A stretch of DNA of 63,997 nt, the filler included, from an uncultured bacterium (GTDB lineage: Bacteria; DAOPZR01): the NCBI GenBank assembly GCA_964637655.1. It is 5 parts of 5 records of this genome, joined end to end, with 100 filler letters (N's around TTAATTAATTAA, not from the genome) between each part and the next. Parts side by side here need not be neighbours in the genome. Positions count along the whole stretch, not along the records: positions 1 to 14,011 come from CAZWUZ010000069.1; 4 more parts are not named here. One strand, 5' to 3'. The position numbers and the translations under genes were made by a program. Positions within the stretch are counted from its first letter, which is position 1. Each line of letters begins with the position of its first letter. The notes under the pieces are model-generated. The model saw nothing but the letters and a program-made list of their open reading frames with translations, did no database searches and had not been told where the DNA came from. This document shows, one piece after another, positions 1-63,997 of the stretch.

Positions 1-7
1 ATGTCGG

Positions 8-1408
8 ATGAGTCGCAGGCCGGACTATTATCAGCGCGTAGCGGATTTCTGCCGGCAAAGGATATCGGAAACGGAACGGAACGCAGACAATCTGCCGGGT
101 AAGCTGGATGAAGTTCTGAGTCTGCTCGACCTAATGAACAAGTTCGAGGTTGTACAGAATGCCGAGATTGTAGAAATGGCTGAAAAGTGGTGCGCGTTCG
201 CAGAGGAGTCTGGCGACTGGTTTCGTGCGACATTCTATTGGGAGTTCCTGGACAAGATGACGCGTGCCGACACGAATTCCGACAAGGCTATGAGCGTCCG
301 TAAGTGCATGGCAATCGCCTACGAAAAATGCGCCTTGTGGTGGGCAACCAACAATCCACCTGACTATCAGTCGGCGGCACATTGGATGCTCAAGACGAGG
401 GAATTGCTGAGGTTGCTGAATGCGGACCAGGCCGAATTGAAGGGAGTCCATGATTTGCTGTGCGAATACCAGAAACAGGGCGCGAACGGCGGCTCGGCAT
501 GCGTGACTCGAATTGACATTACGGACACCATCAAGAGGGCCGAGTCCTTTGTTTCGGGCAAGGGCTTCTACGAGGCGTTATTTGCGATAAGCCGCATGAT
601 AGCGCCCATGAACAAGACAGCGATGCGCGAACGGGCGCGTACCTTTTTTAGGAACTCACCACCCATGATGGTGATGTCAACCCGCCAAATGATAGGGAAG
701 AACGGTAAGGTAATCGCGACCGGAAGAGGATTGTCTGGAGACGGAGTCAGCAGCGATGACGTATTAGATGACGAGGCCATCAGATTGACCGGGCAACAGC
801 GAGACCTCGTGGCCAGGGCATGTCTTTCTCCGGCGTTCCGCTGCTTGGTAAGCGAGCATATGTTCAGACCGGGGGATTTGCTCCCTCTGTTGACCCATTC
901 CCCGTTCGTACCGCCGGGTCGGGAGGAAATATTCGCCAGGGGGTTATACTACGGGTTGAACGGCGATTTGATGCTGGCCGCCCACCTGCTGGTGCCTCAG
1001 GTGGAGAATTCCATTCGTATAATCCTGAGCAATGCCGGTGCTGTGGATACAACAGTAAAGCCGGCGGATAAAGAAGTGGAGCAGTATAAGATGCTCGGGG
1101 CATTGTTCAGGGAACCGAAAGCCATCGAGGTGTTTGGCGAAGATTTAGTGTTTGATTTGATGTCGCTGCTCAGCGAGCAATATGGCTCGAACCTGCGGAA
1201 CGACATCGCCCATGGCTTGCTGGATGCTCCGCAGTTTCACTCGACAACGGTTCAGTATTTCGTATGGTTGACGCTGCACCTTTGTCTTAGTCCGGTTATT
1301 GAGATAAATCGACAGCGGGCCGCGCGAGCCGCAGAAAGTGCTGCTGCAGCTATGCCTGATGTTTCGGGCGAATCGTCTCTTTCAGGGATGACAAGCGGAA
1401 AGGAATAA
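8..1408 (+). CDS. DUF4209-family (HEPN-like) protein, probably 5'-truncated by the window edge
   Basis: C-terminal 'AAHLLVPQVENSIRIIL...FGEDLVFDLMSLLSEQYGSNLRNDIAHGLL' with an RxxxxH motif (RNDIAH), typical of DUF4209/HEPN proteins; helical N-terminal part. Confidence 0.75.
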   Translation: MSRRPDYYQRVADFCRQRISETERNADNLPGKLDEVLSLLDLMNKFEVVQNAEIVEMAEKWCAFAEESGDWFRATFYWEFLDKMTRADTNSDKAMSVRKCMAIAYEKCALWWATNNPPDYQSAAHWMLKTRELLRLLNADQAELKGVHDLLCEYQKQGANGGSACVTRIDITDTIKRAESFVSGKGFYEALFAISRMIAPMNKTAMRERARTFFRNSPPMMVMSTRQMIGKNGKVIATGRGLSGDGVSSDDVLDDEAIRLTGQQRDLVARACLSPAFRCLVSEHMFRPGDLLPLLTHSPFVPPGREEIFARGLYYGLNGDLMLAAHLLVPQVENSIRIILSNAGAVDTTVKPADKEVEQYKMLGALFREPKAIEVFGEDLVFDLMSLLSEQYGSNLRNDIAHGLLDAPQFHSTTVQYFVWLTLHLCLSPVIEINRQRAARAAESAAAAMPDVSGESSLSGMTSGKE

Positions 1409-1411
1409 CCA

Positions 1412-2044
1412 ATGGAGATAATCTTTGCGGATAAGTACTATGATACTGCTGAGTGGGTAGCTGGTAAGTATAAACAAGAACTCGCTACCGCATTGGCTGA
1501 GATTGATGCTGGGGTATCGGCGGCCGACACTGATATGGGGCACGGAGCGGATTTCCCTGCAGTAATAGTAGAAATATTTAAGAGCGTGGATATCGCGTCG
1601 ATAGCGACGGCGGGCGGATTAGGAATGCTTGCCTTGGGTGGAGATAAACTGAACAAGAGCATTGAAGGGTGGCTGGAAATCGGAAAGAAACTCATGAAGG
1701 TGTTCCGTAAAATAGTTCCGGCCCGAATAGATGAAAGTGCCGCGGAATTGATTGCCCTTAAAGACGTATTTTCTCCAGCTCGTGAAGTTGCCGCAACCAA
1801 AATCGTCGGTATCACAATCCAGGTGATTGAGTTTTCACCTGTTAACCAGGGAAAGGGAAAATTGGGAAGGCGCCCAGACGCCCTGTATATTGTCGCGGTG
1901 AAACTACAGGACCGGGTATTCTTGTATGGCATTAGGTCAAATTCGACCATTGATATCAAGCAGGAATACAGTACCGACTGGAGTAGATTTCACGAACAGC
2001 CAATTGACTGGGCAATTCGGATGCCCCAAAGCAATGGCAAGTGA
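1412..2044 (+). CDS. hypothetical protein (element cargo)
   Basis: 210-aa ORF starting 3 nt after the previous stop, with an upstream AGGA; no recognisable domain. Confidence 0.7.
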   Translation: MEIIFADKYYDTAEWVAGKYKQELATALAEIDAGVSAADTDMGHGADFPAVIVEIFKSVDIASIATAGGLGMLALGGDKLNKSIEGWLEIGKKLMKVFRKIVPARIDESAAELIALKDVFSPAREVAATKIVGITIQVIEFSPVNQGKGKLGRRPDALYIVAVKLQDRVFLYGIRSNSTIDIKQEYSTDWSRFHEQPIDWAIRMPQSNGK

Positions 2045-2111
2045 GGTGTGATATGAAAACAATAAGGGTTGAGCCCAATGAATTACAAACAACAGGACGT
2101 TGAGACGCCTT

Positions 2112-2849
2112 ATGGAACGATTACCTCCAAAGTCCTCAACTGTCCGGGCATTGTTCGCTAAGTCGGGCAACGAATGTTCGTTCCCCGGCTGTGGGCAAGC
2201 CCTCGTCGATGACCGAAATCTCCTGGTTGGTGAGGTATGCCATATCAACGCCGTAAAAAACACCGAGGCCCGTTACGATGCGACGAAGACCGAAGAGGAG
2301 CTTCGCGACTACGATAACCTGATTCTGCTGTGCCATGCGCACCATGTCCGAGTCGATTCATTGGCTGACGAGTATCCAGCTCCTGTACTCCGGACCATGC
2401 GCGAGAATCACGAACGGACCGTCGAACATAAGGTTTACACGGTGTCTGACGATATCGTCAACGATGCCCTGTTTCAACTCTTAAAGTTGGAATGGGAACC
2501 ATACTTCGAGCCAACCATAGAATACCTGATTGCAGATATCATGGAGGGTCGCGGCGGACAGCAGGGTATGAACCGCCTAGCCGGCCAGGTCGGGGTCCTT
2601 CTCGATGCGACTCTTTACATTCTTACGCTTCGTGCGCTAGCGAGCGCTGCACTCCAGGAGCGACACCGGCTTCTTAGAGAACACCAAGAGTGGCAGGAGC
2701 ATCGGCATCGTGAGGCACATAAGGCCAGCCTTGAAATGGCAGGTGGTACAATGGCACCACTGCTCTACGGCGGGACCTACAATGATATTACCGAGCAGAG
2801 AATTGAGTACCTTCGCAATACCTACTCCCTGAAAGCGGAGCATCATTAA
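2112..2849 (+). CDS. HNH endonuclease fused to a C-terminal LprI/DUF1311-like helical domain
   Basis: N-terminal 'LFAKSGNECSFPGC...GEVCHI...NLILLCHAHHVRVD' zinc-binding HNH; C-terminal 'QQGMNRLA...EWQEHR...GGTMAPLLY...TEQRIEYL' follows the LprI pattern; ATG at 2112 preferred over TTG at 2100. Confidence 0.75.
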   Translation: MERLPPKSSTVRALFAKSGNECSFPGCGQALVDDRNLLVGEVCHINAVKNTEARYDATKTEEELRDYDNLILLCHAHHVRVDSLADEYPAPVLRTMRENHERTVEHKVYTVSDDIVNDALFQLLKLEWEPYFEPTIEYLIADIMEGRGGQQGMNRLAGQVGVLLDATLYILTLRALASAALQERHRLLREHQEWQEHRHREAHKASLEMAGGTMAPLLYGGTYNDITEQRIEYLRNTYSLKAEHH

Positions 2850-3193
2850 TCATGAAATGCGTGCCAATAGACGCAGCGGGTTGGAATCAGGGGGGAGCTG
2901 GGACACGGGTGCGCCTGCAATCGTGCGTTATACGCGCTCGTAGGCGGCACATTTTCAGGCAGCGAACGCCAAAATCTCGCAAGTCGGCAGGGAGAGCCAC
3001 TACTATATAGTGTAAGCACGCCCGCCCCGAACGTTCCGCACACGCTCGCCGGCCCGACAACCCGCGCCGTCGGCCAGGTCGGGCGGCCGCGGCCCGGTGG
3101 GTTAGCTGGCGGGAGAGCGGCGCGGGCGGTGGTGGCTGTACATGTTCGCATTCCGATGGGACTATCCAGCCCAACCGAATAGACAGATTCGGA

Positions 3194-3970
3194 CTAATCA
3201 ACGTCACTGGTCTCGTCGAGATTATTCAAGTTGGCAATGGTGGCGTAATTGCGCTGAACAACCAGCACTGGCAATACGACAACATCGTAGATGTCCTCTT
3301 CCTGAGAGTAAGTGTGCGGACGGTACTCTGCATACTCCTTCTGGGTGCTGTCCTTGATGAGCCAGAACCCTGACTTTTGGTTCGCGACGACGACCCCGAT
3401 ATTCACGGTCACCCCGCCGCGACTGTTGTTCGCAGGCTCGACCACGACGGCTACGCAGGTGTTCCATTCCCACTTTGTGCTCACGAAAAGGGTATCGCCC
3501 TTCAATATCCCCCTGCCGTGATTGTCGGTTCTTGCCTTGGTCGCAACACAGGCGCAGTTGCGCGGAATCTGGTCGGAGGTTATTCCGACATCCATGACCT
3601 TTCTTGCCTGGCGTCTACCTTTTGGCGACGAAGCGTTGTCGCCAGATTTCTGCGCCTCCCCCTTGGGCCTTCGCGTGCCCTGCGGAAACTCAATCAACGG
3701 AATCAAGTTGTCCTCAATCCTCTTGACAGGGGCTGGCGCCGGAACATCGTTGCTCAACCCCAGCAGCACAGACACGGGAACCTGGAAGGTCTTAGCGATG
3801 AGGTAGATTGCGTCAATGGATGGCATGTAGCTTCTCTGCAGCCAGCGCGATATGTTGGCAGGCGTGACCCCAATCGCACGTGCGAACTCAGAGTTATTTC
3901 CGTGGTATCTCTCGTCGATGATTGACTTGATTTTTGACGATACTGCCTTCTGGAAATCGGTGTTCTTCAT
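3194..3970 (-). CDS. XRE/CI-like HTH transcriptional repressor
   Basis: 'NNSEFARAIGVTPANISRWLQRSYMPSIDAIYLIAKTFQVPVSVLLG' HTH; beta-rich C-terminal domain reminiscent of a degenerate S24 domain; divergent from the rightward operon. Confidence 0.85.
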   Translation of the reverse strand: MKNTDFQKAVSSKIKSIIDERYHGNNSEFARAIGVTPANISRWLQRSYMPSIDAIYLIAKTFQVPVSVLLGLSNDVPAPAPVKRIEDNLIPLIEFPQGTRRPKGEAQKSGDNASSPKGRRQARKVMDVGITSDQIPRNCACVATKARTDNHGRGILKGDTLFVSTKWEWNTCVAVVVEPANNSRGGVTVNIGVVVANQKSGFWLIKDSTQKEYAEYRPHTYSQEEDIYDVVVLPVLVVQRNYATIANLNNLDETSDVD

Positions 3971-4045
3971 TTTGGCCTCCGCAAGCCTATAGTAACATAG
4001 GTTCGGATGTAATGCAAGCGCGAACAGTGGCGCACTTGGTAGGAC

Positions 4046-4074
4046 TTGACAAGCGCTGGATTTTGTGATATAAT
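4046..4074 (+). promoter_or_regulatory. consensus sigma70 promoter of the element's rightward operon
   Basis: TTGACA (4046-4051), 17-nt spacer, TATAAT (4069-4074) with extended -10 TG at 4066-4067. Confidence 0.85.
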
Positions 4075-4171
4075 GCTCTCAAAGGCGGAAGAAAGGGCCG
4101 CCGAATTTTTTACCGTGAAGATTGCAAAAACTAAAAAATGCGCGATAGTGCGCATGTATTAAGAGTGGGCG

Positions 4172-4268
4172 GGCAGGACACGACGGACGGGCAGGCAGGT
4201 AGTGCTCGCCTGACACCCCGCCTAGGTAAAAGCAGGACCGGCGTCAGTACGGCGCGTTGACGCCGAGT
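4172..4268 (+). repeat. structured leader motif, copy A
   Basis: GGCAGGACACGACGGACGGG identical to 5004-5023, then hairpins including CGGCGTCA/TGACGCCG (4239-4265). Confidence 0.7.
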
Positions 4269-4318
4269 CGGATAAAGCGATGGTTGGCAAGAAGGCGTGC
4301 CAATGAAAGGAAGGCGAT

Positions 4319-4744
4319 ATGAGAGCGACGGCAGGGTTGGCTTGGTTGGTTGACGACACTCGGTTCGGCCAGAGGGACGCGGCCAACAATGGCCCCGGCG
4401 GTGCGGCAGACCGTGTTAATCCGCCTTTCCCCATTGGCGACCGGTATCGGGCCAGAGAACTCGCCGAAGCCGCGGAGTTCTTCATTGCTCGGCGTGACAC
4501 GAACCTTTTTCCGCCTGGAGATGAGGGTGATGGCGAACCGTGGTGGCTGGGCGACATGGCGCGCGAAAGGCAGGTGTGCTGCGAAGGCATCGACACCTTC
4601 TCACGCCATTTTATCGAGCACTGCCGGACTTACAGGCACGTGGCCGCGTTGTGTGGCGTGGATGCGCGCGAGCTGAGGGAATACGTGAGACGGCTTGACC
4701 GCCGCCGGGAGACCAATCGCCCGTGCTATGTGAAGGAAATGTAG
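4319..4744 (+). CDS. phage-like hypothetical protein with a possible metal-binding CC...HC...H motif
   Basis: RBS AAGGAAGG upstream; 'RQVCCEGI...HCRTYRHVAALCGVD'. Confidence 0.65.
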   Translation: MRATAGLAWLVDDTRFGQRDAANNGPGGAADRVNPPFPIGDRYRARELAEAAEFFIARRDTNLFPPGDEGDGEPWWLGDMARERQVCCEGIDTFSRHFIEHCRTYRHVAALCGVDARELREYVRRLDRRRETNRPCYVKEM

Positions 4745-4837
4745 TCGTGGTATCGCGCTTGTGGTCGGGACCTGCCGGCGGCAGGACGAGGAAGGGGGTG
4801 GTTTAAAGGTTGCAGGGCTAACAACTGACCGGGAAGA

Positions 4838-4983
4838 GTTTCCTCTGCGTATGCAGAGATGAACCAGAAAAAGGCTGACCCGGAGCCTGAACAAAATTTC
4901 CTCTGCGTATGCAGAGATGAACCAGAATAAGGCTGCTCCGGAGCCTGAGTAAAAATTTCCTCCGCGTATGCAGAGACGAGGCC
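4838..4983 (+). CRISPR. cas-less type I-E-like mini array: 3 repeats, 2 short near-identical spacers
   Basis: 29-nt repeats RTTTC-CTCTGC-GTAT-GCAGAG-ATGAACCA at 4838-4866 and 4896-4924, degenerate third at 4955-4983; same 5+6+4+6+8 architecture as I-E repeats; spacers 29 and 30 nt. Confidence 0.65.
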
Positions 4984-5003
4984 GGGAAAGGGGGAGGGTT
5001 CCA

Positions 5004-5105
5004 GGCAGGACACGACGGACGGGTTTGCTGGAGACACACGCCGAACAAGCCCGCCCAGATGAGCAGGACCGGCAGGCAGTACGGCGTCGTTGACGTCGGC
5101 CGAGT
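5004..5105 (+). repeat. structured leader motif, copy B
   Basis: 20-nt identity with 4172-4191 plus shared AGCAGGACCGGC..CAGTACGGCG..GTTGACG..CCGAGT. Confidence 0.7.
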
Positions 5106-5171
5106 AACTGATGGTCAGTGCAGATAAATAAACCGGCTTGCATGGCGGCAGGACGAAGGGGGGTGAAAACA

Positions 5172-5543
5172 ATGACGCTGCTCAAAATGGTGGAGTTGCA
5201 CGGATACGACGCGCGGCAGGATGTGGGGCGTGTCCCTGAAACTCCCGACGTGAAAACGGTCGTAGGCATGGTGCCGGTGCCGCCCGCTAACCTTGATTGC
5301 TGGGACTACGCGGACGGTGGCAGGAATGTGATGCGTTATTCCGGGGTGCACTCTGGTCTTGGCAGGACCGAGGACGGGAAGTGGTATATCTGCAACTTCG
5401 GCAAATCCGACGAAGGCAAAACGTATTTTGCCGCTCTGGTTACCGAAGAACACGCGAAGGAGCGTGTGTTGCAGTGCGTACCGCAGGACTATGAGAAGTT
5501 CTTCGGCGAACCCGCGCCGGAACTGCAGGTGCGGAAGCCGTAG
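5172..5543 (+). CDS. phage-like hypothetical protein
   Basis: RBS AAGGGGGGTG before ATG 5172; followed by a terminator-like hairpin. Confidence 0.65.
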   Translation: MTLLKMVELHGYDARQDVGRVPETPDVKTVVGMVPVPPANLDCWDYADGGRNVMRYSGVHSGLGRTEDGKWYICNFGKSDEGKTYFAALVTEEHAKERVLQCVPQDYEKFFGEPAPELQVRKP

Positions 5544-5586
5544 AACAAAGCTCTCCCGAGGAGGGCGAGGATGAGTACGGTTGAAC

Positions 5587-5621
5587 GGCCGCCGGCGCCA
5601 CTGAACGGCCGGCGGCCTTTT
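5587..5621 (+). terminator. intrinsic terminator-like hairpin
   Basis: GGCCGCCGGC-11 nt-GCCGGCGGCC followed by TTTT. Confidence 0.65.
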
Positions 5622-5656
5622 ACAAAAAGCCCGTTTATAGCGGGCGGGAAAGGAGG

Positions 5657-6046
5657 ATGGTGGTGGAAGACAGCAAGCAGTTAACCTTCGAGGGATTCGA
5701 GGAGACCGAGGCAGCACCTGCACGGCGAATCACGCGTCGGGCTGCGGCGCGTCGGCTGAAACCCGAACGCGTCGTTATCGCCAGTCAGGCCGTAGATGTC
5801 GCAGGTCTGTACCGGGATATCGAGGCGGCCGCCGACAAGGCAGCCGCGGACAGGTACGGAGTCCATGGCGTCTGCCTCGGCGTGCAGATGGTCTTTCCGG
5901 GATGGGAGTGGGTCGTTGACGGGTATGAGGTCCACATCGGCCACCGTGAAGACCCGACTCGCAGCGAGACGATTATCGTGGCCGTGAACACCGCTCCGGG
6001 GAATGGCAAGTCCCGGCGGAACAGGCAGGAACGGCTGGCGGCGTAG
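5657..6046 (+). CDS. hypothetical protein
   Basis: 129-aa ORF with AAGGAGG just upstream, bounded by two similar terminators. Confidence 0.55.
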   Translation: MVVEDSKQLTFEGFEETEAAPARRITRRAAARRLKPERVVIASQAVDVAGLYRDIEAAADKAAADRYGVHGVCLGVQMVFPGWEWVVDGYEVHIGHREDPTRSETIIVAVNTAPGNGKSRRNRQERLAA

Positions 6047-6089
6047 AGATAATGCTGCGCGCAGAGGAGCATACCTATGGGGAGCGACA

Positions 6090-6123
6090 AAAAGCCGCCG
6101 GCATAGAACGGCCGGCGGCTTTT
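6090..6123 (+). terminator. intrinsic terminator-like hairpin (twin of 5587-5621)
   Basis: AAAAGCCGCCGGC-ATAGAACG-GCCGGCGGCTTTT. Confidence 0.7.
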
Positions 6124-6176
6124 CTGGAACGCTGCCTGCGTATGGCGGGCAGGAACAACAGGGCGGGAGGCAGCCC

Positions 6177-6686
6177 ATGAGGTGCGATGAGAAGACGTCA
6201 ATGAGCGCACGGTGCAAGTCGGTGGCGAAGGAGAATACCCCGTCTGGTGTAACGGTGGTAGTCCATAATCCGCTGGAGTCCGTCGTGTGCTTTGACGAGA
6301 ACAAAATTGTCGTGCCGAAGCCCAAAACGAATGTGGCATTGTACATATATCTGTTTGCCTGTTATGCGTACAAATTCTGGGGGTCATTTGTCGGGAGGCC
6401 GCGGTACGATTTTAAGATGGCCGCGCACAGGTGGATATGCGTGGTTATGGCCGAAGCCGGCATCGAAGTGTCCCGGAAGAGCATCGAACATGCCAGACGG
6501 AAAGTCGGCTACCTGGTTAGACAAGCGCGGCAGCTGGGGCTGACTGTTGACCCGGCGACAGCATCGTTCGTACGGCGTCCATCCAATGCTCTTGCCAGAT
6601 GGTCGGCGCGACGGACGGAAATGTTTGCGCATTCCCGGAAGGTCAGTATTGGTGCGTCAACTTCCTACTATAACGCATGGACCTAG
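6177..6686 (+). CDS. hypothetical protein
   Basis: GGGAGG RBS before ATG 6177 within ORF 6003..6686; basic C-terminal half. Confidence 0.5.
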   Translation: MRCDEKTSMSARCKSVAKENTPSGVTVVVHNPLESVVCFDENKIVVPKPKTNVALYIYLFACYAYKFWGSFVGRPRYDFKMAAHRWICVVMAEAGIEVSRKSIEHARRKVGYLVRQARQLGLTVDPATASFVRRPSNALARWSARRTEMFAHSRKVSIGASTSYYNAWT

Positions 6687-6970
6687 TCGTCGCGCGCAAG
6701 CGCAGAAAGGAGAAACGGGTGAATTTCTACAGCGTAAACGACTTAACGGTGGAAGCGGCGGACATGCGCGCCGCCGCGCGAATCGCCGCTGCCCGGATTG
6801 CCGCGGCAAAGTACGGCCAGGCGGGAGTGGTCAGCCGCGTGCATCCGCCGGTAGCAGACTGCAAGGACGGCAAGGCGACGTTCCACGCATTCGTCGGCCG
6901 TGCGGTGGACGGTGTGGCCGGCGTGACTATCGGCGAGGAGGTAGCCATCGATGTCTGCACCTGCCAGTAA
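6677..6970 (+). CDS. hypothetical protein
   Basis: 97-aa ORF overlapping the previous stop; alternative start at GTG 6719 after GGAG. Confidence 0.5.
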   Translation: MDLVVARKRRKEKRVNFYSVNDLTVEAADMRAAARIAAARIAAAKYGQAGVVSRVHPPVADCKDGKATFHAFVGRAVDGVAGVTIGEEVAIDVCTCQ

Positions 6971-7409
6971 CACCGGCCGGCACCACGCCATCCCGCCCGT
7001 CACGGCGAGATGCCGTCATGCACGACCGACGTGTTCACCGGCAGGTCAATCGGCCCGGCGGCCAGAAAAAGTATGGCCATAGCGCACGCTTTGTGCGGCA
7101 TATCAGTAGGGGGAGAGTGTAGACCATGGTGACCGCCCCGTCACTGACCCCCGGCGCGCTGACCGGCGAGCCGAACTGCCTGGCGGTGCGCGGCGACCGG
7201 GCGGCGGACCATCCCGCGACTGGGGCGATTGCGGGCATGGCGGCCGTGCCGCGGGCGGGCGCTGACGGCGTGCGTGACACTGTGCCTGGTTCCTTGCCGG
7301 GCGTGGTGGGCGGGGATAATTGCACGGACAGCCATGCTGGGGGCGCGGGAGCGCGTGTGAGAAATTGTAATATCTTCTCGCTGGAGGGCAGGAAAAATAT
7401 TATTTCTGG

Positions 7410-7428
7410 TGGTATAATACAGGGGAGG
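7410..7428 (+). promoter_or_regulatory. extended -10 promoter and RBS for xis/int
   Basis: TGGTATAAT at 7410-7418 in an AT-rich patch; GGGGAGG at 7422-7428 before ATG 7434. Confidence 0.55.
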
Positions 7429-7433
7429 CTGAA

Positions 7434-7961
7434 ATGAAATCAGAAACACCGACGGGGACGAGTCCTCACGACGCGCCGTCGCGCATGACCATGGTCGGCA
7501 TAATCGACGGTGTGGGCGCGCGTGCGGCGACACCTGCTGATTGGCCGCGCTCATCGATGATTTGGCCGACTGGCAGGGAAGAGGCGAGGCCTGCGGCACA
7601 GGCTACACCCGCGCCTCCCATGCCCGCTGAGGGAGTGCTCTACACTTTGGCCGAGGCATGTGAACGCCACAGGGTCTCTTACTCCACAGTTACTCAGGCA
7701 ATGATAGCGGATAAACGGCTTTATAGTTACGGGGTGCAGGTCGGAGCCGGCACTGAGCGCCGGACACGGCTTTACACCGATGCGGATTTCATTGCCATGT
7801 TGCGGGCTCGGCAGACGTTAAGGGTGCATAAGCCGCGGAAAATTAGCGGCGCGCGCGTTCGCAAAGATGTGCCGTTGAGTCTCGTGAGCATGGGGGAGAA
7901 CGATGACTGCGCGTACTGCGGCTTCATTGATTGTCCTTCCTTCGCGCTGGCGGGCTGCTGA
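7434..7961 (+). CDS. MerR-like HTH protein, putative excisionase/recombination directionality factor
   Basis: 'LYTLAEACERHRVSYSTVTQAM...RLYTDADF' winged-HTH pattern; directly upstream of and overlapping the integrase. Confidence 0.55.
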   Translation: MKSETPTGTSPHDAPSRMTMVGIIDGVGARAATPADWPRSSMIWPTGREEARPAAQATPAPPMPAEGVLYTLAEACERHRVSYSTVTQAMIADKRLYSYGVQVGAGTERRTRLYTDADFIAMLRARQTLRVHKPRKISGARVRKDVPLSLVSMGENDDCAYCGFIDCPSFALAGC

Positions 7962-9381
7962 TGCTCAGGCACTGGCATCTCGGGTTGACTCGATACTGGC
8001 AACTGTTCCCGCAGCGTTGTTGGCCAAGGCGCGCGAATCGCTCGTTAAACATTTGTGCGGTGAGAACCTGCCTGAACATGTGCGCTTCCAAAGTGGTCGA
8101 TATCGCTGGCGCGCCGAGGTCGTTGGCATGGATGGAAGGCGTCAGCGCGTCAATCGGGTGTTGGGTAGGGATTGGGATGGTGCCACTCAGGAACAATATC
8201 GTCATTATGAGGCGATACTCGCGACGGCGAAGCGAACAGGCGACTACCGCCCACTGTTTGCGGCGCTAGAATCGCGCAAGCAAGCGGAGCAGGAGGAAAA
8301 CGTTGCCCGCGAGAATGAGCGGCGTCATGCAGCGACGCTGTCGGAACTGTGGGCTGCTGTGGGCTATAAGTTCAAAACACGTGGTGGTGCATCCTATGAG
8401 ACCGTCCCGACGATATGGGGTGGCCTGACCGTTGGCGAACTGGCACCGCAAGCTATTGACGACGGTATCCGCAAAATGGAAACGGGAGATTTTACGCGAC
8501 CCGTTCGCGGCGGAGCAGTGCGTAAGGCCTTGCCGCTTTCACTGAGCACGATATTTAGGTATTTGGGTGCATTCCGCAGGGCGTTGGCTGTATTGCGTCA
8601 TGCCGACCCGAACATTCCTGACATATTCGCGCAGCGTGCGGCACAGTTGCCCCCCGGTAAGACAATCATCGACCTTATCTATCCCGACCGTGCGGATGCC
8701 ACTACCATTACGCAGCGTCGCAAGCCGTCCGTCTATTTGGACTGGGAAAACGAACGTTTGCCGTTCATCGCGCGTGTGTTGTCTTCAGGGTTGCCCTACG
8801 CCGATGACCTTGCGGCGCTGCTGCTGACGATATCGCTGACTGCTGCCCGCCCTGGTTCTCTGGCAAGACTAACTTGGGAAGCGACGCCGGGAGGCAATTA
8901 CATACAGGGAAATACGATTGTTTTGTACCAGACAAAGGTCACGCGACGTCGGCGGTCGGCAGCAGCGGAAGTGTTCGAAGTGAACGGACAATTGCGAAAG
9001 ATATTAGCCGCACAGTACAAGCGCACGGGCGGTAAAGGATGTGTTTTCCCGGAGCTGCCTGCCAATGCCAGCGACGCTATTGACCGGCTTGCTGACCGTT
9101 GGGGTCTGACCAGATTGCGGGCGTACTTGTTCAAGCATTCAGCGCTGACCGACCTGGCACTTGTCACTGGAGGCACTCCGGCTCAGCTGGCCGCTGAGGT
9201 ACACATACAGGCGCAGACGCTCGATAAGCATTATGTGCTTGCGCGAGGGGTCACAGCAAGGCATTTTCGCCCGGGCAAACCCGGTGACACGATATTGTCG
9301 CGGCTGTGGTATAGCGGACTGGCGATTGATTCCGCACGCGGCATCATCAGGGTGTCGGCCGAAATCGGCGGAATCAAGTGA
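7903..9381 (+). CDS. divergent tyrosine recombinase (integrase)
   Basis: Box I 'LTAARPGSLARLTW', 'QTKVT', box II 'RAYLFKHSALTDL...HIQAQTLDKHY'; ends about 100 nt from a tRNA 3' fragment; start uncertain. Confidence 0.8.
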   Translation: MTARTAASLIVLPSRWRAADAQALASRVDSILATVPAALLAKARESLVKHLCGENLPEHVRFQSGRYRWRAEVVGMDGRRQRVNRVLGRDWDGATQEQYRHYEAILATAKRTGDYRPLFAALESRKQAEQEENVARENERRHAATLSELWAAVGYKFKTRGGASYETVPTIWGGLTVGELAPQAIDDGIRKMETGDFTRPVRGGAVRKALPLSLSTIFRYLGAFRRALAVLRHADPNIPDIFAQRAAQLPPGKTIIDLIYPDRADATTITQRRKPSVYLDWENERLPFIARVLSSGLPYADDLAALLLTISLTAARPGSLARLTWEATPGGNYIQGNTIVLYQTKVTRRRRSAAAEVFEVNGQLRKILAAQYKRTGGKGCVFPELPANASDAIDRLADRWGLTRLRAYLFKHSALTDLALVTGGTPAQLAAEVHIQAQTLDKHYVLARGVTARHFRPGKPGDTILSRLWYSGLAIDSARGIIRVSAEIGGIK

Positions 9382-9484
9382 TAAAAACAGAGGGGACCAA
9401 AAAAGGACCAATCGTCCGAGCACAAAACCATGATTCGCTGCAACAGCGACGAGAAACAATACGTGTTGTGCGCGAAAAGATACC

Positions 9485-9529
9485 CTCCGGAGCAAGAGGT
9501 CGTGGGTTCGAATCCCGCCGGGCGTACCA
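9485..9529 (+). repeat. att site: 3' half of a tRNA-Arg(CCG) gene
   Basis: CTCCGGA anticodon loop, GCAAGAGGTCGTGGGTTCGAATCCCGCCGGGCGTACCA T-arm and acceptor end; no D-arm and no complementary 5' anticodon stem upstream. Confidence 0.85.
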
Positions 9530-9541
9530 CTTATCATAACG

Positions 9542-9570
9542 ACCCGCCAGAAAATCTATGGCGGGTTTTT
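9542..9570 (+). terminator. intrinsic terminator of the original tRNA gene
   Basis: ACCCGCCA-9 nt-TGGCGGGT followed by a T run, just after the CCA end. Confidence 0.75.
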
Positions 9571-10048
9571 CTTTATCCCTTGAAATCGTAGCGGATTGCG
9601 CGCCCTCCAGTTGAACTGCGGGCACCTCACGTACTCATTGAGACAATAACCTGAGGTGACTGTACCATCCCCTCCTGAGGGTAAATTTGGTTGCAAAAGG
9701 CCCCCTAACTGGCCCCTGAAATAGTCACATTTTTTCCGAGCAGTGGTACATACTTATCTTGTGCGTGACCGGACGATCTTACGGGATAGTAGCCGATTCC
9801 CTGCTGAACAGGCAAGGTTTGCAGTGCATATTTAGAATCGTCAACTCCAAAATGGGGCGCAATATGGAATTGATTGGCCGGTAGTATACTACTGGCGAAG
9901 GAAGGTATTGTCCTGATCGCGGGAAAGACCGCCTGCTGCGTGATGGTCTCCTGTGCCTGACGGTGGGAGTGATTTCCTTGCCGGATTGCAACCATCACGA
10001 CTACCGGCTTGAGTTCAGAATTGGCGATATCAGCGTCATTTCCCCGTG

Positions 10049-10130
10049 CTACAACACGCCGCCGCCCATGATGAGGTGGAGGAGGCCGAGCATGATGGCG
10101 CGGCCGCGGCGTCGACCGTGGGCGATGATG
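10049..10130 (-). pseudogene. internally deleted duplicate of the 11252-11557 region
   Basis: 10049-10100 matches 11252-11303 and 10093-10130 matches 11520-11557, joined at TGATGGCG. Confidence 0.65.
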
Positions 10131-10266
10131 CAAGTCTTTGGCAGACCATACGTATATCTTCTTGTATGAAAACATGATGCATAGTTGATAGAGGTCTCTT
10201 TGCCAATAAGTTGTCAATGTGAAAATTGCGTGCCCCTTATTTTAGAAAAGTAATACCAACAAAATA

Positions 10267-10295
10267 TTGACATACTTATATTCTTGTGGTATGAT
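10267..10295 (+). promoter_or_regulatory. vapBC promoter with a possible autoregulatory inverted repeat
   Basis: TTGACA-17 nt-TATGAT with TG extension; CATAC...GTATG inverted repeat overlapping both boxes. Confidence 0.7.
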
Positions 10296-10317
10296 ATTGT
10301 CGGATTGGGAGAATGTC

Positions 10318-10548
10318 ATGGAAAAAGCAGTGGTCACTACGAAGGGACAGATTGTAGTTCCCGTGAAGCTGCGCCGGAGGTTTGGCATCAAACAGGGCAC
10401 GGTGGTTGGTTTCATAGAACAAGGCAACGCGCTAATGATCAAGCCGCTGGATAGGGACTATTTCACGCAAATGTCCGGCATCGCGGAAACCAAGGGGAAA
10501 ATGCTGCGGTCGCTGCTCGAAGACAAAAAAACGGAGCGCAAACGGTGA
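10318..10548 (+). CDS. vapB: AbrB/MazE/SpoVT-family antitoxin
   Basis: 'VTTKGQIVVPVKLRRRFGIKQGTVVGF' AbrB signature; overlaps the PIN gene. Confidence 0.9.
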   Translation: MEKAVVTTKGQIVVPVKLRRRFGIKQGTVVGFIEQGNALMIKPLDRDYFTQMSGIAETKGKMLRSLLEDKKTERKR

Positions 10549-10961
10549 AACCGGTCGTGCTTGATAGTTACGCGGTCATATGCTACCTGGAGCAGGAAGA
10601 AGGGGCAGCGGAGATAGCCGAATTATTTTCACAATGCGTAGCGCATAACCAACCGGCATTTTTCTGTGTGGTGAACTGGGGCGAAGTTCTGTATCACGCG
10701 CATCGGGTTGGTGGCGAAGTGACCGCGCAGCGCATCGAAAACGCGATGCGCTCGCTGCCGCTTGAACCGGTCGATGTCGACCAGGAACTTACCCGCATAG
10801 CGGCCAGAATGAAGGCGCACAATAAAATGTCGTATGCTGATTGTTTTGCCGCTGCGCTGGCGATCAAAAAGCGCGCGGGATTGTACACCGGTGACCCGGA
10901 ATTCGTGCAAGTTGAAAAAGAAGTGCACCTCAAATGGATCGGCAAGAAACATGGTAAATAA
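10545..10961 (+). CDS. vapC: PIN-domain VapC toxin
   Basis: 'VVLDSYAV', 'VNWGEV', 'MSYADCFAAALA', 'LYTGDPEF' PIN acidic residues. Confidence 0.92.
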   Translation: MKPVVLDSYAVICYLEQEEGAAEIAELFSQCVAHNQPAFFCVVNWGEVLYHAHRVGGEVTAQRIENAMRSLPLEPVDVDQELTRIAARMKAHNKMSYADCFAAALAIKKRAGLYTGDPEFVQVEKEVHLKWIGKKHGK

Positions 10962-11251
10962 CGTGAGCATCACACGATGGTGAAAATGACAGCGCATGAT
11001 GGTGCGGACCGCGGGCGATGATGCATAACCAGCCCGCATGTTCTGTGGCGTGGTGGTGCCCCGGTACTTAGCGTGCACAGTATACTCGGAAAAAGTCATG
11101 ACTTTTCCCGGTATAGGCGTCAGCAAGATTTACCAGAACGGTGCTGAAAACATCCTAACGGTTACCGCGCGTCGCTGGCTTGCTTCCCTGCCTTAGCCGG
11201 GGTGCTCACAAAGCGCTCGATGAACTGGCCAGCGTGTCGCCCGGGCCAATA

Positions 11252-11500
11252 TTACAGCACGCCGCCGCCCATGATGAGGCGGAGAAGGCCGAGCATGATG
11301 GCGACACCGCAGGCAATCAGGCCGATGATGGAGCCGGTCTTGCTCCCTTCCTTCGTCGTGGCGAGGGCGACGCCGCTGACGATGATGCCGACGGCGGCAA
11401 ACGGGATGTTGAGCCAGTTGTAGGCGCCCAGGCAAGGGATGAAGCCGACGAACATCCCGATCATGGCGAGAATCCCGAACACTAAACTGAAGATCTGCAT
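11252..11500 (-). CDS. small three-helix membrane protein
   Basis: MQIFSLVFGILAMIGMFVGFIPCLG...LLRLIMGGGVL, 82 aa, GGAGGG RBS. Confidence 0.75.
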   Translation of the reverse strand: MQIFSLVFGILAMIGMFVGFIPCLGAYNWLNIPFAAVGIIVSGVALATTKEGSKTGSIIGLIACGVAIMLGLLRLIMGGGVL

Positions 11501-11835
11501 GGTGTCCCTCCGGGGAGCGTGATGGCGCGGACGCGGCGCCGGCCGCGGGCGATGATGAGCAGCCAGCCGGCCGCAACGAGCGGCAGGGCGGCAGGATGGG
11601 CGGCCTGCGCGGCAGCGAGGTCGCCGCGGGCCAGCGCACAGACAGCGGTGGTCATGCCGCAGAGGATGCAGGAACCGCCGGCACGTTGCGCGGGGCACGG
11701 AGCGACGGCGGTAAGCAGCAATTCCGGCCCGGCAAGGCGCGCGGCAAGCGGCAGGCCGGCCGCCATGCCGGCGAGGATACCGGCAACGACGAGCAGGGCG
11801 GCGCGCAGGTCGCGGTGGAAACCGTTCGCTTCCAT
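11482..11835 (-). CDS. DUF2752-family membrane protein
   Basis: 'CP....GGSCILCGMTTAVCALARGDLAAAQAAHP' motif. Confidence 0.75.
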   Translation of the reverse strand: MEANGFHRDLRAALLVVAGILAGMAAGLPLAARLAGPELLLTAVAPCPAQRAGGSCILCGMTTAVCALARGDLAAAQAAHPAALPLVAAGWLLIIARGRRRVRAITLPGGTPCRSSV

Positions 11836-11883
11836 GAGACGAGCATAGCAGCATGGCCCCGACGCGTCAATGCGCAACCCTGA

Positions 11884-11996
11884 CCCTCACCCGGCGCTGC
11901 GCGCCGCCCTCTCCCAGAGGGCGAGGGGAAAGACGGGCAGAAACAGCAGAACCCTCACCCGGCGCTGCGCGCCGCCCTCTCCCCGAGGGCGAGGGG
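11884..11996. repeat. two tandem REP-like palindromic elements (CCCTCACCC...CCCTCTCCC...GAGGGG family)
   Basis: Copies at 11884-11928 and 11952-11996; related copies at 22231-22282 and, reversed, 47278-47322. Confidence 0.8.
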
Positions 11997-12140
11997 AACA
12001 GGCATGTCGTCACCCTGGGCATGAAGCAGCAGCACACGGATGACGGCTGGATTCCCGATAGCACACCTCGGGAATAACCAATATTATCCGGAGCACAATT
12101 TGGAAATGACGGGCAGGAGCAACCACGCGGGCGATAGACC

Positions 12141-12175
12141 TTGACAGAACGTTTGTCAATTGGTAAAATAGCCAA
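12141..12175 (+). promoter_or_regulatory. promoter/operator of the ArsR operon
   Basis: TTGACA-17 nt-TAAAAT; inverted repeats TTGACA/TGTCAA (12141-12159) and TTGG...CCAA (12160-12175). Confidence 0.6.
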
Positions 12176-12197
12176 CAGTCAAGGGTGGAGGACGGTG

Positions 12198-12521
12198 ATG
12201 GCGCTGAATCAGGCGGCGGCGGAACTGCAGAGTGCGGTATTCAAGGCGCTGGCGCACCCGGTGCGGCTGCGGCTGCTCGACGCGCTGCGCGGGCGCGACC
12301 TTGCCTTCAGCGCACTGCTGGTGAAGTTCGACCTCGACAAGTCGACTGTCTCCAAGCACCTGCTGGTGCTGGTCAACGCGGGGCTGGTGTCGACGCGGCG
12401 GGCGGGGCGGGAAACCATCTACCATCTCGAAGCGTGCTGCATCGACGAGTTTTCGCGCTGCGTGACGGCGGTGGTGCGGCAGCGGGTGCGGAAACAGGCC
12501 TGCTGCCTGGGACGGCGGTAA
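12198..12521 (+). CDS. ArsR/SmtB-family regulator
   Basis: 'FKALAHPVRLRLLDAL...STVSKHLLVLVNAGLVSTRRAGRETIYHL'; C-terminal CC pairs. Confidence 0.92.
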   Translation: MALNQAAAELQSAVFKALAHPVRLRLLDALRGRDLAFSALLVKFDLDKSTVSKHLLVLVNAGLVSTRRAGRETIYHLEACCIDEFSRCVTAVVRQRVRKQACCLGRR

Positions 12522-12624
12522 GCAACCACAGTCGCCGGCAGGCGGAAAAATGGATTCCCGACAGCACAATTCGGGAATGACGGCGTACTACGATACTGAA
12601 TACTGACGCGACAGAGGTGAACGG

Positions 12625-13923
12625 TTGGACTGGAAAACAGAACTGAAACTGCTCGGCTGGATCGCCATCGCCTTCATCGTATTGTACTGGCTGCCGGTGG
12701 GCAACGCCCGTTTTGACGGCGCGGTGATGGAAGCGCTGCACCTGGTCAAGTGGTATGCGCACGAGCATGTGCTGCTCTGCCTGGTTCCCGCGTTCTTCAT
12801 TGCCGGCGGCATTTCGGTCTTTATCAGTCAGGCGTCGGTGATGCGCTACCTCGGTGCCAACGCGCCCAAACCGCTCGCCTACGGCGTGGCGTCGGTGTCG
12901 GGCACGGTGCTGGCTGTCTGTTCCTGCACGGTGCTGCCGCTCTTCACGGGAATCTGGCGCATGGGGGCCGGTCTCGGCCCGGCATCGGCGTTTCTCTATT
13001 CCGGCCCGGCGATCAATATTCTCGCCATCATCCTGACCGCGCGCATTCTCGGCTTTGAACTCGGTGCGGCGCGCGCTATCGGGGCAATCGCGTTCAGTAT
13101 CCTGGTCGGACTGGGGATGCACCTCGTGTTCCGGCGTGAAGAGCAGCAGAAGGCGGCGCTGCAGGCGCACATGCCGGAAGCGGACGTGAAGCGCCCGCTG
13201 TGGCAGACGGTGATCTTCTTTGCGTTGATGATCGCGGTGCTCGTGCTTGCCAACTGGGCGAAGGACGAATCGGTGGCCTGGTGGTTTGCCATCTGGCAGT
13301 GGAAGTGGCAACTTACGGGACTGTGTGCTGCGCTGCTCGGTGCGGTACTGACGGCATGGTACGGCCTGCAGCCGCTGCGCGTGGTGGCGGCGGGCATCGT
13401 GGTCATCGTGCTGGCGCTGCTGTTCCCGGAGGAGCCATTGGTGGCATTCACGGCAGGGAGCGGGCTGCTGGCGCTGCTGGCCGGCACGGGCAACGACGAG
13501 ACGAAGCAGTGGCTGGGTTCGACCTGGACCTTCGCCAGGCAGATTCTGCCGCTGCTGCTGGGCGGGGTGCTGGTGGCGGGACTGCTGCTCGGGCGGCCCG
13601 GACATGAGGGACTGATCCCGTCGGCATGGGTGACGGGGGCGCTGGGCGGCAACTCGCTGAGCGCCAACCTGTTTGCCTCGATCGCGGGCGCGCTGATGTA
13701 CTTCGCCACGCTGACGGAAATTCCCATCATGCAGGGGCTGCTCGGGAGCGGGATGGGGCAGGGGCCGGCGCTGACGCTGCTGCTGGCGGGCCCGGCACTG
13801 TCGCTGCCGAGCATGCTGGTGCTGCGCTCGGTGATGGGGTGGAAGAAAATGCTGGTCTTCGTGATGCTGATTGTCATCTTCTCGACGATGGCGGGGATGA
13901 TCTACGGCACGTACGCCGGTTAG
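12625..13923 (+). CDS. ArsP/DUF318-family permease
   Basis: 'GTVLAVCSCTVLPLF', 'YSGPAINILAI', 'MYFATLTEIPI', 'GPALSLPS'; many TM helices. Confidence 0.88.
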   Translation: MDWKTELKLLGWIAIAFIVLYWLPVGNARFDGAVMEALHLVKWYAHEHVLLCLVPAFFIAGGISVFISQASVMRYLGANAPKPLAYGVASVSGTVLAVCSCTVLPLFTGIWRMGAGLGPASAFLYSGPAINILAIILTARILGFELGAARAIGAIAFSILVGLGMHLVFRREEQQKAALQAHMPEADVKRPLWQTVIFFALMIAVLVLANWAKDESVAWWFAIWQWKWQLTGLCAALLGAVLTAWYGLQPLRVVAAGIVVIVLALLFPEEPLVAFTAGSGLLALLAGTGNDETKQWLGSTWTFARQILPLLLGGVLVAGLLLGRPGHEGLIPSAWVTGALGGNSLSANLFASIAGALMYFATLTEIPIMQGLLGSGMGQGPALTLLLAGPALSLPSMLVLRSVMGWKKMLVFVMLIVIFSTMAGMIYGTYAG

Positions 13924-13938
13924 GAAAGGAACGGAGCG

Positions 13939-14011
13939 ATGAAAATTCAGATTCTGGGAACGGGGTGTCCGAAGTGCAGGCAACTCACCGCCAATGCGGA
14001 GCAGGCGGTGA
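13939..14011 (+). CDS. small redox-active disulfide (thioredoxin-like) protein, truncated at the contig end
   Basis: MKIQILGTGCPKCRQLTANAEQAV with CxxC; usual partner of DUF318 permeases. Confidence 0.85.
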
Positions 14012-14111
14012 NNNNNNNNNNNNNNNNNNNNNNNNNNNNNNNNNNNNNNNNNNNNTTAATTAATTAANNNNNNNNNNNNNNNNNNNNNNNNNNNNNNNNN
14101 NNNNNNNNNNN
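14012..14111. other. artificial contig linker
   Basis: N run, TTAATTAATTAA (stops in all six frames), N run. Confidence 0.98.
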
Positions 14112-14930
14112 GGCGAGCAGCAGCGGGAACGCCGCGCCGGAGAACAGCAGGCCGCCCCCGCCGGGGCGGCCCCGCGCCGGCCGGGGGCCCTCCCGCGGCC
14201 GGGGCGCCCCCCGGGCGGCCGGGGCGTCCCGCCCCGCCCCCACGACCGCGGCGGCGAGATCGCCCGCGACGAGCAGGAGGGCCTGCGGCGCGGCGAGCAC
14301 CCCGGTGACGACGGCGGCAGCGGCAATGCCCGTGGTGCAGGCCGGCTGGGCGATGAGCAGGCCGAGCGCCGCACCCAGCAACAGGCAGAGGAGCAGGCCG
14401 GTTCCCGGGAGCACCGCGACGGCGGACACTGCCGTACCCGCCAGCGGGACGAACCCGTTGCGCAGCACCGCCATCCCCCCGACAATGAGCCCGAGGCCGA
14501 GCAGCAGGCCGGAAACAGAGCGCCAGCGGCGCGGGGCCACGACATTGAGCAGCACCCCGACTCCGAGCGCCGCCATCGCGCCGCGGTCGTCGAGCGGAAC
14601 CAGCGCGGGCAGCGCCGGCAGCAGCGTGCCGGCCGCGATGCCGGCGAGCAGCGGCAGCGGGCGGCGCAGGCGCAGCAGGCCCGCTTCCGCCAGCGCCAGC
14701 GAGGCGGTCCAGGCCGCAGCCGGCGCACCGCGCACCGCGCCAGTGCAGAGACCGCCGAGCAGCGACAGCACCGCATTGCCGGCGCATTGCGGGAGCAGGG
14801 CGCGCAGCGCTGTCCCGCAGAGCAGCCCGAGTGTTTCGCGCAGGATGAGCAGACCGAGGAGCAGCAGCCCCGCGCCGGCGAGCAGCGCCGCCGCCGCCAG
14901 CACCAGTTCCGGTCCGGGCATAACGTTCAT
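14112..14930 (-). CDS. Na/Pi-cotransporter-like membrane protein, 3'-truncated
   Basis: Hydrophobic; 'GLLLGLGLIVGGMAVLRNGFVPL', 'GAALGLLIAQPACTTG' resemble degenerate Na/Pi cotransporter repeats. Confidence 0.55.
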
Positions 14931-16648
14931 TGACCGCCTCCATCGAGATAGGCAGGCAGGAGCAGTCCGGCCGCACGGTAGTACTCGGTGACCGCACAGG
15001 CGAGCTCATACTGCGCCTGCAGGGCGGCAGCATAGGCCTCGTCGAAATGCTGGCTGTGCTGCAAAAACTGGACGGTGGTCAGCCGCCCGAGCCGGTAGGC
15101 GCCCCACGCGGCGCGCAACTGCCCCGCGGCATCGGTGAGCGCCGTCTCGCGCAATTCGCGGCAGGCGAGCCCGGTGCGCAGGGCGCGCACTGCCTGGCGC
15201 ACTTCGCGCGCGATGCGGTTTTCCAGCGTTGCCAGCTGCAGCCGCTGTTCCTCGCGTGCCAGCGCCGCGAGCACAGCGCGCGCCTCGTCGGGCGACGCGC
15301 CGATGGGGATGCTGAACGTCGCCCCGATTTCCCATGGATGGAGCGGCACCGTCTGCTCGTTCGCCCCGCGCAACGAGATGGCCGAGGTGGACAGTGAAAC
15401 GGCAAGTCCCTGATCGCTGGTGAAACGCCCGTAGCCGTAGGTGCCGTAGGCGTCAAGCTGCGGCAGCGTGGCGTTTTGCGCGAGGCGCTCCTGCAGCAGC
15501 GCCCGGGCATAGGCCTGCTGCGCTTCGGGCACCTCGGCGCGGTTGCGTAAAGCCGCGGCCAGCGCCGCAGTGTCTTCGGCCGGCACCGGCACCGCATAGT
15601 CGAGGCCGGCGGTCTGCAACACGAGATCGCCGCTGCGCAGCCGCGCCGGGGCGAATTCGCCGTAGACCAGCGCGGTCAGTCCGTCAGCAGCCGCCCGCCG
15701 CCGTTCGAGCAGGCGCAGCAGGTCCGCTTCGCGCGCCGCGCGGTTTTCGCGGGCGGAAAGCACGTCGATTTCCGGTGCCTCACCGGCGGCCTGGGCGCCC
15801 AGCCGCTCCGCGAGAATGAGCCGCGCCCGCGCCAGCGAGCGGCGCGCAAGCTGTTCCTCGATTTCGCAGCGCGCCAGCAGCCAGTACTGCCGTTCGATTT
15901 CCGCCAGCAGTTCGCCGCGCAGCCGCGCCAGCCGTGCCAGCGCCTCCTGCTCCGAGAGCCGGGCGAGATCGAGTTCGCCTTCGGCATTTTCGCGCCACGC
16001 GCCGCGCAGCAGCGGTTTGACGATGGTGAGCGACAACTCGGTGTGCCGTTCGGGGTCGAAGAGCGGCATCAAACTGTCGTGGCGCAGGTTGCTGATCCGG
16101 GTCTCGCGTCCGGTCGCCTCGACAGTGACCTGGCTGTTGTCGGGGAGCCGCTGCGTCAGCGCCGCACGCCCCGTGCTGACGGTCGCGGTTTGCGGCTCGA
16201 TGAAGAAGGCGGCAACGTCGCGTTCGACACGGCGCCGGGCGGATACTTCCAGTACGGGATTGAACAGCGCCTGCTGCTCCAGCTGCTGCGCCTGACGCTG
16301 CAGCGGTTCGAGTTCCGCCACCCGCAGCGATACCGCATGCGCCAGCGCGATGGTCGCCAGTTCCCCGAGACGCAGGGGGGGCGTGAGCGGCGGCGCCGCG
16401 TAAGCGGTATCGGGCGCGGCGAAGACCGCCGCCAGTTCCGGGAGCACAACGGGCAGCGCGGGTTCGGGAAGCGTCACGGCGACGACTGGCGCCGGAACGA
16501 CCGCGGGCACGGGCACCGTTTCTGCCGCCGGTGTGATATGCGGGGGAACGTCCGACACCGCACCCGTTGGCGCTTCGTGACGGACCGCAGTCCGCCCCCA
16601 GCAGCCGCTGAAACACAACGCTATAAGGACACACAGGGATATGCGCAC
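14927..16648 (-). CDS. TolC-family outer membrane protein
   Basis: Lipoprotein-like signal 'FSGC', two OEP repeats ('EIERQYW', 'LPQLDAYG', 'FSIPIG'). Confidence 0.85.
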   Translation of the reverse strand: MRISLCVLIALCFSGCWGRTAVRHEAPTGAVSDVPPHITPAAETVPVPAVVPAPVVAVTLPEPALPVVLPELAAVFAAPDTAYAAPPLTPPLRLGELATIALAHAVSLRVAELEPLQRQAQQLEQQALFNPVLEVSARRRVERDVAAFFIEPQTATVSTGRAALTQRLPDNSQVTVEATGRETRISNLRHDSLMPLFDPERHTELSLTIVKPLLRGAWRENAEGELDLARLSEQEALARLARLRGELLAEIERQYWLLARCEIEEQLARRSLARARLILAERLGAQAAGEAPEIDVLSARENRAAREADLLRLLERRRAAADGLTALVYGEFAPARLRSGDLVLQTAGLDYAVPVPAEDTAALAAALRNRAEVPEAQQAYARALLQERLAQNATLPQLDAYGTYGYGRFTSDQGLAVSLSTSAISLRGANEQTVPLHPWEIGATFSIPIGASPDEARAVLAALAREEQRLQLATLENRIAREVRQAVRALRTGLACRELRETALTDAAGQLRAAWGAYRLGRLTTVQFLQHSQHFDEAYAAALQAQYELACAVTEYYRAAGLLLPAYLDGGGQ

Positions 16649-16677
16649 GACGTCTCCCTCCCGAAACGCATCGTAAC

Positions 16678-17610
16678 TTATCGGACCGCTGCTGTAAAGT
16701 GCGGGCGAAGGGTGTGCAATTGCTGATGCCGCTGGAACTGCGCGTTTGCCGCTGCCAGCAGGCGCATATGGCGTGACGCGGTAGCCGTCACGTGGAACTG
16801 CAACCGGCCACCGGTGAACGCATAGTCGTCAGCATGCGCCGCCAGGTGCGCGTAGACATCGTCAGCGGCAGCGAGAGCGGCCAGCAGCGCCGCGCCCGCC
16901 GCCTGCGCCTGCGTGTCGGCAGCGGCATGGGTACGCTGCAGGTCGGCACACAATCCGTCACGCACCGCCGCCGGGCCGTCTGCGCGCTGCAGCGCGGTCA
17001 AGGCCTCCTGCAGCGGTGCATGGTGATGGCGTGCCTCGAGCAGCGCCCGTACTTCCGCCAGGTCGCGGCGCATGGTGCGGATGGCGGCGGTTGAAGCGAA
17101 GGTCGGCAGCGCGAAGAGCCTGCCGCCGATGCGGTCAGCTGCCAGCAGACGGTCAACTGCCGCCTGCGCGTCACGCTGCTGTGCCAGCACACCGGCGAGT
17201 GCGGTGACGAACCCGGTATACGGGCCGTAGCGGGCCGGGGTGAGTGTTGCCGTATCCGGCACCACGACCGGGAGAAAAGATATTCCGTGCAGGAACTGTC
17301 CGAATTCCGCTTTCTGCTGCTGTGCCGTGAACACCTGCTGCCGGTAGTCAGTCACCGCATACAAGGCCAGGCAGGCACCGAGCAGCAGCGCAAAGGGCAC
17401 CTGCCCCCGGTGCCGGCGCCGCCAGGCGATGATGCCCCAGACCAGCGGCAACGACAGCAGGAGCACAGTGGTCGCGATTGACAGCGTTTTCTCCGGGTCG
17501 GGAAGCAGCACTTCCGACCGGTAGGTGCTCAGCGCCTGCACCAGGCGGTAGCCGAGCAGCAGGTTGATGCCGCCAAGGATGACGGTCAGAACGATATGCA
17601 CGGCGTTCAT
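16678..17610 (-). CDS. hypothetical membrane protein
   Basis: Three N-terminal TM segments and a helical soluble domain; overlaps the bioA stop. Confidence 0.65.
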   Translation of the reverse strand: MNAVHIVLTVILGGINLLLGYRLVQALSTYRSEVLLPDPEKTLSIATTVLLLSLPLVWGIIAWRRRHRGQVPFALLLGACLALYAVTDYRQQVFTAQQQKAEFGQFLHGISFLPVVVPDTATLTPARYGPYTGFVTALAGVLAQQRDAQAAVDRLLAADRIGGRLFALPTFASTAAIRTMRRDLAEVRALLEARHHHAPLQEALTALQRADGPAAVRDGLCADLQRTHAAADTQAQAAGAALLAALAAADDVYAHLAAHADDYAFTGGRLQFHVTATASRHMRLLAAANAQFQRHQQLHTLRPHFTAAVR

Positions 17611-18947
17611 TTTCGTGTGTCGGCCAGGATGTCGTGCAGGCAGTCGAGTATGCGTCTCACTTCGCGTTCTGTCGCTGACAGCGGCAGCCAGAGGTAGACG
17701 AGATTGCCCAGCGGGCGCAACGCGAGATGCCGCTGCAACCCGGCGCGGCGTATCGCACGGGTCAGGGCGACGGTATTGATGGGCGGCTGTTTCGTGGTTT
17801 TGTCCGAGACCAGTTCGCAGACGAAGATGCTGCCGAGCACGCGCACGTCACCGACCAGCGGCAGCGCGCGAAAGCGTGGTACCGTCGCGCGCAGCAGGCG
17901 CTGCACCTTCACTGCCCGCCGCAGCGTCTGTTCCGTGCGGAAGAGGCGCAGCGACGCCAGCGCGGCCGCGCAGGCGATGGGATTGGCGGTGAACGTATGG
18001 CCGTGATAGAAGGTTTTGTCCCGCCCGCCGAGAAAGGCGCGGTAGACGCGCGCCGTGGTCAGCGTCGCCCCCAGCGTCAGCGTGCCCCCGGTCAGTCCTT
18101 TGGCGAGGCAGAGAAAATCGGGGCGCACGCCGCGCGCCTGCTCCACGGCGAACATCGTCCCGGTGCGCCCGAATCCCGTCGCCACCTCATCCGCGATGAG
18201 GTGCACGTCGTACTGCCGGCATAACCGCGCCGCGCCTTGCAGGTAGGCGGGCGGATAGATGATCATCCCCCCCGCCGCACAGATGAGCGGCTCGATGATC
18301 AGCCCGGCAATCTGCCGGTGTTTCGCGCGCAGCAGTTTCTCCAGCGGCTGCAGGCAGGCAAGCCGGCACACCGGGTACGTCTGCCTGCACGGGCAGCGAT
18401 AACAGTACGGGGCCGGTACGCGGTACTGTGGCACGCAGAGCGGGGCGAAGGGGGCGGTAAAACGCGACACACCGCCGACACTCATCGTCCCGGCGGTATC
18501 GCCGTGGTAGGCGGCATCGAGCGCGACGAATTTCGTTTTCCGCCGCGCGCCTGTCAGCTGCCAGTACTGCAGCGACAGCTTCAGCGCCACTTCGACGGCC
18601 GTCGAGCCGTCGTCAGAGAAGAAGACGCGCCGCAGTTGTCGCGGGGCGAGGCGCAACAACTCCTCCGCCAGTGCGACGGCTCCGTCGTGGGTGAACCCCG
18701 CGAACAGCACGTGATCGAGCTGCTTTGCCTGTGCCGCGATGGCGCGCGTGATGGCAGGATGGCAGTGCCCGTGCACGCTGCTCCACCACGAGGCGATGGC
18801 ATCGTCATACCAGGTGCCGCGCGCGTCGTAGAGCTTCAGCCCGCGGGCGCGCACGATGCGCAGTGGCGGGTCAGAGACGCACTCGCGCATCTGCGTGTAG
18901 GGATGCCAGCTGACGCGCAGGTCGCGCCGCTGCCAGCGGTCAGTCAT
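17607..18947 (-). CDS. bioA: adenosylmethionine-8-amino-7-oxononanoate transaminase
   Basis: 'WHPYTQM', 'SWWSSVHGH', 'IADEVATGFGRTG', 'LAKGLTGG', 'HGHTFTANP'. Confidence 0.96.
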   Translation of the reverse strand: MTDRWQRRDLRVSWHPYTQMRECVSDPPLRIVRARGLKLYDARGTWYDDAIASWWSSVHGHCHPAITRAIAAQAKQLDHVLFAGFTHDGAVALAEELLRLAPRQLRRVFFSDDGSTAVEVALKLSLQYWQLTGARRKTKFVALDAAYHGDTAGTMSVGGVSRFTAPFAPLCVPQYRVPAPYCYRCPCRQTYPVCRLACLQPLEKLLRAKHRQIAGLIIEPLICAAGGMIIYPPAYLQGAARLCRQYDVHLIADEVATGFGRTGTMFAVEQARGVRPDFLCLAKGLTGGTLTLGATLTTARVYRAFLGGRDKTFYHGHTFTANPIACAAALASLRLFRTEQTLRRAVKVQRLLRATVPRFRALPLVGDVRVLGSIFVCELVSDKTTKQPPINTVALTRAIRRAGLQRHLALRPLGNLVYLWLPLSATEREVRRILDCLHDILADTRK

Positions 18948-19623
18948 GTGCCGCCTCCTGCTGCAGGCGCGCAGCCAGCGGGCGCAGGTGCGGCAGCAGC
19001 GTGCGCGGTGCGCGCGTGTGCGGCAGCACCGCCAGCACGGGCGCGCTCGCCCGTGCACTGATGACTTTGACATTATCGGCCGCAATGGCGGCAGGGACGC
19101 GTGCCGCTGCGGAAAAGATCAACCCGAGCAGGCGCAGACGCCGTGTACGCAACGCTTCGACGGAAAGCAAGGCCTGGTTGATGGCGCCCAGCCGGTTGGC
19201 CACGACGAGGATGACGGGCAGGCGCAGCCGGGCAACGAGGTCGAGTTGCAGCAACCGCGCGGTATAGGGGACCAGCAGGCCGCCGCTCCCTTCAACCAGT
19301 ACCAGGTCATGCCGACGCGCCAGCACGCGGTATGCCCGCATGAGTAGCTGGAGGTTGATGCTGCGTCCGGCCGTGCGTGCCGCCAGCTGCGGCGAGGCAG
19401 GCAGGGGTAAGCAGTACGGTTCGCGCTCCGGCGCGACGGTCCCGCGCCTGCCGCCGAGGCGGTCGTGCACGCGCAGGTCGCCCTGCCCGGGTCGCGCTCC
19501 GGTCTGTACCCATTTCTGTGTTTCCGTATCCGTGCCGCGGTCGCGCAGCGCGCGCGCCAGCAGGCCGGTGACCAGCGTCTTGCCGCAGCCGGTGTCCGTG
19601 CCGCCGATAAAGACGCCGTTCAT
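18940..19623 (-). CDS. bioD: dethiobiotin synthase
   Basis: 'GTDTGCGKT', 'LVEGSGGLLVP', 'NRLGAIN'. Confidence 0.95.
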   Translation of the reverse strand: MNGVFIGGTDTGCGKTLVTGLLARALRDRGTDTETQKWVQTGARPGQGDLRVHDRLGGRRGTVAPEREPYCLPLPASPQLAARTAGRSINLQLLMRAYRVLARRHDLVLVEGSGGLLVPYTARLLQLDLVARLRLPVILVVANRLGAINQALLSVEALRTRRLRLLGLIFSAAARVPAAIAADNVKVISARASAPVLAVLPHTRAPRTLLPHLRPLAARLQQEAAHD

Positions 19624-20360
19624 GCCCGGCCCCGGCAGAAGAACACCTGGTAGGTGGCGGTGATACCGTCATGGCGCAGGCGGTAGTGATCCTCGATGCG
19701 CTGCAGCCGGCGCGGCGTGAGCAGACCGCCCTCGCGCAGCGGGCCGCGGGTACCGGTGTCACGGATGCTGCGCAACAGTTCGCGTAGCGAGGCGTAATCG
19801 CGCCGGTAGCGGCGCTCAGTGACGGTGATTTCGGGGAAGACCGCGTGCAGCAGGCCTTCGAGTTGCGCGTGGTCGGGAAAAGAACGCGCCGGCACGGCTG
19901 TCTGCCCGGGCAGCACTTCGTTCCACGAGGCGTTCAGTTCCTCGTAGGTGAGCGGCCCGAAGAGTGAGGCGAGCAGTTCCCCGCCCGGTTCGAGGCAGCC
20001 GGCGATACGGCGCAGCACTGACGGCAGGTTGGGACACCAGTGCAGGGTCGACGCGGAAACGATCAGCGGGTAGCGTACCGCAGGATCGATCTGCTCCGCG
20101 CGCAGGCAGCAGAACTGCGCGCGCGGCACGCGCTGCTGCGCCACCGCCAGCATCGGTGCGACCGGGTCGATGGCGGTAATGCCGGCGTCCGGGTAGCGTT
20201 GCTGCAGCAGCGCGGTAAACAGGCCGGTGCCGCAGCCAATCTCCAGCACCCGCTGCGGCGCGCTCTCCGGGAGCAGGCGCGCCAGTTCCGCCGCCGCTTC
20301 GCGCTGCACATCGGCCGCAGCATCGTAGGCAGACGCCGCGCGGTGTACCGATCTAAGCAT
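19620..20360 (-). CDS. bioC: malonyl-ACP O-methyltransferase
   Basis: 'AASAYDAAADVQ', 'VLEIGCGTG'; position in the bio operon. Confidence 0.9.
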   Translation of the reverse strand: MLRSVHRAASAYDAAADVQREAAAELARLLPESAPQRVLEIGCGTGLFTALLQQRYPDAGITAIDPVAPMLAVAQQRVPRAQFCCLRAEQIDPAVRYPLIVSASTLHWCPNLPSVLRRIAGCLEPGGELLASLFGPLTYEELNASWNEVLPGQTAVPARSFPDHAQLEGLLHAVFPEITVTERRYRRDYASLRELLRSIRDTGTRGPLREGGLLTPRRLQRIEDHYRLRHDGITATYQVFFCRGRA

Positions 20361-20973
20361 AGAGCAGTCCTGCCAGTTCCGGGCGCAGCACGCTCAGATG
20401 TCCGCTGCCGGCGATAATGACCAGCTCGGAACGCGGCAGCACCGTGGAAAACGCGGCGAGTTCAGTGGCCGGGGCGATGCGGTCATCGCCGCCGTGCACG
20501 AAACGGACCGGGAACTGGCGCAACACAGCGGGGGCAAGACGCTGTTCAGCGAGCAGGTCAAGCCCTGACCGCAGCGCCTCCACCCCGGTCGCGAGATACT
20601 CCGCGCGCAAGTGCTGCGTAAACCATGCCTGTGCCTCGCCGTCAGCGGGGCCGAAGCAGGCGCGGTAGAAGCGGTCGAGGTAGGCGCGCGGTGAACGGTC
20701 GAACGCGGCCCGCGCCGCAGCAAGCATCGCCGCCGGGTAGCGGTCACGCATGCCAACCAGCACGAGTTGCCCGATCTGTGCCGCATGGCGCGCAGCGAAC
20801 GACGCGGCCGCATAGCCGCCCAGCGATACCCCGACCAGGTGCAGGCGCGCACCCGCCGGCAGTTGCCAGGCAGATAGCGCGTCAGGAGAAAAGCAGAGCG
20901 CGTCCGTTGGTGCTGCACGGAAGATGCGCGCATCGGTTGCCCAGCCGTGCACGCAGACCGTCAGGCGGCTCAT
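20353..20973 (-). CDS. bioH: pimeloyl-ACP methyl ester esterase (BioH-like alpha/beta hydrolase)
   Basis: 'HGWATD', GVSLGG nucleophile, 'HGGDDRI', 'GSGH'; between bioF and bioC. Confidence 0.75.
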   Translation of the reverse strand: MSRLTVCVHGWATDARIFRAAPTDALCFSPDALSAWQLPAGARLHLVGVSLGGYAAASFAARHAAQIGQLVLVGMRDRYPAAMLAAARAAFDRSPRAYLDRFYRACFGPADGEAQAWFTQHLRAEYLATGVEALRSGLDLLAEQRLAPAVLRQFPVRFVHGGDDRIAPATELAAFSTVLPRSELVIIAGSGHLSVLRPELAGLLYA

Positions 20974-22133
20974 GCCGGGACCGCCGCGCAGGCAGCGGCC
21001 ACGCGTTCCGCCAGACGGTCGATATCGGCCGCCTGATGCGCCGCGCTCAGCGACAGGCGCAGACGGGCGCTGCCGTGGGGGACTGTCGGGTACCTGATGG
21101 GAAGCACCCAGATACCGTCAACGCGCAGGCGCTGCGCGATGGCCAGCGCGCGCTGCTCGCTGCCGAGGATGACGGGGACGATCTGCGTATCGCCCGTGGC
21201 GGTGATGCCCTGTGCCGCCAGCCCCTGCCGCAGACGGACAGCCAGCGCCTGCAGGTGTGTGCGACGCTGCGGCTCGTCGCGGATAACGTCGAGTGCGGCC
21301 AGCGAGGCGGCGACCACTGCCGGCGGCAGCGCGGTGGAGAAGATGAAACTGCGCGCGCTGTTGATGAGCGTGTTGATGAAAGAGGCCGACGCGGCAACGT
21401 ACCCGCCCGCGCTCCCCAGTGCCTTGCTGCAGGTCCCCATCAGCAGGTCGACGCTGTCGGCAACGCCGGCCTCCTCCGCCTTGCCCGCACCCGTGGCGCC
21501 GAAGATGCCCGTGGCATGCGCCTCGTCAACCAGCAGCCATGCCGCATGCTGCTGTTTCAGGGCCGCAAGGTCCCGCAGCGGGGCGCAGTCGCCGTCCATG
21601 GAGAACACGCTCTCGGTGACAATGAGCGCGCGGCGGAATTTCGCGCGCTCGCGCTGCAGCAGTTCATCAAGTTGGGTGGCGTCATTGTGGCGGAAGCGGA
21701 AAAGGCGCGCACCGCATAGGCGCACGCCGTCGAGCAGCGAGGCATGGGCGAGACGGTCGGCAAAGACCGCGTCACCCGGCTGCAGCAGCGCGCTGATGAT
21801 GCCACAGTTCGCCTGGTAGCCCGAATTGAAGAGAAGTGCCATCTCCTGGTGCTTGAACCGAGCCAGCGCCTGCTCGAGGTGGCGATGCAGTTCGCAGCCG
21901 CCGCCGAGCAGCCGCGCCGCGCCTGCTCCTGTGCCGTAGCGCGCAGTTGCCGCCTGCGCCGCCGCAACAAGCTGCGGGTAGGTGCAGAGACCGAGATAAT
22001 CGTTCCCCGACACATCGAGGTAGTCACGCCCCCCCACGCGGATGCGTCCGTCGCCGCGCGCTTCGACTGCCGGCAGCGTGCGGCGCAGTCCCTGCACCTC
22101 GCGCTCCGCCAGCCACCCGCGCAGTTCATCCAT
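20970..22133 (-). CDS. bioF: 8-amino-7-oxononanoate synthase
   Basis: 'SGNDYLGL', 'TESVFSMDGD', 'VDEAHATG', 'GTCSKALG'. Confidence 0.95.
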   Translation of the reverse strand: MDELRGWLAEREVQGLRRTLPAVEARGDGRIRVGGRDYLDVSGNDYLGLCTYPQLVAAAQAATARYGTGAGAARLLGGGCELHRHLEQALARFKHQEMALLFNSGYQANCGIISALLQPGDAVFADRLAHASLLDGVRLCGARLFRFRHNDATQLDELLQRERAKFRRALIVTESVFSMDGDCAPLRDLAALKQQHAAWLLVDEAHATGIFGATGAGKAEEAGVADSVDLLMGTCSKALGSAGGYVAASASFINTLINSARSFIFSTALPPAVVAASLAALDVIRDEPQRRTHLQALAVRLRQGLAAQGITATGDTQIVPVILGSEQRALAIAQRLRVDGIWVLPIRYPTVPHGSARLRLSLSAAHQAADIDRLAERVAAACAAVPA

Positions 22134-22158
22134 GAGCAAAGTCCATAACAGCGGTTTT

Positions 22159-22628
22159 ACCACGGAGCACACGGAGAGCACAGAGATAACCATCCGTGAG
22201 GGACCGGCCCTGCGGGCGGCAGCAAAAAGGCCCCTCACCCGGCGCGTACGCGCCGCCCTCTCCCGCTACCGCGGGCGAGGGGAAACCATGAACACCGTCA
22301 GCACCTGAACGCTCCGTGTACTCCGTGTGCTCCGTGGTCACGCCGTTGCCGTGCTCTGTGTGCTCTGCGTGCTCTGTGGTGCACGTTGTGGGCAGTTGCA
22401 TGGTGCGTGCTGCGATGCAGGCAGTGTGGCGACGCTCCGTGTACTCCGTGTACTCCGTGTGCTCCGCGGTCACGCCATGACCGTGCTCTGTGTGCTCTGT
22501 GTGCTCTGCGTGCTCTGTGGTGCAAGTTGTGGGCAGTTGCATGGTGCGTGCTGCGGTGCAGGCAGTGTGGCGACGCTCCGTGTACTCCGTGGTCACGCCA
22601 TGGCCGTACTTTGTGTGCTCGGCGGTGC
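22159..22628. repeat. composite repeat array between bioB and bioF (9-mer CTCYGTGTR units within 123/141-bp tandem units, plus a REP)
   Basis: Units start at 22309, 22432 and 22573; inverted 9-mer block at 22159-22185; REP at 22231-22282. Confidence 0.85.
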
Positions 22629-22643
22629 AAGCCGTATAGGAAG

Positions 22644-23567
22644 TCATCGCGAAGCGCGCCAGAGACGACGGATGTCGGCAATGAGACGCTCATCGTCCTG
22701 AGGGGCGCGTCCTTTGACCGTCAGGTAGCCGCCGATCATCATACCGTTGGCGCCCGCCATGAACGCCGCACCCTGCCAGTCCTTGAGCACCGTCTCGCGT
22801 CCCGCGGCAAGACGGATGGTTGCTTCCGGGCGCAGCAGGCGGAGCATGGCGATGAAACGCAGTGCGTCGGGAGCGGGCAGCGGCGGCTGTTTGGCGAGCG
22901 GCGTGCCGGGCACCCCGACGAGGATATTGACCGGAATGGAATCGACGCCGCTCTGCGCCAGTTCGAGGGCGAACTGCAGGCGGGCGGCCGCGGTTTCGCC
23001 CAAGCCGATGATCCCGCCACTGCACACCGGCAATCCCGCCTCCTGCGCGGCGGCGACAGTTCGCACCCGTTCGCGGTAGGCGTGGGTGGTGACGATGCGC
23101 CGGTAGTGGCGCTCCGCGGTTTCGAGATTGTGATGGTAGCGCGTGATGCCCGCCGCTTTCAGTTCCGCCAGTTCGCTGCGGGTCAGGCAGCCGAGCGAGG
23201 CACAGACGCGGATGCCCACCTGCGCGCGGATGGCAGCAACCGCATCAGCGACAGCCGCCAGTTCTTTGGCGGTCAGCCGGTTGCCGCTGGTGACGATGCC
23301 AAAACGTTTCGCCCCGAGTTTCTTCGCCCGCCGCGCGGCGGCAAGCAGTTCACCCTTTCGCAGCAGCGGGTGGACGGGCACCCCGGTGCGGTGACGGGCG
23401 GCCTGCGCGCAGAAACGGCAATCCTCGCTGCAGCGCCCCGACTTGGCGTTGACTATGGCACAGAGGTCGAGGCGGTCACCTGCGTGTGCGCGACGCGCCG
23501 CATCGGCACGCTGCATCAGTTCGGGCAGTGGCAGCCGCCACAGACGTCGGGCGGTATGAGCGTTCAT
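22644..23567 (-). CDS. bioB: biotin synthase
   Basis: 'NAKSGRCSEDCRFCAQ' radical SAM motif, 'YHHNLET', 'CSGGIIGLGE'. Confidence 0.96.
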   Translation of the reverse strand: MNAHTARRLWRLPLPELMQRADAARRAHAGDRLDLCAIVNAKSGRCSEDCRFCAQAARHRTGVPVHPLLRKGELLAAARRAKKLGAKRFGIVTSGNRLTAKELAAVADAVAAIRAQVGIRVCASLGCLTRSELAELKAAGITRYHHNLETAERHYRRIVTTHAYRERVRTVAAAQEAGLPVCSGGIIGLGETAAARLQFALELAQSGVDSIPVNILVGVPGTPLAKQPPLPAPDALRFIAMLRLLRPEATIRLAAGRETVLKDWQGAAFMAGANGMMIGGYLTVKGRAPQDDERLIADIRRLWRASR

Positions 23568-23655
23568 CAGTTCCTCCCGTGCGGCATTGTACCCGTCCCT
23601 GCCGCCGGCGTCAATCGCCCGCGACAGCCCACCCGTGGTATGGTACTATCGTCAT

Positions 23656-26037
23656 ATGCTGAAAGTCCTGCTGGCCTGCCTCCTGACCCTTACCGCAGTC
23701 AGCACCGCCGCGGCGCGCCCGGTGATCACGTCCGGCTGCGAGTACGACTACCCGCCATTCTGCATCGTCAATCCGGACAGCAGCGTCGACGGTTTCTCGG
23801 TCGAACTCCTGCGCGCCGCGCTGCGGGAAATGGGGCATGAGGTCAGTTTCACGGTCGGTTCGTGGATGGAAGTCAAGCAGCTGCTTGCCGACCGTCGCAT
23901 CCAGGTCCTCCCGCTGGTCGGGCGCACCCCGGAACGCGAAGCACTCTACGACTTTACCGTCCCCTACCTGACCATGCACGGTGCGCTAATCGTGCGCGAG
24001 GGGAGCACCATCCGCACGGTTGCCGACCTGAACGGCAAACGGGTGGCGGTGCTGGCCGGGGACAACGCCGAGGAGTTTGCGCGCCGCGCTGTGCCCGGCG
24101 CGGTCATTACGGCAACGACCACTTCGACTGAGGCGCTGCAGCAGCTTGCCGCCGGCGGGCAGGATGCGGTCATCATGCAGAAACTGCTCGCGCTGCAACT
24201 CATGCGGCAGCAGCATATCTCCGGGCTGACCGTGGCGGGTATGCCGCTCACCACGGGGTTCACCCAGTCGTTCTGTTTCGCGGTGGCCAAGGGTGACCAT
24301 CGCCTGCTCGGTGTGCTCAACGAAGGCCTGGCACTGGTTATCGCCAACGGCACCTACGCGCATTTGCAGGCAAAGTGGTTTGCCCCGCTCGAGGCGCAGT
24401 CGCGGCGCACGCTGGTCATCGGCGGTGATGCCAACTACCCGCCCTACGAGTTCCTCGACGAAGAGGGGAAGCCGGCGGGCTACAACGTCGACCTGAGTCG
24501 CGCGCTGGCCGCGCATCTCGGTATGCCGGTGGAAATTCGGCTCGGGGAGTGGAACGAAATACGCGACGCGCTGGCCCGCGGCGAAATCGACGCCATCCAC
24601 GGCATGTTCTATCTGCCCGAACGGCGCGCAACATTCGATTTTTCCGCTCCGCATACGGTGGTCAGCCATGCGGTCGTCACGCGGCGCGACGGGCCCGACC
24701 TGCGCACCCTCGCCGATCTGGCCGGCCGCCGCGTCATCGTCATGCGCGGTGATATTATGGAAGACGTCGCCCGGACGCACGGACTGGGCGACCGCCTGAC
24801 GGTCGCCGGCTCGCTGACGGAAGTGCTGCGCCTGCTGGCGTCCGGGGCGCATGACGCCGCGCTGGTGGCGCGCATTCCCGCACTCGCCTGCATCGCCGCC
24901 GGCCGCCTAAACAACCTGCGGGTGCCTGAGGAATCGGTGTTTTCGCCCGAGTACTGCTACGCGGTGCGGCAGGGTGACGCCGCCCTGCTGGCGCGGCTGG
25001 ACGAGGCGCTCAGCGCGGTAAAAGCGTCGGGCGACTACCGGCGCATTTACACGAAGTGGCTCGGCGTGCACGAGCAGCGCGGCACTGACTGGCTGACCAT
25101 CATCCGCTATGTAGCACTCGCGCTTATTCCCGTCTTCCTGCTCCTCCTCGGTTCCATGCTCTGGTCGCGCGCACTGCGCCGGCAGGTGACGCAGCGCACA
25201 GCGGAACTGCAGCACGAAATCGGCGAACGGCAGCGGGCGCAGGAGGAACTGCAACAGCATACGCATCACCTCGAGCGGCTGGTGCAGGAGAAGAGCCTGC
25301 AACTGACCGTGCAGGGGCGCACCGCGCTGCTCGGCAAGATCGCCGCGGGTATCGCCCACGATCTCAACAACCCGCTGAGCATCGTCAGCGGCAACCTGCA
25401 GATGCTCGAACTGCTGTGCGGACAGTTTACGGCTGTTCCTCCCGGTACGACCCGGCACACCGACCTGCAGCACGGCATCGCCGCGGCGCTGACCGACGCC
25501 CGATCGGGCTGCGCGCGCATTATCGAGACCTGCGACCGCCTGCGTCGTTTTGCCCGCCCGGTGCACGACGTGCGCGAACCGTTCGACCTCAACGAGGCGC
25601 TCAAAACCGCGGTTATCGTGACGCGCGACCAGTGGAAGAAACAGTGCGGGGAAATCGATGCCGTGTACCACCCGCAGCCGCTGACGGTATACGGCACGGA
25701 AAACGACATTGCCCATGTGCTCTCCAACCTGCTCGACAATGCCGCCGACGCCATCGCGCCGGGCGGAAACATCAGCGTCAATTGCGCCCCTGCTGCAGAC
25801 GGCCGGTACGCGGTGGTCACCGTCAGCGACAACGGGCCGGGCATTCCCGCCGCGTACCGCGCGCAGGTCGGGCACTCACCGTTTACCACCAAGCCGCCCG
25901 AGCACGGGACCGGGCTCGGCCTGCAACTCAGTTACGATCTGGTGCACGACCATGGCGGCACTATCGCGTTCACCACCAGTGACCGCGGGACGACGTTTAC
26001 TGTCACGCTGCCGCTGTACCCGGAGACGGCACCGTGA
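23656..26037 (+). CDS. sensor histidine kinase with two periplasmic solute-binding (PBPb) domains
   Basis: Signal peptide, 'DYPPF' and 'NYPPY' SBP repeats, TM helix, 'AGIAHDLNNPL' H-box, 'NLLDNA', 'DNGPGI', 'GTGLGL'. Confidence 0.92.
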   Translation: MLKVLLACLLTLTAVSTAAARPVITSGCEYDYPPFCIVNPDSSVDGFSVELLRAALREMGHEVSFTVGSWMEVKQLLADRRIQVLPLVGRTPEREALYDFTVPYLTMHGALIVREGSTIRTVADLNGKRVAVLAGDNAEEFARRAVPGAVITATTTSTEALQQLAAGGQDAVIMQKLLALQLMRQQHISGLTVAGMPLTTGFTQSFCFAVAKGDHRLLGVLNEGLALVIANGTYAHLQAKWFAPLEAQSRRTLVIGGDANYPPYEFLDEEGKPAGYNVDLSRALAAHLGMPVEIRLGEWNEIRDALARGEIDAIHGMFYLPERRATFDFSAPHTVVSHAVVTRRDGPDLRTLADLAGRRVIVMRGDIMEDVARTHGLGDRLTVAGSLTEVLRLLASGAHDAALVARIPALACIAAGRLNNLRVPEESVFSPEYCYAVRQGDAALLARLDEALSAVKASGDYRRIYTKWLGVHEQRGTDWLTIIRYVALALIPVFLLLLGSMLWSRALRRQVTQRTAELQHEIGERQRAQEELQQHTHHLERLVQEKSLQLTVQGRTALLGKIAAGIAHDLNNPLSIVSGNLQMLELLCGQFTAVPPGTTRHTDLQHGIAAALTDARSGCARIIETCDRLRRFARPVHDVREPFDLNEALKTAVIVTRDQWKKQCGEIDAVYHPQPLTVYGTENDIAHVLSNLLDNAADAIAPGGNISVNCAPAADGRYAVVTVSDNGPGIPAAYRAQVGHSPFTTKPPEHGTGLGLQLSYDLVHDHGGTIAFTTSDRGTTFTVTLPLYPETAP

Positions 26038-26468
26038 GCGTCCGCACCCTTGAACAGGCGCAGATCCTGATACTCGACGATGAACCGGCCAACCGCCGCA
26101 TGCTGGCGATGCATTTCCGCCTGCTCGCCGGCTGCCCGGCGGCACACCTGTACGAGGCGGCGACACTCGCTGAGGCGTTCGCCCACCGCGACCGTTTGCG
26201 CGGGGAGGGGCAGACGCTCGATGTCTGTGTCGTTGACTACCTGCTGGCGGGTGAGACGGGCATCGATTTTCTGCGCCAGCTGCGGGATAACGACCCGGTG
26301 CAGTTTGCGCGCACAGTCAGGGTGATCGTGACGGGGTGCAGCATGCCCGGCGAACTTGACGTGCTGCAGCACGCCGCGGATGAACTGCAGGCGCCGGTGC
26401 TGACCAAGCCGTTCGTCCTCGCGAAACTCGAAACGCTGCTGCGGGAGAAACTCGCCGCCCTTACGTGA
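26034..26468 (+). CDS. single-domain response regulator
   Basis: 'ILILDDE', 'VVDYLL...G', 'IVTG', 'LTKPF'. Confidence 0.88.
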   Translation: MSVRTLEQAQILILDDEPANRRMLAMHFRLLAGCPAAHLYEAATLAEAFAHRDRLRGEGQTLDVCVVDYLLAGETGIDFLRQLRDNDPVQFARTVRVIVTGCSMPGELDVLQHAADELQAPVLTKPFVLAKLETLLREKLAALT

Positions 26469-26964
26469 CCGGAGCTGTGGCGGGCACGACCCACGCCTCG
26501 CTGCCGGGAATGTGCGCCTCCAGATTCTGCTTGAGCGTGGTGCAGCACTCCTGCACGCGCGCCATCGGCTGCTGCGGGTCGAAAGAGAGGAACACCTCGA
26601 TGAAGAGGTGCGGCCCGACGCGGCGCGTGCGGATCCCCTGCAGCTGCGTGTAGTCGTCGAATCGCGCCGCCAGTTCGCGCAGTACCGCCAGCTGGACGGA
26701 CTCTTTGACCTTCCCGCTGACGCGGAAACGGTACCAGAGCACGGCATCGGCGGCGACGAGGCAGGCATTGAACCCGTACAGATACGTTACCCAGTCGAAA
26801 TTGTGCAGCACCTTGTGCACGATGCCGAAGAGATAGCCGGTGATGATGATATAGAGGAAGACGACGCTTTTCCCCTCGACCGTGCGGCTGCGCAGGGTCT
26901 TGATGATGGAAACCGGCCAGCTGGCGGCGAAACAGACCAGCATCGTTATTTCGAACACACTCAT
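26461..26964 (-). CDS. PQ-loop/SemiSWEET-like triple-helix unit fused to a CDF-type C-terminal dimerisation domain
   Basis: 'FEITMLVCFAASWPVSIIKTLRSRTVEGKS' then 'GIRTRRVGPHLFIEVFLSFDP...LEAHIPGSEAWVVP'. Confidence 0.65.
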   Translation of the reverse strand: MSVFEITMLVCFAASWPVSIIKTLRSRTVEGKSVVFLYIIITGYLFGIVHKVLHNFDWVTYLYGFNACLVAADAVLWYRFRVSGKVKESVQLAVLRELAARFDDYTQLQGIRTRRVGPHLFIEVFLSFDPQQPMARVQECCTTLKQNLEAHIPGSEAWVVPATAPVT

Positions 26965-27042
26965 TCGCTGATGCCTCCCTAAGCAGATACAATATAGCAT
27001 AGGCGCTCAATACTGTCATGCCGCGTGCCGATAAGAAAGGCA

Positions 27043-27071
27043 TTGACAAGTCGTCGTGTGTCTGTTATAAT
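27043..27071 (+). promoter_or_regulatory. consensus sigma70 promoter of hppA
   Basis: TTGACA-17 nt-TATAAT with TG extension. Confidence 0.85.
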
Positions 27072-27155
27072 AGTTTGGCTGCTGTGGAATTAGCCAATTG
27101 CACCCGCGCGTGGCGCGGCGACCGCATATATCAGGAGACCCAAAGGAGCATACGG

Positions 27156-28107
<952 letters not shown>

Positions 28108-28207
28108 NNNNNNNNNNNNNNNNNNNNNNNNNNNNNNNNNNNNNNNNNNNNTTAATTAATTAANNNNNNNNNNNNNNNNNNNNNNNNNNNNNNNNNNNNN
28201 NNNNNNN
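28108..28207. other. artificial contig linker
   Basis: N run, TTAATTAATTAA, N run. Confidence 0.98.
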
Positions 28208-28398
28208 GGCAGGATAAAAATACCCGCCGCCAGATTGGCCAACACCCCAGCTGACAGGCTGCTCCACTGGGCGGTGTGAAAGGTGAGCAGTACCACCAGT
28301 GCGTTTTTAAATAGGTTGTCGTTGAAAGCACCCAGAAACTGGGTAACAAACAGTGGCGCAAAACGCTGGCTGCTTAGCAGCTTGAATTGTCCGCTCAT
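28208..28398 (-). CDS. LplT/Aas-like MFS transporter, N-terminal fragment
   Basis: 'RFAPLFVTQFLGAFNDNLFKNAL'. Confidence 0.8.
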
Positions 28399-28475
28399 GG
28401 CGTGCGATCCAGCAAATGACAGAAATGGCACGATACCTGTCGGCCCCGGAAATGGAAATAGCCAGGGCTGTTCGG

Positions 28476-28616
28476 CTACCAGCCATTCAGCCAAGGTAAA
28501 GGTTGGCGCGCCGCCGGGTAGGGCCAGACGAATTTCGCCGCCACCCAGAGGGCGCCCAGCAGCAGTGCCGCGGCGCCGCCGCACCGGGCGACCGTCCGCC
28601 GCGCGGGGAGCCGCAC
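28476..28616 (-). pseudogene. probable 5' fragment of pbpC fused to unrelated DNA
   Basis: GTG overlapping the A2M stop gives 'RLPARRTVARCGGAAALLLGALWVAAKFVWPYP', a signal anchor at the usual pbpC position, then an abrupt composition change near 28505. Confidence 0.45.
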
Positions 28617-31600
28617 TACGGCAGCACGCGCACCGTGGCGGCCGCGGTCCGCCCGAACACTTCCGGCTCGTACATCGCCTCGGCGCGCGCGGCCGGCCAC
28701 TGGTACGTGCCGGCGGCGATGACGCGCACGAGCGCCAGCAGTTCATGCCGTCCCGGGAGCAGTTCGTCAGCGAAGAACGTCACGCGCTGATCGCGGATCT
28801 CCGTGCGGGAAAAACCGCGCCACCACCAGTTCCCGGGCTGCAGGTGACGCGACAGGTCGCTGCGTTCCGTTGCCAGGTCGGGATCGATTCCTTCGCACCC
28901 CGCCGGCAGCGGGAAATCGGCCGCCACGAACAGCCGCCGCTCGCGGTTCTGCACCGTGCAGCGCAGCCGGTAGGTCTCACCCAGCCGCAGGCGCGACACC
29001 TCAACCGGACGCCCGTCGAGCGTCTCGAAGCGGCGGGTGACCGCGAACCCGCGATCGAGTCCGGTCGCCGGCGGCGGCAGCACCGCGCGTATCCGCGCCT
29101 CGTAGTAGAGCCGCCCGCTGCCGCCGGTCCCGAGCCGCAGCGGCACCTGTTCACCCGGCAGCGCCAGCAGTGCGGCGAGCGGGAACTCCGCCCGCGTCAC
29201 TTTCGTCGAGCGCCCGACAAACGTCCCTTCCCACGCTGCCTGCCCGCCGACATCGAGCATCGCCGCGAGATTGGGCCGCGCCGCTTCGTAGCGGCGGTAG
29301 TAGGCGCCCAGCGCCTCGCAGGCCACGCCGTTCTCATAGGTCGAGTTCCAGCGCCCGCTGCGGCGCTGCAGCGCCAGCCAGCGCGCCACCTGTTCCGCCT
29401 GCGGGAAGGCCTGCGGCGCGCGCAGCAGCGCCTCCAGCGCGACCGCGGTCGCGGTCACGTCGGAACCGTAAATCCACGCGAGTTCGGCGGGATTGCGCTC
29501 GGCGAAATACGCCGTCGTCGGCGAGACCCGCAGCGCGTTGAGCAGCAGGCGCCGGAGCTGCAGCTGCATCCCCGCCTCGGCATTGATGACCACCGCCGCG
29601 CGGTAGAGCGCGGCGAGACCCGCCACCGGCAGGTCGCGCCGCCAGCGGTAGGCGGGTTCGAGGTCCGCCTGCGTCACCTGGCCCGCTTCCGCCAGCGCGG
29701 CGAGTGACAGGCCGTGCGTACCGTACCAGCAAGACGCGGTGTACGGCAGGCCCGCGAACTCCTTCTGCCGCACCTGCAGCGCGAGGTAGGCGCAGGCCGC
29801 GTTATAGCTGCGTTCCTCGACGGTGTATCCCTGCGCCCGCGCGCGCGCCAGCAGCTGCACCACGCGCGCCGTCACGTACGGATAACTGTAGCCGCCACCG
29901 CCTTCCCAGAGGCCGAAACCACCGTCAGTATTCTGGAACTTCGGCACCACGGCAAGGAACTCCCGCACCACGGTACGCATCCCGTCATACCCGCCCGGGA
30001 AACCGCTGCCCAGTTTGAGGTCAGCCACCGCTTCGCCGAGCGCGAGGATGGGTGCCACCGCCGAGGCCTGTTGTTCGAGACAGCCGTAGGGGTAGGTCAG
30101 CAGGTAATCGGTCGCCCCGGCCAGCTGCACCAGCGCCGTCGTCGCAAACTGCATTTCGAGTCCGCCACCCGCGCCGGGGAGCGCCTGGCGCGGCAGCGGC
30201 AGCCGCTCGCTGATGATGCCGCCGGTGGACGAACCTGCCGCCGCCGCCAGCACTTCGGGGCGCGGCACCGCAACCGGGAGGCGGCGTTCGACCGCATCAC
30301 CCTGCCGCGTGCCTGTCACCAGTCCGGCAAAACGCAACACCACTTCGCCGGCAGCATCAGCCGGCACCACATACGTCCATTGCACCAGCCGGTCGCGCCC
30401 GCGCCGCACCTGCACCCGCCGGTCCGCGTCCCCCTGCAGTTGCAGCCCCTCAACCGCGCAGGTCAGCGCCAGGTCGGAACCGGGGGCCGAAAGGTTGCGC
30501 ACGATCACCCCGGCGGTAAAGGTGTCGCCCGGACGTACGAAACGCGGCAGCGCCGGCTCGAGCGTCAGCGGACGGCGGGCGAGGAACTGCCGCCCGTTGT
30601 GCACCCCGAAACGGTTCCCGTCGCCGCTGACCAGCGCCAGCACGCGGTAGGTGGTGATGTTGTCCGGCAGGGTGAACGTCACCTTCGCCTCGCCGTTGCG
30701 GTCGAGCGTCAGTGCCGGCGCCCAGTACGCCGTCGGCAGGAAGTTGCGCCGCAGCCAGGCCCCGCCCTCCTCCCCGTCGCCGCCGTCACCCGCCGCTGCC
30801 TCACCCTTCTCGCCGAAGGTGCGGTCGTCGACCAGCGTCGTGCGCACATCCGCCGTGGTGACATAGTGGCGATGCGCCGCGAACATCGACTCCATCAGGT
30901 CGGGGAAGCGGTGCCCTACCAGTTGCAGTACCCCCTCGTCCGCCACCGCGAGGGTCAGTTCGCCCTGCGCCGGACGCCCCGCCTGATCGCGCGCACTGAC
31001 GGTCAGCGTCACCTGCCCGCCGGGCAGGTACTCCGCGCGGTCAGGCACAATGTTCAGCGTGAGGCGGCGCTCCGCCGCGTCCACCGGCAGGTTGATGAGT
31101 CCGAGCCGCACCGGGTTGCCCTCGCGGTGATACGGATCGGTATTGATGAGGACGATGCCGACGTAGATGTTCGGCACCTGCGCCGCGGTGACGGGGATCT
31201 CCAGCAGCGGCGAGGTGCCGGTAAGGTCGACGATGCGCTGGCTCACCACCCCCTCGCGTTCGAGCGTGACGAGCGCGCGGCAGCGGGCGAAGGGCGAACG
31301 CAGGATGAGGCGCGCGGTATCGCCCGGGCGGTAGGTGGCCTTGTCGGGTACCACCGAGACGCGGTCATCATTGCCGTGCCACCAGTCGCCGCCGCCCCCC
31401 CAGACATAGAAGGGGGTGACCGCGCTGATGGCGCGCCCGCGCCGGTCCGGCGCCGTCACACAGAGCAGGTAGTAGCCGCCCGATGGCGGCGTGACGCTGA
31501 AGCGCACCGGCTGCGCGCCCGAGCGTACGCTCCCCGTGGCGACCACCTCGTCGGTCTTGCGCGATTCCCAGACGGGACCGCCGATGGTCTGCCGCTGGCG

Positions 31601-34453
31601 GTTTTCCCATGTGCGGCGGATAACCTGCCAGGCAATGTCGCGGTCCGCGACACGGTTGCCGTCGCGGTCGAGCAGGATGACTTCACCCTGCACCGCCGCG
31701 CCTTCGGGGCGGAACGCCTCGACTGCGCGCACGCCAACCTGCACGTCGCTGCGCCGGATGCGCAGCGAGGCGCGCGCCGAGGTCACCTGCTCGCCGAGGT
31801 CGCGCACCGTCGTCTCGACGGTCAGCAGCGCGTCCGTGCGGTTGGCCGGCGCCTCCGCCCCGGACTGATAGCCGACCCGCGGCGGCACCGGCTGCAGCCG
31901 CGCCCGGCCCTGCCCGTCGAGCCGCACCGTGCCGTCGGTCAGCAGCATGTAGGAACTGTTGCCGTCATCGGTCCAGTCGGTGAGGTCCATGGGGGAGAAA
32001 CTGAATTCGTCCCAGCCCGCGGGGCGCGGCGGCGCGGCTTCGAGACGGGCGGTGTACGCGGCCTCGCGCCCGCCCAGCGGGGCGCCGGCCAGCGCCCGCC
32101 CGCCGAGCAGCACCTCGACCGGAACGCCGAACGCGCCGTCGGCGGCCGGCATATCGACCGTCGCGGCGATGCCCGAAGCGCGGAACTCCGCGACGCGGAA
32201 ACTGCCGCCGACCAGATCCCAGTAATACCAGTTGTCCCCGTCGTCATCGCCGTCCTGCTGCGGGCGGACATACACGCTGTACCAGCCGACCGGAGCAGTG
32301 GCAGGCACCGGGTAGTCGAGGTGGAAGCCGCCGTAGCGGTTGAGGGTCACCGTCGTGGCCAGCACCTTTGCCCCGGTATTGTCGGTGATGCGCAGGTCGA
32401 GTTCCTCGCCGTCCGGCACCTGCAGCCCGTCCGCCGCCGTGCGGCGCAGCACCCCCTTGAGGTGCACCGTCTCACCCGGACGGTAGATGCCACGGTCGGT
32501 AAAGACGCTGCCGCGCAGTTCGTTCTCGCCGCTGCCGTAGGCGCTCTGCACGGGGAAGCGCCACGACTCGATGCCGCCCACCCACGCTGACGACAGCACC
32601 GCCTGTTCCGGGCCGGCACTGGCTATGACCAGCAGTTCCGGCTCCCGCCGCGACTCCGTGTCGCCGGTGAACCACTGCCGCCAGCCGGGGGCCGTCACCG
32701 TACCGTCGGACCCGGTGCGACCGCGCCAGAGTTCACCGCGGCCGCGCGCGTAAAGCACCACGTCGGCATCAGGCACGCCCGCGCCGCCGTGCAGCGCGGT
32801 CACCCAGAGCAGCGTCGCCACCGGCGAGAACTTGCCGGTGATGCCCAGCGACGTCACCTGCAGGAACAGTTCGCGCTGATCCGTACCCCGCCCGGCTGCC
32901 TGCGGTCCCTGCACCTGCGCGCGCACGAAACCGCGCGCGCCGGGCGGGAGCACCTCGTGCACGGGGAGCGGCAGGCGCACCGTCTCGTTGCGCGGTGCCT
33001 GCGTCCGCCACTCACGTTCCACCTGCCAGCGCACCGGTTCCAGTTCGAGCAGCTGCTGCGGAGTCACTTTCGCCAGCCGCAGCGTCACCGCGTCGTAATT
33101 GACAAAGGTCGCCGACAGGCGCCCGACCTGGTCGGGGCGCAGCGTCACCTGTCCGCTCATCATGCTCAGGCGCGGCGGCAGGTCCTGCGTGCGGATGGTC
33201 AGCGACGGCGGGTTGGTCAGCAGTTCGCCATGCACGCTGCGCAGTCCGGGAACCAGCGCCACGCGATACTCCGTCCCCGGCTTCAGTTCGAGCGGGATGG
33301 TGTGCTCCTGCCCGTAGCGCTCCTCGCGCAGCGCCCACGCCGGCACCGTGACGTCAGGTGTCAGGCGCAGCGCGCGCGCGACATCCGAGAGGCGCACGCG
33401 CGAGGTGAAGCGCAGCGTGATGCCGTCGTACGGGTGGTCCGTAAGCCGGTGGTACAATCCCCGGAACGCCAGCGGCGGGGTCGTCGCCCCCGACCAGATA
33501 AAATCGTCATGCAGGCCGAGTGCCCCTTCGCGCCCGGTCAGCGCCCGGTCGAGGCGCAGGGAGAGTCCTGCGTCGCGCGGCCAGGACGACGACGGGGCGA
33601 CGACGACCACCTGTGACGGTTCCAGATTCTGCTCCCGCCAGGCCTGCTGCATCTGTGCCGGGTGCGGGTGGCGGCAGGTATAGCCGCTGAGCGGGCGCGC
33701 CCCGGCCGGTATGCCGGGCACCGGTTTGCCCGCCTCCCCGTCGTTTGCCTCTGCCCCGGCGGTTTCGTCAGCTGCTTCTTCCTCTGCTCCGGGCGCGGCA
33801 CCGCCGCCGCCTTTCGCCGGTCCCGCGCCGGCACCGGCAAAAACGGCGAGATGCTGCTGCACCGCCGCTTCCGCCACCGGCTGCGAGAAGATGAGTACGA
33901 ACTGCTCGCGCGGGCCGAGGTCGTCGGCCGGTGACTGCGTGTGGCATGCAAGTACGCGCGGCCGCGGCGTGTTGAAGGTAAAGGTGAAATCGTTCTCCAG
34001 CCGTTTGCCGTCAGACGCGGTGACCGAGTCAGCGCAGACCGTGACCGTGCAGGCCGTGGCCAGCGGCAGGCCGGTGTCGGGAATGAACGCCAGCGTCGTC
34101 GTGCCGGTCCACCAGAAGGTGCCGGCGCACGGCGGCTCGACGCGCAGCGGCCCAGCCACGGTGTCTGCCGGCAGTTCCTCCGGCACCATCGGCCGGTTGA
34201 AGGTGACGTAGATGGTGTTGGCGTCAGCGCGGTCGTTGAGGTCGCCGACCGGCCCCCAGGCGGCAACCGCCAGCTGCTCGGGGAGCGGGGTTGGTGCGTC
34301 ATCCGGCGGGACCGCCCAGAGCAGCAGGACAGCGCAGAGCAGCAGGCCCGCCACGCAGCGCCGGCGCTGCTGTTGGTTGAGTTCACCGACCTGCTGCTGC
34401 ATCAGGGCATGCAATCGCTGCTGCCACCGCATACGCCGCCTCCGGGTCGCCAC
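28616..34453 (-). CDS. bacterial alpha-2-macroglobulin
   Basis: 1945 aa; 'FTDRGIYRPGETV', 'LPDNITTYR', thioester motif 'YPYGCLEQ', 'AEAMYEPE'; N-terminal Ig-like repeats. Confidence 0.95.
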   Translation of the reverse strand: MATRRRRMRWQQRLHALMQQQVGELNQQQRRRCVAGLLLCAVLLLWAVPPDDAPTPLPEQLAVAAWGPVGDLNDRADANTIYVTFNRPMVPEELPADTVAGPLRVEPPCAGTFWWTGTTTLAFIPDTGLPLATACTVTVCADSVTASDGKRLENDFTFTFNTPRPRVLACHTQSPADDLGPREQFVLIFSQPVAEAAVQQHLAVFAGAGAGPAKGGGGAAPGAEEEAADETAGAEANDGEAGKPVPGIPAGARPLSGYTCRHPHPAQMQQAWREQNLEPSQVVVVAPSSSWPRDAGLSLRLDRALTGREGALGLHDDFIWSGATTPPLAFRGLYHRLTDHPYDGITLRFTSRVRLSDVARALRLTPDVTVPAWALREERYGQEHTIPLELKPGTEYRVALVPGLRSVHGELLTNPPSLTIRTQDLPPRLSMMSGQVTLRPDQVGRLSATFVNYDAVTLRLAKVTPQQLLELEPVRWQVEREWRTQAPRNETVRLPLPVHEVLPPGARGFVRAQVQGPQAAGRGTDQRELFLQVTSLGITGKFSPVATLLWVTALHGGAGVPDADVVLYARGRGELWRGRTGSDGTVTAPGWRQWFTGDTESRREPELLVIASAGPEQAVLSSAWVGGIESWRFPVQSAYGSGENELRGSVFTDRGIYRPGETVHLKGVLRRTAADGLQVPDGEELDLRITDNTGAKVLATTVTLNRYGGFHLDYPVPATAPVGWYSVYVRPQQDGDDDGDNWYYWDLVGGSFRVAEFRASGIAATVDMPAADGAFGVPVEVLLGGRALAGAPLGGREAAYTARLEAAPPRPAGWDEFSFSPMDLTDWTDDGNSSYMLLTDGTVRLDGQGRARLQPVPPRVGYQSGAEAPANRTDALLTVETTVRDLGEQVTSARASLRIRRSDVQVGVRAVEAFRPEGAAVQGEVILLDRDGNRVADRDIAWQVIRRTWENRQRQTIGGPVWESRKTDEVVATGSVRSGAQPVRFSVTPPSGGYYLLCVTAPDRRGRAISAVTPFYVWGGGGDWWHGNDDRVSVVPDKATYRPGDTARLILRSPFARCRALVTLEREGVVSQRIVDLTGTSPLLEIPVTAAQVPNIYVGIVLINTDPYHREGNPVRLGLINLPVDAAERRLTLNIVPDRAEYLPGGQVTLTVSARDQAGRPAQGELTLAVADEGVLQLVGHRFPDLMESMFAAHRHYVTTADVRTTLVDDRTFGEKGEAAAGDGGDGEEGGAWLRRNFLPTAYWAPALTLDRNGEAKVTFTLPDNITTYRVLALVSGDGNRFGVHNGRQFLARRPLTLEPALPRFVRPGDTFTAGVIVRNLSAPGSDLALTCAVEGLQLQGDADRRVQVRRGRDRLVQWTYVVPADAAGEVVLRFAGLVTGTRQGDAVERRLPVAVPRPEVLAAAAGSSTGGIISERLPLPRQALPGAGGGLEMQFATTALVQLAGATDYLLTYPYGCLEQQASAVAPILALGEAVADLKLGSGFPGGYDGMRTVVREFLAVVPKFQNTDGGFGLWEGGGGYSYPYVTARVVQLLARARAQGYTVEERSYNAACAYLALQVRQKEFAGLPYTASCWYGTHGLSLAALAEAGQVTQADLEPAYRWRRDLPVAGLAALYRAAVVINAEAGMQLQLRRLLLNALRVSPTTAYFAERNPAELAWIYGSDVTATAVALEALLRAPQAFPQAEQVARWLALQRRSGRWNSTYENGVACEALGAYYRRYEAARPNLAAMLDVGGQAAWEGTFVGRSTKVTRAEFPLAALLALPGEQVPLRLGTGGSGRLYYEARIRAVLPPPATGLDRGFAVTRRFETLDGRPVEVSRLRLGETYRLRCTVQNRERRLFVAADFPLPAGCEGIDPDLATERSDLSRHLQPGNWWWRGFSRTEIRDQRVTFFADELLPGRHELLALVRVIAAGTYQWPAARAEAMYEPEVFGRTAAATVRVLP

Positions 34454-34564
34454 TGTATTGTCTGCTGCTGTCGGGCGCCATTATACACTATACGTCAGAC
34501 AAGGGCGCGGCGTTGCCCGTTGCGCGCGCCTGCCCCGGCCAGGCAGCCCCCGTCGCGCACAGAA

Positions 34565-34606
34565 AAACCCGCGCAACGTCACGTGTTACCGTGCGTTACG
34601 CGGGTT
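34565..34606 (-). terminator. terminator-like hairpin downstream of tRNA-Ala
   Basis: AAACCCGCG...CGCGGGTTT inverted repeat with a T run on the minus strand. Confidence 0.55.
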
Positions 34607-34623
34607 TATCAGGTGCAGCAAAG

Positions 34624-34700
34624 TGGTGGAGGCGAAGGGGATCGAACCCTCGACCTCGACATTGCGAACGTCGCGCTCTCCCGAACTGAGCTACGCCCCC
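34624..34700 (-). tRNA. tRNA-Ala(CGC)
   Basis: Reverse complement GGGGGCGTAGCTCAGTTCGGGAGAGCGCGACGTTCGCAATGTCGAGGTCGAGGGTTCGATCCCCTTCGCCTCCACCA; cloverleaf, G3:U70, encoded CCA. Confidence 0.95.
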
Positions 34701-34781
34701 ACACAGTGAAACGACTTATAGCATACCGCCGTGAAAAAAGCAACTGCCGCCGCGGGTTTACCGCGGCGGCAGCGGGTGCGG

Positions 34782-35666
34782 TCAACCGAGGGTAAACGCC
34801 GCCTTGAGCTTCGTCAGGGTCGAATCACCGACTCCGGGAATCTCGTCAACCTGCTCCCACGAGGTGAATTTCCTGCCGGGGCGCGCGTTGCGCGCCTCGA
34901 TGATGGCCTCGACGACGGTCGCGCGAATGCGCGGTACCGCCGCACGGATCTGGTCGGCCGTCGCCGCGTTGAGATCGCCGCCGCCGGACGCAGCCGATGC
35001 GCCGGATGACGATGCCGACGATGACGAGCCCGACGACGCGCCCGCCGGGCCGCAGGTGACGAGGTCGCGGATCTTGTTGATCACGCTGGTGCCGACGCCT
35101 GCATCCTTGAGCTGGTCGACCGACGAAAAAGCGCCGTTTTCTTCACGGTAGGCGACGATCTTTTTCGCGGTCGCCATGCCGATGCCGTTGACCGCATCGA
35201 GTTCCTGGATAGTGGCGCTGTTGAGATTGACCAGACCGGAGGCATCAGCCGCGCCTTCGCTGCTGCCCGCCGCCGCATCCCCTTCACCGGCATCCGCCTC
35301 TTCACTGCCGCCAGCGGCGGCCGGGGCCACTTCACTGCCGCAGGTGACCAGCGGCTTGAGCTTGGCAAAGAGCGCGTCACCAATGCCCTTGACATCATTG
35401 AGCTGCTCGACACTGGTAAAACCGCCGTTATCCTCGCGGAACTTGACAATGGCCGCCGCGACACGCGGGGAGACGCCCTTGAGCGCGTCGAGTTCCGCGA
35501 CCGTCGCCATGTTGATGTCCACTTTCGGGCCGTCAGCTTCATCTGCCGCCGCATCCGTCGCCGGGGTATCCGCCGCCGGGGGCTCCTCGCTGCTGCCGCA
35601 ACCCCACGCCGTCAGGGCCAGCACCAGCACTGCCATCAGCATCAGCCATCGCATCCGTTCCATCAT
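34782..35666 (-). CDS. ComEA-like lipoprotein with three HhH DNA-binding domains
   Basis: Lipobox-like 'LTAWGC'; three D/N-(I/L)-N-x-A-T...G(I/V)G units. Confidence 0.88.
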   Translation of the reverse strand: MMERMRWLMLMAVLVLALTAWGCGSSEEPPAADTPATDAAADEADGPKVDINMATVAELDALKGVSPRVAAAIVKFREDNGGFTSVEQLNDVKGIGDALFAKLKPLVTCGSEVAPAAAGGSEEADAGEGDAAAGSSEGAADASGLVNLNSATIQELDAVNGIGMATAKKIVAYREENGAFSSVDQLKDAGVGTSVINKIRDLVTCGPAGASSGSSSSASSSGASAASGGGDLNAATADQIRAAVPRIRATVVEAIIEARNARPGRKFTSWEQVDEIPGVGDSTLTKLKAAFTLG

Positions 35667-36736
35667 TCTTCCTCCGTCGCGGGCGCTCGCGCGCCTGCCT
35701 GTCGTTCGGTCGTAACCTCGAGGTCATTGATGTTGCCCGACGTCGTAAACGTTATCGTGCCGCACTCGTCCGTGCGCAGCACCGTCATCCCCGCCCCCTG
35801 CAGCCGCTCCAGCACGTCGGGATTGGGATGCCCGAAACTGTTGCGGCCCACACTGATGATAGCATAGCGCGGGTTGACCGCGCCAACAAAAGAGGCCGTG
35901 CTCGAGGTGCGGCTGCCATGATGCCCGGTCTTGAGCACGGTGCTGCGCAGAGCCGCGGCCTGCGTCGCCACCAGCTGCTCCTCCACCTGCTTCTCCGCAT
36001 CACCCGTCAGCAGGAACGACACCGCCCCGTAGGTGAGTTTGAGAACGATGGAGGCGTTATTGAGGTTGTTCGCCTCGCTGTTGACCGCCAGCACCTGCAT
36101 TTTGAGTTTGTCATCGAGGGCGAGTTCCTCGCCCGGGCGCGGTTCGACATAGTCGACGTGCCGGTTCTGCACGAGTCGCAGCAGGGTGCGGTAGCCGGTC
36201 GACGTCGCCGCCTTGCCGGAGTTGTAGAACGCCCGCGCCTTCAGCTCACGGATGACGTCGATCAGCCCGCCGAAATGGTCGCTGTGCGGGTGGGTGAGGA
36301 AGACCGCGGTCAGTTCACGCGCGTTGCGCGCGCGCAGGAAGGGGATGATGACCTTGTTCCCGGCATCGGTGGCGCGGGTGTAGCGGCTGTCGCGGTTGTC
36401 CGGCGACCCCTCACCCCCGTCGCAGAGGAAGATACCGCCCGACGGGGTGAACCAGACCGCCGCGTCACCCTGCCCGACATCGAGGAAGGCGATGGTGAAC
36501 TTCTCCGGCGGTTCATACGGGGCCTCCGGATCGGGTGCTGCCTCCCCGGTTTCCGCCAGCACCGGTACGGCCGCAGTTCCGGGCTTCGGCGGGAAGTACT
36601 TCGGCCAGGCGAACCACCAGACGACGGCAAGGATGACGGTGAAGAGCAGGATGACCCCGTTCTCCTTCGTCAGCAGCCCGCGGTCCGTGTCGCTGCGCCG
36701 CTGCTTGCGGTACTCGGCAAAGGTGTCGTTGCTCAT
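35663..36736 (-). CDS. membrane-anchored ComEC-type metallo-beta-lactamase-fold hydrolase
   Basis: TM helix, 'FLDVGQGDA', 'THPHSDHFGG', 'LLTGDAE', 'GHHGS', 'FGHP'. Confidence 0.9.
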   Translation of the reverse strand: MSNDTFAEYRKQRRSDTDRGLLTKENGVILLFTVILAVVWWFAWPKYFPPKPGTAAVPVLAETGEAAPDPEAPYEPPEKFTIAFLDVGQGDAAVWFTPSGGIFLCDGGEGSPDNRDSRYTRATDAGNKVIIPFLRARNARELTAVFLTHPHSDHFGGLIDVIRELKARAFYNSGKAATSTGYRTLLRLVQNRHVDYVEPRPGEELALDDKLKMQVLAVNSEANNLNNASIVLKLTYGAVSFLLTGDAEKQVEEQLVATQAAALRSTVLKTGHHGSRTSSTASFVGAVNPRYAIISVGRNSFGHPNPDVLERLQGAGMTVLRTDECGTITFTTSGNINDLEVTTERQAGARAPATEEE

Positions 36737-37941
36737 CGCAGCACCGTCTGTGCCTTGAGGGTTTCCAGCGCGGTGGGTCCGACCCCGCTGACCGCGTCCA
36801 CCTGCTCCCACGTGGTAAAGCGCCTGCCCGGCAGCGTCTCGCGCATGGCGACAAGGTTGCGCGCGGCGGTCGACGTGATCCGCGGCAGCGCGTCCATCTG
36901 CTCGACCGTGGCGGTGTTGAGGTTGAGCGGGCCAGCCGGCGTCACGGGTGCGGCTGGGACCGCCGGCACGGGCGGGCGCGGTACCGGCAGCAACGCGGCA
37001 TTGACCATCACCTGCGCCCTGATCTTATCGATCAGCGCCGGGCCCACGCCACTGACCCGGTCGAGGTCGTCGATGCTGCGGAACGGTCCGTTGGCGGCGC
37101 GGTCAGCGACGATTTTCTGCGCCGTCCCCGGCCCGACCCCGGGGAGCGCGTCGAGCTGCGCCGTCGTAGCGGCATTGAGGTCGAGGCGCGCGGCCGGTGC
37201 GCCGGCCGCCCCGGCTGACGGTCGCACGGTACCGACCGTAACCAGCGGGCGGAGCTTTTCGATGGTCGCGTCACCAAACCCGGAAATGTTCTTCAGGTCG
37301 TCGACCGCGGTGAACAGGCGGTCGTCGCGCGTCCCGCCCTGCCCGTCAGGCCCGTCGCGATAGTCAACGATTTTCTGAGCCGCCACGGGCCCGATGCCCG
37401 GCAGGGAGTTGAAATCCTCAACCCCGCCGTTATTGAGGTCGATAACCCCGCCGCTTCCTCCCACCTGCCAGGGGGGAATGCTGGTCGTGTCGCCGCACGT
37501 AACGTACTGTAACAGGCGGGCGAGCTTGGATGGCCCGATGCCCTTGACCATGTCGAGTTCTGCCGCCGGATTGAACAGGTTGTCGTCGGCCGTGCCGAGT
37601 TCACCATCAGGGCCGTTACGGTAGGCGATGATGTCCGCCGCCATGGCCGGCCCGACGCCGCGGATGGTCGCCATCTCCTCGGGGCCGGCGGTGTTGATAT
37701 TGACGATGCCCCCGGGCACCGCCCCGCGTCCACCCTCATCATCGACGCCGGCGGCGGCGAACCCGGTGCCGTCGCCCCCGTCATCTTCATCCGCGTCAGC
37801 AGCCCCGTCGAGCACCACCGTCGGGTCCTGGCTGACCGCGGCGCGCGGCTTGAGGGTGAAGGCGAACAGGCCGCCGATGAGCAGCAACACCTGCAGCACC
37901 AGTATCCCCTTCTGCAGCGGCGAGAAGGAAAAGACCGGCAT
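36733..37941 (-). CDS. membrane-anchored ComEA-like protein with four HhH domains
   Basis: N-terminal TM, four HhH units, two with GPDGxxGTxDD insertions. Confidence 0.88.
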   Translation of the reverse strand: MPVFSFSPLQKGILVLQVLLLIGGLFAFTLKPRAAVSQDPTVVLDGAADADEDDGGDGTGFAAAGVDDEGGRGAVPGGIVNINTAGPEEMATIRGVGPAMAADIIAYRNGPDGELGTADDNLFNPAAELDMVKGIGPSKLARLLQYVTCGDTTSIPPWQVGGSGGVIDLNNGGVEDFNSLPGIGPVAAQKIVDYRDGPDGQGGTRDDRLFTAVDDLKNISGFGDATIEKLRPLVTVGTVRPSAGAAGAPAARLDLNAATTAQLDALPGVGPGTAQKIVADRAANGPFRSIDDLDRVSGVGPALIDKIRAQVMVNAALLPVPRPPVPAVPAAPVTPAGPLNLNTATVEQMDALPRITSTAARNLVAMRETLPGRRFTTWEQVDAVSGVGPTALETLKAQTVLR

Positions 37942-37952
37942 ACTGGCGGGCC

Positions 37953-40900
37953 TCAGAAGGCGACGTCGATGGCGTTGATCATGTCGTCGGACACCGCCAT
38001 GGTGCTGCGGTTTTCCTGCCACGCCATGGTATCGAGTTGCACCCGCTCGCCGTCGGAAGTGACAATGGCCGCGCCGTGCAGGTCGGTGCGCAGGCAATTG
38101 GCAAACCCGAGTTTCGCCACGCAGCGTTCCCAGTTTTCCTTCATGTAGTCGTCGTACGGGCGCGGGTTGTTGCGGTCGCGCTGGTACGAGAAGATGACGT
38201 GCTTCGCCCCGGTACGGGTCAGCAGCAGGTCACACTGCTCGTCCGTCAGCTGCAGCGTCCCGTGATGCGGAAAGACCAGCACGTCCGCCTTGAGTTTCGC
38301 CGCCGGCAGCTGCAGCAGGTCGTCGAGCGCCTCGAGGCCGATGTCCCCCGGCAGCAGAAACGCCGTGTTCCCGTAGGTGACGCGCAGCGACAGCGAGTTG
38401 TTAGCGACCGGGTTATCCTCCCAGAAACGGTTCGGGGCGATGACCTCGATGCGGTAGGGGTGCCCGTCAACAACCGTGTCGACCGGGGTCATCCCCCCCT
38501 TCCCCTGCTGCGCGCGCACGTGCCAGTTGGCGTAGCGGTTGGGCAGGGTCGGCCCGCGCTGCGCCAGCAGTTCGACAAACCCGGGCACGTAGAGGCGCGG
38601 GAAACCGGCCACCACTTCGTCGTAAAGCGTTTCCGTCTCCGCCAGGCCGGCACGGTCGCGCAGCGCCGCGCCGCCGATGGCGGTGAGGAAATCCTCGTAC
38701 GACGTTGCCGGGGTCACCTTCGCCGGGTCGAACGGCAGCAACAGGTTCTCCACATAGGTGTACTGCAGCACACTGTTGAGCCCGCCGAAACATTCGGGGG
38801 CGACCGTCGTCGCCATCATCCAGTCGAGCGTGCGGATGAGTTTCTTGCTCAGCGCGGGAATGACCGTGCGCATGCCGTTGTCGAACCCGGCCCCGAGTTT
38901 GCTGTGCGATCCGCCGTTGATGAGAATGTCGGAGCGGTCGGGCGCCTCGATGAGGATTGACTCGCCGTAGCGCACGGAGAGGGCGGTCAGTTCGAATTCG
39001 CTGCGCGTGTTGACAAAAAACGAGCCGAACCAGACGAGCATCGCCAGGGCCAGCCCCCCCGCGAGGGCATAGAACTTCGCGCGGAAGACCGCGTCGGCGC
39101 GCGCGCGCAGGGCCCAGCCGCGCAGGCGCACCAGAATGGCCTGATGCCAGATGAAGGCAGCGATGACCATAAAGTAGAAAAAGACCATCGACGGCGACCA
39201 TTTTGCCACCTGCGGGTAGGGGAATATCAGCACGCTGAAATGGCCGACCGCGACAAACAGTTTGGCGAGGAAATAGTTGGTCGCGTTGAGCAGCAGCGCG
39301 AGGTAGGTGCCGATATTCCAGAACGGCAGCAGCAGCGAGAGGATGCCGGCGATCATCGCCAGCTGCACGATGATACCGATGAGCGGAATGGCGATGAAGT
39401 TGGCATACGCCCCCGCCAGCGGCCAGCGCCCGAAGTAGAAACTCGAGAGCGGGATCATCATGCCGAACTGGATGCCGAACTGCGCGGCAAAGAAACCCGA
39501 GAGCCAGAGCGGGATGTCGCTGTAGCCGAAGGTGAAGGACGGGAAGCGCGCATTGAGTTTGTGCGCCGCGTAGACGGTGAGCACGAAGAGCACGAGGAAC
39601 GGCATCCAGAAGCGTTCATGCGCGACGAAATGCCAGTGCCAGCAGCCGAGCACCGTCCAGACGGCTATCCCCCCCATAAACGCGACAAAGGTCCACCCCC
39701 GTAGTCGGGCCAGCAGCCGCTGGCAGGGAGTGGTGAGCAGGCCGAGTGAGAGCACGGCGAAGTACGACAGGGTGAGTGACGGCTCGACGATGAGCAGCGG
39801 CTGGAAGATCAGGACGAGGAACCCCGAGAAGGGGATGGTGAAGAGGATACCGGCGCGCAGGCCCTTGCCCATGTAGGTGGTGGCGATGACCGCGATGGAG
39901 TTCATCAGCGCCGCGCGCTGGGTCGACGGGCGGTAGCCGGTGATCACGGCGAAAACGAGCAGGGCGAGGACGATGATCGGGGCGTAGATTTTCGGGGGAA
40001 CGCGCAGCATGGTGAAGATGCCCCAGAACATGATGGTGATGATGGTGACGTGCAGGCCGGAGACCGCGAGCACGTGGTTGATCCCCGCCCACTGAAACTC
40101 CTGCGGAATGGTCTGGTTGGTCCCCGAGGTGAGCACGCGCTGCGCCCCCTCCGGCAGCACCGTCTTCGCCCAGTCGGGGAGGGTCAGGTGCGTCCCGTCG
40201 AACGGCGTCATCGCCCGCTGCAGCCCGTAGCGCAGGCCGAGCGTCACCCCGCCGAGGAACGCGGATTCGGGGTAGGGCATGGTCTGCTTGAAAACACGCA
40301 GCATGCGGTCCTTGACATGGAGCGAGAACTCGACGATGGGCGTGCCGTCGCTCTTTTCCACCACGTCGATGGTCGGCAGTTCGTTGCCATCCTCGAGACG
40401 CAACGTATCGTAGAGGTTCATCGTCCCGTACATGCCGGAATTCTGCAGGAACCGTTTGAAATTGAAACCGCCCGGATTGGTCAGCGGGGCGGGGGCAAGC
40501 ACCGTGCCGCGCAGACGGATTTTCCAGCCGTAGGTCTCAAGCTGGGTGATTTCGCGGTAGTCGGGGTGGCGGTCGCGCAGCGTCGCCTGCAGCGAACCGC
40601 CGCTGACCGGAAACGCGTAGTCGGCACCGACGGGGCGGATGGAGATGACGTCAAGCTGAATGCGGGCACGATCGGCATACAGGTCAGGATCGATGGCGAT
40701 GATCCCCTCGACCTCGTACGGCGGCGCCTGCATATTGTCGGAGGCGAACGACGACAGGTGGTTGGAAACGGCATAGACGGCAAACTCGGCCGGCGATGCC
40801 GTCCGCCCCGCCGCGGTGATCTTCCCGAGTTCGTCGAACGGCTCGTCGACGACGTAGGAGGTGCCGACCGCGTCGGCAGCGGGCACCGCCAGCCGGGCGG

Positions 40901-41321
40901 TAACCGCCCGCCCGTTGCGCTTCCCCGTAAACTGCAATTCAACGTCGCGCTCATGCGCCGTCAGTTTCTGCACGCGCAGGCGGCGCAATTCGTCCAGCCC
41001 GTCGGCCGACACCGGCGCCCAGACCGTCTGCTGCCCGACGTTCAGCGTGCCGAGCAGATCGTCGGCAATGGTAAAATCCTGGTTGTAGCGCAGCGTCCCG
41101 AGCACGAGGGCAAACAGACACATCAGCACATGGACGTAGCCGATGGCGAGACGGGCGCCGCGACGGCGCAGCAGGACGACCGCCAGCCAGGCGAGCCCGA
41201 GCAGCGCGGTGGCAATGCCGTAGTAGAGGTTGGCACTCTGCGACAGGGGGAACATGAACCCGAGCGCCACCCCGATAATGTACATGTAGCAGAAGAGCAT
41301 GACCTTTTCGCGCATTTTCAT
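37953..41321 (-). CDS. comEC: ComEC/Rec2 DNA uptake channel
   Basis: 'TNPGGFNF', competence domain 'GINHVLAVSGLHV', 'PSTQRAALM', C-terminal MBL-like domain with 'PHHG' and 'RTDLHGA'. Confidence 0.9.
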   Translation of the reverse strand: MKMREKVMLFCYMYIIGVALGFMFPLSQSANLYYGIATALLGLAWLAVVLLRRRGARLAIGYVHVLMCLFALVLGTLRYNQDFTIADDLLGTLNVGQQTVWAPVSADGLDELRRLRVQKLTAHERDVELQFTGKRNGRAVTARLAVPAADAVGTSYVVDEPFDELGKITAAGRTASPAEFAVYAVSNHLSSFASDNMQAPPYEVEGIIAIDPDLYADRARIQLDVISIRPVGADYAFPVSGGSLQATLRDRHPDYREITQLETYGWKIRLRGTVLAPAPLTNPGGFNFKRFLQNSGMYGTMNLYDTLRLEDGNELPTIDVVEKSDGTPIVEFSLHVKDRMLRVFKQTMPYPESAFLGGVTLGLRYGLQRAMTPFDGTHLTLPDWAKTVLPEGAQRVLTSGTNQTIPQEFQWAGINHVLAVSGLHVTIITIMFWGIFTMLRVPPKIYAPIIVLALLVFAVITGYRPSTQRAALMNSIAVIATTYMGKGLRAGILFTIPFSGFLVLIFQPLLIVEPSLTLSYFAVLSLGLLTTPCQRLLARLRGWTFVAFMGGIAVWTVLGCWHWHFVAHERFWMPFLVLFVLTVYAAHKLNARFPSFTFGYSDIPLWLSGFFAAQFGIQFGMMIPLSSFYFGRWPLAGAYANFIAIPLIGIIVQLAMIAGILSLLLPFWNIGTYLALLLNATNYFLAKLFVAVGHFSVLIFPYPQVAKWSPSMVFFYFMVIAAFIWHQAILVRLRGWALRARADAVFRAKFYALAGGLALAMLVWFGSFFVNTRSEFELTALSVRYGESILIEAPDRSDILINGGSHSKLGAGFDNGMRTVIPALSKKLIRTLDWMMATTVAPECFGGLNSVLQYTYVENLLLPFDPAKVTPATSYEDFLTAIGGAALRDRAGLAETETLYDEVVAGFPRLYVPGFVELLAQRGPTLPNRYANWHVRAQQGKGGMTPVDTVVDGHPYRIEVIAPNRFWEDNPVANNSLSLRVTYGNTAFLLPGDIGLEALDDLLQLPAAKLKADVLVFPHHGTLQLTDEQCDLLLTRTGAKHVIFSYQRDRNNPRPYDDYMKENWERCVAKLGFANCLRTDLHGAAIVTSDGERVQLDTMAWQENRSTMAVSDDMINAIDVAF

Positions 41322-41373
41322 GCAGCACCTCGTGTCGGGAATGGGCAGACGTTGTGGCGGTTGCTACTGGTTG

Positions 41374-41595
41374 CTACTGGTTGCTGCGGCGCGGCGGCCG
41401 TTCCTGCTGCCGGCGCGGCGCCGCCGCGGGCGCCTGATCGGCATCCCAGTAGGCGTTGATGGTCGGGCAGTAGTCGCGGTTGCTCTCGACATTGTGCTCG
41501 ATGGTGTAGGCATCGTTGAAAACGAGCACGCCGACGCCGATGAGCAGCGACGCGAGCACGGTGAGCATGAGGATCTTCGCCCCGTTCTGGTTCAT
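41374..41595 (-). CDS. small single-TM hypothetical protein
   Basis: 73 aa, GGAGGG RBS, ATGA overlap with the ackA stop. Confidence 0.55.
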   Translation of the reverse strand: MNQNGAKILMLTVLASLLIGVGVLVFNDAYTIEHNVESNRDYCPTINAYWDADQAPAAAPRRQQERPPRRSNQ

Positions 41596-42107
41596 GACTG
41601 CCCCTCCTGTGCACCGAAGACGATGTCGCGCGTATCGCGCGCGATGACCAGTTCCTCATTGGTGGGGATGACCAGCGTGCGCACGCGCGCGCCGTCCGTC
41701 CCGATGTCACCCGGCGCGCCCCCCGCGTAGGCGCGGTTCTTCGCCGCGTCCACCTCGAGTCCGAGGAACCCGAGCCCGGTGCAGCACGCCTCGCGCACCC
41801 GCCAGGCGTTTTCGCCGACCCCGGCGGTAAACACCACCGCGTCGAGTCCGCCGAGCGCGGCAGCATAGGCGCCGATATACTTGCGCACGCGGTAGCAGTA
41901 CACGGTAAACGCCGCCTCGGCGCGCGGGTTGCCCAGGTCCATCTCGCCGATGATGGCGCGCATGTCGCTGCTCACCCCGGAGAGCCCCTGCAGGCCGCTG
42001 TGCTTGTTCATCAGCGTGTTCGCTTCGCTCTGCGTCAGTTCCTCTTTCGCCATCAGGTAGAGGATGATGGCCGGGTCCATGTCGCCGCAGCGCGTCCCCA
42101 TGACCAG
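41592..42107 (-). CDS. ackA: acetate kinase, C-terminal part
   Basis: 'MGTRCGDMDP', 'VFTAGVGEN', 'VIPTNEELVIA'. Confidence 0.95.
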   Translation of the reverse strand: MVMGTRCGDMDPAIILYLMAKEELTQSEANTLMNKHSGLQGLSGVSSDMRAIIGEMDLGNPRAEAAFTVYCYRVRKYIGAYAAALGGLDAVVFTAGVGENAWRVREACCTGLGFLGLEVDAAKNRAYAGGAPGDIGTDGARVRTLVIPTNEELVIARDTRDIVFGAQEGQS

Positions 42108-42207
42108 NNNNNNNNNNNNNNNNNNNNNNNNNNNNNNNNNNNNNNNNNNNNTTAATTAATTAANNNNNNNNNNNNNNNNNNNNNNNNNNNNNNNNNNNNN
42201 NNNNNNN
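42108..42207. other. artificial contig linker
   Basis: N run, TTAATTAATTAA, N run. Confidence 0.98.
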
Positions 42208-42423
42208 TTGCGGCGGGAGGCGTGCGCGCTCACCGGCAGCGCGGCCATCGGCGCGGCGCACGCGGCGGCGGCAGTCGCGGCGCGCCAGTGGACCGAAGTG
42301 GCGGCGTGCATCGCCCGGGCGGGGAGGACCGGCAGCGACCGGTCGCTGGCGGAGGCGGGCGCCATCCTCGGTGAACTCGCGGAATGTGAACGGCAGGCGA
42401 TGGACCTGCTGCGCCGCGTTTAG
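42208..42423 (+). CDS. C-terminal fragment of an unknown protein
   Basis: Open frame from the contig start with host-like codon usage. Confidence 0.4.
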   Translation: MRREACALTGSAAIGAAHAAAAVAARQWTEVAACIARAGRTGSDRSLAEAGAILGELAECERQAMDLLRRV

Positions 42424-42498
42424 CCGGTTGTTGACAAGTGTTTTGCGCGGACTGCAGCCCGCGGCTGCCACGGCATATTTATTTCACACCTGCTTTTA

Positions 42499-43317
42499 TC
42501 AAGCCGGCCGGCGCACTGCTGCCAGCAGGTGGGTGGCGCGCGCCCACAGGTCGCGCTGCCGTTGCAGTTTCTTTTCCAGCGCCAGCAGCCGCTCGCGCTG
42601 TGTCTCGTCGCGCAGCAGCTGCGGGTAGCGGCGCACCGGGAGCACCGTCAGCCCGATCAGGTCGGTCTGCTCCAGTCCCGCGCGCTGCCACAGTGACCCG
42701 ATGCCGTCGGCGGTGAACATGGTCACCGGGAACTGCTCCGCTTTGTCATCGGTCAGCCAGTGCGTCTTCCCGTCGCGCACGAACCGCTCGAGCGCCGCGA
42801 TATCGCCTTCCGTGAAAAAATGCTCGAGCGCGCCGTAGCGGTGGTCGAATGACACCACCGCCCTCCCCCCCGGGACGAGCACGCGCGCCAGTTCCCGCGC
42901 CGCCGCATCCGCTGACGCGCACAGGCAGAACGGGTCGCCCAGCGCGACGGCGAAATGACACGACGCGTCAGGGAGCGCCGCCAGGTTGCAGATATCCGCG
43001 GTCAGAAACTCGCACTGCTTCAGGTTGAGTTCCGCCGCGCGCTGCCGCGCCTTGTCGACCATCTTCACGCTGTGGTCGACGAACGTCACCGCGAACCCCG
43101 ACTTCGCCAGCTTCTGCCCCCATTTCCCCGTGCCGCAGCCGAGGTCGAGCGCGCGCGCCGGACGGTCCGCCGGCAGCAGCGGCTTGATGAATTCCCATAC
43201 CAGTTTGTCGCTGTAGTCCCAGTGCGGGGTGCGGTAGGAATCGTCGTAGCGTCCCGCCACGCGGTCGTGGTAACGCCGTGACGCTTTCCCCCCGTCATGC
43301 TCTTCCCGTCGTGCCAT
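42499..43317 (-). CDS. class I SAM-dependent methyltransferase
   Basis: 'ALDLGCGTG', 'ELARVLVPGG'; GGAGG RBS before ATG 43317. Confidence 0.9.
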   Translation of the reverse strand: MARREEHDGGKASRRYHDRVAGRYDDSYRTPHWDYSDKLVWEFIKPLLPADRPARALDLGCGTGKWGQKLAKSGFAVTFVDHSVKMVDKARQRAAELNLKQCEFLTADICNLAALPDASCHFAVALGDPFCLCASADAAARELARVLVPGGRAVVSFDHRYGALEHFFTEGDIAALERFVRDGKTHWLTDDKAEQFPVTMFTADGIGSLWQRAGLEQTDLIGLTVLPVRRYPQLLRDETQRERLLALEKKLQRQRDLWARATHLLAAVRRPA

Positions 43318-43377
43318 GCCGCACCTCCCTGAATGCTGCAGCATACCTGCCCGGCCCGGCGTCGCGCAACTGCGGCA

Positions 43378-43469
43378 GTTGGCCGGCATGCCTGCCCTCC
43401 TGCCCATGCCGGCACTGCCGCCCTCCGTGGCGTTGGCCGGCATATCTGCCCTCCTGACCATGCCGGCAC
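43378..43469. repeat. two 38-bp palindromic direct repeats in a divergent intergenic region
   Basis: GTTGGCCGGCAT..CTGCCCTCCTG.CCATGCCGGCAC at 43378-43415 and 43432-43469. Confidence 0.75.
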
Positions 43470-43606
43470 GCATCGTTCCCGAGCGCGTCGATTGACTCGC
43501 CTCCTCATAGGCGTGTCCTGCGGACGCTGCCGCCCTCCATGGCGGTTGACGGGGTGGGGAGGGTGCGCTATAGTCGCTGCCATCACTGCGACGGAAAGGG
43601 GGTGGC

Positions 43607-44458
43607 GTGATGCTCGTCGGCCTGCAACGCTGGCATCGCCCTGCCACTCCTGCTGCCGCCGTCCGCCTGCTCGCCCGCGGCGGGAAGCGCATGCTCCCGG
43701 TCGCCGGTGCCACCGCCCTCTTCCGCCGTGACCTGCCGGAAATCACCGACGCGCTCGACCTTACCGCGCTGCCGCTGCATGGCATCACTGCCGCCCGCGG
43801 CGCGCTGCGGGCCGGGGCGGCCGTCACCGTCGGTGACCTGCTCCGTTCGCCGCATACCGTACGCTATGCCGGGGGCGTGCTGCAGCAGTGCGCGCTCGCC
43901 ATCGGCACCACGCTCCACCGCAACGTCATCACCCTGGGCGGCAATTGCGCGCAGTGCTTTTTCTGGTCGGCGCTCCCGGTTGCCGCTCTCGCGCTGGGCG
44001 CGCGCTTCACCGTTGTCTCGCCGCGCGGGACCCGCCGCCTCACCGCGACGGAACTCTTTGCCCGCCCGCCGCAGCAGGTGCTCGGGCGCGCGACGCTCAT
44101 TACGCACCTCGAGTTCCCGCGCCTGCCCGCCGGCAGCCGCGCCCGCTTTCGCAAGGTGGCGCCGAATGCCACCGCCTTTGCCTATGTGCAGGCGGCGGTC
44201 GTCCTGCGTTGCCGGCGCGGCAGCATTGCCGGCGTGCAGGCGGCGCTCGGCGGTCTGCAGGCGCTGCCGCAGCGCTTTCCCGCTATCGAAAAATCATTTG
44301 CCGGCCGGCCGGCGGACGCTGCCGGACTGCAGGCACTGGCGGAGGCGCTCGTCGCTGCCGCGGTCGCCCAGCCGGATATGCGCGTGACCGCCGACTACAA
44401 GCGCGCGCTCATGCGTGCGCTGCTCTGCGACCTGCTGGGCGAGGCGCGTGATGCGTAA
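43607..44458 (+). CDS. xanthine dehydrogenase family FAD-binding subunit
   Basis: 'AGATAL', 'RNVITLGGN', C-terminal 'DMRVTADYKR'. Confidence 0.85.
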   Translation: MMLVGLQRWHRPATPAAAVRLLARGGKRMLPVAGATALFRRDLPEITDALDLTALPLHGITAARGALRAGAAVTVGDLLRSPHTVRYAGGVLQQCALAIGTTLHRNVITLGGNCAQCFFWSALPVAALALGARFTVVSPRGTRRLTATELFARPPQQVLGRATLITHLEFPRLPAGSRARFRKVAPNATAFAYVQAAVVLRCRRGSIAGVQAALGGLQALPQRFPAIEKSFAGRPADAAGLQALAEALVAAAVAQPDMRVTADYKRALMRALLCDLLGEARDA

Positions 44459-44942
44459 GCGCGCCGCCATGCCGTCTGTCGTCACGGTGACGGCGACCGT
44501 CAACGGGACGCCGCGCACGCTCACCTTTGCGCCCAACGCGCTGCTCCTTGATGTGCTGCGCGACCATGGCCTGCTGTCGGTGCGCGCCGGGTGTCGCGAG
44601 CAGGAATGCGGCAGTTGCACGGTGCTGGTTGACGGGGTTCCGGTTGCCGCCTGCGGCTTTCCCGCCGCCCGCCTCGATGGCAAATCCGTGCTCACGGTCG
44701 AGGGACTCGAGCGCAACGGTGAACTCCAGCCGTTGCAGGAATCGTTCCTCGCGGCCGGCGCGGTGCAGTGCGGCTACTGTACGCCCGGCATGCTCCTTGC
44801 CGCGAAAGCACTCCTTGACCGCGTGCCACACCCCGCGGAGGACCAGATCCGCACCGCCCTCGACGGGAATCTCTGCCGCTGCACCGGTTATGCTGCCATC
44901 CTCGCCGCCGTGCAGGCCGCCGCGGAAAAAGCGCGTGACTGA
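44451..44942 (+). CDS. xanthine dehydrogenase family (2Fe-2S) subunit
   Basis: 'GCREQECGSCTV...C', 'QCGYCTPG', 'NLCRCTGY'. Confidence 0.93.
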   Translation: MRKRAAMPSVVTVTATVNGTPRTLTFAPNALLLDVLRDHGLLSVRAGCREQECGSCTVLVDGVPVAACGFPAARLDGKSVLTVEGLERNGELQPLQESFLAAGAVQCGYCTPGMLLAAKALLDRVPHPAEDQIRTALDGNLCRCTGYAAILAAVQAAAEKARD

Positions 44943-47247
44943 AACGCAGGTCGGGCGCAGTGTCCGCAAACTCGACGGGCGCGGTCTCGTCACCGGGCGC
45001 GCCCGCTACACCGACGACGAACATCCTGCCGGACTGCTGCATGCCGTCGTGCTGCGCAGTCCGCACGCGCATGCCCGCCTGCGCGCCATCGATACCCGCG
45101 CCGCGAAAAAACTCCCCGGGGTGCATGCTGTCCTGACCTGGCGCGACCTGCCGCGCATCCCCATCACCACCGCGGGGCAGGGGTGTCCCGAACCTTCCCC
45201 GCTCGATTCTTTCATTCTCGACCATACCGTGCGCTTTGCCGGCGATCGCGTCGCCGCGGTGGCGGCGGAAACCGAAACTATTGCCCGCGCGGCCTGTGCG
45301 CTTATCCGCGTCGACTATGAACTGCTGCCGCCGGTCACAACCGTGGCCGCGGCGCTGGCGGATGGTGCGCCCGTCCTTCATCCCGAACCCGAGGCGACGG
45401 CGCTCATGCCGCTCGGGTTCGACCCGCAGCGCAATATCGCTGCGCAGGCGGCGATGGAGAGCGGCGATGTCGACGCCGGTCTGGCCGCGGCGGCAGTCAC
45501 GCTCGATGCCGCCTACGATACGCACCGCATCGCGCATGCCGCGCTCGAACCGCATGCCGCCATTGCCTGGCTCGATGCCGACAATCGCCTCGTCATCCGC
45601 TGCAGTACGCAGGTGCCGTTCCATGTCCGTCGCATCGTTGCCCGTGCCCTCGACCTTCCCGTCGCGCGCGTGCGCGTTATCAAGCCGCGCGTCGGTGGCG
45701 GCTTTGGCGGCAAGCAGGAAATCATCACCGAGGATCTCGCCGCGGCGCTGGCACTCGCCACCCGCCGTCCCGTGCGCTGCGTCCTGACCCGCGCGGAGCA
45801 GTTCCGCAGCGCGCGTACCCGCCATGCCATGCAGTTACGGGTGCGCGCCGGGCTGGTTGCTGACGGGACACTCACCGCGCTCGACCTTGGCATTATCATG
45901 GACAGCGGCGCCTATGGGGCGCACGCTTTTACCGCGTTGTGCAATGCCGGGAACAAGGTGCTGCCGCTCTGGCGCGCCCCCAATGTCCGTTTCCGCGGGA
46001 CCAGTGCCTACACGAACCTTCCTGTCGGTGGCGCTGCCCGCGGCTACGGCGCCCCGCAGGGACATTTTGCTGTCGGTTGCGCGCTCGACGAACTGGCGGA
46101 ACAGGTAGGAGTCGATCCCGCCGAATGCATCCGCCGCAACCACATCCGCGACGGCGACAGTTCGCCGGTATTCCGCGACCTGGGTGAACTGGGTGAAGGG
46201 CACGATCAGCCGATTGTCTCCTGCGGCCTGCCCGCCTGCCTCGATGCCGTCCTCGCCGCCTGCGACTGGCAGGCGAAGCGCGCGCAGTATCTGCGGGAAC
46301 GTGCGGGCGCGGCGCGCTGGAAGCGCGGCCTCGGGCTGGTCGCGCTGATGCAGGGGTCGGGCATCCCCAACATCGATCTGGGCGCAGTGTCGCTCAAGCT
46401 CAACGAGGACGGGTCGCTCAACCTGCTGGCGGGTGCCACGGATATCGGCACCGGGTCCGACACCGTGCTGGCGCAACTGGTCGCGCAGGAACTCGGCATC
46501 GCGACGGAGCAGGTCATCCCCTACTCGTCGGATACCGACCTGACCCCGTTCGACGCCGGCGCCTACGCGTCGAGCACCACCTACGTTTCGGGCAATGCCG
46601 CGGTCAAGGCGGCCCGCGCGCTCAAGGAGCAGGTGCTCGTCGCGGGGGCGGAACTGCTCGGCCTGCCCGTCAGCGCGGTGCAGTATGCTGACGGTGCCGT
46701 GTATGGCGGCGGGCGGTCGCTTACCCTCGCGGAAATCGGGCGGGTCACGCTCTATGGCGAACACCAGCGGCAACTCGCCGCCCATGCCTCACATTGCGCG
46801 CCGCAGTCGCCGCCCCCCTTTGCCGCGCACGTGGCGGAAATCGAACTCGATACGCTTACCGGCATTATCCGTGTGCTGCATTATTGGAGTGCCACCGACT
46901 GCGGCACGGTGGTCAATCCCGCGCTCGCCCGCGGGCAGGTCGAGGGGAGCATCGCCATGGGACTTGGTTTTGCGCTCAGCGAAGAGTACCTCCTTGACGC
47001 GCGCGGCAGCATGCGCAATGCCTCCTTCTCGTGGTACCGCATCCCCGGCATGCGCGACCTGCCGCCGCTGACCACGCTGCTCGTTGCGGGACGCGAACCG
47101 TCGGGGCCGCACGGGGCTAAAAGCATCGGCGAAATCAGCACGTCGGGCCCTGCGCCCGCTATCGCCAACGCAGTGGCCTGCGCCTGCGGCCTCCGCCTGC
47201 GCGCGCTGCCGTTCACCCCGCCGCGCGTCTGGCAGGCGCTGCGCTGA
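44935..47247 (+). CDS. xanthine dehydrogenase family molybdopterin-binding subunit
   Basis: 'STQVPFH', 'GGGFGGKQ', 'RGYGAPQ', 'AYASSTT', 'AKSIGE'. Confidence 0.93.
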   Translation: MTETQVGRSVRKLDGRGLVTGRARYTDDEHPAGLLHAVVLRSPHAHARLRAIDTRAAKKLPGVHAVLTWRDLPRIPITTAGQGCPEPSPLDSFILDHTVRFAGDRVAAVAAETETIARAACALIRVDYELLPPVTTVAAALADGAPVLHPEPEATALMPLGFDPQRNIAAQAAMESGDVDAGLAAAAVTLDAAYDTHRIAHAALEPHAAIAWLDADNRLVIRCSTQVPFHVRRIVARALDLPVARVRVIKPRVGGGFGGKQEIITEDLAAALALATRRPVRCVLTRAEQFRSARTRHAMQLRVRAGLVADGTLTALDLGIIMDSGAYGAHAFTALCNAGNKVLPLWRAPNVRFRGTSAYTNLPVGGAARGYGAPQGHFAVGCALDELAEQVGVDPAECIRRNHIRDGDSSPVFRDLGELGEGHDQPIVSCGLPACLDAVLAACDWQAKRAQYLRERAGAARWKRGLGLVALMQGSGIPNIDLGAVSLKLNEDGSLNLLAGATDIGTGSDTVLAQLVAQELGIATEQVIPYSSDTDLTPFDAGAYASSTTYVSGNAAVKAARALKEQVLVAGAELLGLPVSAVQYADGAVYGGGRSLTLAEIGRVTLYGEHQRQLAAHASHCAPQSPPPFAAHVAEIELDTLTGIIRVLHYWSATDCGTVVNPALARGQVEGSIAMGLGFALSEEYLLDARGSMRNASFSWYRIPGMRDLPPLTTLLVAGREPSGPHGAKSIGEISTSGPAPAIANAVACACGLRLRALPFTPPRVWQALR

Positions 47248-47277
47248 CCCGCGTGTTAGGCAAGTAGTTCACATGTT

Positions 47278-47322
47278 CCCCTCTCCCCGAGGGAGAGGAA
47301 GCCGCGTAGCGGCAGGTGAGGG
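47278..47322. repeat. REP-like element (reverse copy of the CCCTCACC family)
   Basis: CCCCTCTCCCCGAGGGAGAGG...GGTGAGGG. Confidence 0.7.
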
Positions 47323-47608
47323 AAAATACGCGAGTATTTCAGTTGCAGTCGCGCTCAAAATATGCGATAAGGGTGGCGCCGCGCAAGCGGCGGTTGCACG
47401 CCTGGCCTTTGGGAAAAAAGGTTCGGTACCGCGTACCATCGAGGGGACGCGGCGCGTGCACACGGAGGTCGTACAACGCGAACGCCGCTGTTGCCGGATG
47501 GTGTCGGGGGACACCTCGCGGCGGCAGCGGTGATTTTTTTTGCCCGGTCCATCCACGCGTCAGCCCGCGCGCCATGGCGGCGACTGGCGTACCGCAGAGG
47601 TGAAGAAC

Positions 47609-48154
47609 ATGCAGGATAATACATCCCGCCCGCAATGGGGCATCGGCACCGTGGTCAATCACGCGCGCTTCGGCGGCGGACGCATTCTTGGCTATGACGG
47701 CGACCGCTACGTCGTCGCGTTCAAGGGGGGCGATATCCAGCGCTACGAGTTCACTGACCTCGCCCTGCGCGAGGTGGCGCGCCGTGGCGATCCCGACTAT
47801 GATCGCGTCCTGCAGGCGGTGCGCGAGGTGCTTGGTGACGCCGGCTGGGTGGCAGCGGAGACCGAACTCGGCCAGCGCTGGGCCGGCGGCACCCTGCGCC
47901 TCATCCCCGGGAAAGAGGGGCTGCAGCCCAAGGATGTTCCCATCGAGACCTTCTTCAAAAAACTCATCGGTACCCGCGATAAACTGCGCGTGCTCGAGCA
48001 GAAACTCAATGCGCATCCGCACCTCTCCCCCGAGGATAAGCTTGACTTGCAGGGCTATGTCACCCGCTGCTACGGGTCGCTGACCACCTTCAACATCCTC
48101 TTCGCCGAGAAGGAATCGCAGTTTACCGGCCAGAAGGACAAAGAGAGCGAATAG
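47609..48154 (+). CDS. hypothetical protein with an N-terminal Tudor/SH3-like motif
   Basis: 'IGTVVNHARFGGGRI' and C-terminal 'RDKLRVLEQKLN...YGSLTTFNILF'. Confidence 0.7.
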   Translation: MQDNTSRPQWGIGTVVNHARFGGGRILGYDGDRYVVAFKGGDIQRYEFTDLALREVARRGDPDYDRVLQAVREVLGDAGWVAAETELGQRWAGGTLRLIPGKEGLQPKDVPIETFFKKLIGTRDKLRVLEQKLNAHPHLSPEDKLDLQGYVTRCYGSLTTFNILFAEKESQFTGQKDKESE

Positions 48155-48243
48155 TTGACAACCGGCACCGATACCATCTAATATATTGGGCGGCGCGTTT
48201 GCGCCATGTGGGGATGGTGCGCCTGCGGGCGCGGAGGTGACGG

Positions 48244-49041
48244 ATGATACGTGAGTACTACCGGCCGAAAAGCGTGAAAGAAGCGGTTGCGCTCAAGGCG
48301 AAACTGAAACAGGCGGCGTACCTGGGCGGGGGGACGGAACTCAACTCCTCCTATACTACCGCCAAGCCACTGGCGGTGATTGCCCTTGACGGACTGAAAC
48401 TCGACGGCTGCAAAAAGACGGCGGCAGGTGTCAGCATCGGTGCGTGCGTCACGCTGCAGGCGCTGGCAGACAGCACAAAGGTGCCACCGGCGCTGCGCGT
48501 GGCGGTAGCGCAGGTAATCAACCGCAATGTGCGCAATGTCGCCACGCTCGGCGGCAATATCGGCGGCAACAAGTCCTGCTCCAACCTCATTCCGACGCTG
48601 CTCGCGCTCGGGGCGAAACTCAAGGTGGCGGGCAAAACCGGGACGAAGACCGTCGCGCTCGAGGACTACCTGCAGAAACCGCAGGGGCTCATCGTCAGCG
48701 TCGAACTGCCCAAAACGAAGGCGAAGGTCGCGTCGCGCGTCTTCCGCCGCACCGCCAACGACATCTCGCTGATTGTCGTCGCGGTCGGCATCACGCAGGT
48801 CAAGGGCGTGGTCACGGACGCGGTGGTGGCGGTCGGCGGGGTCAACAAGACCGTGGTGCGCCTGCGCCGCGTCGAACAGGGACTGCTCGACGTGGTGGTG
48901 CCGCACGACGACAGTATCGCGGCCGATGTGGCGAAGGACAAACTGGTCGTGACGAAGTCCGACATCCGCGGCAGCGCGGAATTCAAGCGCCATCTGGCCG
49001 GCGTCCTCGTGGCGGAAGCGGTGGCGGAGGCGGTGCTCTGA
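48244..49041 (+). CDS. FAD-binding subunit, YgfM-like
   Basis: 'YLGGGTELN', 'RNVATLGGNI', 'DIRGSAEFKR'. Confidence 0.85.
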   Translation: MIREYYRPKSVKEAVALKAKLKQAAYLGGGTELNSSYTTAKPLAVIALDGLKLDGCKKTAAGVSIGACVTLQALADSTKVPPALRVAVAQVINRNVRNVATLGGNIGGNKSCSNLIPTLLALGAKLKVAGKTGTKTVALEDYLQKPQGLIVSVELPKTKAKVASRVFRRTANDISLIVVAVGITQVKGVVTDAVVAVGGVNKTVVRLRRVEQGLLDVVVPHDDSIAADVAKDKLVVTKSDIRGSAEFKRHLAGVLVAEAVAEAVL

Positions 49042-51914
49042 TGCAGATCGAATTCACGCTCAACGGCATCCTGCGGAAACTCGACACCGAACCCGGCGCC
49101 TGCGTGCGCGACCTGCTGCAGCGCGAAGGCGTGGTCTCCGTGCGCAACGGCTGCGACGGGCAGGGCTCATGCGGCAACTGCGCCGTGCTGCTCGACGGCA
49201 AACTCGTCAACTCCTGCCTGCTGGTGGCAGCGCAACTCGACGGCCACGATGTGGTCACCGTCGACTACTACAGCCGGCAGCGGACGCTGACCGCGGTGCA
49301 GTCGTCGCTGGTCGACGCGGGCGTGGTGCAGTGCGGCTACTGCACGCCGGCCATGGTACTCGCTGTTGAGGAACTCCTCGGGCGCGTCAAGGCGCCGACC
49401 AAGGATGAGGTCAAGGACGCCCTCTCGGGTATTTTCTGCCGCTGCACGGGGTACGAGCAACTCTTCCTCGCGGTCGACATGGCGGTCAAACGCCTCAACG
49501 ACCCGGACTACACCCCGGTGGTCGCCCCGTCGTTCCGCGACGACACCCGCGTGGTGGGCAAGCCGAAGCGCAAGGTGGACGGGCCCAAACTCGTGCGCGG
49601 CGAGCGCGCCTTCGTCGAAGACATGGTGCCGCGCGACGCCTGCCGCATGAAGGTGTTGCGCTCACCCTACGCGCATGCCTATATCAAGGACATCGACACC
49701 AGCGCGGCGGAGAAAATCCCGGGGGTGGTCTATATCCTCACCCATAAGAACTGCCCGGACATCTGGTACAACCAGGCGGGGCAGGGGTTCCCCGAGCCGT
49801 CACCGTACGACCGCAAGCTGGTCGGGCGCAAGATGCTGCATGTCGGCGATCGCGTCGCGGCCATCGTCGCTGAAACCGAGGAAATCGCGCTCGCGGCGAT
49901 GAAGAAGATCAAGATCAAATGGGAAGTGCTCAAGCCCGTCCTCACCATCGAAGATGCCGCAGCACCGGGCGCCCCGGTCGTCCATAAGAGTGAGGTCGAG
50001 TACGTCGTTGGTGCGCCGGACAACCTCAAGGCCTACAACAAGCAGGCGGACCCGCGCGACGGGAAGATCATCTACCAGTTTCCCATCCACGGTGATCCGC
50101 ACCGCAACATCGCTGCGGGGGTCGCCGGCGGCATCGGCGACGTGGAAAAGGGCCTCGCGGAGGCGGACGTCGTTATCGAGCGTGAATACGAGAGTACGCA
50201 GATCCAGTGCACCCCGGCGGAACCGCATGTCGTCTACTGCCGCATGGACGGCGACCGGCTCGTCATCCACGCTTCCACGCAGGTGCCGTGGCATTTGCGG
50301 CGCATTGTCGCGCGCGTGCTCGGCGGAGTGGACGAGAACCGCATCCGCGTCATCAAGGAGCGCGTCGGTGGCGGGTTCGGCTCCAAGCAGGACATCGTGC
50401 TCGAGGAACTCGTTGCCTACCTCACGTGGACGACAGGCCGCCCCATCTACCAGCGGTTTACCCGCGAAGAGGAATTCATCGCTTCGCGCACGCGCCACGT
50501 GATGAAGATCAAGGTCAAACTCGGGGCGAAGAAGGACGGGCGGCTCACCGCGGTCTACATGGACCTGCGCGCCAATACCGGCCCGTACGGTTCGCATTGC
50601 CTCACCGTGCCGATGAACGCCTGCTCCAAGTCGCTCCCGCTGTTCCTCTGCGACAACATGGGCTTCAAGGTGACCACCTACTACTCCAATATCCCGCCGA
50701 CGGGCGCCTATCAGGGCTATGGCGCGCCCAAGGGATCGTTCGCGCTGCAACTGGCCGCCGCGGAACTGGCGGAAAAACTGGGCATGGACCATCTCGCATT
50801 TATCGAGCAGAACCGCGTGCGTGACGGGGTGATGCTGGAAATCCTGCGCTGTCTCGGCGAGGGGCGCGAAGGCACGCCGCAGCGCGTGTCGAGCTGCGGA
50901 CTGGAACCCGCGCTCAAGCGCGGCGCCGAAATGATCAAGTGGGGAAAGAAGGAAACCGCTGCCGACCCGCACATCAAAATCGGCAAGGGCTTCGCCATCA
51001 TCCAGCAGGGCTCGGGACTCCCCGGCCTCGATTCCGCCAATGCCGAGGTGAAACTCCTCTCTGACGGGAGTTTCATGCTGCTTTCGGGCGGCACTGACCT
51101 GGGGACCGGGCTCGATACCGTCACGGTGAAATTCGCCGCGGAAGTGCTCTGTGTCGACATGAACAAGGTGAGCATCATCGCCGCCGATACCGATATCACC
51201 CCGTTCGACGTGGGCGCCTACGCCTCCAGCGGCACCTACTTCTCGGGCGCCGCCGCGATGAATGCCGCCAAGGACATGAAGGCGAAACTCATCCGCGAGG
51301 CGGCGAAGTTGCTGGGCGAGCCGGAAGCGGATCTGGTGCTCGAGTATCCGGGGTTCGTGAAAGGCAAAAAGGGCAAAGTGTCGTACTGGGATATCGCCCA
51401 CAATGCCGAGACGGGCGTCGGCTGCGGTGCGCTGTCAGGGCTCGGACATTTCACCACGGATAACGCGTCGTTTCCTTACGGTGCGCACTTCGCGCAGGTG
51501 TCGGTCAACACGAAGACGGGGTTGGTCACGGTGCAGAAGTATTTTGCGCTGCAGGACTGCGGCACGCCGGTCAATCCCGAACTCGCGCTCGGCCAGATCT
51601 ACGGGGGTGCGCTCAAAACCATCGGGCACTCGCTGTACGAGGAGATGATCCTCGACAAGGACGGCCGCTGCCTCAACGCCAACCTGCTCGACTACAAGGT
51701 GCCGATGATCGGCGATATCCCCGAGGACTTCAGGGCGGAACTGGTCTTTACCGACGATCCGTTCGGTCCCTTTGGCAGCAAGTCGATCTCGGAGATAGCC
51801 TGCAACGGCGCCGCGCCGGCCATTGCCGATGCCATCCACGACGCCATCGGCGTCTGGATCCGCGACTGGCCCTTCAGCCCGGAAAAGGTGTTGCGTCATT
51901 TGGGAAAGTTGTAG
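49041..51914 (+). CDS. fused (2Fe-2S)/molybdopterin oxidoreductase, XdhD(YgfN)-like
   Basis: N-terminal 'GCDGQGSCGNC', 'QCGYCTP', 'CRCTGY' fused to a Mo domain with 'GGGFGSKQ', 'YQGYGAPKG', 'KSISE'. Confidence 0.9.
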   Translation: MQIEFTLNGILRKLDTEPGACVRDLLQREGVVSVRNGCDGQGSCGNCAVLLDGKLVNSCLLVAAQLDGHDVVTVDYYSRQRTLTAVQSSLVDAGVVQCGYCTPAMVLAVEELLGRVKAPTKDEVKDALSGIFCRCTGYEQLFLAVDMAVKRLNDPDYTPVVAPSFRDDTRVVGKPKRKVDGPKLVRGERAFVEDMVPRDACRMKVLRSPYAHAYIKDIDTSAAEKIPGVVYILTHKNCPDIWYNQAGQGFPEPSPYDRKLVGRKMLHVGDRVAAIVAETEEIALAAMKKIKIKWEVLKPVLTIEDAAAPGAPVVHKSEVEYVVGAPDNLKAYNKQADPRDGKIIYQFPIHGDPHRNIAAGVAGGIGDVEKGLAEADVVIEREYESTQIQCTPAEPHVVYCRMDGDRLVIHASTQVPWHLRRIVARVLGGVDENRIRVIKERVGGGFGSKQDIVLEELVAYLTWTTGRPIYQRFTREEEFIASRTRHVMKIKVKLGAKKDGRLTAVYMDLRANTGPYGSHCLTVPMNACSKSLPLFLCDNMGFKVTTYYSNIPPTGAYQGYGAPKGSFALQLAAAELAEKLGMDHLAFIEQNRVRDGVMLEILRCLGEGREGTPQRVSSCGLEPALKRGAEMIKWGKKETAADPHIKIGKGFAIIQQGSGLPGLDSANAEVKLLSDGSFMLLSGGTDLGTGLDTVTVKFAAEVLCVDMNKVSIIAADTDITPFDVGAYASSGTYFSGAAAMNAAKDMKAKLIREAAKLLGEPEADLVLEYPGFVKGKKGKVSYWDIAHNAETGVGCGALSGLGHFTTDNASFPYGAHFAQVSVNTKTGLVTVQKYFALQDCGTPVNPELALGQIYGGALKTIGHSLYEEMILDKDGRCLNANLLDYKVPMIGDIPEDFRAELVFTDDPFGPFGSKSISEIACNGAAPAIADAIHDAIGVWIRDWPFSPEKVLRHLGKL

Positions 51915-51917
51915 CGC

Positions 51918-52631
51918 GTGTCAAAGATCCGTTTGCTGCCGCGTCATTTGGTCTGCCAGCACCTGGAAAATCTGTCGCGTGCGGCATTGGAAGAACAACA
52001 GGAAATCATCCGCGATTTCGTGCGTAATCGGCACGGTTTGTATGCGTTGTACCGTAACGACCGCCTGTATTACGTTGGCCTGGCATCCAATCTGCGTTCG
52101 CGACTGACGGCACATTTGCGTGACCGCCACCGCGATACGTGGAACCGTTTCAGCGTGTATTTGACTATCGGTGATGACCGTTTGCGTGAATTGGAAGCGC
52201 TGGTTGTGCGCATAGCGCAACCGGGGGGCAACCGGCAGAAGGGTAAGTTGTCGAAGTCACAGGATCTGCGCACGTTGTTTCGTCGGCGCATGAATGAATG
52301 CCACAAGCAGAAAATCGCGTCTATGATGGGGGATTCCCCCCGGCGGCGTGCGCTTCCCGGAAGCAAACAACGCGCGACCGGCACCGGCAGGGTGCCCGCG
52401 TTGGCAAAATATTCACGGCAGCCGTTTCGTTTGCGCTGGCACTTCAAGGGCAAACTGTACCGCGCCGCGGTTCGTCGTGACGGCACCATACGCGTTCACG
52501 GGAAAAATTATAATTCTCCGTCTATGGCCGCCTATGCGCTGCGTCATCGTCCGACCAACGGCTGGTTAGTGTGGGAATTCGAGCGTGCGCCTGGTGACTG
52601 GGTAAAACTCGATATTCTGCGGAAAAGGTGA
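51918..52631 (+). CDS. GIY-YIG nuclease fused to a RAMA-like domain
   Basis: 'GLYALY...YYVGLASNLRSRLTAH...ELEALVV'; C-terminal 'GKNYNSPSMAA...TNGWLVW'. Confidence 0.75.
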   Translation: MSKIRLLPRHLVCQHLENLSRAALEEQQEIIRDFVRNRHGLYALYRNDRLYYVGLASNLRSRLTAHLRDRHRDTWNRFSVYLTIGDDRLRELEALVVRIAQPGGNRQKGKLSKSQDLRTLFRRRMNECHKQKIASMMGDSPRRRALPGSKQRATGTGRVPALAKYSRQPFRLRWHFKGKLYRAAVRRDGTIRVHGKNYNSPSMAAYALRHRPTNGWLVWEFERAPGDWVKLDILRKR

Positions 52632-52693
52632 CGCATGACCGCAACACAAAACGTCTGATCAATGACTATGGTGCAGGCCTTTTGTGATGTGGA

Positions 52694-54502
52694 CTACAGG
52701 TTTTCTTCGGTATAGAGGGTCAGTTCGAGCAGGCGCTCGAGCAATTGCTCGGCGGGCATTCCCGGAAAATTGTGCAGCACCAGTTCCTTGCTGAATAACC
52801 GACAGATATAGCGCACCTTGCGCGCGGCGCTGCGGGCGGCATAGACAAAGTCGCGGTGCCCGCTGTTGACCACCACCACATTATGCTCACGGTCATAGCG
52901 CGACCGCCACAGTTCGCCGGGCGCTGATTGCAGTGTGTAATTCGGCAGGCCTGGCAGCACTCCCGTGCTGCGCGTTGCCAGCAGTTCATCGGTTACCGTC
53001 AGCAGGCATTCCGCGGTGACAACGGTGTCTTCTTCGCTGACCGTGACCGACAACCGCACGAGGCAGGGTTCAGCCGGCGCGGTGAAGGTCACGGTTTCTG
53101 TGTTGTCGGCATCGAGTGAACCGCCGCCCTCGATGATATGCCAGTCGATGCGCAGCGCGCGCTCGAGGCGGCGGCGTGACTTATCACGCGCGACCACGGT
53201 AAGCCGGCGCGTGGCGGCAACGCGCACCACGGCGGAGGCGGGGGCAATGCGTGCGCTGAACAGCGGCCCGGCATGCGCGAAAAACGCCAGTTGCCGGTCG
53301 TCCGGTTCGATACCGTCCGGCGCCGCCAGGGGTTCACCGCCCGGTGTACCGGGGACGCAGATGCCCGGGGCGCTCTCCACACTGGCCGTGCCGCCACCAC
53401 CGGGCGCACCCGGCCGCCCGGCGCGTCCCGCCATGGCAAACCAGTCGTACTCCTCGGCCGGCAGGGTCAGCAGCGCTTCGCGCAGCGCGCGCTGCACGGT
53501 GCGCAGCGTGTCGCGGCTGGTCTTTTCCTCAGCGGCCTGCCGTTGCGCAGCGATGACGGCCTGCAGTTCAGCGGCCAGTGGCGCGCAGGCGGTGACGGCC
53601 TCGCTGAACGCGGCGTCCTGAATGACCCCGTCGCGCGTGCCCGGGGTCAGGTTGAGAAACGGGATGTCGATGATCCCCTGCAGGCAATGCGCGTTCCACG
53701 GTTCCGCGGCAAAATGCGGCAGGCGCGTGATGTCCTCGAGCACACGCGTGCCGTTGCGGTACAGGCCGATGCGATTCTCCGGGTTGGTTTCGTTGAGATA
53801 CAGTTCGCAGTAGAGGTCACCCTGCGGCGCGCGCAGCGTCGGCAGATGGTGCAGCAGGCGCCCGTTGAACTGGCGCGGCTCGACCGGGTACTCGCGGCGT
53901 GCGTTGCGGTCGATGATGCGGATGCGCACTCCCGTGGTGCGGATGCGGTCGCGCAGTTCCGCGGCAAGATACCACTGGATTTTCTCTCCGGAGAGCGAGC
54001 GCAGGCCGGCGAGTAACGGCGTGATCAGCAAATCGGTGCCGCGTGTTTCCACCAATGCGCGCGCCCGGCGGATCTGGAAGCCCGGTTCGCCGCGTTGCAG
54101 GCGCATTTGCCATGCCGTGCCGTCAGCCCCGGCGGATGTCATGGTTAGTGCCTCACCGACTGTCCAGAAACTGAGCAGCCCGATGCCGAATTCGCCCTGC
54201 AGTCCGGATGCACCCTCATGCTTGAGCCGGCGCTTGAGCGAATCACAGACATGAGTGGCGACATAGCGAAAATCGGGGATGCCGTCGTGGTCGCGAGGGA
54301 TTCCCTCGCCGTCGTCGGTCAAACGCAGGTACTGCTGGCCCCGTTCGCGTCCGCGCACAATGGTGATGGTGTGTGCTTTCGCGTCTATGCTGTTCTCGAC
54401 AAACTCGGCGATGGCTTTCAGCGGGTTGTTCTGGGACAGGGCGATGATGGTGATGGCGTTCCAGCTGTCCCCGATGCGGAGTTCGCCGGCAATGCCGCTC
54501 AC
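52694..54502 (-). CDS. GHKL (MutL/MORC/Hsp90-like) ATPase with an Ig-like insert
   Basis: 'AIAEFVENSIDA', 'DDGEGI', 'GEFGIGLLS', 'RGTDLLI'; no HisKA motif. Confidence 0.8.
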   Translation of the reverse strand: MSGIAGELRIGDSWNAITIIALSQNNPLKAIAEFVENSIDAKAHTITIVRGRERGQQYLRLTDDGEGIPRDHDGIPDFRYVATHVCDSLKRRLKHEGASGLQGEFGIGLLSFWTVGEALTMTSAGADGTAWQMRLQRGEPGFQIRRARALVETRGTDLLITPLLAGLRSLSGEKIQWYLAAELRDRIRTTGVRIRIIDRNARREYPVEPRQFNGRLLHHLPTLRAPQGDLYCELYLNETNPENRIGLYRNGTRVLEDITRLPHFAAEPWNAHCLQGIIDIPFLNLTPGTRDGVIQDAAFSEAVTACAPLAAELQAVIAAQRQAAEEKTSRDTLRTVQRALREALLTLPAEEYDWFAMAGRAGRPGAPGGGGTASVESAPGICVPGTPGGEPLAAPDGIEPDDRQLAFFAHAGPLFSARIAPASAVVRVAATRRLTVVARDKSRRRLERALRIDWHIIEGGGSLDADNTETVTFTAPAEPCLVRLSVTVSEEDTVVTAECLLTVTDELLATRSTGVLPGLPNYTLQSAPGELWRSRYDREHNVVVVNSGHRDFVYAARSAARKVRYICRLFSKELVLHNFPGMPAEQLLERLLELTLYTEENL

Positions 54503-54795
54503 GCGAGGGTGAGCACCTGGTCGAGTCCCGAGATCTTGAAGACCTTGAGCACGTCGGGGGAGCAGCCGCGGAGACAGAACCGCTCCTTGCCCGTCACCTT
54601 GGCGGTCTTCACGCAGAGGCGGAGAAACGCCGAGGAGACGAACGCCACCTGCGCCAGGTCGAAGACCACGCTGCGGTCGCGCACCTGCTCCAGTTCACCC
54701 TGCACCGCGAGTTCGTCCTTCATCACGGTCATGGCGTCGAGGCGCCCCGAAAAGGCGCAGGTAATCGTGCTGTCAGTGGATGTGCAGGTGACCAT
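54499..54795 (-). CDS. STAS-domain protein (anti-sigma factor antagonist)
   Basis: 'SGRLDA', 'FDLAQVAFVSSAFLR', 'VFKISGLD'. Confidence 0.9.
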   Translation of the reverse strand: MVTCTSTDSTITCAFSGRLDAMTVMKDELAVQGELEQVRDRSVVFDLAQVAFVSSAFLRLCVKTAKVTGKERFCLRGCSPDVLKVFKISGLDQVLTLA

Positions 54796-54807
54796 GGCGG
54801 TCCTCCC

Positions 54808-56041
54808 TCAGTAATTCCGGTTGTACAGCCGCGCCACGGCGGCTGCGTCCAATTTTTCATCAAGGAACTTTGCGCTGTCGAACCGCGCGAGGCGCTCGTT
54901 GCTGCGCCGCCGCGCGATGCGCTGGATGTTGAGCAGGTGCCGCGCGGTGATGTTGTCGGTGGTGATGTTGTTGCCCCCCGTGCCGCAGCCGAGGGTGAAT
55001 GACGGGTGCAGGGTGTTGAACAGTCCCCCCACCGCCCCCTGTGACGACGGGGTGTTGACGACGATGCGCCCGGCGTTCATCACCTGCGCGAAGGCGCGGA
55101 TGCGCTCGCTGTCGTTGGAGAAAATGCTCACCGTGTGCCCGATGCCGCCGAAAAAGTTGAGTTCGACGCACAACTTGACCGCGGCATCGTAGTTTGCCGC
55201 CTCGTACCAGGCGATGACCGGGGCGAGCACCTCGGCGGAGAGCGGGTGGTCGCGCCCGACGCCCGTCTGCGGGGCGATGAGCAGGCGCGTCCCTTCCGGC
55301 ACGCTGATCCCCGCCAGCTGCGCGATGGCGGCCACGGACTTGCCGACGATGGCCGGGTTCATCACGTGCGTCTGCGGGTCGAGCGCGACCGCCGCCACCT
55401 TCGCCGCGTCGGCGTCCGGCAGGAAGTAGCCGCCCTGTTTTTCGAATTCCTTGCGCGCCGCCAGCGCGTTCGCCTTCTCGACGATGATTGCCTGTTCGCT
55501 GGCGCAGACCGTGCCGTTGTCAAACGTCTTGGAGAGCAGAATCGACTCGACGGCGAACGGCACGTCGGCGCTCTTCTCGATGTAGGCGGGCACGTTCCCG
55601 GCGCCGACCCCGAGCGCCGGCTTGCCCGACGAGTAGGCCGCCTTGACCATGGCGCTCCCCCCCGTGGCGAGCACCAGCGCCAGCGCGGGATGCCCCATCA
55701 GTTCCGCCATCTCATCGCGCGACCAGTCGGGCGCCCACTGCACGCAGTCGTCGGGCGCATCCGCCTTGAGTGCCGCGAGGTAGCAGAGCTTGGCCGCCTC
55801 GATGGAGCACTTCGCCGCCCGCGGGTGCGGGCTGATGATGATCGGGTTGCGCGTCTTGAGCGCGATCATGATCTTGAAGATGACGGTCGAGGTCGGGTTG
55901 GTCGTCGGGATGACGGCGAAGATCGGGCCGAGCGGCTGCGCGATCTCGGTGATGCCGCTCACCGGGTCGTCACTGACGATGCCGACCGTCTTCAGCGCGC
56001 GGATGTCCTCGTGCACGAACTGCGAGGCGACGACGTTCTTG
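54808..56041 (-). CDS. CoA-acylating aldehyde dehydrogenase (AdhE N-domain/EutE-like), 5'-truncated
   Basis: 'IPTTNPTST', 'ATGGSAMVKAAYSSGKP', 'SKTFDNGTVCASEQ', 'SFTLGCG'; ends without an ADH domain. Confidence 0.92.
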
Positions 56042-56141
56042 NNNNNNNNNNNNNNNNNNNNNNNNNNNNNNNNNNNNNNNNNNNNTTAATTAATTAANNN
56101 NNNNNNNNNNNNNNNNNNNNNNNNNNNNNNNNNNNNNNNNN
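56042..56141. other. artificial contig linker
   Basis: N run, TTAATTAATTAA, N run. Confidence 0.98.
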
Positions 56142-56142
56142 G

Positions 56143-56721
56143 CTTATCGGGATAGGCAGACATTCAGCAGCAGGCGGTTCAGGTCCGGCGGAACGTTTCG
56201 CTGCCGTTATCGGCCGCGTGATGGGAACCGGGTGCGTACTGCTGGCGGTGTTGCCGGTATTTGTAGGCACAGCCCTTGCTCTCGAAAATTTCGAAGGCAA
56301 CTACGATCTCCCGGTGCTTGTTTTTCTGACATTCGCGATCATGGTGATTAACTATGTGCTCTCGGCAACAGTAGGCCGGATCACAGCGCGAATAGCGGAA
56401 CCCCGGCTGACGATATGCAGCGGATTCGAACTGTGGTGTGTAAGCGTTGGCATGGCCATCTTTGGGGGTTGGTTGATCGCATTGTTAGATAACATACTCG
56501 TATTCACGCCTGACCTGCAAATGCATAGTTCGCTCGTATCACTCATTGGCGGGTCAGCCATGCTTGCCATAATTGAAGGGATTCCCGGAGGATATGCTGT
56601 CGGAGTAGTTGTAGTGGCATTGCTGTTCTGGCGGCGCAGCCGTTTGCAGCGTGAGATGACGCAGGGTAAAGCCGAGCTGCACCATTCGTCGGGGGAACAT
56701 CCACTGGTGAGGAGAGTCTGA
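56143..56721 (+). CDS. hypothetical membrane protein, 5'-truncated, paralogue of 56984-57976
   Basis: Shares 'IMxINYVLxAxxGRI.AR.AE', 'GGWLIAxLDNI', 'IExIPGG' with the downstream ORF. Confidence 0.7.
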   Translation, partial: LIGIGRHSAAGGSGPAERFAAVIGRVMGTGCVLLAVLPVFVGTALALENFEGNYDLPVLVFLTFAIMVINYVLSATVGRITARIAEPRLTICSGFELWCVSVGMAIFGGWLIALLDNILVFTPDLQMHSSLVSLIGGSAMLAIIEGIPGGYAVGVVVVALLFWRRSRLQREMTQGKAELHHSSGEHPLVRRV

Positions 56722-56987
56722 TGCGCCTGTTCCAAATGTGGTTCCCGGTAATGATACTGACTGGCGCGTTGTCTGTTCCGGCGGCAGCGTTGGGTACGTA
56801 CCGCACGATTTCGGACACGCAGCACAGCATGGCACAGTGTGACACGGGGATGATCCCGTTTGCCGCCGGCTACCGGCTGGCCCATGCCGGCTGTCCCGGG
56901 GTCAGGGTGGTGTATGGCAGCTACACTGTCTGGCGCGCACTGCCCGGCGACTTGCTGCGGCATCTGCCTGGGGAAAAGAACGGATGA
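56721..56987 (+). pseudogene. chimeric ORF whose 5' end duplicates the START-like gene at 58001
   Basis: 56777-56833 matches 58057-58113 with 3 mismatches in 57 nt, then similarity ends. Confidence 0.6.
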
Positions 56988-57976
56988 AGGATATGCTGCG
57001 CTGCGGCGGCGGAAGCATACGCTGGGGCATGGTGTTATTCAAGATGCCGCTGTTGTGCTATGCCGTGGCAAACATCCTGTTTGTATTGCCGCGGAGTACG
57101 GTTGGGGCACGGGCATGGCTGGAATTGCTGCTGTTGGGGAATCTGCTAGTCGCGTATGGCGCCGGCTGGTGCTTGGAAATGCTCCTGCCGCGCGGCAGAC
57201 AATGGAATATTTCTGCGATGGGGAAATGGGTATTGCCCGCGGCGGTAGCAGTAGGCATACTTGTAGCACAGGTCGATACGCTGTCGCTTGTGCTGATACC
57301 GCTGCCGGTGCCGAATACCATGTCCGCATGCACGGTTTCCGTCCCCGGGACAGTTGTGGTAGCGATACACGGTGCGCTTGCCGGATTGTTCGCGGGCGGT
57401 CTTTTGCTTTGCGGGATGTGCAGCTCTGCATCAGTCAATTATGCCGACCCGGCAAACTGCCACTATGCCAAGGTCGGCCGCTGGATGGGAATATGGTGTG
57501 TGGTGTTGACGGTGATGCCGGTGTGGGCATACATTGCCGGTTCGCTTGAGCATCATGAAGCCAATCACTTCACCCCGGTGATCATGCTGCTGACCAGCAC
57601 AATTATGGGCATCAATTATGTCCTCGCGGCATCGATTGGTCGGATCATGGCACGCACAGCAGAACAGCATCTGACAATGCACAGCGAGACAAGTCTGCGA
57701 TGTTTAAGTGCGGGGTTTGCTATCGGCGGGGGCTGGCTAATCGCAACACTTGACAATATAATTGTATTTTCCCTCAAAGCGTTCGTACGTTCTTCAGTAG
57801 ATTATCCGTTGTCGCTTATTTCACTTGTCAGCTCCGCTGCCGGTCTTGCTACGATCGAAGCAATTCCCGGAGGACTATTTGTCGGAACTGTTGTGGTGAC
57901 ATTGCTGCTTGCACGGCGCAATTATTTGCGGCACGAGATGGTGCTGCGTGAGACTGTGACACCGAGTGCGAAATGA
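56984..57976 (+). CDS. hypothetical multi-TM membrane protein
   Basis: 330 aa, strongly hydrophobic. Confidence 0.7.
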   Translation: MKDMLRCGGGSIRWGMVLFKMPLLCYAVANILFVLPRSTVGARAWLELLLLGNLLVAYGAGWCLEMLLPRGRQWNISAMGKWVLPAAVAVGILVAQVDTLSLVLIPLPVPNTMSACTVSVPGTVVVAIHGALAGLFAGGLLLCGMCSSASVNYADPANCHYAKVGRWMGIWCVVLTVMPVWAYIAGSLEHHEANHFTPVIMLLTSTIMGINYVLAASIGRIMARTAEQHLTMHSETSLRCLSAGFAIGGGWLIATLDNIIVFSLKAFVRSSVDYPLSLISLVSSAAGLATIEAIPGGLFVGTVVVTLLLARRNYLRHEMVLRETVTPSAK

Positions 57977-58000
57977 ATATCTACGGGTGAGGTGAGGAAA

Positions 58001-58567
58001 ATGCGCACACTCCGGATTGTGTTTGCCGTAGTGGCACTGACAGCTATGCTATCAGCTCCGGCGGGAGCGTTGGGCACGTACCGCACGATTTCGGACACGC
58101 AGTACAGCATGGCCTACAGTTTCTCCAGTCCCTGTGATTCGGCCACGCTGCTGAATGTGCTCTTCGATTTCAACGATCTGCAGCAGTATGCCGGCCAGCC
58201 GGGGCTGACACTACACCTGCTGTCGGCGACCGCAACTGAGCAGATTGTCGGCTATGACTATGACGGCATGCTGTTCAAGGGGTCGGCGGTGGTGAAACGC
58301 ACCCTGCACCGCGAGCGCGGCGAGATGACGTTTACGACACTGGCGGCACGGCAGAATAACAAATTGCTTCCCCGCATCGTCTCGTCGTCGGGATGGTATC
58401 GCGTCGTGCCGGCCGAAGCGGACAGCGGCAGTGTGAACTGTGTGCAGTACTATCAACTGACGGTCACTGATGAGCCGGTGGGCTGGCTGTATCATCGCTT
58501 CGCACGCCAGCAGGTGACGGACTTTTTCACCCGGCTGGAGAAACTTGTGCGCAGCCGTACGGAGTGA
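58001..58567 (+). CDS. exported START/SRPBCC-like protein
   Basis: Signal peptide; helix-grip pattern ('LLNVLFDFNDLQQY', 'SSGWYRVVP', C-terminal amphipathic helix). Confidence 0.55.
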   Translation: MRTLRIVFAVVALTAMLSAPAGALGTYRTISDTQYSMAYSFSSPCDSATLLNVLFDFNDLQQYAGQPGLTLHLLSATATEQIVGYDYDGMLFKGSAVVKRTLHRERGEMTFTTLAARQNNKLLPRIVSSSGWYRVVPAEADSGSVNCVQYYQLTVTDEPVGWLYHRFARQQVTDFFTRLEKLVRSRTE

Positions 58568-58571
58568 AGAA

Positions 58572-59240
58572 ATGACAAACAGTCGGCGGCAGGAACGCAG
58601 TCATGATACCACTTCGCGCTGGTACGATGCCGGCCTCAAACTGCACTGGTTCGGGCGGTACCGGCGGTTCCGCTGTTCGCAGCTGGCGGCGGCCGGGCCG
58701 GTGTCGGGGAAAACCGTCATTGATTTCGGCTGCGGGACCGGGCTGCTGTATGATTTTATCGTGCAGCAGGCGAATCGTCCCGGTCGCTATGTGGGGATCG
58801 ATCCCGGGCGGAAGATGCTGGCCATGGCATACGGCAAGCATCCCGCTGCTGCTGATCGCCTGCTGGTGCGCAACGGCCTGATTCCGCAACTGCCGGTCAG
58901 GAATAATGCGGCTGACATGGTGTTCTCAAGCCTGGTGACGCATCAGTTGCCGGGTGCGGACAAGAACATCCTGCTGCGCGAAGCCTTTCGCATCCTGCGC
59001 CCGGGCGGACGGCTGGTGATGGCGGAGTTCGGTGCGCCGGTGAATGTGGCGGGCCGCCTGAGCGGCTGGTACCTGCGCGCGGTATGGGGAAGAATCATCC
59101 CTGCTATCGGGCGCGGGTGCGAGGAAAATCTTGCCGGCCGGCTGCCCGCTATGATCGTGGCGGCCGGATTCGGCAGCGTGGTGACGACTGCCGTCTGGAA
59201 GGGGATGGTGCATGTCATGGCGGCGACAAAACCGGCATGA
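58572..59240 (+). CDS. class I SAM-dependent methyltransferase (UbiE-like)
   Basis: 'VIDFGCGTG', 'GIDPGRKML', 'REAFRILRPGGRL'. Confidence 0.88.
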   Translation: MTNSRRQERSHDTTSRWYDAGLKLHWFGRYRRFRCSQLAAAGPVSGKTVIDFGCGTGLLYDFIVQQANRPGRYVGIDPGRKMLAMAYGKHPAAADRLLVRNGLIPQLPVRNNAADMVFSSLVTHQLPGADKNILLREAFRILRPGGRLVMAEFGAPVNVAGRLSGWYLRAVWGRIIPAIGRGCEENLAGRLPAMIVAAGFGSVVTTAVWKGMVHVMAATKPA

Positions 59241-60535
59241 ACATCCTGCTCGTGCAGCCGCGCTGGCGCAGCCTGGGCTATCGCCGTAAGATCAAGGTCG
59301 ACGAGCGCGCCATCCATCCGTTGTCGCTGGGCGTGGTCGCGGCGCTGTCCGGCGACCATGCGGTGCGGATCGTTGACGAGGCCATCGAGGATATTCCCGA
59401 TGGCGCGTGGGATCTCGTCGGCCTGTCGGTCAACACCTTTACCGCGCCGCGATGCTACGCGATTGCCGACCGCTTCCGTGCGCGCGGCATTCCCGTGGTT
59501 ATGGGCGGCAGTCACACCGCGCTGCTGCCGGATGAATGCCTGCAGCATGCCGACAGTATCGTCATCGGTGATGCCGAAGACACCTGGCCGCAGGCGCTGG
59601 CCGATGCCGCCGCGGGGCGGCTGCAGCCGCGCTATGTCTCGGCCAATCGCGCCGCCGGCACGGTCATCCCGGCGCCGCGCCGCGACCTGTACCGTCCGCA
59701 GCGGCGGCAGGCGGTATACTGCCAGGCGACCCGCGGCTGTCGCAACCGGTGCAAGTTCTGCTATCTGCACTATTGTTCCGGCACACAGTACCGCCAGCGC
59801 GACCCGGAAGCGGTGCGGGCCGAACTGGCTGCGGTGGCGGAGCCGCTGGTGCTGTTTGTCGACGACAACATGTTCTGCGAACATGACTATGCCCGCGCAC
59901 TCTGCAGCGCCATCACCCCGTTGCGCAAGCACTGGTGGATACAGGCACCGACCGATATCGTCGATGACGAAGTGCTGCTGGCAGAGATGGCACGGTCCGG
60001 CTGTTTTTCCGTCAGTGTCGGGTTTCAGACCGCCCGCCAGTCGACTATTGCGGGAGCGCAGATCTGGCAGAACCGCATCGGCGACTATCGCCGGCTGGTG
60101 ACGCAACTGCACCGCTACGACATCCTGGTCGACGGGACGTTTATCTTCGGTTTCGATACCGACGATGCGGCAACCTTTGCCGAAACCGAAGACCTGATCC
60201 GTGACCTCGGGCTGGACACCTACACCTTCTATTACCTGACCCCGTATCCGGGCACCCCGTTCTACGATTCGTATGCGCAGGCGGGACGCGTGCTGAGTGC
60301 CGACTGGTCCGATTTTGACTGGGATCATGTGGTGGTGGCGCCGCAGCAGCTGACCGCGACCGAATTGCAGGCGGGCGTGACGGAACTCTACCGGCGTCTT
60401 GATACCACCTATTACCAGCAAAACGTCAGGCGCAATCTGCGGCGGTATGCGCGCCTGGCTTTTTCGCCGGCGACGCTGCGTTTTCTCTGGTCGGTCGGCC
60501 GCTGTACGCACAATTCGGATCAGTATCGGGCCTAA
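59237..60535 (+). CDS. B12-binding domain radical SAM protein
   Basis: 'VVMGGSHTALLPDE', 'TRGCRNRCKFC', 'FVDDN', 'FIFGFDTD', 'TPYPGT'. Confidence 0.92.
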   Translation: MNILLVQPRWRSLGYRRKIKVDERAIHPLSLGVVAALSGDHAVRIVDEAIEDIPDGAWDLVGLSVNTFTAPRCYAIADRFRARGIPVVMGGSHTALLPDECLQHADSIVIGDAEDTWPQALADAAAGRLQPRYVSANRAAGTVIPAPRRDLYRPQRRQAVYCQATRGCRNRCKFCYLHYCSGTQYRQRDPEAVRAELAAVAEPLVLFVDDNMFCEHDYARALCSAITPLRKHWWIQAPTDIVDDEVLLAEMARSGCFSVSVGFQTARQSTIAGAQIWQNRIGDYRRLVTQLHRYDILVDGTFIFGFDTDDAATFAETEDLIRDLGLDTYTFYYLTPYPGTPFYDSYAQAGRVLSADWSDFDWDHVVVAPQQLTATELQAGVTELYRRLDTTYYQQNVRRNLRRYARLAFSPATLRFLWSVGRCTHNSDQYRA

Positions 60536-60775
60536 GACACGCCGACGATCACCGGTGCAGACGGAAACGTAGGTATGCCTGCAGCCGATTGACGGGTAAA
60601 GCGCTTACGGTATGCAATGTGGCATGGCGTTTCGCCCCGCGTCTGAACTCGACCCGATAGCCGAACCACAGTAAGGCGCTCGCTGAGTCCAGCTCGGGGA
60701 GCCATTTGAACTACAACCAGCCGCAGTTTCAATGAGAACAGCCGGACCCCTTTCAGCAACGCCTGCATGGGAAGT

Positions 60776-62047
60776 TCAGCCAACTTTTCCCTCAGCAAAC
60801 GCAGATGGCAAAAGCGGGGCATAATAGTGCGGCAGGAAGTATACAGAACGGTTCCCGATTTTCATAGTGGCAGTGAGATTGTCGTTCAACACAATTGCTG
60901 CCGGAGCTTCAGGGTATTGTTTGAGGAATTGACGCAACCCGGGAGGTATCTCCGGTTGCTTCAATGCGGCTTTAACTTCAATCGGCAAGGGCTGACGATC
61001 CTGCTCCAGGATAAAATCAACTTCATCCTGCTGGCGGGTACGCCAGTAATATACTTCCTGTGCCAGACGCAGATTTTTGCGCAGTTCCTGCATCACAAAC
61101 CACTCCCGCAACGCTCCCTGGTCAGGTCGTTTCGCCAGCGGCCGGAAATCGCGAAGAATGGCGTTCCGCAAGCCACTGTCAAAAAAATAGGTTTTCATGG
61201 TTTGCTTCAGTTCACGCCCGCGATTGGTAAAGTAGGGTTTCAGCAATTCGAGCACGAACATCTGGTTGAGGATGGACAGATCCTTCCGTACCTGCCGCAA
61301 TGAATAATTGAGGTGTTGCGACGTCCCTTGCTCGCTCAGCAGGGTTCCTTCCTGTGCCGCCAGCATGACCAGCAACCTGTTGAATGAAAGGATGTCTTCT
61401 TCGCGCAACAGGGCTTTGATGTCCTTGTTGATGAAGGTGGCAACCAGATCGAGCAAGAGCCGCTTCCGGGCTTCGGCAGTCTGCTCATGAACGAGTCCGG
61501 GCATCCCGCCGAAAATCAGGAATTCAGCCCAGGCCGCACGCAAATGCTGATGCCGGGCAGGGGCAATAACCTCTGCCATCGTGTCCGGCAGATGCAGCCC
61601 GCGCCGATAACCCGGCAGCCACTCCGCAAACGACAGCGGGAAAACCCGGTAGAGACGACGGCGGCCGGCCAGGCTTTCCCGCAAATGCCGGTGCATTTCC
61701 AACGCCGAAGAACCCGAGGCGAACACCTTGACTCCCTGATAGCCGTCAAATAACGCCTTGAACAACCGCGTGGCATCAGGCAGGTAATGAAATTCGTCAA
61801 TCAACAGAACCTGCCGCGAACGGCCGATGTCGGCCAGCAGTTCGCCATGGCCGCGGGCAAAGAACGCCGTATCACCCGGCTGTTCCAAGTCGAAATACCG
61901 GCACGGCAGTTTTTGCCGGCGGCAGTGTGCGGCCACGGCGCGGAGCAGCGTGGTTTTCCCCGCCTGACGCGGGCCGATGACAATGCCGACTTCACGGCGC
62001 GACTGCTCGGCCACCAACTCGGACAGCAACACCCGTTTGAGCTTCAT
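60776..62047 (-). CDS. AAA+ ATPase with DUF4143 and a C-terminal PD-(D/E)xK-like motif
   Basis: 'GPRQAGKTT', 'LLIDEFH', 'SGSS', 'FGGMP', 'EVDFI...PIEVK'. Confidence 0.9.
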   Translation of the reverse strand: MKLKRVLLSELVAEQSRREVGIVIGPRQAGKTTLLRAVAAHCRRQKLPCRYFDLEQPGDTAFFARGHGELLADIGRSRQVLLIDEFHYLPDATRLFKALFDGYQGVKVFASGSSALEMHRHLRESLAGRRRLYRVFPLSFAEWLPGYRRGLHLPDTMAEVIAPARHQHLRAAWAEFLIFGGMPGLVHEQTAEARKRLLLDLVATFINKDIKALLREEDILSFNRLLVMLAAQEGTLLSEQGTSQHLNYSLRQVRKDLSILNQMFVLELLKPYFTNRGRELKQTMKTYFFDSGLRNAILRDFRPLAKRPDQGALREWFVMQELRKNLRLAQEVYYWRTRQQDEVDFILEQDRQPLPIEVKAALKQPEIPPGLRQFLKQYPEAPAAIVLNDNLTATMKIGNRSVYFLPHYYAPLLPSAFAEGKVG

Positions 62048-62310
62048 GGTGACATTCTATACGGTTCCGTATACATTGTCAACAGACTGCATATGCCGGC
62101 CATTCCCGGTTGGACAAGTTATCGCCATAAAAAGGTTGCCCGAAAGGTCCTGCTTTCTATCCAGTTCAGGGGGCATACAGGTCGCAAAAAATTACGGTCG
62201 CAAAACCGCGTCCGCTAGATCATACTGCCGCGGACATACTGTACGCGGCCGGTGCTGCCGTTTCGCGGTCTGCTGAATGCTGCAATGCACGATGGTGACG
62301 ATTACCTTTG

Positions 62311-62430
62311 TCAGGCGGCGAGCCGGCGCGTTGGCTTGATGGCGATTTCGAGCGAGTAGTCAAGCGCATGCAGCACCCGGTTGATTGTCGCGAAGGTCGG
62401 GATATGACGCTGATTGCCCTCCCCCACGCT
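62311..62430 (-). pseudogene. C-terminal remnant of an XRE HTH (antitoxin-like) gene
   Basis: 'EGNQRHIPTFATINRVLHALDYSLEI' without a convincing N-terminal half. Confidence 0.4.
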
Positions 62431-62500
62431 CAGGGGGAAGGTTGGCTGAGGTGAACAGTTGCAGCAGTTGTACACAGCAGTCCGCCAACAGGAAGCCAAT

Positions 62501-63727
62501 TCAGGAGCAGTGGGCGAGAAAACTCCATGCTGGAATCACGAATATCCGTTCGGAAACAACGGTGACCGCGTCAGCATTATGCACAAGTTGAATGAGTGGC
62601 ACACCCAACTTGTGCCCCCAGTACCGGGCATGAGGGGATATGGTAGTAGCAGACAATTTCGCTTCAACCAGCAGCAGCGGCCCTTGCTCATTCGTCAGCA
62701 GAAAATCTGCTTCCCGGCCATCGCGGTCTTTGACAAAATACAACTGATAGCTGCCCAGGCCGGCGTTGTTCAGCCGGTCAACCAGGCAGCGCAGCTGAAG
62801 CGCAACAAAATTCTCGTACCGGCAACCTTCGTGCTTAACCAGTGAGTGGGCATAATAGTATATTTTCCGTTCCTTGCGTATCGCCCGCGCCAGTTTCAGA
62901 TGATACGGCGGTACTTCAAAGATGAGCATCGCCCGCTTCAGTAATTCCACATAACTGTCGACGGTCTCATGTGCCACCGCCAGATCCAGCATCAGGTTGC
63001 TGATGCTCAAGGGACTGCCCACCCGTTCCGGCAACAGCAGCATCAGATTCTCAATGGTCTTGAGTTTCTGGATGCCGGCCAGTTGCGTGACATCTTCCCG
63101 TGCCACCTGGAGCAGGTATGCATCGTGCCAGCGTTTCAGAAACGGCCGCTTCCGGTTTACTGCCACTTCCGGGAAAGCGTTATGCTCATAGAGTATCCGG
63201 TACGCAGTTTGATACTTGCGCGACAATGCCGTCAAGGTCATGGCGTTCCGCGCAAGCCACGCGGGGTTCAGAATGTTTCCGCCTGTCTGCAGCGGGGTCA
63301 GATCGCGGGCGTATTCGGCCACGCCAAAAGGATTGAGGGTGAAGGGAAAATAGCGCCCGGCCAGTGAATCGCCCGCCCGCAGGAACAGATCGAGCCGGGC
63401 GCTGCCGGTAATGACAAAAATGGCCCGGTCGGAATAATAATCGTACAGACCCTTGACCAGGTTTTTCCACTGGCGCAGTTTGTGAATCTCATCGAAGACG
63501 AAGATGGCGTCGCCGCGACGGGTGAGATAGCGGTCAAGAAAGTGGGGATTCTGGAAATAGGCTCGCCGCACCGCCAGATCATCCCAGTTGAAATAGCTGC
63601 CCTTCCCGGCTGACAGCAGGTGCCGGGCGAGGGTGGTTTTCCCGCTCTGCCGCGGCCCGGAAATGAAAACCATCCGTTTCTTGAAGCCCCGGATGATCGG
63701 TTCAAGCGCCCGCTGATAGTAGACCAT
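62501..63727 (-). CDS. AAA+ ATPase with DUF4143 and a C-terminal PD-(D/E)xK-like motif
   Basis: 'GPRQSGKTT', 'VFDEIHK', 'TGSARLD', 'SLAGR', 'EADFL...LVEAK'; ATG 63727 preferred. Confidence 0.9.
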   Translation of the reverse strand: MVYYQRALEPIIRGFKKRMVFISGPRQSGKTTLARHLLSAGKGSYFNWDDLAVRRAYFQNPHFLDRYLTRRGDAIFVFDEIHKLRQWKNLVKGLYDYYSDRAIFVITGSARLDLFLRAGDSLAGRYFPFTLNPFGVAEYARDLTPLQTGGNILNPAWLARNAMTLTALSRKYQTAYRILYEHNAFPEVAVNRKRPFLKRWHDAYLLQVAREDVTQLAGIQKLKTIENLMLLLPERVGSPLSISNLMLDLAVAHETVDSYVELLKRAMLIFEVPPYHLKLARAIRKERKIYYYAHSLVKHEGCRYENFVALQLRCLVDRLNNAGLGSYQLYFVKDRDGREADFLLTNEQGPLLLVEAKLSATTISPHARYWGHKLGVPLIQLVHNADAVTVVSERIFVIPAWSFLAHCS

Positions 63728-63997
63728 GAGCCAGTCCCCCACGACCATGCTACCACGGCCGCGGCTGCGCGTCAAGGCATATTTAGAGAGTACTCTATAA
63801 TTGCCGTTACCGGTTGGCCCGGCAGTTCCTGCAGTCGTTGCAAACCGCAAGGGTAAGTACAAATCGTACCTATCCTTGTGTGAACCTTGACGCACGCACA
63901 GCACACAGTGTTGAGGATCAGCGGCATCGGTGAGCACGGTGAGGGCATCCTCCGCCACGAACCACCATTCCCGGTTATGGGTCAGGCGCCGGACAAT

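Follow-up and report, generated by a model that had tools for sequence, protein, structure and literature searches.

The question raised by this locus is what a short tandem array of CRISPR-like hairpin repeats is doing on a mobile element in the absence of any neighbouring cas gene. The array occupies positions 4838–4983 of the window, by which is meant the entire 63,997-nucleotide stretch of DNA that was analysed, five parts of the genome of an uncultured bacterium (GCA_964637655.1) joined end to end with filler. A sequence-only reading of this stretch had suggested that the array is an RNA anti-CRISPR or crRNA-mimic locus of an unusual kind, and in what follows we set out how far its anatomy, its likeness to genuine type I-E repeats and its genomic setting bear this out.

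The array is built from a 58-nt unit repeated head to tail in 2.4 copies, each unit comprising a 29-nt hairpin repeat and a hairpin-bearing spacer of 29 or 30 nt. Tandem Repeats Finder reports it at 4839–4976 (period 58, 2.4 copies, 91% matches, score 227) and, among the 70 rows returned for the whole window, it stands alone in having a period greater than 26. The three copies are in phase, 58 and 59 nt apart; over 41 nt, the second shows 90% and the third 78% identity. Reading along the plus strand, the first repeat-like element, psiR1 (4838–4866, 29 nt), has a 5-nt 5′ part, a 6-bp stem, a 4-nt loop and an 8-nt AUGAACCA handle and is followed by a 29-nt spacer-like element, psiS1 (4867–4895), by psiR2 (4896–4924), by a second, 30-nt spacer-like element, psiS2 (4925–4954), and by a degenerate terminal repeat, psiR3 (4955–4983), in which the stem contains a C.A mismatch and the 3′ handle has diverged. 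psiR1 and psiR2 differ at 1 of 29 positions and psiR3 differs from psiR1 at 6 of 29, mostly at the 3′ end, whilst the two pseudo-spacers differ at 5 of 29 positions and by one extra base (24/29 identical).

Both parts of the unit are structured. The 29-nt repeat folds into a 6-bp stem (CUCUGC/GCAGAG) closed by a GUAU loop, with predicted energies of −10.2 kcal/mol (z −4.1) for psiR1 and −9.5 kcal/mol (z −3.6) for psiR2, whereas psiR3 reaches −4.8 kcal/mol (z −0.17), no better than shuffled sequence, because the C.A mismatch breaks its stem. The 29/30-nt part folds into a 5-bp stem (AGGCU/AGCCU) with a 7-nt loop, the stem being the same in both pseudo-spacers; this AGGCU-N7-AGCCU hairpin has an energy of −7.0 kcal/mol (z −2.7) in psiS1 and −7.5 kcal/mol (z −1.4) in psiS2. 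Folding and repeat detection thus agree with the earlier description of three 29-nt hairpin repeats at periods of 58 and 59 nt enclosing similar, hairpin-forming spacers. The 16-nt core CTCTGCGTATGCAGAG occurs on the plus strand of the window only at 4843, 4901 and 4960 (the third with one mismatch); seven matches were counted in the scan against 0.66 expected by chance, and none of 100 shuffles reached seven. The core palindrome was found nowhere else in the 64 kb. A genome-wide REP had been named as one thing that the unit might prove to be instead, and within the window it is not a widespread repeat, its core being confined to the array. Other repeated motifs are present in the region, including a duplicated leader (4168–4290 and 5003–5125) and eight copies of GCAGGAC.

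These repeats were compared with genuine ones from the nearest phylum. The BioA protein encoded in the window has its best relatives, 56–60% identical, in Smithella, Deferrimicrobiaceae and ‘Deltaproteobacteria’ metagenome-assembled genomes, and on this evidence the host appears to be Desulfobacterota-like. Among 301 genomes sampled from the phylum to which the best BioA relative belongs, 29 carry Cas6e (PF08798). The reference set comprises 21 arrays lying beside cas6e in Desulfobacterota genomes, the repeats of which align without gaps to give the consensus GTGTTCCCCGCACnCGCGGGGATGAACCG; in all 21 the modal period is 61, equivalent to 32-nt spacers. The I-E repeats of Desulfobacterota include a type ending in GGGGAUGAACCG.

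A covariance model (R1) was built from the 21 real I-E repeats only and run against both strands of the window with filters off. Its top match is exactly psiR1 (4838–4866, plus strand), aligned over model positions 1–29 with 18.6 bits (E 1e-4), and its third-ranked match is exactly psiR2 (4896–4924), also at full length, with 12.8 bits (E 0.03); psiR3 was not detected in the window at E≤10. In a control of 97,159 bases from 19 unrelated loci the highest score was 13.4 bits, so that psiR1 exceeds the control maximum whereas the 12.8 bits of psiR2 fall inside the background. psiR1 is identical to the consensus at 19 of 29 positions, including seven of the eight handle bases (AUGAACCA versus AUGAACCG), and the position and length of its stem and the length of its loop are those of the consensus. 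Four of the ten differences amount to two compensatory changes, from C-G to U-A, within the stem. Taken together, the model ranking, the control, the 19/29 identity and the compensatory nature of the stem changes indicate that the I-E likeness is real and in the register given by the sequence-only reading.

The repeats are therefore type I-E-like by sequence and predicted fold, though imperfectly so. psiR1 and psiR2 have the profile of 29-nt I-E repeats, namely a 5′ GUnUU, a 6-bp stem, a 4-nt loop and an 8-nt handle of the AUGAACCG type. All 21 real repeats, however, have the stem CCCC(G/A)C / G(C/U)GGGG, in which C6–C9 and G19–G21 are invariant, whereas the CUCUGC/GCAGAG stem of the array places its two U-A pairs at positions that are invariant in this sample, and recognition by a typical Cas6e is uncertain for this reason. 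The sequence-only reading had looked to an I-E system with a similar repeat in the host lineage: such systems, with similar repeats, are found in 29 of the 301 genomes of the nearest phylum, but none with the CUCUGC/GCAGAG stem was found. Searches for the same sequence elsewhere were negative. No array or repeated copy with the same stem and handle was found in JGI metagenomes (five single chance matches) or in IMG/VR (one), a stem-plus-handle pattern gave five single matches and no array in 401 genomes of the phylum, against two matches for a control pattern, and Rfam, including its CRISPR-DR families, returned nothing at the gathering threshold and nothing at E≤10 over 4000–5250.

Beyond the repeat profile, the array departs from an ordinary I-E array in several features: it lacks the C-rich/G-rich stem, the unique 32–33-nt spacers and, within the 64-kb window, the adjacent cas operon of the canonical type. 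The pseudo-spacers are 29 and 30 nt in length (periods 58 and 59), compared with 32 nt in 21 of 21 real arrays, and are near-identical to one another, unlike the unique spacers of canonical arrays. The absence of a visible cas gene noted earlier was borne out within the window by three methods. A tblastn search with 1,286 ORF translations from 29 real I-E loci gave nine matches, all to non-cas ORFs, and neither Pfam nor PADLOC assigned any of the 44 window ORFs to a Cas family. One of the tblastn matches, made at the right edge of the window by ORFs adjoining cas6e, was considered as a possible Cas1 and rejected, as it reflects a Bro-N-like EWWFV motif.

Nor was a target for the pseudo-spacers apparent in the sets searched. 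Nothing above the background given by shuffled spacers was found within the window or in 208 kb of DNA from the cas-upstream side of sampled I-E loci of the phylum (27 stretches, among which the true host genome is not represented). A blastn search of the array against phages at E≤10 returned nine records, all short chance matches, one of which (H1) was inspected and lies in coding-like sequence; the array matched no plasmid, and positions 3900–5600 matched no phage. The 20-nt spacer core had a single chance match in IMG/VR, inside a coding repeat that reads K-A-A-P-E-P-E.

The setting of the array is that of a mobile element. Positions 1–12,000 have a G+C content of 52–61%, compared with 63–71% beyond, and so form a low-GC island, cut by the left edge of the window; the candidate defence genes in its left part are PDC-S39 and one for an HNH effector-like protein. 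A gene for a cI-like HTH repressor (3194–3970, minus strand; Pfam HTH_3, 1.4e-7; PHROG transcriptional regulator/repressor) diverges from an early operon, at the head of which lies a predicted sigma-70 promoter (4046–4074, plus strand; TTGACA-17-TATAAT, 12/12 consensus, with an extended −10 TG). This is the sole predicted plus-strand promoter upstream of the array, which begins about 790 nt further on, and no plus-strand terminator-like site is predicted between the two. At the right end of the element are a possible excisionase-like protein (7434–7961, plus strand), a weak assignment in which the Pfam HTH_17 match (E 0.0044) is below the cut-off, and an integrase-like protein (7903–9381, plus strand; PHROG phrog_1, 1.4e-9; no Pfam match). 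The latter is followed by a fragment resembling the 3′ end of a tRNA (approximately 9498–9529, plus strand), read from the sequence as T-arm, acceptor and CCA although ARAGORN calls no tRNA, which is probably an attachment-site remnant marking the right border of the element. The low-GC island, repressor, promoter, integrase and tRNA fragment together place the array in the early operon of an integrative element, one that is probably temperate. The low-GC island, with its integrase-like gene and then the tRNA 3′ fragment, supports the earlier placing of the locus on a mobile element, and the array lies in the sense orientation behind the predicted consensus promoter at 4046, in the operon to which it had been assigned.

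Within this operon, the array sits in a 428-nt gap between two plus-strand ORFs. ORF1 (4319–4744, 141 aa) is preceded by AAGGAAGG, and the array begins 93 nt past its stop codon; ORF2 (5172–5543, 123 aa) lies directly downstream of the array. A set of 5.8 billion proteins contains just one homologue of each, at 65% identity for ORF1 (P0004) and 72% for ORF2 (P0002), and the two ORFs are not paralogues of one another. Judged by its codon-position pattern, ORF2 is a real gene: in a 95%-identical fragment of a relative from two sediment runs, nine of 11 differing sites fall at third codon positions. Neither ORF matches any Pfam, PHROG, PADLOC or PDB family, PDB sequence and Atlas leads being weak and uninformative, and no relative of either was found in IMG/VR. 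An AlphaFold model of ORF2 made without an alignment (pLDDT 52.6) is too poor for a fold search. No neighbouring ORF matches a known Acr or Aca protein. The stretch is present in four wastewater DNA runs from one study and in none of the RNA runs, the two sediment runs having only part of ORF2, and a contig from a second sample (X2) spans 4840–5096 with no differences.

On balance, we read the locus as a type I-E array mimic that lacks cas genes and resides on an integrative mobile element, and place it within the RNA anti-CRISPR class that includes Racrs and Cracr arrays. Racrs are described as solitary mimics of the CRISPR repeat that occur in viruses and plasmids and tie up Cas6 and Cas7 (Camara-Wilpert et al., Nature 2023, PMC10651486). 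Two I-E examples, RacrIE1 and RacrIE2, were validated in that account, which also reports that non-targeting crRNAs, like Racrs, inhibit interference through competition for Cas proteins (PMC10651486). Cracrs are presented in a preprint as viral copies of host regulatory crRNA-like RNAs (10.1101/2024.10.29.618823). According to its text, 64 of 219 Cracrs lie in 30 viral ‘Cracr arrays’, of which 20 are of type I-E with two or three short spacers, and the spacers within one array always target different variants of the same CRISPR-Cas type; the phyla it names are Pseudomonadota, Bacillota and Actinomycetota (10.1101/2024.10.29.618823). In the CracrIE array tested there, from a Salmonella prophage, two spacers (24 and 21 nt) are set among three repeat-like units, the last of which is defective and inefficiently processed (10.1101/2024.10.29.618823).

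Compared by published description, the array reported here resembles a Cracr array in being cas-less and borne on a mobile element, in having three I-E-like units, two spacers shorter than 32 nt and a defective third repeat, and in lying in what is predicted to be one transcriptional unit (10.1101/2024.10.29.618823). It differs from the CracrIE array as described in that its pseudo-spacers are longer (29/30 rather than 24/21 nt) and carry an internal hairpin, and in the two U-A pairs of its stem. The match to a CreR or cas promoter that defines a Cracr was not found here, either in the 27 cas-upstream stretches or in the window, and the host appears to be Desulfobacterota-like. As with the Racrs of the published account, a mobile element mimics CRISPR repeats away from any CRISPR-Cas locus, and sequestration of Cas6 and Cas7 can be proposed (PMC10651486). 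Racrs are described, however, as solitary units, usually just behind their own promoter and often near acr genes, whereas the present array has three units with spacer-like inserts, a predicted promoter about 790 nt upstream (beyond the 250 nt used for Racr candidates) and no recognisable acr gene (PMC10651486). Under the rule given for SRUFinder, moreover, repeats within 100 bp are classed as an array or mini-array rather than as an SRU.

The host regulators CreR and CreA offer a third comparison. These too are mini-arrays in which repeat-like units surround a short pseudo-spacer, but they form part of cas operons and echo a promoter close by, whereas the array described here belongs to a mobile element and has neither a cas gene nor such an echo in the window. 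CreR-like units were found upstream of cas genes in two of the 27 I-E locus stretches scanned on their cas-upstream side. In one (L153), a solitary 34.2-bit repeat lies between cas3 and cas8e; in the other (L155), a 15.4-bit repeat is accompanied by a decayed one, and the pseudo-spacer echoes sequence 60 nt downstream. As far as sequence resemblance goes, a CreR-type circuit exists on the host side in this phylum.

A further parallel came from searching IMG/VR for the ends of canonical I-E repeats spaced 20–30 nt apart, which returned a single contig, IMGVR_UViG_3300045988_157337 (hereafter L177). L177 carries four I-E-like repeats (22.6–39.7 bits) at a period of 49, enclosing three mutually similar 20-nt spacers (TTnnnnTTGCA). 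Its array begins 22 nt past an ORF and adjoins an HTH repressor and an integrase, and no cas gene was found in the 10.4 kb examined. Both loci are thus cas-less I-E-like arrays by a lysogeny module, placed directly after an ORF and containing short, mutually similar spacers. L177 differs in that its repeats are near the canonical consensus (up to 39.7 bits), its 20-nt spacers are unrelated to those described here and a strong terminator follows its array; ORF1 and the ORF preceding the L177 array are unrelated. Where the sequence-only reading spoke of an RNA anti-CRISPR or crRNA mimic, it appears from these comparisons to have been right about the kind of locus (I-E-like, cas-less in the window and on a mobile element) and mistaken in thinking its architecture unusual: the 20 I-E Cracr arrays have short spacers in tandem, those of one array being directed at variants of a single cas promoter, and L177 has three short spacers that resemble one another.

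How would such an array act? Its transcription, processing, loading into Cascade and any target we infer as follows. When the cI-like repressor is absent or inactivated, the early promoter predicted at 4046 would be de-repressed and give rise to a transcript covering ORF1, the array and ORF2. Host Cas6e would bind the repeat hairpins and cut at the 3′ base of the stem, the cuts falling after G4858 and G4916, with perhaps a third, inefficient one after G4975. Cleavage would release one or two crRNA-like RNAs of about 58–59 nt, in each of which the pseudo-spacer of 29/30 nt would be flanked by a AUGAACCA handle at the 5′ end and a hairpin handle at the 3′ end. From the anatomy described for I-E crRNAs (PMC5965381), the first product is predicted to run from 4859 to 4916 on the plus strand (58 nt: the 8-nt handle, psiS1 and a 21-nt hairpin handle). 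The second is predicted at 4917–4975 (plus strand, 59 nt); its 3′ cut requires psiR3, which is defective, and might not take place, in which case the RNA would keep a longer tail, by analogy with CracrIE2 as described in the preprint (10.1101/2024.10.29.618823). These RNAs would assemble with Cas5, Cas7 and Cas6e and compete with the immune crRNAs of the host for Cascade subunits.

In a Cracr-type variant of this scheme, the pseudo-spacers would steer Cascade, through a partial match, to a single host site in its two allelic forms, for instance the promoter of a cas or toxin gene, which would be repressed without cleavage and without triggering Cas3. The Cracr parallel offers a reason for there being two similar pseudo-spacers, since they could target two alleles of one site. 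We slightly favour this variant over a plain, Racr-like decoy because the pseudo-spacers are short and near-identical, the decoy being nearly as likely. A further proposal, and one that we regard as quite improbable, is that the conserved hairpin within the pseudo-spacers is itself functional, either stalling the polymerisation of Cas7 to form a dead-end Cas6e/Cas7 trap or mirroring a palindromic operator in a host cas or toxin promoter. Were the first true, a Cas7-stalling trap would be a mode of decoy action not yet described for type I-E; were the second true, the pair of units would shut down two allelic I-E systems in a Desulfobacterota-like lineage, beyond the three phyla of the Cracr preprint.

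Among the alternatives to an imitation of a CRISPR array, the one that best survives, though still unlikely, is a structured element of non-CRISPR origin: a duplicated pair of hairpins that would stabilise an RNA or direct its processing, terminate leftward transcription or offer palindromic binding sites to a regulator of the element, its I-E likeness being coincidental. Both hairpin stems are DNA palindromes, each of the hairpins is followed by a T-run when read on the minus strand, and four of the seven terminator-like sites in 3000–8000 lie in the array. The region is, moreover, full of repeated motifs, and no Rfam CRISPR family is assigned to it. The terminator scan is not significant, however, as shuffled sequence would yield 4.7 sites where seven were found, and the array does not lie at the end of any minus-strand gene. 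Coincidence must also contend with the fact that the R1 model picks psiR1 as best in a search space of 128 kb, at full length, on the strand of the operon and in its own register, that the psiR1 score is higher than anything in the 97-kb control and that the handle matches at seven of eight bases. Iterons or a replication origin were considered alongside this alternative and rejected, given that 58 nt corresponds to 5.5 helical turns, placing successive units out of phase, and given the CRISPR-model result; the protein-binding iteron that the sequence-only reading had raised as a competing identity is thereby ruled against.

It is less probable again that the locus is a working viral mini-CRISPR array, with which the element would use host I-E Cascade and Cas3 against rival elements, its two spacers covering variants of one gene. 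Viral mini-arrays with one or two spacers are known, mostly targeting related viruses and having repeats identical to those of the host (PMC11656645), and the I-E likeness and orientation of the repeats fit such a role. Like the mini-arrays described for Saccharolobus viruses SPV1 and SPV2 (PMC11656645), the present array has few spacers and no cas genes and, we propose, relies on host Cas proteins. Those mini-arrays, however, are reported to have host-identical repeats and spacers of normal length that match viruses (PMC11656645), whereas the spacers here are short and mutually similar, at 29/30 nt rather than the 32 nt of all 21 real arrays of the phylum, and the stem differs from every sampled real repeat at invariant positions. 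Against this role, too, no protospacer was found in phages or plasmids (blastn, E≤10), and the match to the 20-nt core in IMG/VR was a chance one.

A similarly low probability attaches to a decaying relic, that is, a fragment of a CRISPR or mimic array that was captured and duplicated and is now functionless. In its favour are the changes at stem positions that do not vary among real repeats, the broken third repeat, and the fact that no target, cas gene or relatives were found in the sets searched. Against this, the stem changes are compensatory and keep the hairpin at −9.5 to −10.2 kcal/mol, and the second-sample contig is identical to the array over 4840–5096. The repeats also differ less (1/29) than the spacers (5/29 and an indel), which is the direction expected under constraint on the repeats, although with six differences this is not significant. 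Finally, translation of two short peptides (MNQKKADPEPEQNFLCVCRDEPE and MNQNKAAPEPE), starting at the ATG with which each handle opens, can be dismissed on grounds of frame and ribosome binding. In both units ATG AAC CAG leads into an open frame (23 codons in one, 11 in the other), but there is no Shine-Dalgarno sequence, the ATG abuts the hairpin, and stops occur in all three plus-strand frames across the array. The 58-nt period, moreover, is not divisible by 3, so that the peptides are of unequal length and end differently.

To judge from sequence comparison, then, the array is probably another case of a known type of RNA anti-CRISPR. No new principle is involved, as Racrs (2023) and Cracr arrays (2024–2026) as published already cover the concept. 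If the cas-less imitation of a type I-E array is real, it would extend RNA-based CRISPR mimicry by mobile elements to an uncultured, high-GC, Desulfobacterota-like lineage from wastewater. A type I-E mimic with a stem that has drifted by compensatory change, and with hairpins in its pseudo-spacers, would also inform how much variation Cas6e and Cascade tolerate, and the array itself would help in finding the host circuit at which it is aimed.

The two ORFs that flank the cas-less, type I-E-like mini array, ORF1 (141 aa) and ORF2 (123 aa), are each preceded by a copy of the same leader of ~120 nt (window positions 4168-4290 and 5003-5125, both on the plus strand). Both copies open with an identical 20-mer, GGCAGGACACGACGGACGGG, and RNAalifold predicts two stem-loops in them, with four pairs altered on both sides between the copies. 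Nothing in Rfam matched this duplicated leader. Right where the early transcript begins, immediately 3' of the consensus promoter, lies a GGCGG...CCGCC hairpin with a 9 nt loop followed by GAAUUUUUU (4084-4112, plus strand); the hairpin was missed by the site scan and may represent either a terminator-like or a 5'-stabilising structure.

Of the 12 forward matches to the heptamer GCAGGAC in the whole 64 kb, eight fall on the plus strand within 1.3 kb (4173-5483), a region with none on the minus strand. Two of the copies sit in near-identical contexts resembling ribosome-binding sites, one shortly 5' of the array (4777-4796) and the other 5' of ORF2 (5144-5163).

The left part of the mobile element carries candidate defence cargo (8-1408 and 2100-2849, plus strand), comprising a DUF4209 protein that matches the PADLOC candidate system PDC-S39 (5e-102) and an HNH-plus-LprI protein that matches PDC-M68A and endonuclease effector models. 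Just beyond the tRNA fragment that probably marks the right border of the element, there is a vapBC-like pair whose antitoxin is of the MazE/AbrB type and whose toxin has a PIN domain (10267-10961, plus strand). Elsewhere in the window, a tandem pair of AAA_14/DUF4143 ATPases (60776-62047 and 62501-63997, minus strand) matched the PADLOC candidate system PDC-S01; the second of these has at its start a Bro-N-like EWWFV motif, which the window edge interrupts.

Elements resembling CreR, the host crRNA-like regulator, were seen within two real Desulfobacterota I-E loci. In L153 (4274-4302, minus strand) this is one solitary full-scoring repeat, with cas3 on one side, cas8e on the other and a TATAAT box ahead of it. 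In L155 (7170-7290, minus strand) a repeat is paired with a decayed repeat, and the pseudo-spacer GGTCACAAGAGAC echoes GGTTCACAAGAGAG, which is located just 5' of the next start codon.

On the IMG/VR contig IMGVR_UViG_3300045988_157337 (L177; 8200-8374, minus strand), four type I-E-like repeats with a period of 49 make up a cas-less array whose three 20-nt spacers are alike among themselves. The array adjoins genes for an integrase and an HTH repressor, and it resembles a previously undescribed array of the Cracr type (viral copies of host regulatory crRNA-like RNAs), belonging to a temperate virus of 70% G+C.
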